Positions 1 to 64,000 of a DNA stretch of 64,000 nt are shown here, in pieces; the stretch's first letter is position 1; each line of letters starts with the position of its first letter. The notes below the pieces were generated by a model. That model searched no databases and had not been told where the DNA came from. It was given only the letters and a program-made list of their open reading frames with translations. The position numbers and the translations under genes are program-made. Origin of the DNA: Parasitella parasitica NRRL 2501 (Eukaryota; Fungi; Mucoromycota); contig MU619251.1 in assembly GCA_025201805.1 (NCBI GenBank), forward strand, positions 186,001 to 250,000, read 5' to 3'.

Positions 1-2223
1 TTTTAATCGCGCTTTGAATTTTGAGTGCTTGTGTTGCTTAACTATCATCACAAGGACAGCGACATTGACTCCTAACGTAGTAATTGCTTTTATGGTTAAA
101 GAAAAAATAATTATGATAAAGTTTATGCATTTAATATGGTGTGTTTGATTGAACATTAGATGCAAGGTGCACACAAATCAGCAGCCCTTTGATAAGTGCT
201 GTTATTCGCATATACTCCTTGACTACATGTAAATACAATCCTTTGGTAACTCAAGTTGCTTTCGAGCATAAACCTAGTCAGGTATTGAAAAAGCGGGCAC
301 CGTGAGTATGGTTTCAACAGGCTTGGCTTTAATAACAAGGACAGTATGCTGTTCTCTACTTCAAATCTCATTTTAAAATGTACATTGTGCATTTTTGACT
401 GTATGCATACGAAACTGTTCCTGGGAAAACCCTGTAAAAAGGGATTTCATGTAAATCTCAATAAATTAGGCTATATATATGTTATCACATATAGTGTATA
501 TACATATGTGCGTGTGCTTGTGCGTGTCTACACTTGTCTTTACAAAACTGCTGGTAATCGCACACAGACGGTGACATTAATTATTTCGGCCAAATCGTAT
601 ATTTATAGATTAAATCGTTATCTGCTTATATAAAAGGATTATAAATTGTCATGGGGCTTTCTTTTTCCCAGGAAAAGGTGGTCTGTTCGACATTCTGCGG
701 CTTTTTAGATCAATGAATGACAAGGGCATTTTCATATATTTGTGCTATCGCCGAGTTTTTTTTTTTTTTTTTTTTTTTTTGAGTAGAGTACAAAAATAAT
801 AACTAATGTAACTTGTCTGTGTGCACTTTTCTCCGCAAAACCGATATGCATACTCCTGTATGATAGTATATCTCATCAACGCAAACGTCATTTATAGTGA
901 GAGATAGCTTTGCTTTAATAGTTTTCCAAAAGAAAACAGGCTAAGCCTATTCATTATAATAAAACAAAACAAAACAAAACAGAGATCCACCATGACCAAC
1001 ATTGCATAATGTATAATAATGATTTGCTGATCATTTGTGCTACTCAGAAAGCCTGTGTTGAGGTGATTTTTGCAGTTGATTTTAACAAATTGGTTCGAGT
1101 TGCCATGGTAACAAAAATTCAGGTACTGTTTTCTGCTGTGATCCAGGGCCAACGAAATGTATGATAAAAGTGCCGTGTCATGCACAAAAGGAGCTTTTTT
1201 GATTGTATTTTTTTTGTTCTCATCAAACTGATCTTATTTCTTTATCTTGCAAGTGAAGATGGGTTTCTTGAATGAATAATGAATATTTAACAACCAAAAA
1301 AATCTATAGTTTTCTCCCTTTAAATAAACAAAAAACCATCACAACAAATAACAACAACAAATCGAGAAACTACTTTGTTATTGATTATTTGTTCAACTCG
1401 ATTAGCGTCGGTGGATTCCGATATTATACGATGCTGGTCCTTTTGGACGCTCAAAATAGTGGTAACGTAAATCTTCCATCTATAAACTGGGTTTTTTTTT
1501 GAAATATATTTTGCGCAACTTGGATATCTTTAAGATGTTACACTGATTGCATTAATTCACATTCCACAATTTTTTTTAGAGATGGATGTGACTCTATGGA
1601 TATAGAAATCATGGGAGGTCTGGAAGAAGTTCACTAAATAGACTATGACGAGAAACGATGAGGCAAAGGCCTCAATATCATGGGGCTAAACTCAATGGCT
1701 TTACCCATTTTCTAAATGCTTTATTGTGTACAAATTCTTTTGTGGTCGAGACTTTTTTTTTTTTTTNNNNNNNNNNNNNNNNNNNNNNNNNNNNNNNNNN
1801 NNNNNNNNNNNNNNNNNNNNNNNNNNNNNNNNNNNNNNNNNNNNNNNNNNNNNNNNNNNNNNNNNNNNNNNNNNNNNNNNNNNNNNNNNNNNNNNNNNNN
1901 NNNNNNNNNNNNNNNNNNNNNNNNNNNNNNNNNNNNNNNNNNNNNNNNNNNNNNNNNNNNNNNNNNNNNNNNNNNNNNNNNNNNNNNNNNNNNNNNNNNN
2001 NNNNNNNNNNNNNNNNNNNNNNNNNNNNNNNNNNNNNNNNNNNNNNNNNNNNNNNNNNNNNNNNNNNNNNNNNNNNNNNNNNNNNNNNNNNNNNNNNNNN
2101 NNNNNNNNNNNNNNNNAAAAAAAAAAAAAAAAAAAAAAGTAGTATAAAAACCCATCTTGTTTAGGTTTCTGCGAATTTTATTTCCCTCCTTCTTTTACTT
2201 CCCTTCTACATCTTAGTAACCAA

Positions 2224-3468
2224 ATGTCTCAAGATAACTTATTTAATACGAGTAATTTTCAGCCAAATGGTGCCATGTATCATCCTGATATGACATTGCA
2301 ATTTGCCCCATCAGTACCTCATCGTCCAAATGCTGCTGCTTCGTCTAGTCAAAGAAACCCAGTATATTTTCACAATCAAAGCATCTCAAATCAAGAAGCT
2401 CTAATCCAGCAGCAACAATGTAAATAAAATAGCAATAGATCATAAACTAAAACTAACATAAATTTTGAACAAATAGTTATGCATGCGTACACTCCTACTA
2501 GTCCTTTTGAAAGCCCTGAATCCGTTGGTGGTTCGTCTAGTTCAACTCACGGTAGACAAATCCAAACAAAAGCTGAACGCAGAGCAGAACACAATGCTAT
2601 TGAACGAGCCCGCCGTGAAAGTTTAAATGTTAAGTTTCAACAATTAGCTTTCACTTTACCTAACCTGCAAAATGATACGCGCCCATCCAAGAGCACAATC
2701 ATTGATCGCACACTTGATTTTGTCAAGAATGCGATTCAAAAGGAAGAACGTTACCTGCGTCGCATCAAAGAGTTGGAAAAATTTAATAGCTACCTGCTGT
2801 CTGAATCAGACAAACGTCTTCAGCACAAGAAATCGAAAAAGTCTCACTCATCCCCTTCCCCTGTGATGCCTACGTTTGATGCTTCACCTGCTCTTGAAAG
2901 TGCTTCTTCGATTCATTCGGACAAAGACGTTCATGACATCGATCAAAATAATAATGATGATGACGACGAGCAAGATGATGACGACGAAGACGATGACATT
3001 GAGGAAGTATCCCTACACTCTCAAGAAGCCATAGCCATGCCCAAGTTTAAAGCGAACAGCAGCCCAATGCCACAGGTTCAATTTAATCGTGTTACTACTG
3101 CTACTCCCCCTAACTCCAGCACTACTATTCCTCACAGTACCATTAATCGCAATAACAGTAATCTCCCCGTGTCACATTCGTCGGTGCCTGTGATGCCGAA
3201 TACTACTAACTGGCCAAGTTGCAAAAATAATGTGATACATGCTCAACCTTTGATTAAAGAAGAGCAAATGCCCTACAATTTTCAATTGCAACAACAGGCG
3301 ATTTTGATGCAAAAATTACAAGCACACCCTCCACAGCAACAAGTCAACACGACAGAAAAAGAAGATTTCCACTTTGGCTCAAATCCCCAAATGTATACAA
3401 TGATGAATCATTCATTCATGAATGCGACAACGCAACAACAACATCATCATTTTATGCACAGACGCTAA
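2224..3468 (+). CDS. bHLH transcription factor (2 exons; intron 2420-2476)
   Basis: Basic-HLH motif RRAEHNAIERARRESLNVKFQQLAFTLPNL...KSTIIDRTLDFV followed by a zipper-like stretch and acidic and Q/H-rich regions. A GT..AG intron joins ORF 2224 to ORF 2479 in frame. Confidence 0.9.
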
Positions 3469-4254
3469 ATAGCTCAAATACAACCGCTCTTTTATTCTCA
3501 CACTCTTTCATGCTCTCGAAATACCCTTCTCTTATTATACTACTTTTATTATACTCTATATATGGTTTTTTGTTTTTTTTTATCCACCCTCCTTATTTTT
3601 CTTTTAATCATGAACGCACTCAAAAATTGTAAATAACTATCCTATATTGCTATTATGAATCATGTTTCCTTTTGCATCTAAAATCAATAAATATAAATCT
3701 GGCTCTCTTTTTAGTGTATACACAAAGGTCATTTACGGGTGGTCATGAGGGCTTTTTTATTTACATCATTTTAAACTGACAAGATAATACAAGATAATAT
3801 AAACAAAAGGGCTAAGCTTTTTTCTTTCAGGGAATACGGCGATAGCCTGATATTTTTGGTCAATTTGGTTTTTTTGCACTAATAGCCGAATTTGTGCGCC
3901 CTTTTTAGTAATTTGTTGTTTGCCAAAAGAAAATTGACATTGTGTAATCAGATATATGCCTGATCGTACCACTTTCAAAAGCCTTCTCTTTTTGTATTAT
4001 GTTGCAAGTCGTACAATCTCAGAAGCACATATAGTCTCCCCCAACTCTCCCCCTCATTGCTTCCCTAATATTGCTGCCTACATGTGTCTTTATATGTTGA
4101 ACGAACAACATAAAACAATACATCAAATATGCATACAATGCTGTCAAATAAATAAACGCACGAATTACCCATATAACTTGGTTCGGAGGCTCCGAGTGAT
4201 ATAATACACGGCAATACAGAAGTCTATAAATAATCTCTACCTCCGTATGGTTTA

Positions 4255-6193
4255 TTACATTGTGCTATCTTTTTGTGGACGTAAAAAACCTGAAGCTGAG
4301 ATTGCCATTAGAGTTTTTGTATCTCTCGGCGCGGCGGGTTCTCCATTTTGGACCAAATTTAATGAGAACAGGAACAGCAATATTGGTTATAGTGACCAAT
4401 AAGCCCACGATAGTAAACATCCAGCCAATGCCAACTCCTTCAATACCCGGATCAATACAAACAGAAGCAATGGCACTATTTGTAATGTATGAGACACTAT
4501 TTACACGATTATTTTGAAATAAAAAGAATAAAATAAAATAAAGACATTACCCAAGGATACATCTTGTAAGGTTATTTGAGGCTGTAATTGAGGCGCCTTT
4601 TCCAGGAAATAAATCCACAATGAGAGATTGAACACAGATAGTCAGCGACGAGGTGCTCACGCCAACTATGCCATTATATATCGGTGAATCGTTCAATAAT
4701 CAGATATTCGCCCTTACCTAAAAACTGCAAGATCAATGCTACGGGTAACGGAGCGTTGTAATACATGGCCCAGCCATAGATAATCGGCAAAGCATCAACA
4801 AAAATCAGACTTGCATAACTCTTTCCCAAACGAGCAGAGTAAAACGAGATTTCTGCATCTGGGTTATCAGGGGTATCCAGCTTTGCCTTTTCCTTCAACT
4901 TTCTGAAATCTCTGTCTAGCAGCTTACCCTTGGCAAACGAACCTACAATGGAGCCGGAGCCTTGGCATAGAAAACACAGGCCAATCTCGAGTTCAGTCAG
5001 GTTGTAACGTAGACTAAATTGCTTGGTGGTGGTTATCAGGAATGTGTACATTGAACAATACAGAAATCCACTAAACATCAATGCAATGGCGACATCTGGC
5101 TCTGTCAGGTAAATGAAAGGCGACAAGAAATTCATCGGGCGACGAGGTCCATTGGCTTCTTTGATGCGAGCAATCCTTTCTTCATCTAGCTTTCCCCTGC
5201 GACGGGCTAACCATTGAAAGGGTGTCGGATTGGCATAGCCAGAGCCATTGCCCACAAGCGAACGGAGAGTCTCTGGCACAAAAAGGCTGACGAATACCAA
5301 TGACAAACCTCCAAGGATCGTCAGGATCCAGAAAGTCCATCTATTACATTTGAAATTAGATATCATCTATTATGTAAAACTGTGCGTATAAATAAATCTT
5401 ACTTCCAGTTCAATTGCTCCGTTATGATACCGCCTATTACTGGCCCAAGCACAGGCCCAAGCATTTGTCCCATTGAGTATATCCCAAAATACGAGCCACG
5501 TCTGTTTAGAATAAAATAAAAAATAAAAAAAAGTCTAAATATGGATATATTTCCTAAATCATATCAGTATTCTGTACACACACCTTTTTGAATCCACAAT
5601 ATCGCCTAATATGCCTGCTCCTATGGCGATGACAGAACTTGAGCCAAATGCTTGCAGCATCCGAAAGATCAGCAAAGCAGTGTAGTTGGGTGATAACGCC
5701 AAGCCAATACAGGCTCCGCAGTAAATGAGCATCGTAATTAGGTAAACGGGCCTTCTGCCGTAGCTGTCGGCGATTGTGCCCCAGAAAGTGGGAGATATGG
5801 CTTGAAAGATCATATAGACAGTGATTGTGATGTTTACTTTTTCTGTAGTAGTGTTTAAATCCTGTTTTCGCAATTTAAAATGAGCTATGTGTGCTTTCAT
5901 GTTTTATCACTACTTACGGCTTCGATCTGGTTCAAAGCAGGCAGGTAAATGCTGGCAGTCAAAGGAGAAATCATACCAGTGCCTGCGCAGATGGTCAGAA
6001 ATCGAATCAATTGGCTTGTAGTAAAGATTGTATAAGGCTCTTTTTCCAGATCTTGCTGTTGTTGCTCTTCTTTTGCATGTACAGAGACGCTGCTGTGATG
6101 ATCTAGCGTAGATGAAATGACAGACTGATATCTTGTTGTCACTATTTGATCTTGCTCGACATCTTTGGCGGTTGGATCTTCCAAGTCTTTCAT
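4255..6193 (-). CDS. MFS drug:H+ antiporter (DHA1/QDR-like), multi-exon
   Basis: ORFs 5897-6193, 5559-5900 and 4674-5366 give ISPLTASIYLPAL, WGTIADSYGRRPV, RMLQAFGSS and PETLRSLVGNGS. The last exon on the minus strand ends at the stop at 4255-4257. Confidence 0.9.
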
Positions 6194-8554
6194 AATATTT
6201 TAATATAATGGTATCATATCACTTTTCTCAAAACAAGGAAAGCAGAATATAATTAGACATTTTATAAATACTTTTTTTTTATTTTCAATTAGCGGGCCCT
6301 TTGTGGCCCTCGATGCGTTGCGAAAACCGAATACATGGCCCTTCCGTGGGAGATCCATTTCCCGTAAACGCCATCTTTGGTTTAGAAGCAAGCCCAGGTT
6401 CTATTGTCTCTGTTAATCACCTGGCAATGCGAAACATCTCACAAAAGATTACATGTTACGAGCAAATGTTGCATTTCCGGGGGGGGGGAATTATATGCTT
6501 GATCGTTTGGAAATGTTAAATGTATATTCTGTAAACTACAGAAAAGCTTACAGGTTCAGATCAATTTGATCGTCTGCCTCCAATCAAATGGATTGTGTCT
6601 CCTTTATATCACTACATTCCACTTGTATCATCAATGATCGTTCTTGGCTTGATTGAAAATTTTGGTGGTTACTACAAATGCAGTATATACTAGAATACCG
6701 CATACAGCTGGCGAATGCCTTGTATTTACAACACATAGTACAATAATTCAGCAAAGATGATCTAATGTTGCATAGTATCTATGATGTAAAATTGACAGCT
6801 ATTGCCAAGTATCTTTTACGTTACAAACAATAAAATTGCTGAATCAGAATTGTAATATTATGGGATACTTGGGGATTGCGGTATCTATGGTTACTTAATA
6901 AGGCATCCATGATCTTTTCAATTGGAAGCAGCCAAAGGCACCGATAGCGTCAACAATTTTTGTTAAATGAAAAAAAAAACTTTGAACTGGTTTGCAGGGC
7001 ATGGCTTGCAGTCTCAATAGGTGTCATCTATTGGAATATGTAGAAGGTTAACGGCGGATACGATTATTATATCGCTTCAAAGTAGACTCTTCCTTAGATG
7101 CAAATCTAACAGAGAGAGTATCTGTATAGGACTTGCGGGACATGGCTTATCTGGAGCTTTATAACAGGCTCTGTGATTTTTGCACAATTTAGGCTTTGAA
7201 ATTGATGTTTTGTGACACGAATGTCAGTTGTGCTTTCATGTAATATTGGCCTTTCATATCTAAACAATAAATTCAGGCGAACATAGTGGAAGCAGAGTAA
7301 ACAAGATGCTGTGCCAACATTTGGGTTGCATAAAATTAGCTCAAGGATTGCTCAAGTCGAAGGTTTGACAAGGAAAATTGTCTGTCAACGCCAAACATCC
7401 ATGCAGGGCTTTGCTACAATTTCATGGTTTGCCGACATTGATAGATACAAGGTCATGGAAAGAGCCAGATGTCCAATTCTTCGACTTTTGGTCCGCTCAG
7501 GGTCCTAGTTTTGAAGCACATTGACCACGTCCGAGCATACTTACACAAGAAATTTGAAGAAAGAACGTACAAAATCATCAAAGCCAAGGAATTAGAGCAA
7601 GCCCACATCGCAAAAGGAAACAAACTAGAGTCTAGTATTAGGGAGAAGCTCGTAAAGAAGTCATTACATGCAAGAGTGGCTATTTTATTAAGGATTAAAC
7701 ATATTTATATATTACATATCCTAACTTGAGGTAATTTGGATGACATTTTGATTTATTGAAACTGGGCGCATATACATAATTGAAATGTCAAGTAAACACG
7801 ATAACTTTCTAAATAACAGTTTCGCGGGCACCGATCGAAGGATTGACATTGATTCTAATGAAAAGAGCAAATAAGCATTTATATTCATTGCCACCTTCTT
7901 TGGCCTCACTGCAGTAATAAAAGATTATTCTCTCCAAAGAGTCAAGCAGAAGAAATGCGTCTTTCTCTTATTTTAGAATATCATTTTTTTTTTCTCCCTG
8001 AATAAAATGAAGCATGCATAGCTGAAAGTATTTATTTATAGTTGTCCATGACTAGCAGCACTCACACTGTAACCAAATAATGTATATGATTAAGGGCGTA
8101 AGACGACTCACGATAATTTCTTGTTCATATTGCAAACTAGTCAACTCGTTTGTTTGTTTTGTTGCGGGGGGTAGAGTACACTGGACGGCCAAACTTTGTA
8201 TCCTCTCAAACCCCCTTTCATATCTCATATTCGTACTCCTTTTTTTGCGTGGCGTATTCGTATTGCAAATAAATCCAACAATTTAGAAGAAAGAGAAAGG
8301 GCCCATTTTGTATACAAAAAAAAACAAAAAAACAAAATAGAATAAAAGCAACTCTACGTGAAGAAATCGAAAAAAAACTTATACAGCATATTGCCAAAGA
8401 AATACTTTATACTGTATCATGCTGAATGCAAACAAAACAACAAGGCGAACGTACATTTTTAATATAATGCACACGCCAAGTAGATTGATCGGCACACGTA
8501 CATAACCCCACTTTTTTCCTTGCTCTCTCTCTTCCTTGCAACACATCTTTATCA

Positions 8555-9151
8555 ATGAGTACACTTTTTCAGGCAAGTCTAAATCCAACAGATGACACGA
8601 TTGTATGCAAACCACATCAACGGCAATCCTGCCTTGTGTGTGGGACAGACTGGGCAGAGCATAACCAACTTGCTGCATCCCTCAAAACCATCAAGGAGCT
8701 TCCACCGCCCAACAAACCGTTCACAACCAACCTAAAAACTACAATCAACAAGCACAAATTAGATGGAAATCAAGCCTACAAAGCAGAAAGCTATCAACGG
8801 GCTGTGGAATTATATACATTAGCTGCCGAACTAGCTTGGGGCCGACCTTTGTGGGAGCCCTTGGCTTTCCAGACAGTACGAGAAGAATTAGCGCCTATAT
8901 TAAGTAATCGATCAGCAGCTAACTGTCTCTTGGCCAACTACGTGGATGCTTTAGTAGATGCCCATGTTGTCACACAGCTTAAAAAGGATTGGAGTAAAGG
9001 GTGGTTCCGAAAAGGAAAAGCTTTGATGGGCCTTGATAGGTTTGACGAGGCAACAGACGCCTTTCAGACTGGTTTACTTTATACCAGCCCTGATGACAAG
9101 GATCTTGTAGATGCCATCAAAGAGTGCTCTGTAGCAGCCAGGAATGCGTAA
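8555..9151 (+). CDS. SEC72: Sec72-like TPR protein of the ER translocation complex
   Basis: N-terminal C-x2-H..C-x2-C..DW motif, RPLWEP..REELA..LSNRSAA and TPR repeats (WSKGWFRKGKAL), as in fungal Sec72-like proteins. Single exon. Confidence 0.7.
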   Translation: MSTLFQASLNPTDDTIVCKPHQRQSCLVCGTDWAEHNQLAASLKTIKELPPPNKPFTTNLKTTINKHKLDGNQAYKAESYQRAVELYTLAAELAWGRPLWEPLAFQTVREELAPILSNRSAANCLLANYVDALVDAHVVTQLKKDWSKGWFRKGKALMGLDRFDEATDAFQTGLLYTSPDDKDLVDAIKECSVAARNA

Positions 9152-9500
9152 ATGTCTATAGGGAGGAATATTATAAAACTATACAGATGTTGATATTTAC
9201 TGTATTTGATATACAAATATATATATATAAAATCGTATATAATATAAAAAAAAAAAAAAAAGTAAGGAGAAAGTTGCAAATCGATGTTTGTGGGTTAGAT
9301 ACAGCGATGTTGTTTGCGAATGCTGAAATGCTGTAAGGAGCTACATTATATTAATCCCAAGAGTGTGTTGAAAGTTGAATGTTAGCTTTGGCTGGCTCTC
9401 CATTACTTGCATGCATAACTCCACACTATTTTACAAAGGGACGAAATTTCCTAATGACAAACTTTATTGTTTCCCTTTTTCTCTTTTTAGTCCACACAAA

Positions 9501-11212
9501 ATGACTAGCTTAGTTCCATATGATGAAGACAGTGTTTCTGTAGATGATGTAATTGACTTGAATCAAGATTATTCAAGCAATGATGGGAGATCCAGCTCAC
9601 AGCATCATTATCGCATATCACTTCATAGTATAGACGACGACGAATTAAAACTGTTTCGCCGTGATTTAGTTACACCTGCATCGTCTGTCTTTGGAGATGA
9701 CACTGATATCATCAAGAAGAACATGATTAGAAGTCGGTTCGTTACACCCTCTCGAATCCAAAGGCCTATATCAAGAGGTGAAAGTGTCATGCTCTTTAAA
9801 AAGATCAACGATGGTACGATATTCCCTGTCGACCATCATTTGAAATACGACTAAGCACAATTGTTTATACATATAAATATATATATATAGGCGATGAAGA
9901 TGTAGCATTTGATGACCTTGTTTCAAGTGAATTGAGAGATTTTATAGACGCTGATTTTATGATGGATGGCATGTTGTCTCGACCTGTAAGCAGAACTACA
10001 ATCGATAAAAATGCAAGGTACGGTCTAGTGTTTATTATCATCTGCATCACATAAATTAATTTAAATGTTTACAGTAAAATCCAAGACATTACCAAGTATC
10101 GATCAACAGTGTCAACTAATAATGAACACAAACAGCAATTGAAATATCAAAGAACCATGTTGCCTTCAAAGTTGCGTGCTTTATCTATTAGTAGCAGCAC
10201 AAAGGAGGTGGTTCAGGCACAGGAAAAACCCCGAAACCATCAACGGAATCTTTCATCTGTTCCTGAGTCACCGCGCAATCATAGTAATCACCGCCAGTTT
10301 CAACAGCACCGTACACTAGTCGCAGCACCTACTACAATGGCGCCTAACCGTAGGAGTGATTATTTACATGAACAAATTCCCAAGAAAACAATTACAATGA
10401 TACCCTCGTCGCGGGATAGATATGCCTTGAAATCAGATGTAGCAGTGTCACAACCTCAAAAATTTGCCCATATTTACCAAGCATCCCCTTCTGCACCTGT
10501 GCCAATGCCTTTATCAACCAAGCAGCAAACGGCAGATGTTCATAAGTCCACTAGGAAGTACGGAAGAAAAGTAGCAGAACAAGGTAAATTAGTAAATATA
10601 TGCATATAACAAATAGTAACACATGTCTCTACCCATTGTAGTTGTAGACTCACATCCAGCTACACCTCGTTTCATGCCTAGGAAATTCAGCATTCCACAG
10701 AGAAACACGCCCAATGACTATGTTGGTAGAACCAGATCAGACACAACAGCGACAACTGCATCTTCATCTTCAGAGGATGAACCAAAAGAAGAAGCCTCTC
10801 ATCATCAGTTTACTACGACTGCATCCTACCACAGAACACATTCTTCACAACCACTGATGTTTGACCATTATAACAATAATGCACCATTGTTTCATCGATA
10901 TAATAAGACCACGGAATATAATAAACCACTATCAAGTCCAAGATTAAGGGTAAATTACAAACTTATTTTTAGATGAAAGTTATTACTAAACTCATGAATT
11001 TTTGTAAATTATAGACCATGAGCTCACACAAGACATTCCCTACTAGTGCGATCGTCAATAATAGTAACCATAGTATAGCCACAGCCACCACAAAAAACAC
11101 CACCACCACCACCACAAATGACGATGCAGGCGTGATTGATTCAGCTAAACAAGTTTTAGCATGTATTAGAGAACGAAGAATGAGATCAATGATGAATAGT
11201 GGACCATTATAA
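9501..11212 (+). CDS. Hypothetical low-complexity S/T/H-rich protein, multi-exon
   Basis: Successive + strand ORFs (9375, 10109, 10623, 11018) separated by GT..AG introns. ATG at 9501. No recognisable domain. Confidence 0.65.
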
Positions 11213-12487
11213 TATTTTGTACACATAAAAAGAAAGAGAAGAACATGTCTTTGTTTTATAACTGTTTTATATATAAGAATTCTTACACTGTCAACAGCTA
11301 CACTCACAAGGATAGTAGCTACTTGAATATAATAAAATTATTATGGTGTTAGTTTGTAAATTGCATTTTATTAGCGGTTCTCTAGATTTATTTGGTTTCT
11401 CTTGGAGTGAAGAATGCCGATTATTATTCTACAAAAAAAAAAAAATGTCTTTAAATACAACACAAAGCATCATGTTTAATTCTCAGTGTTGTTCTTCGCT
11501 TGTATTACACATGTGCTAACTAACAGTTGTGCCACCCTTGGGCATAAATTCTTGAAATTGGCATAATTCAGTCAAATCGATATTACGAATGAGTCATTGA
11601 TATATCCGGATTGCTATATGAATTGAAAAGTCATGGAATCGTACACCCAGCACAAGTTACCAAGAATTTGATGCTCTGCTCTGATACCCAAAACGAAACA
11701 GGGCAGGATATCGATAATAAGTGCTTGGTGTGGGTAAACAGGTATCAAAAAAAGTACATAAGGCTGTCATCCAGGTTGGCATGTAAACGAAGTGATTATT
11801 TGAGACAATCTCAAGAAAATGATTTGAATCTTCAGTCGTCAGGCTAAAACACCGTTTAAAATATGTTTGTTGATCTATGAGAGTTTTTAGATCATCATCG
11901 AAAAGGTCTCTATTCTCTTCTTTTTTTATCTTTGCTATAAAAAAGCTTATTGTACAGGACGGTAATGATAAGAAAAGTAAGCAGATGTATGGTCTAATGT
12001 TTGAAACGTGTTCCTGATAAATCAAAGTTCTCCGCTGTTTTTTGACGGCAAGCTTTATCAATCCAACATGCAGCTTCTCTCTTTTTGGGTGGCTTACTTT
12101 ACTTGAGATGCCTATCATCTTTGCCAGTTTCAAATCCCTTTTCCTTCCTCAAGCAGGTCCCTGATCAACTCGACAATGTCAAAAAACTAACCACCCTATT
12201 CGAAAATTTGACCACCTGAGACGGAAAATAGTGTGATTCTCCCTCTCACACACGGTCGTCTTTTTCACCTCCTTTTACTGAAAATAGCTCTTGTAGGATA
12301 TCTTTTTATAAACATCTGCAATCTTATTTTTGGCTGTGTACATTTCTTTTAACAAAAAAAAAAGTTGTCGTGGCGCACGTATCATTTAGTGTAACTGTAG
12401 CAAAAGCCTTATTGAAAGGTATATATAAAGACATACTTTTTCCCATATTTTTTTTTTCTAACATCCTACAGCATACAGCTACAAAAG

Positions 12488-12653
12488 ATGGATCAAAGCC
12501 AAATACTCGATCCAAGTTTCTACGCAGCTACTAGCACAGCGGGTGCAAATATAATACCAACAGGGCCCTCATTACCCCATGGCCCATTTGATCCCTATCA
12601 ACCACAACCGCAACCGCAGCAGCATCAACCACAGCAAGCTTACATCTTTAATG

Positions 12654-12699
<46 letters not shown>

Positions 12700-13148
12700 T
12701 TCGTCTATAGACTTCTTTTACGAGACACCTCACATTCAGCCTACACCTAGCTCCTCTATTACTTATACCACTACGTCTAACACAGCCAATACCATCAACA
12801 CTATCGTCCCTACAGCGAGTACATCCTATCAAACACCCATGGTAAGTATGCAGAAAACTTGTACTTGTCTACAAGTAATGTGTAACTCTTTTTTTTTTTT
12901 TTTTTTTTCTTTCATTTTTTTTTGTATAGACCAATAAACCTTTAGATAATTCTGCTTCCACAGCAGCAACTGGTGCCGCTGCGACTGCAGTAGACGAAGA
13001 TTACGTACAGAATCTCGCCAATGAATTACAACACACAAAACAGTTACTCTCACAGTATCAACTTAGAACGGAACAGCTGATGGAGCTCGTAAAGAAGCAG
13101 ACTGACAAGATATCGGAATTACGCGAACAACTCGCAAATAAAAACTAA
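12488..13148 (+). CDS. Small polyQ/coiled-coil protein (2 exons; intron 12842-12929)
   Basis: Exon 1 has Q14. A phase-0 GTAAGT..TATAG intron leads into exon 2, which reads TNKPLDN...YVQNLANELQHTKQLLSQYQLRTEQLMELVKKQTDKISELREQLANKN* (heptad-like). Confidence 0.7.
12656..12697 (+). repeat. (CAG)14 coding microsatellite
   Basis: Direct reading of the sequence. Confidence 0.95.
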
Positions 13149-13584
13149 GTGTTTGAATACGCTTCAACCATTTTGTCAAGATATCTTGCATCTGTTGGAG
13201 GGCATAGAAGAGGACCATACATGAAATGTACTGTAGATGATGGCCACGGACGTTGGGTTTTGAGAGCATGCAAACAATTTGCATGTCAAAATGTGTGTGT
13301 GTGTGTGTGTGTGATTTGATGCTGATTAGTACGATCGTTTCGAGGTTTTTCATAGTGCTTATAGATTTCATGAGTGGGACGATAATTCAAGCAGTTTTGC
13401 ATAAGGGCCACTAAAGGAAAAAAAAATTAAAGTTGCCGATGACAACAATCCCGAAACCAAATGCAAATGAAAGAATATCTGATGCGACGAGGGTTAACTT
13501 TGAGGGTGTTTATCTCTTTGTTGCATCTCTCTCTCCCTCCCTTTCTCGTTCTTGTCACACGCCTGTTCAAGTAGTTACAAGCGT

Positions 13585-13590
13585 GCGTGT

Positions 13591-13631
<41 letters not shown>

Positions 13632-13692
13632 TGCGTATATTTGTGTATTTATTTCCAAAACATTTTCTCTCTCTTTCTCTCTCTCTCTCTCT
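13585..13692. repeat. (GT)n tract followed by (CT)n tract just upstream of the phosphatase ATG
   Basis: Direct reading. Another (GT)n tract lies at ~13292-13313. Confidence 0.9.
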
Positions 13693-13707
13693 TTCTTCTC
13701 TTCCAAT

Positions 13708-15848
13708 ATGGACTCTTCACCGCATTCGCCGAAAACTCCATTATCGTTAGCCAGAACAACTGCAGAAAATCAAGATGCAAACGGGATCATCGACAGATTA
13801 TCTGCTGCATTTCGCTCACAAACTTCACTAGCGGATACACGTAATACATCAAAAAAACACTCGTCTGGGAGCTTCAGCCATCATCGCTCTTCTTCGTCAC
13901 AAGAGCCATCCGGAACAGAAACACGAAAGAGAGACTCTAGCGGCATCAACTATTCGAATCTCATTTCTCTCATGAGCGATTACCAGCAACACAAAGAAGA
14001 CCAAGATCCACCCTTATTTACGATTAATAACAGCAGCGCATCAGCCATATCCCCATCATCGCCCAAAACCAATAATATCGCCACCACAAACAACCGTGGT
14101 AGAATAACAAAGCGAATGTCCTCTTCATTCACCAATACCCCTATCCATCACAATCCGCATGGCAATAGCAGCAACTCTTCCACAGTGTCGAAAGCTATAA
14201 GCGACATCAAATCGATTGAACCTGCTGACCTGGGCGATATGCTGCAGCAGCAAGACGCAATACATCCACTGTTGATCGATATGCGTCCTTTGGATCTGTT
14301 TGAAAAGTCTCGCATCCGTGACTCAATCAACATCAATGTGCCAACACTACTAGTGAAACGTTATCGTAGAGGCGCTGTAAGTAATTTCAACTTGGAGAGC
14401 TTTATAACAACGCCAGAAGGGACAGACCTCTATCGCGCATGGCTTAGACACTATCAAATAGACGACATCCAGTTTTTGCCCCAGCACGCTCAGTGTATTT
14501 TATACGATGATCAGATGATAAATGATGCTAGTGCAACGTGGATACTCATGGGTGTTTTAGTTCAAAATACAAATTGCAACGTTCAGTGGCTGCGTCATGG
14601 ATATGAAGGATTTAACAAATGGGATTTCACACATAGCTATCAGGTGGGCACAATGTATCCTCAGGCCTCTTCGTCCTCAGAGTCGCCTCCCGTACCATTA
14701 CCATCCACTAGCAAAAGCCAATTGTTTACCAATAGACTTCATATGCCAATGCCCATGGTATCGCGCAGCGCAACTACGCTTTCTTCCAGCAGCAAAAACA
14801 ACAACCTCCACAATCTCAACAGCGGGAATGTGCAGCGAAGAGCTAGTTTGTTCAGTCTAGATACCACCATGCGTAGAGGGAGTGGCATCTCATCCAACGC
14901 TTTCAAGCAGCGCAATGGAAACAACAACGGCAACATGTCAAGCATTATAGAACCAACCACGGCTAATATATTTTCGCCCGAGGAGGATGTATTTCATACA
15001 CCGTTGGAACAGCTGCCAAGCGATGACCAACCCATGATGACTGCAATGGGAGAGGTGACTCCAAAAACAGAAAACGAGTATGATTTCGTGATTTCAGAGA
15101 TCATACCTAATTTCCTGTATTTGGGTCCAGAAATAGCAACAGCAGACCAGGTGGATGGCTTGCGGCAGAGGTCGATTAGGCGAGTGCTAAATATGGCAGA
15201 GGAATGCGAAGACAACGTACCAGGCCTGAAGGAGAACTTTAAATATCAAAAAATTGCCGCCCGAGACACGGTAGAGATGCAAAATGTACAAGGAACCCTT
15301 AAAAAGGCAGTTCAAGCCATAGGTAATAGTGCAGAAAGAAAGTGTATTCACGACTACATTCGAGAATGCTGACTTGTGATTTTGACGAAATAGATGATTC
15401 AAAAAAGCACCACGAACCGATCTATGTTCACTGTAAAGCGGGAAAATCGAGATCTGCAGCAGCTATTTTAGCATATCTCGTTTCGTCAGAAAATTGGACG
15501 CTGAGAAAAGCATATCGACACATTGCGAAAGCAAGGCCCAACATTTCTCCCAACATTGGATTTGTGGCGGAGCTAATGAAGATGGAGGAAAGTGTTCATG
15601 GAAAAGTGAGCAATTTTGCAGGAACAGACTGGCATTTAGCAGATTTATCTAATCCACCAAGCCCTGATACACAAAAGGAGATGGGCAGACTTGAAAAAGT
15701 ATGGAAGAGAGGTGTATCGTCGAGCAACATGAAGCCACAAAGTGGAATTAACGGTGGTACCGGTAACAATGACAGTGGTGGCAGTAGCAGTCGTGTACAT
15801 TTAGCATCTTTATCATCATCTTCAAATCAACAAGACGAATCAAAATAA
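13708..15848 (+). CDS. Dual-specificity MAP kinase phosphatase (rhodanese/KIM + DSP domain); intron 15323-15393
   Basis: Rhodanese-like LLIDMRP..F...RIRDSININVPTLLVKRYRR, DSP EIIPNFLYLG, catalytic HCKAGKSRS and RPNISPNIGF. Confidence 0.92.
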
Positions 15849-16333
15849 TTCTCTCATTTACAAGCACATGCATACATATTTATCATATATTATAATAAAG
15901 GTATTTCCGGGCATATATTTGTAACTGGACTTTATCTANNNNNNNNNNTTTCGACACGTACAATCTCATCTGGAGAGAGGATACCAAACTGAACAGCATC
16001 AACACGTCGAAGAGGAGCTGATGAAAATGCAAAAGGATGTCCACTCATGTTGTTTTTGATTTTTTTAGAGATTTTTCAATGAAAATTTTTTCTGTTGTTT
16101 TTTTTGAGGTTTTTTTTTTTGTAAGTAAATCTACTAGTAGATGGTGCTTCACGAAATAAAAAGGCTGCTGGCTACTTTCAGTTGTTTAATGAAAAGAGTC
16201 GATGCCTTTGTGTGTTTCTTTCTCTGCTGATGTCTTGTTATCCAAGTATACAACGAAAAAAGGGAGGCTACTGAACAAGCAAAAAGGTGATATGTTCTCT
16301 GCTCTCTGTGTCTTGTTTCTTTCGACACTAGAT

Positions 16334-16383
<50 letters not shown>

Positions 16384-16441
16384 AATGCTTTACTACAACT
16401 ATGATTGATTAAGCACAACAAAAGAGAGAGAGAGCCTAGCA

Positions 16442-17074
16442 TTAACACGAAAGAGCAGTGGACGGTAAATAGCCTAGTTTGACAGCCACCTCAATGATAT
16501 TTTTGGCCTCTACAATGGGAGGAGGAATTATGCTAGCAACTATAACCTTTTCAACTTTTTCATTGGGTTCCTCAAGGGTATCTAATTGAGATTGAAGCAT
16601 AGAGGGGGGCATGAAATGATCGACACGGCCTTGGATACGCTGTAACAACAATTCATGCGTTCCCTTTAGGTAGACAAAGATAACGGTGCCTAGTTCAGCA
16701 GGAACTTCACGAAAGATATCACGATAGACCTTCTTGAGTGAAGAACAAGTAACAACAAGAGCACGATTAGGCGAGTTGACATCCAAACCATATACTTGCT
16801 TTGCTTGCTCTGTTAAATGATCGCGGATCAGACGGAGCCATGGCCAGCGATCATCATCATCCAATGGGTGACCTAGATGATATTAATGTCGTCCTTCTCT
16901 TTCGCCACTGCATACAAACGAACCTGCAGCCATCTTTTCGACATTTAATAGCGGATGAAGAGAGTCTCCCTCGAGATAATAGCAATTCAAAAGTTTTTGC
17001 ATCTCGCAAGCAACACTTGTCTTGCCACAGCCAGCAGTACCCATTAGTACAAAGATTGGGACTGGAGTACTCAT
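16442..17074 (-). CDS. Gluconokinase (GntK/IdnK family); intron 16873-16923
   Basis: P-loop MGTAGCGKT, EGDSLHP..NVEKMAAG|HPLDDDDRWPWL, CSSLKKVYRD and HFMPPSMLQSQLDTLEEP. Confidence 0.93.
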
Positions 17075-17628
17075 TTTTGCTGTCTTGCTCCAGTTACAAT
17101 ATGAGAAACAAATGAAAAGAGAAAAGTAGACGTTTTTTTTTTTTATTTTTTTTTTATGCTTTTAGGTATAAAGCGGGAAGAATTCGACATTGTTTGTCCG
17201 ATGCCCTTCGATAGAGGATTGTATCACTTTGTTGATTTTTATTTTGTCTTTTCCCGTCCATCACATCAATTTCCCGAAGCTGGGGTATCTATAATGATAG
17301 TCCATACAGCCAGGCTTATTGGATTTAGCACTTTCTTATGTTAAATTGACAAAAGAAAGTCCTTAATGAGCACCCTATTCAACTGGATGTATAATTGCCC
17401 AGGACAGATCAAAGAGCGTAATTAGAGTCTAAGAACCTTTCGGGATGGAAGGTAAAAAGGAATGGCAGGTGCATATGGGGAGAGTGTGTGATGAGAAGGC
17501 GGAGGCGGCGGGATCTTCGAATGTTGGAGATAGTCAAGTTCGAAGAGGATTGTACAGTGTTTTCAGTCTCAATTTACTAGATTTTAGAAAGCATCACCCA
17601 CTTTCTTGAGTGATCTTGAGGTTAAATT

Positions 17629-17757
17629 GTCAGGAAAAAAGACAATGTTTGGTCAAATGTTTGAAACTAATTAGCCCAGCTGCTTACTCAAGAAGTTGAT
17701 CAAAATGATTCTAGACGTTGATTCAACATAAAGCTTAAACATAGATTGTATATTTAA
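17629..17757 (+). repeat. Left terminal inverted repeat
   Basis: GTCAGGAAAAAAGACAATGTTTGGTCAAATGTTTGAAACTAATTAGCCCAGCTGCTT, then TCAAGAAGTTGATCAA and AAAGCTTAAACATAGATTGTATAT. All match the reverse complement of the right end. Confidence 0.88.
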
Positions 17758-19183
17758 AATTTTTACAAACATACGATTCTAATATTATTCGTATATAAAG
17801 CAATGTCCTTTTTACATAAATTTATTACTTCAATTCTTTAAATTTTTTATGAAATCAAATGAGAATATATGGTTTTTGAAACGGTTGAAATGATTAAAAG
17901 GAATAATGATAGAATCGATTGAGAATGTAACACGACTTCTAGTGTGATAAGTTGATCAAACTGTTACCATATCAAAGCCAAAAAATACGCTCGAGGAGCG
18001 ACACACAAAGAAATGATAAAAGGTTTCATTTCATAACACAAACCATATATTGAGGCTGAAAGGGAATAAAGAACCAAACCTACAGAGACGAGCTCTACAA
18101 CTAGCGTCGTCAACATGTGCAGTGAGGAGAGCAAACAGACAGAAAAGATCATTTTCACTTGAATTTCCTTCAAAAAAGCCAAATTCAGAAGGCAATAACT
18201 GAATATTTCTCTGCATTTGAGACAGTAAAATTAAATCCTGACTAGCCACGAAATCTCTTAATTATCAGAGCACTGAAGTTAGAAATCATGTATAAACCTT
18301 CACATTTTCGATTTATTCTATTAAAAAACAATACATATCAACCACTATTTTGCTTGTTAATAATGTATCATCTATGTCATTCGCTTTTAATGGTCGCAAA
18401 AGACGCCTTATTGNNNNNNNNNNNNNNNNNNNNNNNNNNNNNNNNNNNNNNNNNNNNNNNNNNNNNNNNNNNNNNNNNNNNNNNNNNNNNNNNNNNNNNN
18501 NNNNNNNNNNNNNNNNNNNNNNNNNNNNNNNNNNNNNNNNNNNNNNNNNNNNNNNNNNNNNNNNNNNNNNNNNNNNNNNNNNNNNNNNNNNNNNNNNNNN
18601 NNNNNNNNNNNNNNNNNNNNNNNNNNNNNNNNNNNNNNNNNNNNNNNNNNNNNNNNNNNNNNNNNNNNNNNNNNNNNNNNNNNNNNNNNNNNNNNNNNNN
18701 NNNNNNNNNNNNNNNNNNNNNNNNNNNNNNNNNNNNNNNNNNNNNNNNNNNNNNNNNNNNNNNNNNNNNNNNNNNNNNNNNNNNNNNNNNNNNNNNNNNN
18801 NNNNNNNNNNNNNNNNNNNNNNNNNNNNNNNNNNNNNNNNNNNNNNNNNNNNNNNNNNNNNNNNNNNNNNNNNNNNNNNNNNNNNNNNNNNNNNNNNNNN
18901 NNNNNNNNNNNNNNNNNNNNNNNNNNNNNNNNNNNNNNNNNNNNNNNNNNNNNNNNNNNNNNNNNNNNNNNNNNNNNNNNNNNNNNNNNNNNNNNNNNNN
19001 NNNNNNNNNNNNNNNNNNNNNNNNNNNNNNNNNNNNNNNNNNNNNNNNNNNNNNNNNNNNNNNNNNNNNNNNNNNNNNNNNNNNNNNNNNNNNNNNNNNN
19101 NNNNNNNNNNNNNNNNNNNNNNNNNNNNNNNNNNNNNNNNNNNNNNNNNNNNNNNNNNNNNNNNNNNNNNNNNNNNNNNNNNN

Positions 19184-21920
19184 GTTAGAATGTTATGTTG
19201 CAGGCTCAACTATCATCAATCCTCCAGCTTCGTTTCTAAAGCCATCCAGTGGGCTTCGAAGCAAAGTCCAGACATCCAAAGAGAAAACGGATTACAGGAA
19301 TGCCCTGCAGTTGCAATTTCGAATCTGTCTTCTACGCTCAATTGTACCGTACATTGCAGAAAGAAAAATGGAGACTGTGATGAGCTGTATATCTCTTTAT
19401 TGAAAAGCACTAGAATACCTAAAGGCTTAGTGCAAGAAGCAGAAGCAAAAATCAAAAGTCCAGGAAAAATCACAACGATGTTAAGCACTGTGTATACACA
19501 GAATAAAAAGGCTGGAAGTCCAAAGAAGAGTTATGAGTACTGGACAGAATTTGTGGAGAAGAACTTCCAGTCTCTTTTGGATTTACTAGAAAAAAATGAT
19601 GGTAGCAATGATGATAAAGACAGTGAAGATAGCGAAGATGAAGACAATGATGGAGCGACTCAAGATGACGCTGAGCAATCAGGCGCATGCTCAATTTCTT
19701 TGAGTCAAGTGCTCAGAGACGACTTGAAAGACGACATCAGATCATTATTCATCAATACAATCGGTGCTACCAAGGAGCAAGTATCTAATTATACCTCTGA
19801 CTTCAGCAAGCAGGTTCTCAAAGTCGCTCTGTTGTTTGCTGAGTATACATTTGAATCTAATGCCGGCAACATCGAACTTGTCTACGATGGTGGAAACAGC
19901 ATTGCGTCAATACTGCCAGAAGGGTATTTAGAGGAAGATATCACTGTACCAAAGCCATTAAATTCCAGCTCTCTCGAGAATGACGAGTTCAATGCTCACT
20001 ATCAATCGCTGTTTCTAGAACCCCGCTTGGAACAAATGCACTCAACATACTATGGTCAAGTGGGTGTCGAAGAGTCTACCCTTGAAAATTCGCCTCTCCA
20101 TAAGGCAATTGTAAACGTTTTGGCCTTGATGAAGCCAACCCACATCAAAATCTGTCCTCGCACGTTACGAAGATGGCTCGCCAACAGTATTACACGAATC
20201 TTTGTATTATATGGTCCGAGAATACTATTGTCAACAAGCTACTTAGAAAGCTCTTGAACTTCTTGCTATTGATCCATTTATCTCCCGATCAAGACCATGC
20301 TATCAAGGCGAAGAAGACTGAAAGAGAATCGGCCAAGCTTCGAAAAAACCATAAAGGCAACCAGAGAGTGACTAATTGCAGCATCCCAATACCAGAAATT
20401 TCAGTGCTGAACAAGACAAGAAATGGAAGACGAAAGCTGTTTTCTGATGAAAAGATGCTAAAAGTCAAGTATGAAGAGAAAGGGAAGCATGAGGCAGCAG
20501 ACATGTGCCAGACGAGAATCGATACATATGAGCAAGTACTTTATAGAGAGGTAGGAGTCATCTGGTTTTTAAAGGAAGACATAGTGTCATAACTCGGAAT
20601 GTATGTGGCAAGCGGAAAGGGACAGAAATCCAAGGCAGCAGCAGCAACAGCAGAAGCAAGGAAAGCGTAAAGAAAGCGATACTGATGATAGAGAGGACTA
20701 CGAGAAAGGGAACAATACCAATGTATCTAGAAAAAGAATCAGTCAGTTTGTCGACATTGCAAGATCAACATTGTTTGCCACGCAAGATATCACAGACGCG
20801 TACCTCCAAGATCAGGATGAACACATCACCACACAAGAATCTGCAACAATCATCAAAATTACTAGCTTCATTCGGCCATTCATACCATCAAGTGAGACTT
20901 ATCATCTCCTTTCATGCCAACTCAAGTTCATCTTAATGGCAAACCAAGTACTGCGCTCTATCGGCTATGAAGGCCAAGTTGCTAAATTTATTCCAATAGT
21001 CAGACCCATTTATTTGCATGCACTTCTTATTGACACAACGACCCTGTATGCACTTTTCTGCTCGAGCAAAATTTCAAAACGGCTGTATCTTCGAGACTTT
21101 CAAGGCAATTACGTAAAGCATTAAGACGCCAACGCAAAAAAAGATGCCGTCTTTAGCAGTTTCTTTAACATTGTCAATCTGAAAAACGTGACATCAAGCT
21201 ATGGGATGGAGTTCGTAAATAGAATACACATGATACCAGGATCGAAGACTGTCAGATTGCATGGCAGCATTGGACATTTCAAGCCTAGTCGCAGGAACCC
21301 AGAAACAAAAAGCAAACTGAGCCATCATGCTGATGACGGCCAGTTACGAGCTAAGAAGGCTCAAAAGAAGGAGCTCGGTAAGTCACTCAGGGATTGCACA
21401 AACGAATTGTATCAGTTTCTTCAAGACAACGACAGTGTTCGTGGTTTCAAGAAAGCTTGGAGAACTAACTTTGAAGAGCAAAAACAATGTTATGAGAAAG
21501 TCGAAGATGCCCAAGAAAGGGACAAAACTTCTGATCTTAAGAAGACTTGGAAGGCTAAGGTTGAAGAAAAAGACGAGCGCTATCGGAATGTGGAAGCAGT
21601 AAAGTCAAGAAAGAGAGGATTAATGGTGGCTATTTGAGATGCAAAAGAGATGCTTCAGTCATTGCGGCGAGAGATTTCTGAATATGGAAAACCTTTGGTG
21701 GATGATTTGAAAAATCTAATAACATTTAAGCCCTTCACTGTGGGTAGCAATGGATGCTGTAGAAAGGTAGAGGAATGCAAGCTGGATGAAGACATGGATA
21801 TGACAACAGCCGTGTTCAGTGGCACGGATAATGGCATTATAAAGACTACCGAGACAGTGTTTTTTGATCTCGATCGTTTCGCATCACACTTGAAGCTGTA
21901 CAATAGGTTTTAGGTCTTGG
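19184..21920 (+). pseudogene. Decayed, 3'-truncated Fanzor1/TnpB-like large nuclease gene
   Basis: Chain of + strand ORF fragments broken by stops and frameshifts. Contains KFIPIVRP..LHALLIDTTTLYALF, DAVFSSFFNI...F.NRI, and a RuvC-I-like FSGTDNGIIKTTETV..F..HLKLYNRF. No RuvC-II, Zn finger or RuvC-III found. The 5' part runs into the N gap. Confidence 0.6.
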
Positions 21921-21953
21921 GTATGCAACTCAATGCCTTTAAGCACATATGTA

Positions 21954-23357
21954 TCTATCTATCTATCTATATAATTAAAAAAAACAGTCGCATTAAAGTC
22001 GCTTGAAGCTCAAGAATAAAGCAAAACAAACCTAAGAAGAAATGGAGTAAACAAATGCTTTAGTGGGTTTTTTCAGTTCCATTCCAGTTTGTTAAATTTC
22101 GAAAAGTCGGCATTGAGCCAAGCACATCCTCTATTTCAGAAACTAATTAAAAATACTTTAACACGTCAGAAAATTATAAGTAAAATATGTGCGTATGAAA
22201 CAAAACATGAAATAGATGATCATGTACATTAGTTTAAAATTAAAACTCTCTAAACAAAGTGAATAATGTCGAAATTCGGGCGAAAAAGCTTGAATCTTTC
22301 GAAATTGGACATGGTCTAACCAGCAAAGGCGACTTTTTAAGCTGCACGCTCTGTTTTATTTAATACAAATATGTTGACACTTTTTATTACTACAAACACA
22401 GAGTGCCTGCTATTAGAATCTGCTCAAGCTGTGGTCAAGAAGGCCATTCGCGTTCTGCAAGCAGGCTTTGCCTCAATAACACCCGTGCTAATACTAACAC
22501 TTGCGGGAGCTATGGTGTTATAGGCCATCATCGATCTTCTTATCGTCATTGCGCTAACAACATTGCTAATCGTATGACTCAAATTTGTTTTCACTTTACA
22601 ATCATAATCGAACTCTTTGTATAAACTGGGATCTCAATCTGAAACTATGAAACTAGATCAGCAAACAGAAACAATCAGCGTTAATGATGCAACAACCAGC
22701 AGACGTATTTGTTCAAGCTGTGGACAAGAAAGTCATTTGCGATCTACCAGTAGATTGGGTGCCAAATTAATACACAACAATACTCATAACATGGCTAGAA
22801 GAAGTACACCCTCTTTCACCAAACGCCATGATATTGGTGGAAGGAACAGCATCTGTCGCCATTGTCAAGCACACATGTGGGGCATAGCGAAAAATGGAGG
22901 CACCAGTGCAAACCCCGGTTTCTCTTTGTACTGTCCTGAGTTGGTTGCTAATTTTCTGTTAGACCGGTATTCACCATGACCATCAAGGCTCAACACTCGA
23001 CTTTCTTGGTCTTTTTCTCACATAGCCAGTTATATGTTGCTTTCTCGCGCATTAAGCAGCTATCTTTAATTAAAATTCTTCTGCATAGAAATACCTCAAC
23101 TACCAAAAACTATACTGGATCATACACCGATAATATTGTATTCCATGAAGTATTTAAATAACTCTACTGATTTTTACGCTTTTTTTTCCTATTGTGCGTT
23201 ACTACATCTATATTTTTATTTCTGTCTAACAATATATTTTAAGTTATAGATAAACAACAATAAAAGAGCATTGAATATCTGATTAGCACTTATCAAAAGA
23301 TTGAGCTCCCGGTAGGGCGACGATGGCCGTCGTGAGCGAAGCGAGCAGGTCAGCTAG
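21954..23357 (+). mobile_element. Non-autonomous, internally deleted Helitron
   Basis: 5' A|TCTATCTATC..TATATAATTAAAA. CCHC-like repeats (CSSCGQEGHSRS...C). RepHel N-terminal-like IGGRNSICRHCQAHMW..FSLYC. Pif1 helicase tail FSHSQLYVAFSR...TDNIVFHEVF*. GC-rich subterminal hairpin CGACG-ATGGC-CGTCG (23318-23332). 3' end CTAG|T at 23354-23358. Confidence 0.88.
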
Positions 23358-23373
23358 TATATTCTGAATTTAG

Positions 23374-24467
23374 CGATATAGAGGATGATCTAGAAGAAGA
23401 ACGTAACGATGAAAGCGACATTGTTAGTTTTACTGACAAGGTGGTATCATAAGCTGCAAATCTCGCTTCAGACGAGTGAGTATTTTTTAGCGCTAATATT
23501 TCTGTTCCTTTACACAACTAATAATGCAAATTGAGTAGGGTTGGTAAATTAAAAATAATTGATTTATCATCAATGATGGCTGTGGATGTATTGAAAGAAG
23601 AGACTTCTGCTAATCATCAATTTGAGTCGATAATTAATTCAACCAAGATTGATCCAATTCCGATATCTACTCAAGCTGATAATCTTATCAATGCACTCAA
23701 TGATACGCCTTTATCGATGCAACCATTGCGCAAAACACTGTATAGTCATGGCTTTAATGAAAGCTTTGATTTTGTCACCAACCATGATATTGGGTTTATG
23801 GAAGTAACAGTAAGATATTTGTAATCATCACAAAAAGATTTTTTGGTGTATTATTTATATTCATATCCATTTCACAAACCTGTAGTTTGGATTTGATGAG
23901 CTCTCCAAACAGCCCTTTAAATACTATTATGCTGGAGAGAACGGCAGCCACTTATCTTAATATCTATATTGTAAATCAATTATTTATCACTAACAACGAT
24001 GTGATAGAACTTGGTTGGCTTGAGAGAGAATTCTGTTCTACCGATAGAACTAAATTTGACGGAATCATCTTTAAAATTGGCAATAAGTCGATTGCCCCGG
24101 GATTTGTTGAATTCTCAGGAGGCATCAACGACAAGACATCACCTCTAAAGTATACAAAAGACAATGAAAAGTTATATAGTAATATGATAAAGGCTATGGT
24201 TGATATTAAAACTGATAAAATGTTCTGTATGCGATGTTATGGTAAGAGTATTTCTTATTTAGTATTAAATTAAATCCTTCTTTTACAATAGGCCATCATA
24301 TTTACTTTGAAAAACTGGTTGATGTTAATGGTGTGATGTATAGAACGATTGATGTAAATATGGAAATCCCAACTACGCCGAGAAAGTTAATAGCCTACAT
24401 CAATGAAATACCAAAGATACTTGCATGGAAGCAGGCTTTGATTAATCATGCCATCAGCCTAAATTAA
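23374..24467 (+). pseudogene. 5'-truncated spliced gene encoding a PD-(D/E)xK (REase-fold)-like protein
   Basis: Introns 23476-23538, 23821-23885 and 24242-24291 splice in frame. Motifs LERT...KFDG...FVEFSGG. One premature TAA at ~23450. No start codon visible downstream of the Helitron. Stop at 24465-24467. Confidence 0.55.
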
Positions 24468-24547
24468 TGTCATTATTTACAAATCCTTCCTGCTTCTTTG
24501 TAAATATATTTAAATATGTACATTCTATTACTTCAAATATCATGAAA

Positions 24548-24690
24548 TAGATATAAAATCTATGCTTAAGCTTTGTATTGAAAATTCATTTTGACTTGAA
24601 GTTGATCAACTTCTTGAATAAATTATTTTCAAGCAGCTGGGCTAATTAGTTTCAAACATTTGACCAAATATTGTCTTTTTCCTGACTGTA
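24548..24690 (-). repeat. Right terminal inverted repeat
   Basis: Reverse complement of 17629-17757. Contains the perfect palindrome GAAGTTGATCAACTTC (24598-24613). Ends ACTG+TA. Confidence 0.88.
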
Positions 24691-24967
24691 CTAAAAAGAT
24701 TACCAGTAAGCTAGCTTTATATTTCACTCTAGCCATGCATCATTCACTATTGCATTTCATGGCACGAAATGTATTGATACCCTATGAACAATCTGTTTAC
24801 ATAAGCACAAGAACAACTGCCCTGTTTTTCACCTGGGAAATGTCAGACTTCCGAAACATGTTGGATTGAGATTTTACCCCATATGTTCAAATAATTATAG
24901 CTTGTATCACTTTTATCGAAAAACAATAAAAAAGATAGCATATAAATGTCATGAAAAAGAACCGTTT

Positions 24968-27144
24968 TCAAGATGGAGAATAATAGTCGAAAAGCGACTT
25001 GCTATTGCACTTATTCTCATTCGATCTACAGTAAAATTGTTCGTTTAACAGCCATTTTTATCTCAAACATACAGTAATATTACCGTTTGATGCGTTTAGG
25101 TGCAGTGCCGCCATCAGTATGATAGTTACTGCTACACTCTGATTTTTCCTGTTGTAGGATAGCCTTTACTTCAACTTTGCTCAAGCATTCATCTACATGT
25201 TGATTGAATTGTGAGTTGTTGAGCTTCAATTGTCGATTACAGATGGGACAAACAAGTGTGTTGAGGATATCTTTTACTTTCTGGTCTGTTGTTTGTTGGT
25301 CTTGATGAAGATGATGTTCTGGAAGCGGCGCTTTTATAAAATACTAATAACGATCAAGACCTAACAATTCTATGCATAAACAAGTATTCAATACCTTTAA
25401 AACACTTTCATCTTCGCTTCCTCTAGGTTTGATGATAGATATACGAATGCCCATTAATCGAATATTTATCGGTAGTTCCTTGACCAGTAGCTCTTTAGCT
25501 ATCCTCTCAATATCCTTTGCTTTCCATATATAACTTGGGAATGTCTTTGATCGAATACGAATATCATAGTTGACGGATTTCAATTTGATGCCAACATTTC
25601 GACCCATGTATCCAGCCGCTTCTAAATCTTGTTCGAGCATAGCAGAAAGTTCCTTGATCTTTTCAAACAATTCTGCCGGGTCTGACATTGCACTGAATGT
25701 GCGTTCTGTGCTCATGCTCTTTCGATCGACATCTGTATTGAATGTAGTGCTGCCAGTGCCTAGGTAACTTTTAAGCATGAATTGAAAACTAATGGGACTC
25801 AGTAGTTTGTACAATACAGCTCTATGCGGGTATATGTCACCGCATGTACGAACACCGAGTGCATCTAATACGCGCTCTGTTACTCTGCCCACACCTGGAA
25901 TCTGCCGTACTCGCAGATCCTTGACGAATTTTATAATAGATGCTCGATCAATTGGCAGATAATATTGACCGTCGGGTTTATTGATGTCACTACACACTTT
26001 GGCCAGTGTCTTGTTACAGGCAATGCCTATGATTGTCAAAGTTCGTCTGGCATTTCATTGCTATACACGACTACAATTTCCATACCTGCACTTGCTGTCA
26101 ATTGAGATGACTCGAATATTTCTCTTCTTATTTGCTGCACTAATTGCACCGGCGTCAAGTCTGTAGTTTTGAGATACTTTGTACAGGGCGCATATTAACA
26201 CAGAGCATACATGCGGTCAGACATTAAAAAAAAAAAAAAAAAAATACCTCTGTCAAGTTCAAATAAGCCTAGCAGATCGTTACAGTTAGCCTTCCTATGC
26301 TTTCCCGACTAGCAACTTTACCTCATCTAAACTCATGGGTACAAAATTAGGATCATACTTTTGAAACACGGCTCTCACTTTGTCTGAGGCCTCTCGGTAT
26401 TTAGGAAAATGGAGAGGGATCATGACAAGTTCAGGGCACAGTTTGCGCGCAATGAAACCAGGCATTGCGCTGCGAACGCCATACTGTCGAGCGATATAAT
26501 TACTAGTGCACAGCATGGACATGCCTCCTACCGCCATGGGAACCTTTTTCAGGCTTGGATCAGCCAATTCTTCAACAGACGCATAAAATGCGTCCATGTC
26601 CATGTGGCAAATGCATTGCGTCAAATCTCTAGTCTCTTCTAAATCTCGGATCATGTTGTCCACAATGCGCCGTTCGAACGAGAGATCCTTGTCTTTGATT
26701 AACTCATACTTTGCGAGAATCGCATTGATCCGCTTTGTTACTGCCTCGTCTCTCTTTCTTTCTTTTTCAAAAAATTTCGAGCCCTGTAAAATACTACATG
26801 AGCAATTGGAAATCTCAGAGTAAAACATTGGGTACCAACCTTGGATAATTCGTAAATCATTGTATTGACTTTTTCTTTATCCACATTCCCCATGCCAGCC
26901 TGAAATAGTTCTTCAGAAGTAAGAACTCTGCAAAGAAACGTAGCATAAAAAGTGCTCAAACCTTGTTGGCTGATGGCCCGGCTAGTAAGCTCTTGAAAGA
27001 GTGATCTTTGGCATCAGAAACGGGATAATTTACCATCATTTCCTCACCATTGGATTCCTGCTCTTGCCCAATAGTGTCCTCATCGTCCAAGAAGAAATCC
27101 TCTTCCTCCATGATCTGAGACGAGAAATCCAGTAAATCATCCAT
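24968..27144 (-). CDS. POLK: DNA polymerase kappa (Y-family, DinB), multi-exon
   Basis: KAGM..VDKEKVN..IYELSKGSKFF, HMDMDAFYASVE, TSNYIARQYGVRS, SLDEAYL, KVCSDINKPDGQ, UBZ finger CPIC..FNQHVDECL. The final small exon encodes a PIP-like KSLFDYY. Confidence 0.95.
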
Positions 27145-27344
27145 TCCTTACCAAAGAGAAAATAAAGAAAAAAAAATGCTGCGCAAGATGTGGTATTGAT
27201 CGCAGAGAGAAAGGGCCCGATAATAGAGAAAGTTTTGCGGCTATTTAATCAACCTGCCCAGCATTGAATATTTCATAGTGCCAGGCTTGTATTTTTGTTT
27301 TCTTTCATTTTTTTTTTTTTTTGCTGTTGTGCCATTTCATACAA

Positions 27345-29178
27345 ATGTTGCGAACGATTCAAAGCAGACAGCTAATTCAACCTTTTACAAGATACGCGAT
27401 CAGCAGAAATCGCCATTTAGCAACTGTTGCTCAGGATCTTGAAAATGCGTACGATGTTGTCATCATTGGCGGCGGTGTGGCAGGTGTCACTCTGGCCTGT
27501 TCGCTTGGTAATATAAATCCCTCACTCGATCATTGATTCACACTGACACACCAACCAACCAAATTGTAGCCTCCAGTCCATCCATGCGCCAGAACCGCAT
27601 TGCGCTTGTGGAGGCCATGGACCTGTCAAGTGTCAAGCAATGGGAACCCAAACCCGACAATTTCTCAAATCGTGTAGTGTCCTTGACTCCGGGCTCCTTG
27701 GGTTTCTTTACAAGTAAGTCCGCCAAAATCTGTCAACAGCACCGAAACTCATTCTCGACAGAAATTGGCATGACAAAACACATGGCTATGGACAGAACAA
27801 ACGGCTATAGAGACATGAAGGTATGGGATGGTGTCACAGATGCTCGCATCCACCTGGATTCCGCATTACTAAAGAACTACAATGTCAATAACAACATTGA
27901 AGAAAACACAATTGCATACATTGTGGAAAACATTAACCTCCAAAATGCTGCCCTAAAAAGATTGGATGAGTGTCGTGCTCAAGGTTCTCATATAGACTTT
28001 TATCAAAAGACTAAAGTAGCAGACATCGAGAGATCCCCTGAGAATAACCCTTCAAAGAACAATGGTCTTGATTTGCAGGATTGGCCTACTGTACATTTAG
28101 ATAGCGGGAAGAAATTGAAAGCTCGATTACTGGTAATTGAAGATAAAATGAATGGCATCAAAGGCAGGCATTAAGCGTTTTGTGCTAGATTGGTGCTGAT
28201 GGCATCAATAGTCCTGTGCGTAATTTCGCTCATATCGATTCGCTTGGTTGGGATTACGATGCAAACGGCGTTGTTGCAACACTAAAATTGGATCCTGAAC
28301 GGCCTAATAACACTGCCTGGCAAAGATTTTTGCCAACAGGTCCTATCGCCATGCTGCCCGTAAGTTGACTTCGGCGCGAAAAAGTACAAGCTTTTAATTG
28401 ACAGGAAAATACTAGTTGAATGACGAGTATGCATCCATGGTATGGTCAACAAAACCGGCCATCGCCAAAACGCTGAAAAATGTATCTCCACAAGACTTTT
28501 GTAGTCTGGTGAATGCTGCCTATAGAATGTCTAGCGTGGACCTTACATATCTTTACAAGCAAATTGATCCCACCACATTTGAATCAAAATGCGACATACA
28601 GCAAGAATATCTCTGGAGAGAAAGTGTAGCAAAAAAGCCCCTGGATGAGCAAGAGGCGTTGGACAGAGAATATTCACTTCCTCCTCAGGTCATTGACGTG
28701 CAGGATAATTCTAGAGCTTCTTTCCCTTTCAAATTAAGAAATTCTGAGCGTTATGTAGCTGACCGTGTTGCTCTTGTTGGCGACGCAGCCCACGCTACAC
28801 ATCCCCTTGCAGGCCAGGGCATGAACCAAGGCTTATTAGATGTCGAGTGCCTTTCCCAACTACTAGAAAGAGGAGCCACCGAAGGCCAAGACATTGGCAG
28901 CATCCACTTATTGCGACAATACGCCTCTGAAAGATATCTGCGCAACATCATGATGATTAGCTCCTGTGACAAGTTGCACCGTTTGTTCTCGACAGATGCT
29001 GCCCCTGTTACATGGATCCGCTCCATCGGTTTAAATACTGTTGAAAATTTGGACTTTGTAAAGGTAAATGGAGTACACATTCCCGATTTATAATACACAC
29101 ATGCTAATGTATCTGTATTAGGCTGAAATCATGAAATATGCAATGGGCATTGAGTACACTGGCGAATTCAGACATTAA
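27345..29178 (+). CDS. COQ6: Ubiquinone biosynthesis FAD monooxygenase
   Basis: Mitochondrial-type leader, [51 protein letters not shown] and [23 protein letters not shown]. Confidence 0.93.
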
Positions 29179-29321
29179 ATAAAACGGATAGCATTGGTTG
29201 CTGTGGTTCAAACACCTGACAGTTTCGAACGTGATAAAAAGTATCAACATGATGTTTTGAAACAAGTGCGTCCTCTTCTACCATATTACCACTTTTTTTT
29301 TAAAGCCCAAAACAACTCATT

Positions 29322-30645
29322 ATGCCACCAGCAGATTCAGATGGTTTGCTATCTGATATAGCAGAGAGTGTAACTTCTTTTTTTGTCATTTAATATATGC
29401 GACACTAGTTAACTTTTTATCTAATGTAACCTTCAGTCTGATCGATTCCAAGCTGTCCCCTCGATAGACGCTGATTATCAGGAGCCAGAACAAATTGACC
29501 TTGTCGAGCAAACAAAAGACTCTGTAGAAAACGAGCAAGACACAAAATCAAAAGCGCCGCATCCTCTGCTATTGCTGCTTTTGCGAACGATAAAGTTTGT
29601 CATGCTGCCATTTTGCAGAGTGTTTTTCGCTCCTGCCGCACAAAAAACATTTATCAAGACTACCGTTTTAATTGTTACCATATCCTGGATAATTGTTACC
29701 AGTGTCGTAGCATACATCATGTTTTACAACCAGTATATACCACCTATCACACATGTACAGCCAATTTGGTTTCGTTACAAAACTTTACAAGGTCCAACAG
29801 CTTTGGTGGATATCCACTCAATGGTACGTTTTATTTTGTTTTTAATGGCAGCAAAGACTAATGCGATAAATATACATAGCCGCTAAGACATGAGCAGCTC
29901 TATGATGTGTCTGTTCAGCTGCACGTACCTACCTCAGACACTAATTTCGACATTGGGAATTTCATGATTGATCTCGATTTAAATACGCAAAACGGATCTA
30001 CAATCTTGCATTCAAGCAGACCTGGAATCTTGAGATACCAATCTCAAACCCAAAGAATCATGCGAGTATTTGCGAAAGCTCTTCCTTTATTAGTAGGGTT
30101 AACAGAAGAGAGTCAGGTTATTAGTATCAAATTGGTCGATAATTTTATGGAGTTAAAGGTAAGCAACATGGGGGATTTCATTAACAAAGCATCGGGTGAT
30201 GACTTTCTGTCGTGGATAGTCGAGATCTGTTGATTCCATTTCAATCGCTATTTCTGATCCAAGAATACAAATTTACGATGCTAAATTAATGATCCTTGCC
30301 AACTTTAAAGGCCTTCGGTAAGTGCTGATTATTGGATTTAAAGAGTAGAAAAAAAAAATCAACATGTTCTTTTGCAGTTATTACATGTACTATCATAGCA
30401 TAATTACTGCCCTTGCGTTTGTATTTACATTTGCAAGCATCGAATTTATATTTGCTACTGCCGCCTGGAAAGGATTTGGAGAGAATATATGGCATAAACT
30501 CTCTCAATTTTTGCTGGATAATGAAAGACTCGTTGTTGCTGAAGATGATGGAGATGATCAAAAGTACCAGGCCACAGAAGAGGACAATGATGAGGATGAA
30601 GGTCTATCTGAGTATGGAGGTTCCTCGACTTCCAAGTCAGATTAA
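29322..30645 (+). CDS. Seipin (lipid droplet biogenesis, Fld1/BSCL2 family)
   Basis: TM1, FY..YIP, YDVSVQLHVPTSDTNFDIGNFMI, SSRPGILRYQS, A.L..ANFKGLRYYMYY, TM2 and an acidic tail. Confidence 0.88.
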
Positions 30646-31782
30646 ATTAAATGATATCCTGAAAAAGCCAACATGTTTTTTTTTTCTTTTGTGAATCATT
30701 ATTTAAAAAACTACGATACTGTTCATGTCTTCATTCGAATATCATGTCTTTATAGTAGTCAAACGCAGATATTGAATATGAAGCTCTTGTTGTATCCATA
30801 TAAAAGCTACATATGTCATTACTTTTTACACAACATTTACACAACATTTCGCTGTGCCCTTTACACTGGCACAACAAAATTATCAGTAAAAATCACATAT
30901 TTTCGTATATAATTGCTAACAGACTACGATAAAGAGCAAACTAAACACTTTATAATGCGCCATAAAAACAGGCACGATTATCGCTAAATGAGCATAACTT
31001 GATTTCCACTGGGTAATATGTCTATCAAAAGTTATCTGCACAAACAGTTTTATTTTTCATAATTTATCATAAATATATATCACATATTTGCTCATAACTT
31101 TTGCTGAAATTACCGTAGAACCAAGGTCTAAATTGATAAACTTAGCGTTGACCTGGCGATAGCGTTGCACTTTTTATCCACGCTCATCAGATTTATCTAA
31201 TCTGTTGTGAGTGATGTGTCGATTTCCCAACCAAAAGTCTACAAACTCAAGTAAACTCAATCCTGAACATAATTCAGGAATATATCCCAATAGATCAGGT
31301 TCTGCTCGATGCTTAAACTTTACAGCGTATACATGACAACAACAACATTGAGTAGAAGCCTGACCAGCTTTGACTTGAGTATTATGCGAAATCGTAAGAA
31401 GTTTAGAGGGCTTGCTGATATAAATGTGTTGGAAATATCATATTCTATTGAATTTTTTTCTGCTGAACAGACTTTGAAGTACGCAAATAAATACAACAAA
31501 GTCGCTTTAGAGATAATTTATACCGCGTAAAATCAAGTATAAAATGAACTTTATCTTTTTGAGGGAAAAGATACTTTCAGTGAGAGGATTGTGCAATTGG
31601 GCAGGACACAATTGACATCATGAATAAGCAAATATAATTATTCCATCGATAGTAAATGTCAAAGAACGATGGGTACCAATTTTGCTTTGACAGCATGAGT
31701 ATTCGCTGCTGAAATTCAAACATCTTGATAAGTAGAGTCAGAGAAATGCAATTTTTCTTTCTTTGTAGTTATCTCACTCACC

Positions 31783-32979
31783 ATGGTGTCAGAACGTAAA
31801 CGTAAAGCAGGTAAGCGGTTTTTGAGATTGCATCAGACTAGGTGAGTGTCTTTTAATTAGTTTTCCTTAGTGTCTTATACCGAAAGTGATAGCGATTTTA
31901 TGAGTGATCAAGAGGTGCGCAGCATACCCGTCAAAAGTAAAAAACCTATCACTAAAAAGAAGAGCAATAGCAAGCGCGCCCGAAAAGAGATTTTGTCTTC
32001 AGAGGACGTAGATTCCGAAAGCGACTTTGAAAACGAAGAGGGAGATGAAGATCATGACGGGACAGTCGAGGAGGAGGACGAGGGTGAGGAAGAAGAAGAA
32101 GAGGAACAAGTGGCAAAGGCAAAATCAAGACCAAAGTCAAAGTCGAAACCAAAAGCCAAGGCCGCTGGTGACAATAAAAAGAATGCAAGGAATCCTCTCT
32201 CTTCAGAAGACGAGGACAGCGACAATCAGGTGTTTAATGAAAACAATGTCAAAAAATCTAAAGTTGTCATTCCACGACCTAAAGGTAGCCCCTTTGCCGA
32301 TTCCATATCACCGAATACACTTGAATTTTTGGCCGAGTTGGCAGAGAACAACGACCGAGATTTTATGCGGCTGCGAGCCAAGGAATGGGCTGCAGCAAAA
32401 AAAGATTTCATCGATTTCTGTAGTATTTTGATGACAGAAGTGCATCAAGCGGACCCCACTATTCGAGTTGAAGAAGCCAAACACGCCGTTTACAGGCAAA
32501 ATCGAGATTTACGATTTTCTAATGACAAAAGCCCGTACAAACGCAACCTTAGTGCCTCTTTCTCAAGAAGTGGCCGCAAATTCCTCGATGCTGGCTACCA
32601 TGTCTCGATCAAGCCCAACAATGAATCCATGGTAGGAATTGGTATGTGGCAGCCTGATTCAGCTCGTTTAGCCAGCATGCGATCAGGTATTATGCGCCAT
32701 GGCGACTTACTTAGGGAAGCGCTCTCCACTGATGCATTGAAAGAGGTTTTTGATGGAAAATATGGAGCTGCTATTTTGGATGATAGTGATAAGTTGAAGG
32801 TGGCGCCCAAGAATGTTGCAAAGGACCATCCTGAAATTGAGCTGCTGCGCTTCAGAAGTTTTGCTATTGTTAAGAAATTTACAGACGAGGAGGTTGTTAG
32901 CGAGGGATTTTTGGACAAAGTGATGGATGTTATTGAGGCATCAGTGCCTTTTGTAGCAGTAGTAAATGCGTGGGTTTAA
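31783..32979 (+). CDS. DUF2461 (TIGR02453) family protein with charged N-terminal extension; intron 31811-31870
   Basis: TLEFLAELAENNDR, YRQNRDLRFSNDKSPYK, GMWQP, LKVAPK..KDHPEIELLR. Confidence 0.85.
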
Positions 32980-33074
32980 AATAAAGATGCTTTATATAAA
33001 TGTACAACATGCGATATTCACAACTCCAAGATATCTAGTAATGTTTAATTTAAAATTGAGTTTGTACGAGATTA

Positions 33075-34898
33075 TTACTTTCTCTTGTTTCCTGGGGCAG
33101 GAGAGAGAGAGGGAGTAGCAAGAGCACTGTCCTCTTCCTCTTCTTCCACTTGGTAGTTCTTCAGGCTGGTCAAGAAACTGACCAAGCCTTTCTCCTCGTC
33201 CTCAGTATCAAAAGGTCGTTTGTCGGCCCCACCAATAGTGCAAGTAAGAGGGTCTGTCTTTACTTCGTCGTCACCCGGGCTAGAGCTATCACGGTTGGCA
33301 TTTACGATCCAGCCGCCCTCCTTTTGATCGCCTACTTTCCAAATTTGATATCCATAACCGCAATCCTCTTCCAAAAATTGACGGCGCTTTTCTGAAAAAG
33401 ACATTTCAAGAGACGTGTTTGTAACCAAAGTATAGAATCTAGAGTAGAAGCCCTTTTCGCTCCTCTTTTTGGCACGCAAAATACGACCCAATCTTTGAGC
33501 TTCCTGGCGGCGAGAACCAAAATGCGAAGAAACCTGTATCAAAACGGTGGCTGCGGGCAAATCGAGAGAGGTATCGCCAATACGGGACAAGAACAGTGTA
33601 TTGATTTGCTTGGCTTTGAGAGATCTGCGAGTTGCAATTTCATTCCACGTCAGCTCGTCTTCGTTTTCAACGCATGGAACATCTATTTGGAAACGAGACA
33701 ACAGTTGACGAGCTTCTTCGGTGGGAGTGCCACCAAAAATAAAGGGTCGATTTACCTTTTCAGCGTAAATTTTAAGAGCGTCAATGTGATCACAGTATAC
33801 AAGCACCTTGTCCCCTTTGGCTTCGTGGTATTGGATGAGCCTCTGGCAGATGTGCACCTTTTTGGGGTTGAGGATAGCGAACAAGCTTTTGAGATGATGT
33901 CCATGACCTAAAAGGCCGCCTTGAGTATGCACACCATCATGTGCACGTTGTATGTAAGGATTCATATCAGACTCTACCTGTGTACAAATTACTTTGGCAA
34001 TGTATCCCTTGTCAGCTAACTCCTTCCATTTTGCATGGTATAACGTAGGTCCAACCAAGGTTTCCAGGTCGCCGATCCTTTCATCCTCACGCAGCATAGT
34101 AGCTGTCAAACCTAATCTCACTTTGGCTTTGATTTTGGCGATAGCTTTTGCAAAATTATTGGCTGGTACACAGTGCACCTCGTCCAGAATGATCAAGCCC
34201 CATTCCGTCTTGTCGATGAAATTGCTCATGCGCTTGGAATCAGCCGTTCTGCTCTTGTTGTCCACAAGCATAGTGTAAGTTGTAAACAAAACACCAGCAG
34301 GACCGTTGTAAGGCCATTTCTTAGCGCCAGCAAACATACCTGTCTTGGACGCCATGAGTGTAGTAAATCGTAAAAACTCTTTGGAGAACTGTTCCGCAGC
34401 AATGATGGTAGAACAGACGACTAGCACTGGCTTTCGGATGGCATTCGCGACTAAGATGGACGTCAATGTTTTACCAGCGCCACAGGGTAGAACAATGATA
34501 CCAGATCGGGCAAAGTGCTGTTGAGGATCAGGGCTGGTAGTATCTACAATTGCTTCCAGAGCCTCTTTTTGATATGGACGGACCTCGACATTGGCTTGCA
34601 AAGGCAATTCTAGACTATTGCATGTTTTGTCGCTGTTGTAGTAAAATTCTGGTAAAGCTGCTTTGGGCTTTGCTCCTTGGATGCGAGGTTTGGGCGTGGC
34701 AGGCGCTGTAGTCTTTTGTTTCTTCTTCAATGGCTCTTGCCTGCCCTCGCTTTCTCCCGTCAAAGGTACAGACTCGGCATCTGTGGTTTTGTTAGGACCA
34801 GTTATTGCTGGCCCATCGTCTTGCTTTCTCTTTTGAACAAATGCCAAAATGTCAGCAAGTCGTTTTTGCCTATCATTATCGGCTGTAGATAGTGCCAT
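33075..34898 (-). CDS. XPB/Ssl2/Rad25-like SF2 helicase, single exon, lacking the usual N-terminal domain
   Basis: RPYQ, ARSGIIVLPCGAGKT, WGLIILDEVH, LGLTAT.LRED, IGDTSLDLP, SSHFGSRRQEAQRLGRILRAK. Confidence 0.88.
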   Translation of the reverse strand: MALSTADNDRQKRLADILAFVQKRKQDDGPAITGPNKTTDAESVPLTGESEGRQEPLKKKQKTTAPATPKPRIQGAKPKAALPEFYYNSDKTCNSLELPLQANVEVRPYQKEALEAIVDTTSPDPQQHFARSGIIVLPCGAGKTLTSILVANAIRKPVLVVCSTIIAAEQFSKEFLRFTTLMASKTGMFAGAKKWPYNGPAGVLFTTYTMLVDNKSRTADSKRMSNFIDKTEWGLIILDEVHCVPANNFAKAIAKIKAKVRLGLTATMLREDERIGDLETLVGPTLYHAKWKELADKGYIAKVICTQVESDMNPYIQRAHDGVHTQGGLLGHGHHLKSLFAILNPKKVHICQRLIQYHEAKGDKVLVYCDHIDALKIYAEKVNRPFIFGGTPTEEARQLLSRFQIDVPCVENEDELTWNEIATRRSLKAKQINTLFLSRIGDTSLDLPAATVLIQVSSHFGSRRQEAQRLGRILRAKKRSEKGFYSRFYTLVTNTSLEMSFSEKRRQFLEEDCGYGYQIWKVGDQKEGGWIVNANRDSSSPGDDEVKTDPLTCTIGGADKRPFDTEDEEKGLVSFLTSLKNYQVEEEEEDSALATPSLSPAPGNKRK

Positions 34899-35824
34899 TT
34901 TCTCTGTTTGGAAGCGAGATGAAAGAAAAGAAAGGGCATAGAAGCCTGGATGCCGACTGTTTTATATATGACAATTTTTTTTCAGAGGCTTCTTACGCTG
35001 ACTTTTTTATGTGCCAATCAAAGTTTTGTTGGCAATCCATCAGTGATTGAATAGACTGTATGACTATAAAATGGCAACGATGACTCCTGCAGCAGCAAGT
35101 TGCCGCAGTAACTATTGCCCTCATAAAACCATGGTTTTCAAATGCTGATGTTGGTGTGACAATTAAACGTCAAACCTACAAGTGTATCGAGTCAACACAT
35201 AACCCAATGCCTACCCAGGGCTTTCTAGCTGTCATCTGCACTATCTGCATACATGTTGAGATATTAAATGTAAAGAAAAAAATAACACACCAGAGAGATC
35301 ACTTGTTGATAAATCTTTTTAAAATGCTAAAACCACGCAAACGAAGGATCGAAATGTTGATGCGCGAACTAGATAGCCCTCCAAAGCCAGCTTCTTGATT
35401 TCAGTATAATTGACTATTAAGCTTTGCGAGCTTTCATACTGTGTGAGCACCAAGCACCAGGCCCCAACAGGAGAGTAAGTATAAATGCTTGGAATGAGAT
35501 CTCACAAATTCAAAGATGATTTCAGCAAAAACTTCAAAATAGAACGCGCTTCAAGAATCTCTATTCCAATCAATCGTTCAACTAAAGTCGGTTTCTCGTT
35601 AGACGAAATTTTTATTTGAAGCTACAAGTGCCAAGCGCATTAGTAATTTATGCTGTATGTAAGGTAGTGCCTCATTTGAAGCCATGTATAAATAACTGAC
35701 ATGTTTTGAGTAACAAAATTACCTTTCTGATTGGGTTTCAATAAATTTATAGTATGAAACATCTTTGTTGTGCTTGCTCTTTGTCAATCACTGTACTGTA
35801 TTTACAGTAAAAAGAAGAAAAGAA

Positions 35825-36998
35825 ATGGAACCATCATTAGAGCTTCAGAGCCATGATGTTGATTTAATAGAAAAGCACAAGGCTTCGAATTTTAGACTTC
35901 AAATGGAAGATTTGTCTTTCGGCTCTGTATGTGTATATGAGAAATATTATGACGAAAAAACTAACATCAAAACGACACTAGATTGCTGGTATGGTAGGCA
36001 AAGTTGTAGAATACCCCTTCGATACAGTCAAGGTTCGGCTTCAAACGCAGTCTGTCGAAACCCCACTATTTAACGGCCCTATGGATTGCCTAAAAGCAAC
36101 TGTGAAAGATGAAGGATTCAAGGGGCTATTCAAGGTAAAAGTGTATTGCGTGAATAGCAAAGAGGAGCGTGCGCTGAACATCAGCACACACCCAGGGAAT
36201 GTCATCGCCGATTGTAGGTGCCATGTTGGAGAATGCGATTTTGTTTGTGGGCTACCGACAGATCCAACGACAGATTCGTGAGATCTCACCGCCAGTACAA
36301 ACATCTGCAACAATTTTGGACGAAAAGGGTGAAGTTCCGTTAACATTGAATCAACTGGTAATAGCTGGCGCTATAGCAGGATCAGTGGTTTCAGTGATAT
36401 TAACGCCTGTCGAGCTGATCAAATGTAAATTACAAGTGCAACATATGTTGGGCTCAACGAAATTCAATGGGCCGTTGGATTTGATCAAGGAAACGTTTCG
36501 CTCAAAAGGGCTTTCAGGATTTTATCGTGGATTTATGCCTACATTTGTACGTGAAACGGGAGCCAGTGCTTTTTGGTTTGGTGCGTATGAATATACGTGT
36601 GCTGCTCTGATAAGACGTCGACAAAATGCAGTATCAAATGACACGGTCGTATCCAAAAAGGATTTAACGGCACCAGAGCTCATGTTGGGTGGCGCCATGG
36701 GTGGTATTGCATATAATTTGTCGTTTTTCCCTGTGGATATGGTGAAATCAAGGATGCAGATCGAGGAAGGCGGGATTCACGCTAAATATAAATCGTTTTC
36801 ACAAATATCCCAAGAAATATATGCAGGTGCAGGTGTAAAAGGATTCTATCGAGGATGTGCAATGACAGCTGCTAAAAGTGCGCCTGCGAATGCCATTATT
36901 TTCATGACTTATGTAAGTGCTTTTGCTCAATTGCACCTGCACGCTATACTTATGTGTAATAATAGGAACTTTTTACAAGATATCTGGGTTCATCATAA
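35825..36998 (+). CDS. Mitochondrial carrier (ornithine/amino-acid carrier, Ort1-like)
   Basis: Three carrier signatures: PFDTVKVRLQ, PVELIKCKLQ and PVDMVKSRMQ. Introns at ~35927-35981, 36135-36195 and 36913-36965. Confidence 0.9.
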
Positions 36999-37195
36999 AC
37001 ATCTGTATATAATCGAAATAGGCGCATCTGCACCATAGACTTTTTTTTTTTTTTTTGTGTCATAGACTAAATAAACCTATTACCCTTTTTCCACATATTT
37101 TCAGGAGGAGCACATTTGAAAGGGGAACACAAAAAGGAAACCAAGCTTTTGTCTACGCTTTTCCATCTTTTTCTCTTTCTTTCGTCATTTAGAAT

Positions 37196-39952
37196 ATGGC
37201 AGACTCAGAGAGCCCTTTTGGTTCTTCTGATTCTCTCAATAAAAAAAACGACATGAATTCAATTTCGCAGCACTGCCCATCGGCTATCAGGCAGTTGCAG
37301 CATTTGTCGCAATCTTCATCTTCTGTTGAACCTGCTGCAATTAATGACTCAAAGGAAGAACTTGATTCACTGGTAAATAACATGCAAACAGATATAGATC
37401 CGTCGTTTTAACTGTACAATCATATGAACAGTCAGTTACCGGAAAGTGCATGTGCTGTAACAGGTAATCGGTCTAAACCCTTCCGTGTTGGCTTCTCTTT
37501 TCCAACCAAATTGTTCCTTATAGTGAACTGAAATATCCTCATACAGTATCACGTTTTCGATGTCCTGTATGTGACACTATAAATGACCTGAAGCCTCACG
37601 TTCGACAACAACTTATGAACCAGCCTCTCACGCTTAAATTGCTAAAGAGATCAGTAAACGATTGCAAACTGAAGGAAAGAGCAAGACGAAAGACATCGAT
37701 GGTTGACGATAAAGAGAGGGAGAAAATATACGAGCCCATTGAAAAGCTTATAGAAACTGTATTTAGCAGTTGGGTTTGCTTGAACCATAGTTTTTCCAAT
37801 GTAAAGTGCCATATGCACAGTTGATTCGCTGTGGATGCCTACTGACTGACTAAATAGGGCCAAGAAACAAGCTTGGACGACAGTGGCATCAACATGAACG
37901 ACACAAGAGAGGCTTATCGCATAATACTAAACATGGTTTGTACAGTAGCAACTCGAGAAATAACATCACGAAACTAACAATAGCCGACAAGCCTGTCAAT
38001 GTCATCCGTTCCATGATGTCTGCCATCGATAGAATACTGAAAAGGCCTGCCGTCCCCCTACGCAGAATGGTGGATATTCGATTTTTGCTCATCATTTTGG
38101 AAAACCCGTTGTTGGCTCAGCACAACTTTCCGGCTGAAACAAAGTACCACCATAATTTGCTAAAGAGAGTTTTCGGGATCTTGAGCTGTCTCAATAACGA
38201 ATGTCATCACGGCCTGGTGAACTGGTTTTCAAGGTAGATTTTTTGATAGAGAAATCAAACTCTGCCATTAAATGTTAACTTAACTGTAGAATTCATTATC
38301 TGTAGTTATCCCTCGAGGAACTTTGAATCGAAGATCGACCTCATCCATGCATTCCTCAGCCATCGAATATCGAGAGCAAGACGAAGCCCTCTTGGCCTAC
38401 CAGCAGCTTACGAGGCAGATTGGAAAATCGCAAGCGCTTCCCGAGTCATGGCACTCTTATGTAAGTTGATTGTATGCCTTTGATGTACGTTTGCTCGTAT
38501 TCACCCCACCCCCACCCCCCCGTTGTAGTTGCTACCAATAATCAATCAAACAAGGTACACATTTCAGACTTTTATAATACGATGGCCGATTACATCAATT
38601 TGATGGGAGATTTCGAGTCCTGGCAATCACAATCTGGAAAATTTGCCTTTTGTCAATACCCATTTCTGATCAGTATGGGCTCCAAGATGAAGATTGTGGA
38701 ATCAGACGCAAAACAGCAAATGGAAACTAAATGGAGAGAGGCATTTTTCAACATGTTGTTTCACCAAAAAGCATCCAACCCTTACTTGGTGCTTTGCGTG
38801 TCTAGGGATAACCTTATCGACGATTCTCTGAGGCAGCTGGCACAGAATGAATTGGATTTGAAAAAGTCTCTGCGTATAGAGTTTGTTGGTGAGGAAGGTG
38901 TTGATGCTGGTGGGTTAAGAAAGGAATGGTTTTTATTGCTAGTGCGTTCACTGTTTGATCCGCAATACGGCATGTTTACTTTTGATGAGGATTCTAATCT
39001 GTGCTGGTTTAACCCTGCAAGCTTTGAAAACGAAGACCAGTTCTTTTTAGTCGGTGTCGTGTTGGGATTAGCGATTTACAATTCGACAATTTTAGACATT
39101 CACTTGCCTACAGCCTGTTACAAAAAATTACTCAATTTACCCACTGGTCTCTCTGACCTAAAAGCCTTTAGGCCAGCTTTGACAAAGGGGTTTGAGCAGC
39201 TGCTGGAATTCGAGGGGGATGTAGAGAATGTGTTTTGCAGATCCTTTGTAGCAGACATCGAAGTGTTTGGTCAGCGTCAATCTGTGCCTCTTGTACCCAA
39301 TGGCGATCAGCTGACAGTGACCCAGGCAAACAAAGACAAATTCGTTTCATTATATGCAGATTTCATCTTGAACAAGAGTGTGAAGCGACAGTTTGGAGCT
39401 TTCAAAAGAGGATTTTATCATGTTTGTGGAGGCAATGCTTTGTCGCTTTTCAGGCCAGAGGAAATTGAACTACTTGTGCGAGGCAGCGATGAACCCCTGG
39501 AAATCGATGATCTCAAAAGCCATACAGAGTATATCGGATTTGATGAGAATGAGGAAACCATTGTGTATGTCAAGATCAATAGAAGCACAAATGTAGAACT
39601 AATCTGTTTGCACTTACTTTAGCAACTTTTGGAGTATCATGAAGGCGATGGATGCCGAAAAACAGCGCAAATTACTCATGTTTGTTACTGGAAGCGACCG
39701 TATACCTGCAACTGGAGCAACCCAAATGCACCTGATGATTACATGCGGAAATAATGGGGACAGCGATAGGTAAGCTTTGCATCGAATGCAACGCATGCGC
39801 TTTGATTTATTAACGATCTACAATCGATAAGGCTACCATCTGCGCATACATGCTTTAATCAGTTAATTCTATACAAATATCACACCAAAGCAAAGCTTGA
39901 GAGAATGCTGTTAACGGCAATCGAAGAAAGCCAAGGCTTTTATGTAAAATAA
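37196..39952 (+). CDS. HECT E3 ubiquitin ligase (Hul4/HERC-like), multi-exon; 5' end uncertain
   Basis: CMCC...[11 protein letters not shown] Zn motif, [32 protein letters not shown], catalytic [12 protein letters not shown]. Apparent frame break at ~37409. Confidence 0.88.
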
Positions 39953-40971
39953 AGATATACCATTCCACAATGTAGCGTTACTTGCTTTTTGCTTCAAACA
40001 TGAGCACTGGATAGTCTTGAAGTAGTTATTTATATCAGCTTCTCTTATGAAGAGCTTGAAATTATCACAGATTGAGAGACTTGGGGCTATGAATGTTTAA
40101 CGCACTTGACGAGTGCAAACAAATTGATATAACATTATAGGAAAACTGAAACATAGGATCAGTTTATATTTCAGTTGGTTCGCACATCTGCTCGTAAAGG
40201 ACCAAACTAACTGACGCTATATGTCTATAGTCTGATCAGGGATACAATGTCAGCATTACTTGTTTTGAATAATAGCAGGACTACATTCGTTAAAAAAAAA
40301 AAAACTGGCTACCTCAATCATTGCTGCCATATAATCAATGCTGTGGTAATATCGGATTCAGTTTGAGTAGGAACTGCAAAAAAACCCCCCTCTCAAAGAC
40401 TACCAATAAATAGATTTTCGTTGAACTTTATAACGTTCGTATTTATATGGGACAGGACGCATGCAAATAGAGTCAATGATTCAAAAGCTTTTCGTCCTCA
40501 ACCTTCCTCTGCTAGCATCTCAGCTCCACAAGATGCAATGATAGGTCATGCCAGACAAAACAAAAATATCGATATCGCAGCTACTTATCTTCCCCTAACA
40601 AATGTTATAATGTGGACATTAAAAAGAAAAAGAACGATGCAGCATGATGCGTCTAAAATGCATGAAAGAGAAGCATATAAAACTTCAGCATAGTGTTTCG
40701 ATAATGTGTGGATTAAATAAAAAAAATTAGGCGGGGAAATCAATGAGATGGTTATACAACATCCTACAACATCATTGTACTTTTCATATGTTGTGAAGAA
40801 ATACACACTTGGGCCACGTTAGTATATGAATCGAACACAGCGATCGTTTTGATCTATGAAATGATTCAAATGCTGAATTAGTGAATTGATTTCGATGAAG
40901 CTATCGATTTATCAATTGATCTTGTATGATGCTCTTATCTTTTGATCTAAATTCGCTAGACAAAAAAGATG

Positions 40972-41017
<46 letters not shown>

Positions 41018-41392
41018 AATGCGTGAATGTGAGCAACCCAAGAGACATCAACATGTCAAATGTCTTTATACAAATATGGTATCGCTTACGCATAGGAGCA
41101 GTTGCTTCCTTACATTTTTGCTTTGATCAAGATGATTAGAGCCAGAGTCACACAATCATCCCACCTTGACGAGGTTCGTTAAGATAGACCAAAAGATTCA
41201 TACAGATAATGAAAAATAGGAAAAACCCATGTGGACTTTTGATTATGAGTCTGAAAAAAAAAAAAAAAAAAGGGTTTCAGTTCAACATATAAAACCACCG
41301 GTTAAACCGATTTGGTATGCTTGAAAACCTCTTTTTTTCTTTTCAGCTTTGTATTCAACAACTACAACACCAAGGAGAAAATAACTTTTGCA

Positions 41393-44373
41393 ATGCTTTC
41401 TCAAGGACTTTCGTACGTTATTTTCAATGCATCCAGTTGCGACGATTTCAAAAAGACCCTCAAATTCTACCAAACTTTTGGCTTCAAGACGGTTGCCGAC
41501 AAGTCTCACGAATCCCAATCTGAAGAAAGGACCGCATGGTTGAAATTAGATTCTGCTGATGCATGTGCCTCTGAAATCACCATCAAGCTCGTCTTGAACG
41601 CTTCTGCCGTTGCTCAACGCAAACCTGCTTCCGATGTTGATTGGGCACTAGAAGAGAACGCTGTTGTTTTGGCCGTCAAAGATTTAGATGTAAGACTTGA
41701 TAGAGATTGTTTTATCGATAAGAAACACAGTTTCATTGACAGAATTTGACGTTTGTGATAGGCTGTCAAGTCAAAATTAGCGGAGCTTAGCGTCACAGTA
41801 CAAGATCATACCTCTGATGACAATGTCAAACTCTATGTTTTGGACCCTCTCAACAATATTGTTGTTTTCTCAAACAAGCCGGCCACCAACTGCTGTCCCA
41901 AGGCGACCAGCGCTGCGGCTGCTGTCGAAGCTGCTGCTTCTGGTAGCAAGCGCCAAAAGATTGCTGTCCTCACTTCTGGCGGTGATGCTCCCGGTATGAA
42001 TGCCGTTGTTCGCGCTACTGTCCGCTATGGTATTGCCAAAGGATGTGATATCTTTGGCGTTTATGAAGGTTATCAAGGTACGTCTTTCAAAGCAATTTTT
42101 TTTTTTTTGCTCATCCTTGAGAATCGCATGCCAAATGTATGAATGTAGGTCTCATTGATGGCGGCGAGCGTTTAAAGAAAATGGAATGGAAGAATGTTCG
42201 CGGATGGTTAGCTGTGGTAAGTAATCTACAGTATGTACATACAACGTGAGATGTCTAACTCCTGGTTTTCACATAGGGTGGTACTACTATTGGTACAGCT
42301 CGCTGCATGGGGTTTAAGACACGCGAAGGCCGTCTTCAAGCTGCCGAAAACCTCGTCAAGAACGGTATTGATGCTCTGATTGTTTGCGGTGGCGATGGTT
42401 CTTTGACTGGTGCCGACCTTTTCCGTGCTGACTGGCCTGGATTAGTCGATGAGCTCAAGAACACAGGTCGCATCTCTCAAGAACAAGCTGATGCTTACCA
42501 TGTTTTGACCATTGTTGGTCTTGTCGGCTCCATTGACAACGACATGTCTTCCACTGATATTACTATTGGCGCTGTCACTTCTCTTCACCGTATCTGTGAG
42601 TCGGTTGACTCAGTCTCTACTACTGCCTTGTCTCACTCCCGAGCTTTTGTCATCGAGGTTATGGGCCGTCATTGTGGCTGGTTGGCTCTTATGGCTGGTA
42701 TTGCTACTGGTGCTGATTTCGTGTTCATTCCCGAGAAGCCCCCTCAAGAGGACGACTGGGAGACCACCATGTGCTCTGTCGTCGAGAGACATCGTCATTT
42801 GGGGAAGAGAAAGACGGTTCTCATTGTCGCTGAGGGTGCTATTGACAAGAATCTGAACCCCATCAAAGCTGACCATCTCAAGGACATCTTGACTAACCGT
42901 CTTGGCCTTGATACGCGTGTCACCATCTTGGGCCATACCCAGCGTGGTGGAGCTCCTGCTTACTTTGACCGTCTTTTGGCAACGACTCAATCTATTGAAG
43001 CTGTCAATGCCGTTCTTGAATCCACCCCTGATACTCCCTCTCCTATGATTGGCATGACAGACAACAAGATCACTCGCTTCCCTCTTATGAAGGCTGTCGC
43101 TCTCACTCATGAAGTCGCCGAAGCTATTGGAGAAAAGAACTTTGCTCGCGCCATGGAGCTTCGTGATCCCCAGTTTGCTGAAGAGTACGATGCTTATAAC
43201 GCCACCACCATTTTGGATGACAGCACTATTGCTTTGCCCAAGCACCAACAACTTCGTGTTGGCATTGTTCACGTTGGCGCCCCTGCTGGCGGTATGAACG
43301 CTGCTACACGTACCGCTGTTCGCTATTGTCTTAACCGCGGCCATACTCCCATTGCTATCAGCAACGGTTTCGCTGGCCTTGCTCGCGGTGTTATCACCGA
43401 AATGACCTGGATGTCTGTTGATGGATGGACAGCCCTTGGTGGCTCTGAATTAGGGACCAACCGTGCTGTTCCTGGCCAAGATGTTGATATGGGCTTGGTT
43501 GCTTATCAAATGCAAAAGCAAAACATCCAGTCTCTGTTGGTCATTGGTGGTTTCGAAGCCTATGTTGCCATTGAAAAGCTTGGGGAAGCTCGCGAGAAAT
43601 ACCCCTCTCTTCGTGTCCCCATTACTCTCATCCCTGCCACAATCTCCAACAATGTCCCCGGTACTGATTATTCTCTTGGTTCTGATACCTCTCTCAATGC
43701 CATTGTCAACTCTTGCGACGCCATTGTTCAATCTGCTCAATCTTCTCGTCGTCGTGTCTTTGTTGTTGAGGTCATGGGTGGCCGTTCTGGCTACTTGGCT
43801 GTTGAGGGTGGTCTTGCTGTTGGTGCAATGACCGTGTACATTCCAGAGGAAGGCATTAATCTGTCTCGTCTCCAATCCGATGTTCAACACTTGAGAAACA
43901 TGTACGCTCACGATGACTCTGACAAGAGCGAAGGTAGAATCATCTTGCGTACTGAAGATGTTTCCAAGACCTATACTACCGATGTCATCTCCAACATTCT
44001 CAAGGAAGAAGGTGACGAGATGTTTGATTCCCGCACTGCCGTCTTGGGCCATATTCAACAAGGCATTACTCCTTCTCCTCTTGATCGTATCCGTGCCACC
44101 CGTCTTGCTATGCGCGCCATTAAGTTTATGGAAGAACACACCACTGAAGCTCTTTGCACGGCATATGAGTCTGGCTCTCCTACCCCCATTGAGCTCACCA
44201 ATTCCAAGGAATCTGTCGCTGTTGCTGGCATCTCTGGTCATTCTGTCATCTTTGAGCCTGTCTGTGCTCTCTTGGCTGTTACTGATATGAAGAACCGTAA
44301 ACCTCGTACTGCTTGGTGGTCTGAACATAGACCTATCATCGACCTTTTAGCTGGTCGCGGTCATTTTGACTAG
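41393..44373 (+). CDS. PFK: ATP-dependent 6-phosphofructokinase (fungal type with N-terminal glyoxalase-like domain)
   Basis: [37 protein letters not shown]. Duplicated regulatory half with GAPAGGMN and [10 protein letters not shown]. Strong codon bias typical of highly expressed genes. Confidence 0.97.
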
Positions 44374-45867
44374 ATTTATTAATAACCATCGACATTTTGT
44401 AAACATTTATCTTTATTATTCCGTACAAAAAACCCACATCCTTTCTTTAACATTTCATATAGAAGCATATAAAAAAGCACAAGATATTTTTTTCCCGCAT
44501 AGTTAATTAATAAATATCAAGCATTCAGTTTGTAATAAGTTTGATGCCCTAATTTTAATGCCAATATGGCTGATCAAGGTAGCTAAATGACTGAAACATT
44601 ATACACTTTTGAATATTCACGTAAAAGTTTACTGGTTTAACTGTGCTCCGTATGATGTGCCAGATCATTTGTTTACTCACAAACTACCTCAGTTTGGTTA
44701 TCGATTAGTCAAACCTTAAGTCTTGTACAACACTCGAAGACTAGAACCAACTACTTGAACCTAATACTTCTCTCTGGACAGAAACGTATAAAAATTTGTT
44801 AATCCTATATGAGTTACTATTAGCTTTCAAAGAAAGATTCATAAACTCTATTGCAGAGAATCTATCAGTAAATTGGAACGGATCGCCTTGCTAACTATAG
44901 GCCTCAGAATGTTTGGAGTTATGAGGTCATTGAAGTAACATGTTATTTTGGTGCTACTTGTTGTACAAGTATACAAGTAATTCTTTGGATTTGTATCTCT
45001 ATCTCCTCTTCAAACCGTCAACTATATAATTATATTAATAAATGCATTTTCATCGTTTATTAAAATGTTGGACCAAGTCTGTGGATTTGTCATGCCAGAG
45101 TATTCGACATGTTAAATATGAAAGATCAAAAACCTGCAATCGGTAAATTTTAAACTTGGAAAGGCAAGTATACAAGAATGACAAAACAAAAAATAAAATC
45201 ATGCTCCCTCCAGACCATTATATCTGATACAAATAAATTGCAACTAGGTTGCTTCAGATCGTTATGCCATGTTAAGCTGTGTAGGACAATCTTATTTATA
45301 ACGTACCTCGTTTTTCCTTGATAATTTTCATTTTGATTTGAAGGCGGCCTATATCTAACTAAATCAAGTATAGGGCTCATTGTGTGTTAAAATTATAAAG
45401 TACTTTTTGTTGCCTATTTTTAACTTTTCTGAAATCAGCTTTATTAAATATATGTGAGAAATAGCTTGAAGATAAAGAGTCTTTGATTTTAGATAGGAAA
45501 CGACGAAATTGAGTTCAACATGTGAATTTCACTATTAAATGCCTTTTAGCTTTAACCAAGCACTGGCGAAATAAATTAATCATTCAGTTGTTTGTGCCAT
45601 GGTTGCAACCCATTTATTTTTGAATTTCAAAATTACACTTGACAATTAGACTTACCGAACATGGTATGAAGGAAATTTGTGATCTACAACTGGGTAGATT
45701 TTACCCTTTTTTATGCCAATTAATAAACCCAACAAGTCAGGTACACAAGACTATTTAGAGTTAGATGCCTTGAACTCAGCACAGAAAAGAAAGACATTTG
45801 ATTGATACTCTGTCAGTTTACCCATTTTACTTCCCTCTTTTCTTCCTTTTCCCACTCTACTTTCCAA

Positions 45868-47495
45868 ATGAGTTCACCGCCTAGTGAACTAGAGACTCTG
45901 TCTAGAGTCTGTGTGAACGGAATTTGTCATTGTGATTGGCGCCTCACTTTGCAAGATTGTGTCGAAAGCAGAGCAATGACGATCATTCATGGAATCAATA
46001 TTGGATTATCTGGCATCTCGATCGCCACTGGTGTTATTCTTTTAATACATAGAGTGGTGGCTAAAGGTCATAGATTAGTCGATATAAATATATCTAAAGG
46101 CTGTTTCCGCCCAAAGCCTATTGACTGCATGTTGCTGTTTATCATCGTGTTCAATTTATGTAAGTTTTGTCTACAACAAATACTACTAGGCAGTAAGTTT
46201 AGTTCATCCCTATATTGTCTTTAGTGAGATTAATATCGAGCTCGGTGCTTATTGCAGATATTTGCCCAGATATGATTTCTCGTTCATGTAGGTTGATTCA
46301 TGTCGTACACTTTTCATATACTTATTCTGTCATGTCGCATGTTGCAGTTTTATTCGAATTTCCATGGCAGTTTGGATTTGGCGCATTCGCACTGTATTTA
46401 ATTGGCATTGCGAAAACTCTGGCAGATGTAAGTGCAGGCGGTTGCGAGATTTATTGGCAGCTATTCTTACTGATATTGTCTGTCTAGAGCCATAGAGTTA
46501 TTGCCAATAGTTGGCTACCTTCGCCTCGCCTAGTGGATTTAATTGGTGGCACAATCTTTCTGGCACCATTCATTATTAACAATATCATGTCTCTGGCTGC
46601 GGGAATCTTGGCTGAAAGAAACCTGCGCCTAGCTCAATTATTCACAAGACTACTCTACATGTTTTGGTTTATCCATTGTTTCAGTCTCGCCGTTGCCGTA
46701 TTTTTCTCAGGATATAGATTGGTCCGAATCTTGGGTGCTCATTTAACAAAGTTCAAGACTACTGGCCCTCGTTATGTATCTGTCCAGACTGGTATTTTTA
46801 AAATTCGGGCTGTAATGAGCATTATTATCACCTGCCTAATGATGTTTGCTATATTTTTGCTGATCTTTGGCATTTTGCGTGAGATTATTATTGTCAACAT
46901 GGTAGGCTCAGTTGTTTTGGGTGCCATATGGAACTTCCTGGGCGCTTTTGCCACCTTATGTGTTGAGATTGCCATTGTCTTCAACCCCAAAGTAGAGGAT
47001 GGGTCTTCCCTTGGATTAAAATCATCCAGTGCTGAAAGATCAACTAGTCAAATTGGCCAGTGTGTCACTTATACCAACTTTTCGGCTCAAGAATACTCTG
47101 TAACCAGCAGCAATCAAAATAATAATGGTACTCAAGGGGCTCTTGGTCACAATGCTTTTGATGAATTGAAACTGCAACAACTCCAATACCAAAATTTGTT
47201 TCATAAACACAATAACCACCAGCTGCCTCATAATTCCCCTAATGCCCAAGGTAATAAAAGTCAGCTACAGCAAGTTTCTGACCTGGCAACTCCTGAAGCA
47301 AGAGAAATCAAAATGTCATCTGCTGGTATTCCATCAGAAGATACACAATACTATACCAAACATAACGAATCTAATACAGAAAAGCGCCCTTTTCAATTTT
47401 TTCATCATCAATGTCACCATCTTGATGATGAAAATATCATGGATGATGGTGAAACCTCTCAAATGAATTTAGTAGACTATGCTTCACGCCATTAA
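45868..47495 (+). CDS. Multi-pass (about 7 TM) membrane protein, GPCR-like topology
   Basis: N-terminal Cys motif CVNGICHCDWR, several hydrophobic segments over 4 exons and a polar C-terminal tail. Confidence 0.7.
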
Positions 47496-48870
47496 GCCTC
47501 ATATATTTCTTGTACATTATACTTTTTTTTTTATCCTATTTCTATTCCTTATTATATCTCTTTATTTGTATAAATTTTATGTTGACTTCTTGCAGTATAA
47601 TAAACAGAAGTGTGCCTCAGGGCTTAGTGTTGAAGTCTTGTACTAAATCAAGAATTTTATTTATTGATATTTACAAAAGTGAATAATAATGGTAGTGACA
47701 GCTGTGAGGATTCCCGATACCGAGTTACGCATTATTTTTTTTACATTGGATCAATTTCGGCCACTTTGGCACACTGCTCATAAGTGCGTCATGACCTCTA
47801 ATTCGCAGGTTGTGAGGGTTTACGTACTGACGAAAGAAGACAAAAGTAGCTCAAAATTCAAATCATAAGTTTACTGTCTTATAGAGTGTCGTATATAAGC
47901 ACAGTTTAACATACTTTAAATTATTATAACATGCGTTGATTTGGGGGAGGGAGGGAGAGGTTTACTTTAATAATGTTGTAGCCGGTCTTGAAAAGAGCAC
48001 AACAGATGATAGTATAGGATCAAAATGGAAAGGTAATCAATGTACCAGATACAAAACTAATAATTTTGTTGATGATTGAGAAGAATTTGTTTATTTATAA
48101 TGTCTAAATGTTTATCAATCTATAGATACAATCATTGAATTGTCAAATAAGATTATAGTACAGTATTTGTCAGAGCAAGGGACATATTTATGTGCGATCA
48201 GCTAGTTATTATGAATGTGAATCATTCATCTATAAGTTTAGCTTCGCAATTTAGACCAAGTAGAGTAGAATCCAAATAGATGGTTTCTTATACAATGCAT
48301 TCCATGATTACTTTATTTAACCTTAGATCCGATCAGATACGGTTGAAAAAGTGGTAACCGTAGTTTTCTATAGTATCTAATAATGCTACTAAGACCTACT
48401 AAAAGAGCCATATTCATAATTCAGAAGAAACATCAGATGTGGTTGAATGAAAAGATCGAAATAACGAATTAAGTTGCGATCTTGATAGACAAAGTTGATA
48501 AAAGATATAACTTTGATCAATACAGGTGACCGTTTCATCTTCAAGCAGTGTGTTTCCAAGATTTACTGTCATTTTGCAGTATCAGAAAAGAAAAGAAGTT
48601 CAAGTAAATGATAAAGGTCATGGTAATTGTGATATTACATGTTAGGGTTTCTATAAAAAAATCTTTTATTTCTGATAAAAGCCGAGAATTTTCTGAGAGA
48701 AAAGAGTAACTGCTTTAATTTGTCTCATCGGTGGTGAAAATATTGAGAAAATGTGTTGTAAAATAAGCTATCTACATTATATCTATAAGTTCAAGGTAGT
48801 CTTTAATATTTTTTACGGTTGTCTATTGACAAACATCCGTGATTCTGGGTGAATGTGCACCTGTTGACTT

Positions 48871-48940
48871 TTTGGATCAAAAGCCTCTAATTGGATTCAG
48901 GAACGAAGAGCAAGGTTGAAGATAAAACACATTTATATCC
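48871..48940 (-). pseudogene. Short Tc1/IS630 transposase relic
   Basis: The minus strand, with one 1-nt correction, reads GYKCVYLQPCSSFLNPIRGF*SK, a degenerate version of YLPPYSPFLNPIEEFWSK. Confidence 0.6.
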
Positions 48941-51279
48941 TGGTGGCAGATTGTTTCCTTTTCTCTGACATTTTCTTATACCTTCAGTTGATCTGGCGTC
49001 TGATAGTGTAGAAGGTCTCGTCAGACAGGTAAAAAAACTGGGTTCTGTATATCAAAATGGTTCAAAAGTGTCTTTGCAAGGCCAGATACGTAGATTTTAG
49101 GCGCCGATTTTTTTATTTTCGGTTCTACGCGGACTTCAATGTATTGTTGTCAGAAAAAAGACAAAAACTGTAAGAAAATAATGTCTAGTGATTTCAAAAA
49201 CGAAAAAAAAAAAGAAATGTAAAGTAATGCATTAGACTATAAGGCATCTTTTGATAACATATTTGCATAGATTAGAGCAACTTTTTGTAATGTTTAAGTT
49301 GACATCAGATGAAGGAAGCTACTTTTCTGACTTTTTTCGGAAAAGTATTTTTCAAAATCGGAGCGTGTGGTCGTCAGGTCAGGTACAGACATGCAAGTAC
49401 TACCATTAGAAATCCAAGAAGCACAAAAATTAAATAAAATAGGCTGCAATAGTTTTTCTTTTTAATTGGGTAAGCTATGGCTTCTCAAAGCTAATACTTT
49501 CTTCAAAAAAAAACATCATTTTTCTCTAATAGCGGCGATTAAACGCGTTCAAAATCAGGAAGGACAAATTCTTTCAGAAACTCCATTTGTACAATTAGAA
49601 AACAAAATTACTTCTTTAAGGCAAGATATCATCCCCCGATACTATGCCTACCTCGGCTGTTAATCTATGATAATAGCTGTATTTTTGGACGCTCTACACG
49701 ATGGTATTTTTTCATAATTCTCATATACTCATGGAAGGAATTATGTCGAGAAAACCTCAAAACAGATTAAGAGGGAAAAGTCAATATTTTGCTTAATCAG
49801 AGCGCATTTCCAGTCTCTCAGATCAAGGAATGACCTTTTACGATCATTTTCCTCTAATATATGCTATAGTAAAAAGTTGCATTTTTGGGGTCAAAATCGA
49901 GAATAATGCATAATCGTTGATTTTGCATGTGTGGATACAAGGAAAAAATTGAAAAAATCCGTCATTTTGCATCGAAAAAAAAATCATGCTCAAATTGCTC
50001 CAAAATCATATATATTATAGTTTTTTCCCGATGGATACTATTTCTGGTGTTTTCAGGGCACTTTGATTATGAAAATTAATCAAAAAATGATTAATGAAGC
50101 TAAAGTTCTTGCTTTTAAGCTGTGAAAATATCTTTCTAGAGACGACATCATGTCAGTTTCAATTTTAGTACATGACAAAGCCCTATAAAGTAAGTAATTT
50201 TGATGCCACAAGTCTACTTTTCTTCATAGTAATATGATATACAGGTGCGGCTCATCGGGTTGGACGCAGAAGAAGATGATTAATGAATTAATTTGCTAAT
50301 TGCTGGTGACAGAGAAGTCCTATTACCATTGTTGCTTATAATAATGCTTAATGTCAGCTCAAGGGTTCCTTTTTTATGATTCTAATGCTAAGCGAGTAAA
50401 ATAAAAAGTAAAGTAGAGGTTAGGATTAAGATTGAGGGTAATTTTACTAACAAAATTTAAGCTTCATAATAGGCTTCTGGTAAAATCCAAATTCCAGGCA
50501 AAGTACTGTAGAGTATCAAATTCTGAATAGGGGAAAACTTGCTATACCAAACACATTTTGTATATCAACCCATTCTTTATAACGAGTACCGCCTGTATAT
50601 TCTTTCTTTAATATTGGATACGCTGACTTAACTTAACAGATCTAACATAAAATGGTAATGTGAAGTTATATTATCATTTGCTTGAATATGCTATGAATTT
50701 TGAAAAGAGATAATTAAAGAAGAAAACAAAATGAAATGGTTGGTTTAAACGTAGATTCAGGGATAACTGCCATTTTATAAATGCATAATTTGACAGATAA
50801 GTTCAACTTAAAGCCTTACTAGTATATGCACTTTGTAGTTTAATACTTTGATAGCTTTGTAATTTAGTTTAAATACCTTTGCAGCTCTATAGACTTATTT
50901 AAATATGAGCTTATTCAGACATTTGATATCTAACAGATATATCTGAGATAATTTATCAACATTTAAACATTATGAAGTTCAAACAATTTTGTGGCCCAAA
51001 AACCCAAATAGTCGTTTATTTAAAAGTACTATTGCTCCCTGCACAATGGCTGCTTGATCAAAAATAAATAATTAGAACGTCGCAATTTCGCATATCGTAA
51101 TAAAAATGTTTTCTATTCTTGGGCATTGTATTCAATGCTTCTTGTCCCTAATTGAAATGCTCTTAGGGAGATCTTTCTTTTCTCTCAGAAACTTTTCAGT
51201 GTTTATCAGAAATAATAGATTTGTTATCAGAAACCTTAATGTATATTATCATAAACACCGTGACATTTATCATCAATTG

Positions 51280-51310
<31 letters not shown>

Positions 51311-51817
51311 TNNNNNNNNNNAAAACCATAAAAAGACTGCGAGTGTTCTGCATCGTTACTGGTATTAGGCCTCACTTTGATTGCCTTATTTGTTGTCGTT
51401 TGCTTGCTTGGTGTGTCGTATTTACGCTAATGGTCGATTTATATAATCACAATCCGACACAAATAATTCAGTGCTGTGGTGTTAAGGACTCAGCATCTCA
51501 TCTGATCTATTAAGCTACAGCTATCTAACATCACCACTTATAAAAGAAACATATAAGCTCAACTCACCTTCCGCTCATGAGATGTGTAATAAAACATCAA
51601 ACACCAGATCTATAAACCATGCCAATACGGGACACATCTTTAAATGGACATAAAATAAGCAAAAAAGTATAAATAGTTAAACATATTAGAACCAGATTTG
51701 AATATCTTGTCCTGTATTCATAAACTAATAAATCGTCTCTAGTCTCGAATACTTCTCAAGGTCCTTTTATTGATATACGAATACTACATGATTCAACAGA
51801 TATCGGATATCGGACTG

Positions 51818-52910
51818 CTACAACTTTATTACTAAATTTCTTTTTTTTTCTTTGCAATCACTAAAGAATTGAATACTGTGATCAACCCATTCCTCGCAGT
51901 TTTCTTGAGAGATCTCATGGATACTCTGTCTAATGTGCTCGATTAATTTTTTTGAGCCTCTCAAATTAGGCTTTCTTTTGACCAAGGCTTTCAACTTGGA
52001 GAAACATTCCTCAATAGGGTTAAGGAAAGGCGAGAACGGGGGCAACAAGCATATTTGATGAACTGAGTTTCGAAAGAGCTCTTTGACAGCAGGTGATTTG
52101 CGAATCGAAGCATTATCCATAACAAAAAAATGAGGACCAGCATTGGTATCATCCAGCTTCTTTATAACCCCACTGACAAAATCTTCAAATATTTTACCAG
52201 TTGCACCTCCTCCTTGGATAATTTTTACCGAACATCTTCAACTCCATGAGAGGAGATAGCTGCAAGAATGGACATGTTTACAGCTCGCTTTGTAGCATTG
52301 ACTACTACGCTTGTAGAGTCTTTCTTTGAATAGCCTTGTCCACGAACAAGATTAGCGTTGAAGCCAGCCTCATCAACAAAGATACAGTTGTTTTTGTACG
52401 CAATGCCTCTTTCTGGTAATCTTTGGACCACATACTCATATCTTTGTTTAATAGCTTCAGGCGTATTACGTTTCTCTTCTACTGCTTTTGTTCGTTTTAA
52501 AGTGAACTCAACAAACTCTGTCATGTATCGCCACAATCCGCTTGTGGAGATGCTCCTGTCAGCAAGGTCTGGGAATTTAGCCTCCAATTCTTCTTTAATC
52601 ATACCCAAAGTTCTGGTGCAATCTTCATCCAAAAGTCTCTGATGTAATCTCCATGTGCATCCTCAAACTTTAGAGCTTCCTTTCTTCTACCTCCTCTTTT
52701 CCTCTTTTCTATACGGCCTTCGGTGTACCAGGCATCCAGAATATTTCTGACAGTTGATGGGTGTTGCCCATATTTTCGAGCAGCTTCTGACTGAGTAATA
52801 GCTCCTTCCATGGCAACCTGCTCAATAATAAGCTTTCTAACGTCAATCGGGATATCTCTGTAGGATCTTTTCTCAGTTTTGTTGCTTTCATTTGCTAAAA
52901 TACGAGGCAT
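51818..52910 (-). mobile_element. Tc1/IS630-superfamily DD34E transposase pseudogene (2 frameshifts)
   Basis: HTH AARKYGQHPSTVRNIL, KRGGRR, IFVDEAGFN, MDNASI and LPPFSPFLNPIEECFSKLK, with 34 residues between the second D and E. Frameshifts near 52635 and 52230. Confidence 0.92.
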
Positions 52911-54387
52911 CTTTAAAAGTGTGATTGAGAGATGATGCGAAATGTATGATAATACCTTAGAATAAAGGAAACTACTTTTTGGATTACATAGGCACGGTAT
53001 TTACGATAATGACTCAATAATTACGATCAGTACAGTCTATGTATAATGCTGCGTGTTTAGTGCCAAATTGACTAGCGGCTTTTGCGAATTTCAATTTTTT
53101 TTTTCGTCAATCTGAATTCATAATGGATCATTGGGGGGAAAGAGCAAGTGGGACATACGTTTATTTGTAGTGTATGATGTAATTATTCAAACAGCGACCT
53201 TGCTCCGTCCGTTCGATGATCCAGTATACAAACAAGAGTGGCAGCTCTAAAGGCACGTTACTAAACATTATGAATAGGATGGGTCTACATGTTGCAAAGT
53301 ATCCGCATATTATTGCGCACGTATAGACAACAAGAAGGCTTTTGCACATGAACACTGAGCCACTTAATAATAATAATGTGCAGTTTACATACCTAACGAT
53401 GGCTTGGGCACGTGTGTTGCCTTGATTTGTGTGCAAATGGATAATTTGTATATTCTTGGGACAAGCAGCGTGGTCTTTTCATCACATTTTGCTGCTCATT
53501 TGACATAATACTTGGGACAGCGAATGAGTATATATAAACAAACAAAAAGTAAATAACATTTGTGTCATATGCATAAAACACTGAAGTTTCACATGCATTT
53601 TATACAACAACAAATACCTCATCGTCCGTGTCATTAGGCTTCATTTAAGCTGAAAACAGCAATTTTCTTTTTAACGAGTTAGATTCTATAGGCACCCAAG
53701 GACGGGTTCTCACATTTTTGTTTGAAAATCAAGGTTACGGATGTACCGTATATCCGATTCTTGAACGATACCGTTTACTCCTTAAATTGCTCTGTTTTAT
53801 GCCATTATACTGTTGCAAGGTTGGTGAGTGTACACGGTTGCGATGCTGTCTTTTGTTGTTATATTTTAAACCATCATGGCCTCCGTGAAAAAAAAAAAAA
53901 AAGCTCAAAAAATACAACTGCTTTTGACCATGCTAATTCTGTGCTACAAATGCTTGAACTCGACTCCGCCTACGTTCTTGATTTGATCCATAGCCTGGGC
54001 TTTTAGATGGAGCAGCCACGATAAGGCTTCAGTAATGTTACCCTGCAGCATGTATAAATGTGCAATCAGGCCTACGTAGAAGCATCCATCTGGCTTTATT
54101 GCAAGCAACTTTTGTTCGTGATGAAACCGACAATGAGTTGAACTATGATAATACTAATGGAACGTCAATCGTCCATGTGTCACTTGAAAAAAACCTGTAG
54201 CCTTAAAGTATCACATCATTATGCATAAAAATATAGCTTATTTTACTCTATACTATAAATATAGCTATTTGTTATTTCGATAGTGTGATATATCAAGGTC
54301 ATTTATGTTATTGCACGCAAACAATTGTCATGAGTCATTTTCAAATACAAATTTTTATTTATTTATTATTTACAATTTATAAAACTC

Positions 54388-54834
54388 TCAAGCACGCTGC
54401 TCATAGCCAACCGGAAATATATCCTTGCTTAGTTCATTTCGATCATGGTTAAAGTATCTGTCTTCATGCTGGAAAAAGTAATTGTAAATTGTGCTTCCGA
54501 ATCCATTGTTGTTTTGGGCGGGCTTCTGTTCCAAGTACACAACAGGCCTAAAGTCAGGCGATCCTTGATGAAATGTCTTCTTTTGGACGCTGCGACTAGT
54601 GACAATATCAATTGTAGGCGAATTGGTTATTTGTATCTTGTTGGTGTTGTCGCTGTGCTTGTTTTTATGGAGTAATCGTTTGAAATCACTGCCTTCGCTG
54701 TCACCGAATTTGAGTGGCTCTGTGTTGTTTGCAGTAGGAGATTTCCTGCCTTTGTTCAGTAGTTCTTGAAACAAGCCAGAAATCGAGCATTCAGACACAT
54801 TGTTGAACATGTCTAGTGGGTTATTGGATGTCAT
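54388..54834 (-). CDS. Small hypothetical protein (~148 aa)
   Basis: ATG at 54834 after a pyrimidine-rich leader. Single ORF with protein-like composition, divergent from REI1. Confidence 0.55.
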   Translation of the reverse strand: MTSNNPLDMFNNVSECSISGLFQELLNKGRKSPTANNTEPLKFGDSEGSDFKRLLHKNKHSDNTNKIQITNSPTIDIVTSRSVQKKTFHQGSPDFRPVVYLEQKPAQNNNGFGSTIYNYFFQHEDRYFNHDRNELSKDIFPVGYEQRA

Positions 54835-55034
54835 TTTTATGAGAGAAAGATAAAGAAATGAAAAGGGATGAGAAATGAAATGCATAAACATTTTTATATT
54901 GCAGTTTGATGTGACCTTTGATTGATACTCAGTCATGAGTGGACACTGATGAAAAAAAGGACTATAGCACCACACCTAGTGGATTCTTTGCTTTTTCTTC
55001 TTTTTCCAACAATCAATTATATTTATAGCAGACA

Positions 55035-56444
55035 ATGGCCAATTTGCAAGCAGAGCATATACATCATGCTCACCATTCAAACCCGTTGAAACCCCGTAAC
55101 CAGCTCTTTACATGTCTGGCTTGCCAGGTCGCCTTTCCTACTACCGAGCGTCAAAGAGCCCATTATCGCACAGAGTATGTATATAATTTCTGCGTTATCG
55201 AGATTGCTGCGGCTAAACGCATTTTTATTTGCCTTTCTAGCTGGCACAAGTATAATCTCAAGAGGAAGATTGCTCAACTTCCATCAATCAATGCCGAACA
55301 ATTTGCTCAAAAGGTCTTGGGTAAGGAACGCAAAGGAGTAGTTGTGCAATAGTCTGATATTCTCATTGTCAAACAGCCCAGCAGATGAAGGGTAAGGAGG
55401 AGGAGGAGAGGCAAGGTCTTGTCTATGAATGCGTCATTTGCAAGTATGTTACATGCGAGACATGAATTTCGGAATTTGGGTTTTGATAAGAGTTCATTGT
55501 GCTAGGAAATCGTATTACTCTGAAAACGCATTTTCAAACCATCTTTTATCCAAAAAGCACAAGGACCTCGAGGTCTACGCACAACGGGAGTCTCTGCCCT
55601 CGCCCGTTGTTGCTAGCAAGAAGGACGCTCGGATTTTCTCAGACACCGAAGAAGACACAGATGCAGATTCTGTCGTCTCTTTACTTGCTGATGTCGGCTT
55701 AAGTCAGGATCGTTGCTTGTTCTGCAACATGGCTAATGGGGATTTCGACACTAATCTCAACCACATGAGTCTGGTTCATGGTTTCTTCCTACCCGATATA
55801 GAATACTTGGAAGACCCTGCTGGCTTGATTGTTTACTTGGCTGAAAAAGTAGAGGATTGCATTTGCCTCTATTGTAATGGACGTGGAAAGGAATACAAAT
55901 CCCAAGACGCAGTTCGCAAACATATGGTATATAGTGTTTTTCTGTGAGTGCTCAAGGAGGGATTAACATGTGCGTTGTTTAGCTTGCCAAGGGCCACTGT
56001 AAGATGGCATATGATGAATCAGAAAACCCAGAAGATCTACTAAAATTCTATAATTTCGGCTCAATGTCAGAAGAGGATTTTGAAGCAGCAACTGTGGATA
56101 CGATGTCTAATCAGGAGGATGAATTGGTTCTGGAATCCGGAGAAAGATTAGGGCATCGTCGGTTCATGAGATATTACAGGCAAAATCTGAGACGTTCGTC
56201 GCAGGAGGAGGACATTGTCGACCCACTATCAATTACAGAAGGGGAAGCTGGCGTCGCCGTCGAGCCACGCAATAGAAAGGAACGCCGCAGCAAATTTGCC
56301 ATCACAGACGGATCGCAGTATCAGAGAGCAGACTTGTTGCGCAGATTGCCTGAAGTGGTGCAAAAGCAGCACTATCAAAGACAGGCTTCCAAAAGAGACA
56401 ATCTTGTTGCAACTAGCAGACTTCGTATCCAAAACCCAATTTAG
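55035..56444 (+). CDS. REI1: Cytoplasmic 60S biogenesis factor Rei1/ZNF622, multi-exon
   Basis: FTCLACQVAF..QRAHYRTDWHKYNLKRKIAQLP, NHLLSKKH, CLFC..HM..HGFFLPD, CLYC..HM..KGHCK and LGHRRFMRYYRQ. Confidence 0.93.
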
Positions 56445-56733
56445 CGGCTGCGCTATTGTACCATTGTTGCAGAGGCGGATATTGGGATTTCTGCCCAGCC
56501 TATAATTCGCTTTTTAATATAAATTTTTACTGATGGGTGCGTTGGAATAAAATCTACACGAGTGCAGTCAACAGGCAAAATAGCGTCATTTGGCAACATT
56601 TGTTTTCAGGATCATCTGTGCTTTTCAAGGAACGCGCACCATGCTTTCAAGTCAAGAGACGTGTTTTTTAATCGACCGTTCTTTTCTTCTTGTATTTTTT
56701 TTTTTTTGCTTTGCTTTGCTTTGCTTTGCGAAA

Positions 56734-57161
56734 ATGAGGGATCAATTTGTCTTGACCGAAGAAGTGTCGAACATACAGCAAAGCGATTTAAGCAGCTACT
56801 ACATCCCTAATGAAATTGAAATAAGAGGAAAAAGTGACCAGGACTTGGCTAGATATCTTAATGGTAAGAAGGAAAGAAAAGCAACCAGGGCAATGCCGTC
56901 CAAACGTACTAAGAAATGTCGTATATTACAAACAGAAATAACTGATAGCATCCAAGTGTCCTCAGAAAACATATCCGATCCGTTCATATTTGACAAAATA
57001 CGCAGTTTTCTCAAGCAAGTATCTACATTTGTACTGCCAAAGACATCTGCCAACAACCCTCGTGCATTAGATCATTTTCCAGTCTTCAGCCTCGTATTCT
57101 TTCTCGTTTATTTGACATTTTGCTAGCAGGTGAGAACTCATGCTCACCAATTCACGTTGCA

Positions 57162-57218
<57 letters not shown>

Positions 57219-60200
57219 CGAGTCGAAATCAAATCAGCATCTGACGATCTGGACAACAACGAAATGGAAGCGTTCAACGTCCACCGTCTTCATTTAGAGT
57301 TGTATGGGTTTCTAGTGCATTGGTTCTTGCTGTTGGCAGACGAAAACACTACGTCGTCCTCGATGGTGCGTAAAGCAAAGTCAACCTCATCTGCAGCTGG
57401 GAACACCCTAAAGACCTTTGACTGGAGTTCGCAAAAATTGAAGGCCTTTGACTTGGCCAGCTGGCTACTTGGCTTGAAACTGACAAAATTGTGGACATTG
57501 CCGCCCGAGAGAGTAGCTTTTGTCACTTTGTTCACCAAACCAGCGTACCAGCTGTTTGAAAATCCTGCACATGCAAAGTCAAATCCCATCAAGGAACGTA
57601 TTTTCCGCATCCTCAGCCTCTGCGTCAAGCATTTCGACCATTTGCCAGGTATACTTGTCCCAGATGCTACGTGCCCGTAAATTAATTAACACAGTGCAAC
57701 AGCTGCACAGACTACAATCATGCAAAATCTCCAGTACTGGGAACATTCTGCCGAGCCCATGGCTGAACTGTTGGTCTATATGATCCAAAAAGAAAATTAC
57801 ACACAGCTGGCTGATGAAATTTTGCGTGAAATCAGCAACAAAGAATTCAAAGACGTTACAAGCAAAGAGCTCAAAGACTCGCCTAATCCAAAAACATTTG
57901 CCACCTTTTTACAGACGCTTGCAGAGCTATCAAAAAAGACAATTCTAAAGAACCTGACAGTGTTGATTAACCTTTTGGATAGCGATGTAAGGATGCATCT
58001 CCATTCATAAATGGCACAAAAAAAATTACTAATCTGATTTGTATCAGTCGTATATCATGAGAGTAGCGCTCATTGATATATTGGGGTTATTGATTACAGA
58101 ACTGCTGCGAACTATCGATGAAAACCCAAACCACATTGAGCAGATTAATGGATTTTTTGATTTGCTCGAAGAACGCATGCTGGATCCCATCTCTTATTGT
58201 AGACAAAAAGTACTGCAGGTCTATCTTCGTTTATTTGAGCAAGTCATTTTCCGTGCAGGAGGCTATCTTTTCTTGACTAACACTTTTCGATAGATTAAAA
58301 GCAAAGTTCCCCAAGAGAAGACATGCTGCAACTATATTTTGCGTTCGGCATTTACAGGACAAGAGCAGCATAGTGAGGAAATATGCTATCCGTGTAATGA
58401 CATCCTTGATCACTACTCATCCCTATAGTATGTATGGTGGCGAACTTGACTTGGAGGACTGGCAAGTCAAACTGGACAAGATTGAGGAAGAGATAAAGGT
58501 AGAATGCCATGGCGCGTAACGCACATATCATTCTAAATACTCTTTTTGTAGAATGTAGCGACAGAGGATGATGTGCGTGAGACATTAGCAGCTCAAGCAG
58601 CCCAAGCAATTGAAACAGAAGCGCTTCAGCCAGAGAGCAAAGAAACACCTACAGATCTTTCTGTAGGCGGTATCGACAAAGATGTTGACATGGAGGAAGT
58701 GACAGATAATGATGACGATAATAAAGAGAATAGCCCCCAAGGGTCTACAGATGGACAAGACGACTTGCCAACACCAATGACCCCTGAACCTCAGCCTCAA
58801 CAGCAATCTCAACAAGAAAAAATTCCAGCGCCCAAAACAATTGTAACCGCAGAGAAACTGCAGCAACTCAAGCTAATGCGCCAATACCATATAGACTCGG
58901 TTCAATTCATCCAAGTCATCCATGACGCCATTCCAACCATTACTCAGTTATTGTCTTCCAAATCCAAGGCCGAAGTATTGGAATCGATGGATTTTCTTGT
59001 TGTTGGTTACAATTACAAGATAAAGCCTGCAGCCGACGGTGTCAAAAAGATGCTGCATTTGATCTGGACCAAAGATACCAGTGATGAAGGCAAAGGTATC
59101 AAAATGAAGCTGATCAAATGCTACGAAAATCTGTACCTTGAACGAGACGCCAAACTTTCCAGACAAGGCAACGTCAATCGCATTGCTAAAAACTTGATTC
59201 AGTTGACTTACGACACCACTCTAGCTGAATTGACATCCTTGGAGCAGTTGCTTGGGTTACTAATGGCAGAGAGCAAGATTGCTGTAGACGTTATCCAAAA
59301 GCTATGGTCTGTGTATGGGTTTACGCAAGGCCGCATTCAGAAATCGCAACGTCGTGGTGCTATTGTCATTTTGAGCATGCTTGCCAAAACCAAAACCAAG
59401 GTGGTCTCTGATAAAATCGATTTGATGCTCAAGATTGGGCTTGGGCCTTTGGGTAAAGAGGACATGGATTTGGCTAGATACACGTGCATTGCGTTACAGC
59501 GGTTGGAAGGCACCAAATCCAAGGAAAAGAGTCGTGGTGTACATGAAGGCGTTCGGTTTCCCAATAACCATCCCATGTTTGCTAGATTGAGGGACGTGAT
59601 AGAGAGCCCTACAGAGAGTCAGCTTTGGTTTAGTCTAGCTGAACAGGCCGTCAATACCATCTTTTTGTTGTGTAAAAATCCTGAAGCACTCTGCGAAGAA
59701 ATCATCCGTGACAAGACCATCAAGGTGTTTGGCGTCAAAGAAGCTACTACCTCATGGTCTCCTTCGCCATTGAATATGGATTCTTCGGTACCTCTGGAAT
59801 CTTCCTTGATGGAATACGACATGATTCAACAAGCCTTGCCCATCCCGCAGCACCCTATTTATCAAAATCCAATGGAGCTTTCGCAATTGTTTTTCTTGGT
59901 GGGACATGTTGCATTGAAGGAAATTGTACATTTAGAGATTGTCGAAGCTGCTTGGAAGCGTAAAAAGTCAGAAAAGGAAAAAGATGAGCAAAAGGGAGAC
60001 GGACAAACGGCCGTTGATGATGAATTGGAACAGGTAGGCGGCACAACTGAAGACGATATTGGCGAGGCCATGACTCGCATCAGAGAAAGAGAAATTCTAT
60101 TTGGACCCAACTCGTTACTTGGCATTTATGGCCCTGTATTGACGGAAGTTTGTGCTCGTAACAAGATTTACACGGTAATAGGCTACACAGTAATATGAAT

Positions 60201-61414
60201 TTAACAAACAAGACTAAAAAAAAACTACTTAGGATCGCACGCTTCAAGTAAATGCTACGCTTGCATTGACTAAATTTATGTGCGTCAGTTCCGATTTCTG
60301 CGAGAAGAAGCTTCAGTTACTGTTTACCATTCTTGAAAAATCCAAAGATGCCAGTATTCGTAGCAACATTGTGATTGCATTAGGTGACATGGCAGTCTGT
60401 TTCAGCACATTGATTGACGATAACATCACTTTTTTGTACAACCGATTATCAGATCCTGACACCATTGTACGTAAAAATGCGGTCATGGTCCTGACTCATT
60501 TGATCCTTAACGGCATGGTCAAAGTCAAGGGGCAAATCAGTGAAATGGCCAAATGCCTTGAAGATCAAGATCAACGCATCTCTGACCTGGCCAAACTCTT
60601 TTTCACAGAATTAGCTTCCAAAGACAACGCCATTTACAACAATTTGCCCGATATTATCAGTTCTTTGACCAACAATCAACCTAACCGCTTGCAAGAAGAA
60701 TCCTTCCGAAAGATTATGAAATTTATCTTTGGCTTTGATTTCACAGAAAAGGAAAAACAGGCGGAGAATATCGTGGATAAACTGTGCCAGCGGTTCTTGA
60801 CTGCAGAGGATGAGAGGAGTTGGCGTGATATTGCTTATTGTATGTCTTTGTTGCATTTCAAGTCGGAAAGGCCTTTTAAAAAGTTGCTGGAGGGCTGGCC
60901 ATCGTACCAAGACAAGATCCATGAGGATTCGGTACACAAGAGCTTTTTGGAGATCATTCAAAAGGTATATCAGTATATACAGCTTTGAACACATTTCAGC
61001 CAGGCTCATTTTTCGGTTAATTTTAGGGTCGAACTCATCACAAGAATCAAAAACCCGAATTAAAAGCTTTAGTGGATGAATTTGAACAAAGAATCGTAAA
61101 ACAAAGAGGCCCTGAGCCTGACAAAACTGAAAAAGTGCCCAAGAAAGGTAAGGATGTCTTTGGATACCCATTGCATTCTATGTATTCAATCTCCTCTATT
61201 AGCTATGCGAGCTGTCAAGTCAAGAGAAAAGAAACAAAAGGCCAAAGAGTCGTCTACTGCTGCTGTCAACAAGAAACCTACCCGTAAAAAACAAAGAGTC
61301 ATCAGAGATATGGAAACTAGTGAGGAGGAGGAAGAAGAGGAAGAAGATTATATGGACATCCACAGTGACAATTCATTTGAAAATGAACAATCTGATGACA
61401 GTCTCTCTTCTTGA
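56734..61414 (+). CDS. YCS4: Condensin complex subunit 1 (Ycs4/Cnd1/NCAPD2), multi-exon
   Basis: HEAT-repeat protein with LQDKSSIVRKYA, GVKKMLHLIWTK, IRSNIVIALGDMAVCF, LTHLILNGMVKVKGQISEMAKCLED and KDNAIYNNLPDIIS. Confidence 0.95.
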
Positions 61415-61705
61415 ACAGTTCAGAACGAAAATCACCGTATTCAGCACGCATCTTGTATGAAATTGGGGAGCGGCTCGAATTATGCAGCGAGAGTAGATCT
61501 TTTATTTATACCCATATCCCCTCTACAATTCAGAATAAACATTTTTTTTTTTTGTTCCTGAAGCAATGGACCATCCAAGCATTAGCCATCTCACTCGAAA
61601 GCTTGGCTTACTAGGATTGTTGCATACTTGGACAACATTGTTTCCGTATTTATCTGATTATTTTGACGCAGGTTCGTACGTAAGAAAATAATCCCTTTGT
61701 AAGTT

Positions 61706-61707
<2 letters not shown>

Positions 61708-61741
<34 letters not shown>
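61708..61741. repeat. (TA)n microsatellite
   Basis: Direct reading of the sequence. Confidence 0.9.
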
Positions 61742-61743
<2 letters not shown>

Positions 61744-62572
61744 AAAGGATGTGGATATATAAAGTCAACTTGTGAGGTTAATAATCTCGGACGTAAAAAA
61801 CCCATTTATTTGTACAAACAGCAACGGATTAAGCAATCTTGCAGTGTATAATGCATCATATCGCACGATACCAAGTTCAATGATTGCTCTTCTTGCTTGC
61901 CCTGCATCTATAAATGAAAAATCTGCTCTGCCAGCCATATAACAGTTGTAGGGAAAGAAAACCAAGGTACTAGTCTCAGAATATTTGTTACGCACGTGTG
62001 AGATTTTCATGCATTAAGCGCTGTTTCATATAAAATGACAGGATCACCATCATTAACTTTCAGTTGAATGCATTCATTTCATGTAAAACAAAGGCAATAG
62101 AGTCTCGGGGAATATCGATCAAACACCTCAAGCCATATGGTTGCTTTTACCGATAAAAAAATTCCCGAATTAAGTCAAACATCTATTCAGTGATGCAAAG
62201 CCTATTGTTTGGCATGACGATTCCAGTCAAATTGTGCTGTAACCAGGCAACAGAGATGAATAATACCAATGTGAATTAGGAGCAATAATTATTTCTCGGG
62301 AACTATACCAACATATGGGAGGTAATCCGTATAGTATGCATTATAGCGGACAAACATAATTGTTCGTATCCGAAGGATGGTTTAGTGTATATTAGAAAAC
62401 AGTAAAAAGGTCTCGGGCAAATATAATTCAACGACCTGATTTGGCCCTTATCGAGATGCAAAACCTCAAAAGGCACCGTATCTTGTTTCCGTTTCTTCTT
62501 CCTCTCTCTCTCTTTCTCTCTCTCTCTCTTTCTCTATAGGTGTTTGCTTTTATTTTCGTTTTTCTCGCAAGT

Positions 62573-63900
62573 ATGTTTAACATGAGTTCTGCTGATTTAC
62601 AAAATCACAATGAAAAATTCAACCAAAACATATTGCCACCTTGCTCTTCTACTGCAACATCATCATCATTCATGAAAACACATCAGCATCAAAAAGACCA
62701 AGATTTATACAGCAGTCAGGACAACAAATCCGAGACATCTTTGAAAAACGGCAATGTCAAGTCTAAAATGTTCCAATGCACCGGCTATGGCGAATGCCGT
62801 ATGGTTTTTACCCGCAGCGAGCATTTGGCTCGCCACATGAGGTAAGTGGGTCTATTAAACACACACACATACACACACAGACATTTTATCATGTATTCAC
62901 TGATTTATACCATAGAAAGCATACTGGAGAAGTAAGTTAAGAGTCGTCCTTGCAGCTGTCCATATATACTAATTACCACATTATAATGTGCTTATAGAAG
63001 CCCTTTCAATGTGTGGTCCCTGGCTGCGAACGAATGTTTAGTAGATTTGACAATATGATGCAACATACACAGACACACAGCAAACCTCGCGGTCCAAGAC
63101 GTCCAAAGCCAAGCTCGACCAAGTCTAAACGGGGCGGTAAAAAAGCGGGCAGTAATTTATCTCGACGCACAGCCAGTTCATCGTCAAGTGACTATGATGA
63201 ATATGGTCCGTTCCCTTCACCCCCTCCTTCCCGAAGAGGATCGTCGAATAATATTGTAAAGGAACATCAAATTATCGTGCCTAATCCTAAATATCTCGAG
63301 GTAGACGAAGACATGGATGAGCTTATGAGCAGTGATGATGATTACGAGGAGTACGAATACGACTATAAATCAAATGCTGCTACCAAGCGAGCAATAGTAT
63401 CGACATCTCGCCTTCCTGACTCGCCAGCGTCTTCTGATTCATCGGCAAATAATAACAATAATAATGAGACGTTCCCTCGTCGCAGATCAGCACCCCAAGT
63501 GCGCTACCAGCCTTATCCTTACAATCAATCCGCAGAAAGCTATACTAAGCCAAGTCTCCCTCGTCGTAATTCTGCCTTGTCTGAATTGGCTACGTATCTC
63601 GTGGACCACCCAGACCAGTCTCCTGAAAGCTATCTTACTAATTTCCATGACAAACCCGCCCAGCAGAGCCAGCGTTTGCCACCCAGATTACCCACTCGAA
63701 GATTGTCTATTCAAGATCTGTCCAATCCGATCGAGAAGCTCGATAAAGCAAGCCAGCACATTCAAAAAGCAGAACAGCAGAAGCAGCAGCAGCAGCAGAA
63801 GCAGCAGCAGCAGGACGGAGTTGACCTGACAGAGGATGAATTTCAGGCGATTCAAGGGTTCGGTAAATTCTACAAGAGCGCCATTACATGTAATAAATAA
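62573..63900 (+). CDS. C2H2 zinc-finger transcription factor (Usv1/Nsf1/Rgm1-like); exons ..62841, 62916-62931, 62998..
   Basis: FQCTGYGECRMVFTRSEHLARHMR|KHTGE|KPFQCVVPGCERMFSRFDNMMQHTQTH assembled across two GT..AG introns. Confidence 0.9.
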
Positions 63901-64000
63901 GTTTTGTAATTTAAAAGTAATAAAATATCAAACCTGATCGTTGTTTGTTTGTGTTCACTGTTACATTTTTTTGTGGTCGCTTTGGTCTGTTCCCGAGATA

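What the first reader, a model, noticed from the sequence alone, without database searches (positions are those of the whole stretch)
19184..21920. Truncated Fanzor1/TnpB-like gene (RNA-guided nuclease relic)
Seen: at least ~900 codons of broken + strand coding sequence. It includes F.P......L.IDTTTLY.LF, then FSSFFN...F..RI, a K/E-rich coiled-coil insertion, and a beta-strand-Asp motif FSGTDNG with a downstream F..HLKLYNRF. Known (from recall, not a search): IDTTTL-type and xxGxDxG motifs in this order characterise the REC/WED region and RuvC-I of Fanzor1. The sequence stops at the Helitron, so RuvC-II, the Zn finger and RuvC-III are absent. The long N-terminal region and coiled-coil insertion suggest a larger-than-typical subfamily (inference).
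Basis: partly seen in the sequence, partly recalled or inferred. Interest (0 to 1): 0.7.

Follow-up and report, generated by a model that had tools for sequence, protein, structure and literature searches.

The report
Dead large Fanzor1 gene, Helitron-interrupted
This is the broken front three-quarters of a large, intron-containing Fanzor1 gene (a family of transposon-borne DNA cutters whose tested members are RNA-guided, catalogued in pin-mould fungi since 2013), cut off where a probable Helitron transposon sits in a likely intron, so it is a correctly identified but ordinary relic.

Summary
About 890 codons (19185-21920) match residues 8-835 of 1,114-aa Mucorales proteins. Those relatives carry the RuvC-I, shifted RuvC-II, C4 zinc finger and RD motifs, and a model of one folds like solved Fanzor1 (Foldseek E 2e-9).

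Two corrections:
- One 'break' (20551-20608) is a conserved 58-nt intron with a dead acceptor.
- Coding similarity ends at a likely second intron donor (21921), so the Helitron-like element (21954-23357) lies inside that intron.

The last exon and the guide-RNA end are absent from the window. The DNA after the Helitron is a 5'-truncated, unrelated, single-copy gene. That suggests recombination between two Helitron copies, or an assembly collapse; I could not tell these apart.

The copy also has two frameshifts and three stops. It belongs to a multi-copy subfamily labelled Parasitella parasitica; all paralogue gene models seen were fragments, though one contig shows a spliced copy.

The 'larger subfamily' is real but known: Bao & Jurka 2013 list 1,067-1,375-aa Mucorales Fanzor1s, and Saito 2023 label close relatives FZ1. 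I found no biochemical test of this large clade. Verdict: dead new member of a known kind.

The parts
18179..18413 (+). Upstream non-coding part of the Fanzor-family repeat; other copies carry different sequence further left, so the true left end is not seen here
   Evidence: depth rises in bin 18085-18401; single-copy contig ends at 18208; loose ends before 18179; joints 18208->19303 and 18320->19583 link this part to the gene in other copies
18414..19183 (.). Assembly gap (770 N); likely holds the first ~7 codons
   Evidence: loose end before 19186 in X1 and X5 holds an in-frame ATG; paralogue P0129 begins MKFKKRQLEYYVAG
19185..20550 (+). Fanzor1 exon 1, visible part: extra N-terminal helical domain, acidic linker, first WED strand and REC; frameshifts near 19344 (5 nt extra) and 20121 (1 nt missing)
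   Evidence: tblastn frames change at these points; contigs of other copies lack both indels (table 4); domain names inferred from the model of P0002
20551..20608 (+). Intron 1, 58 nt, GT donor, acceptor reads TGG (not AG)
   Evidence: same site and length, with GT..AG, in relative L001 1410-1467; run X7 has a contig joining 20550 to the letters of 20609-20620 (table 5c); 15 of 150 family fragments end at profile 440-479
20609..21920 (+). Fanzor1 exon 2: REC2/WED, coiled-coil insertion, RuvC-I; premature stops at 21122 (TAA), 21635 (TGA), 21911 (TAG)
21815..21835 (+). RuvC-I motif FSGTDNG, predicted catalytic Asp at 21827-21829 (D805 of P0002)
21921..21953 (+). Likely start of intron 2 (phase-1 donor G|GTATGC)
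   Evidence: similarity ends here; another copy reads G|GTATGT then TAA (loose end); 12 of 150 family fragments end at profile 855-885, five of them with a Gly-Lys soon after the matched end and then a stop within 13 residues, as expected of G|GTAAG
21954..23357 (+). Probable non-autonomous Helitron (A|TC ... CTAG|T), multi-copy, internally deleted; 5' edge uncertain by a few TATC units
   Evidence: termini; depth about 17-28 times flank in X5 and another copy diverging at 23358; Atlas lead only; no Pfam match or homologue
23358..24467 (+). 5'-truncated, single-copy gene of an unrelated, unnamed Mucoromycota family (FSGG motif; PD-(D/E)XK-like is my recalled guess); begins at the Helitron 3' edge
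   Evidence: single-copy contig 23334-24659
17629..17755 (+). Left arm of a ~130-bp inverted repeat enclosing the whole nest; low copy, so not the end of the amplified Fanzor element
   Evidence: I22; 108 identities in 126 aligned columns; depth
24555..24686 (-). Right arm of the inverted repeat; no target-site duplication of 4-12 bp found

Best explanation
The region is a dead genomic copy of a large (~1,100-aa) Mucorales Fanzor1 gene that keeps RuvC-I but has two frameshifts, three stops, a dead splice acceptor and no last exon, with a probable Helitron lying in its likely second intron.

Shown: identity with the family, the lesions, intron 1, the absence of the last exon from the window, and the multi-copy state of both the Fanzor and the Helitron-like sequence.

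Inferred from characterised Fanzor1: an intact copy would make a spliced three-exon mRNA and a guide RNA from the element's right end. It would cut DNA beside a short motif using D805/E1005/D1053 (P0002 numbering), likely helping its carrier DNA transposon persist. This copy can do none of this.

Inferred for the truncation: both the Fanzor and the next gene are cut at the two edges of one Helitron-like element. The likeliest history is two same-direction Helitron copies, one in each gene, that recombined and deleted the DNA between them (about 0.45). An assembly collapse of two such copies is the main alternative (about 0.3).
For: Sequence: 4 relatives of 985-1,114 aa at E 1.2e-79 to 6.8e-64; residues 8-835 of P0002 tile 19185-21919.

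Motifs: 11 of 12 long relatives have the shifted-Glu/zinc-finger/RD tail, with D-to-E spacing of 200-204 (162 in one).

Fold: profile hit to SpuFz1, E 5.2e-8; Foldseek E 1.8e-9; VIA Z 18.1, rmsd 5.2, 548 aligned, model 167-1081 on SpuFz1 18-633.

Same-species paralogues hold the missing tail: P0041 is 86% identical to exon 2 over 135 aa and runs on into last-exon sequence shared with P0075, which has GDRG, TNEHNTSQTC and RD. Contigs of other copies follow the window to 21934-21940 and then go on with 205-579 other letters.

The downstream gene lacks the 130-150 N-terminal residues of its longer relatives. It starts at the Helitron edge, and that N-terminal part was not found in the window.
Against: The fold test was on relative P0002, not on the relic. 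Single-sequence searches of PDB with P0001 and P0002 found no Fanzor. Pfam gives only sub-threshold Cas12f1-like_TNB hits.

Intron 2 is inferred from motif and fragment ends, with no spliced read.

The Helitron call rests on termini and repeat structure. Its 3' hairpin is no better than shuffles (z -0.72), and its ORF has no homologue at E <= 0.001 among 78 candidates.

The Fanzor-Helitron junction could not be tested, because the read tool skipped 21941-21986 as a repeat. At many positions no laid contig showed the window's own letter (table 3).
Confidence: 0.9

Rival explanations
1. The truncation is an assembly artefact. Two Helitron copies a few kb apart were collapsed, and the real locus still holds the last Fanzor exon and the start of the next gene.
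For: The assembly has N gaps. The Helitron-like element is 1.4 kb and multi-copy. Both neighbouring genes are cut at its edges. No listed contig bridges it. The best run holds only 0.60 of the stretch's words.
Against: No direct evidence against. The paired inverted repeats show that left and right flanks belong to one locus, but not what lies between. The window's private alleles appear at about single-copy depth at several sites from 18244 to 21641, so the Fanzor copy itself is real.
Confidence: 0.3
2. The Fanzor fragment and the Helitron are one mobile unit, a Helitron-borne Fanzor as in Chlamydomonas CRe-1/2/3, amplified together.
For: Depth is similarly high over both parts and drops to single copy at 23358. 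Helitron-associated Fanzor1s are known (PMC3627910, passages).
Against: Contigs from other copies leave the window's path at 21934-21940, and Helitron-side contigs enter with other upstream sequence. Paralogues keep last-exon sequence. The element has its own TC start inside the likely intron.
Confidence: 0.05
3. The truncated gene still makes a nuclease-dead, RNA-binding REC/WED protein that the host has co-opted.
For: A contig with intron 1 removed exists in run X7 at depth 12; the tool only guesses that X7 is RNA, though it also shows intron-like joints in host genes.
Against: Frameshifts at 19344 and 20121 and the dead acceptor lie upstream of most of the fold, and three stops follow. The spliced contig differs from the window (17 letters skipped after the joint) and so likely comes from another copy. 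The guide-RNA end is missing.
Confidence: 0.02
4. The protein family is not a Fanzor but another RuvC/RNase H-fold protein or transposase.
For: No Pfam hit above threshold. The RuvC-I motif is GTDNG, not the DPG used in published Fanzor1 patterns (10.1101/2023.08.09.552727, passage). Structural identity to solved Fanzors is only 9-14%.
Against: The top 7 Foldseek and top 7 VIA rows are all Fanzor1 and span the solved chains. The unbiased wide search also ranks GtFz1 first, Z 15.8, rmsd 4.2, 509 aligned. Published tables class close relatives as Fanzor1.
Confidence: 0.02

Closest known systems
Large Mucorales Fanzor1 families of Bao & Jurka 2013 (MCi-8 closest by eye; also MCi-2 to MCi-10, ROr-4, PBl-3; PMC3627910)
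   Same: Size (1,067-1,375 aa), 2-4 exons, GTDNG-type RuvC-I, GDRG, TNEYNSSQTC and RD motifs. P0049, which holds a 10-residue MCi-8 word, scores E 1.2e-91 with the family profile. I compared the printed MCi-8 sequence by eye only.
   Different: A separate Parasitella subfamily: P0001, P0041, P0162 and P0068 form one clade, SH-aLRT 100, in a quick tree of 38 rows. It has a ~30-residue internal duplication in the coiled coil. This copy is broken, and its element ends and transposase partner were not found.
FZ1-labelled entries in Saito et al. 2023 supplement file 3 (Mucor plumbeus KAG2200097.1, Parasitella parasitica CEP15936.1; PMC10432273)
   Same: Same clade by shared motifs; the printed sequences resemble P0004/P0033 and P0003 by eye.
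   Different: These are tree entries only. The tested-orthologue table (file 5) names no Mucor or Rhizopus protein, and its two Parasitella proteins are the 849- and 786-aa short type.
SpuFz1 (Spizellomyces punctatus Fanzor1; PDB 8gkh, 9ceu-9cez)
   Same: Best sequence-profile and structure match; covers model residues 167-1081. IDTIILY aligns with IDTTTLY.
   Different: 638 aa. It lacks the ~165-residue N-terminal extension (predicted helical domain at 38-138 of P0002) and has much shorter REC and WED insertions (inferred from lengths and the model).
PpFz1 (Parasitella parasitica Fanzor1; PDB 9cf0, 9cf1; PMC11423790)
   Same: Same species label and same fold (Foldseek E 1.5e-7; VIA Z 16.6, rmsd 7.0, 557 aligned).
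   Different: A different, 849-aa family. It is not among the 6 chains hit by the family profile at E <= 10.

Membership tests
Fanzor1 | C-terminal motif D-X(125,275)-[TS][TS]-X-X-C4 zinc finger-X(5,50)-RD (Bao & Jurka 2013) in full-length family members | tested here: met
   11 of 12 long relatives; the miss is C-terminally cut; motif definition
Fanzor1 | The same motif complete in this genomic copy | tested here: not met
   Only the first Asp is present; no last-exon match in the window. This marks the copy as truncated, not as a non-member.
Fanzor1 | Rearranged RuvC-II: Gly/Pro at the canonical Glu and an alternative Glu downstream (Jiang et al. 2023) | tested here: met
   P0002 has G969 in MFVGDRG and E1005, 36 residues on; definition from PMC10530073 passage; the aligned SpuFz1 segment reads GD
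Fanzor1 | REC-WED-RuvC-TNB fold closer to solved Fanzor1 than to TnpB, Fanzor2 or Cas12 | tested here: met
   Model of P0002: VIA Z 15.8-18.1 for Fanzor1; 13.9 for the best Cas12 (rmsd 9.2, 389 aligned); 9.7 for Fanzor2; 9.9 for TnpB
Fanzor1 | Eukaryotic host, introns, multi-copy mobile element | tested here: met
   Intron 1 conserved; paralogue gene models on 7 other contigs; high depth
Fanzor1 | Guide (omega) RNA at the element's right end | tested here: inconclusive
   The right end is absent from this copy; no Rfam match in 17000-25000; no locus with an intact 3' end was obtained
Fanzor1 | Defined transposon ends (TIR/TSD) and a partner transposase superfamily | tested here: inconclusive
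   Left end not reached and right end lost; the enclosing inverted repeat is low copy and so not this element's end; no whole genome held
Fanzor1 | RNA-guided, TAM-dependent DNA cleavage | not testable with these tools
   Needs biochemistry on an intact relative
Helitron (insert at 21954-23357) | 5' TC, 3' CTAG, inserted between A and T, multi-copy | tested here: met
   sharp 3' boundary at 23358 in another copy
Helitron (insert at 21954-23357) | 3' subterminal hairpin | tested here: inconclusive
   A 5-bp stem is predicted, but z = -0.72 against shuffles
Helitron (insert at 21954-23357) | Rep/helicase coding sequence or a remnant of it | tested here: inconclusive
   No Pfam match; 0 of 78 candidates at E <= 0.001; Atlas lead 0.84 to a cluster with 35% Helitron_like_N; the cysteine-motif likeness to RepHel N-termini is recalled

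The most novel reading that the evidence does not exclude
The relic points to a biochemically untested clade of ~1,100-aa fungal Fanzor1 nucleases. Its intact members (such as P0002, P0187, P0188, P0196-P0198) are active RNA-guided cutters. Their confidently predicted ~100-residue N-terminal helical domain and long REC/WED insertions, which do not align to any solved Fanzor, give them a different guide length, target motif or protein partner, and the Parasitella subfamily is still transcribed and spliced from at least one copy.
Probability: 0.3. Interest if true: 0.45.

Novelty: new member of a known kind. Interest (0 to 1): 0.17.

Why it matters
The locus itself matters little: it cannot make a nuclease or a guide. 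It shows that the species behind the solved PpFz1 carries a second, much larger Fanzor1 subfamily that spread and then largely decayed, and it fixes the exon structure needed to annotate such genes. The residual value is the clade. Apparently intact 1,080-1,150-aa relatives exist in Mucor-labelled and Rhizopus-labelled genomes and carry a predicted domain not seen in solved Fanzors. I found no test of them in eight literature searches of a partial library.

Tried and rejected
Calls that led nowhere:
- No whole genome is held, so copy mapping and element ends could not be done directly.
- Pfam found nothing on the six Fanzor ORF pieces and only sub-threshold TNB hits on relatives.
- Single-sequence PDB searches found no Fanzor.
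- A model from a 4-sequence alignment failed (pLDDT 35.5) and was not used.
- The metagenome scan gave 1 locus from 197 candidate stretches, without element ends. The viral scan gave 0 of 185.
- No RNA holder is on record; X7 is a guessed RNA run.
- Rfam: 0 matches.
- The wide fold search listed nothing specific to residues 38-138 of P0002.
- The careful tree did not finish; the quick tree of 38 chosen proteins was used.
- Earlier findings by place and by sequence: none.

Ideas considered and rejected:
- That the ~130-bp inverted repeats are the Fanzor element's ends. They sit at about 2-copy depth while the Fanzor is many-fold higher, and no TSD was found.
- That the in-frame run after removing the Helitron is the Fanzor's continuation. 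It is single-copy and belongs to the FSGG family.
- That 17760-18180 is the missing start of the FSGG gene or a transposase remnant. No profile or Pfam match.

Supplements of the bioRxiv preprint were not seen, and cells over 400 characters were cut in the Saito and Xu tables. Either could hide a tested member of this clade.

Full report
Setting. The window is fungal genomic DNA with ordinary host genes and N gaps; one gap of 770 bases ends at 19183. No whole genome was held. A protein 100% identical to a window ORF is labelled Parasitella parasitica by its source, as are the closest paralogues. I take that as the species label.

Observation. Reading 20585-21910 with X at two stops and searching proteins of 775-2,210 aa gave 4 hits among 3,339 candidates: 985-1,114 aa, 38-41% identical, E 1.2e-79 to 6.8e-64, all Mucor- or Rhizopus-labelled hypothetical proteins. 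By tblastn, residues 8-835 of the 1,114-aa P0002 tile 19185-21919. Of 154 family proteins, 125 hit the window at E <= 1e-3 and none hit outside 19185-21961. The visible coding length is about 890 codons.

Identity. The relatives continue for about 280 residues beyond the window's end point, through MFVGDRG, TNEYNSSQTC..C, a second CxxxxC and RD. Of 12 long relatives, 12 have RuvC-I and 11 have the zinc-finger/RD tail. This fits the Fanzor motif of Bao & Jurka (PMC3627910, passages) and the rearranged RuvC-II of Jiang et al. (PMC10530073, passages). A profile of four relatives found 1,301 representatives at E <= 0.001, of which the best 150 were listed. I aligned the four relatives with 146 of those 150. 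That profile hit SpuFz1 at E 5.2e-8; the next of 6 hits was Cas12f at E 0.11, and PpFz1 was not hit. AlphaFold2 on the same alignment gave a confident model of P0002 (pLDDT 83.1, pTM 0.73). All 7 Foldseek matches at E <= 0.001 are Fanzor1 structures (best 1.8e-9). VIA gives Z 18.1, rmsd 5.2, 548 residues, for model 167-1081 on SpuFz1 18-633. The wide search ranks GtFz1 first. Against this: single-sequence PDB searches and Pfam were negative or sub-threshold, and the fold tested is a relative's.

Gene structure. The frame change at 20551-20608 is an intron. Relative L001 has a 58-nt GT..AG intron at the same site. One contig of run X7 joins 20550 to the letters of 20609-20620. In addition, 15 of 150 family fragments end near this point. 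In the window the acceptor reads TGG. True lesions are a 5-nt excess at 19344 and a 1-nt loss at 20121 relative to other copies, and stops at 21122, 21635 and 21911. Similarity ends at G|GTATGC at 21920/21921. Another copy reads G|GTATGT, and 12 of 150 fragments end here, five in a way expected of G|GTAAG. I infer a second intron; the hexamer alone is common (57 matches in the window), and no spliced read was seen.

The Helitron and the lost exon. The insert runs from A|TC at 21954 to CTAG|T at 23357, 33 nt inside the inferred intron. It is multi-copy, and another copy leaves the window's path at 23358. Its hairpin is not better than shuffles, and its ORF has only a weak Atlas lead, so 'Helitron' is probable. 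An intronic insertion alone would leave the last exon downstream. What follows instead is single-copy DNA (contig 23334-24659, 0 differences) encoding a different Mucoromycota family (25 hits among 73 candidates; unnamed in the Atlas). That gene starts at the Helitron edge and lacks 130-150 N-terminal residues found in longer relatives, which were not found in the window. Two genes cut at the two edges of one repeat suggest recombination between two copies, or an assembly collapse. The read tool skipped 21941-21986 and its tables were cut, so the junction is untested. The nest lies within ~130-bp inverted repeats at 17629 and 24686 that are low copy. They tie the two flanks to one locus but are not the Fanzor's ends.

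The family in this species. In run X5, depth over 19353-21888 is 436-813 against 28-31 on single-copy flanks; the tool warns that this is not a copy number. Paralogue gene models lie on 7 other contigs (P0046, P0103/P0065, P0182, P0168, P0041, P0129, P0075); the window's own models were left out. All are fragments of 182-589 aa, and the long-protein search returned none from this species. P0041 and P0075 hold last-exon sequence. Other copies' contigs run on past 21934-21940 with other letters. In a quick tree of 38 chosen proteins, the relic groups with three other Parasitella-labelled proteins (SH-aLRT 100) beside Mucor families. The spliced contig in X7 (depth 12) suggests some copy is transcribed; it skips 17 letters relative to the window and may itself be broken, and X7 is only guessed to be RNA.

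How it works. This copy does nothing (shown by its lesions). An intact member would likely act as other Fanzor1s do: a guide RNA from the element's right end directs RuvC cutting next to a short motif. This is inferred from PMC11423790 and PMC10530073 (passages). The role in transposon retention is my own background knowledge. Element ends, partner transposase and guide were not found.

What is known. [quoted passage not shown] Section 12 (read whole) places some in MuDR-like or unclassified elements. Passages of supplement files 4, 8 and 9 show MCi-8 sharing this family's motifs (compared by eye, with a computed link through P0049). Saito et al. (PMC10432273; supplement hits only) label close Mucor and Parasitella relatives FZ1 but list no Mucor or Rhizopus protein among tested orthologues. 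PpFz1 is a separate 849-aa family (Table S3). [quoted passage not shown] Eight searches showed no biochemical study of the large clade; the library is partial. Two earlier AI notes on other genomes describe similar relics; they are not evidence.

Verdict. The locus is a dead new member of a known family; interest 0.17. The untested large clade, with its predicted extra N-terminal domain (P0002 38-138, block pLDDT about 89-97), is the only lead worth carrying forward.

Noticed in passing
P0203, P0208 (cluster of P0003): A sister Fanzor1 family has Parasitella-labelled fragments 91-94% identical over 340-350 aa to Mucor circinelloides-labelled proteins, and its cluster also holds Rhizopus arrhizus- and M. 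atramentarius-labelled members. Horizontal transfer by this mycoparasite is possible; contamination or mislabelling is not excluded, and no host-gene baseline was computed.
   Followed up: partly
window 17629-24686: ~130-bp inverted repeats enclose the nest. The right arm extended by 2 nt reads CAGTCAGG beside TA, which recalls Tc1/mariner ends (recalled). One relative of the enclosed FSGG gene (P0018) is fused to a DDE_3 domain, so that family may ride on Tc1/mariner elements, or the gene model may be a fusion.
   Followed up: partly
window 23358-24467: A widespread, unnamed Mucoromycota protein family (FSGG motif, no Pfam match, Atlas clusters unnamed); PD-(D/E)XK-like by my recall only.
   Followed up: partly
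window 22375-22934: Run X7 holds a 1,208-nt contig of a longer copy of the Helitron-like element that skips 60 nt at 22572-22633 (intron-like) and continues past the window's internal deletion at 22934, suggesting that family is transcribed.
   Followed up: no
P0092, P0170, P0175: More distant, longer members (991-1,823 aa) have a further N-terminal segment that recalls the C-terminal half of an OTU-type protease (recalled, untested).
   Followed up: no
window 21827: Some other copies have G>A at the RuvC-I Asp codon (2 contigs, depth 73 of 433 in X5), so part of the family has lost the catalytic residue.
   Followed up: no
window 17134-17600: A further low-copy repeat lies just left of the inverted repeat (raised depth; short hits in X11); no Pfam match.
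   Followed up: partly
window 48586-48705 and 51176-51295: Another inverted-repeat pair (120 nt, 75% complementary, 2,470 nt apart), possibly a non-autonomous DNA transposon.
   Followed up: no
runs X8-X16: Runs sharing a sample or species label with the holders hold almost none of the stretch's words. X11 covered 8 of 30 bins, with short pieces, but has a 2,018-nt contig colinear with the Fanzor, so the label may cover two diverged lineages.
   Followed up: partly
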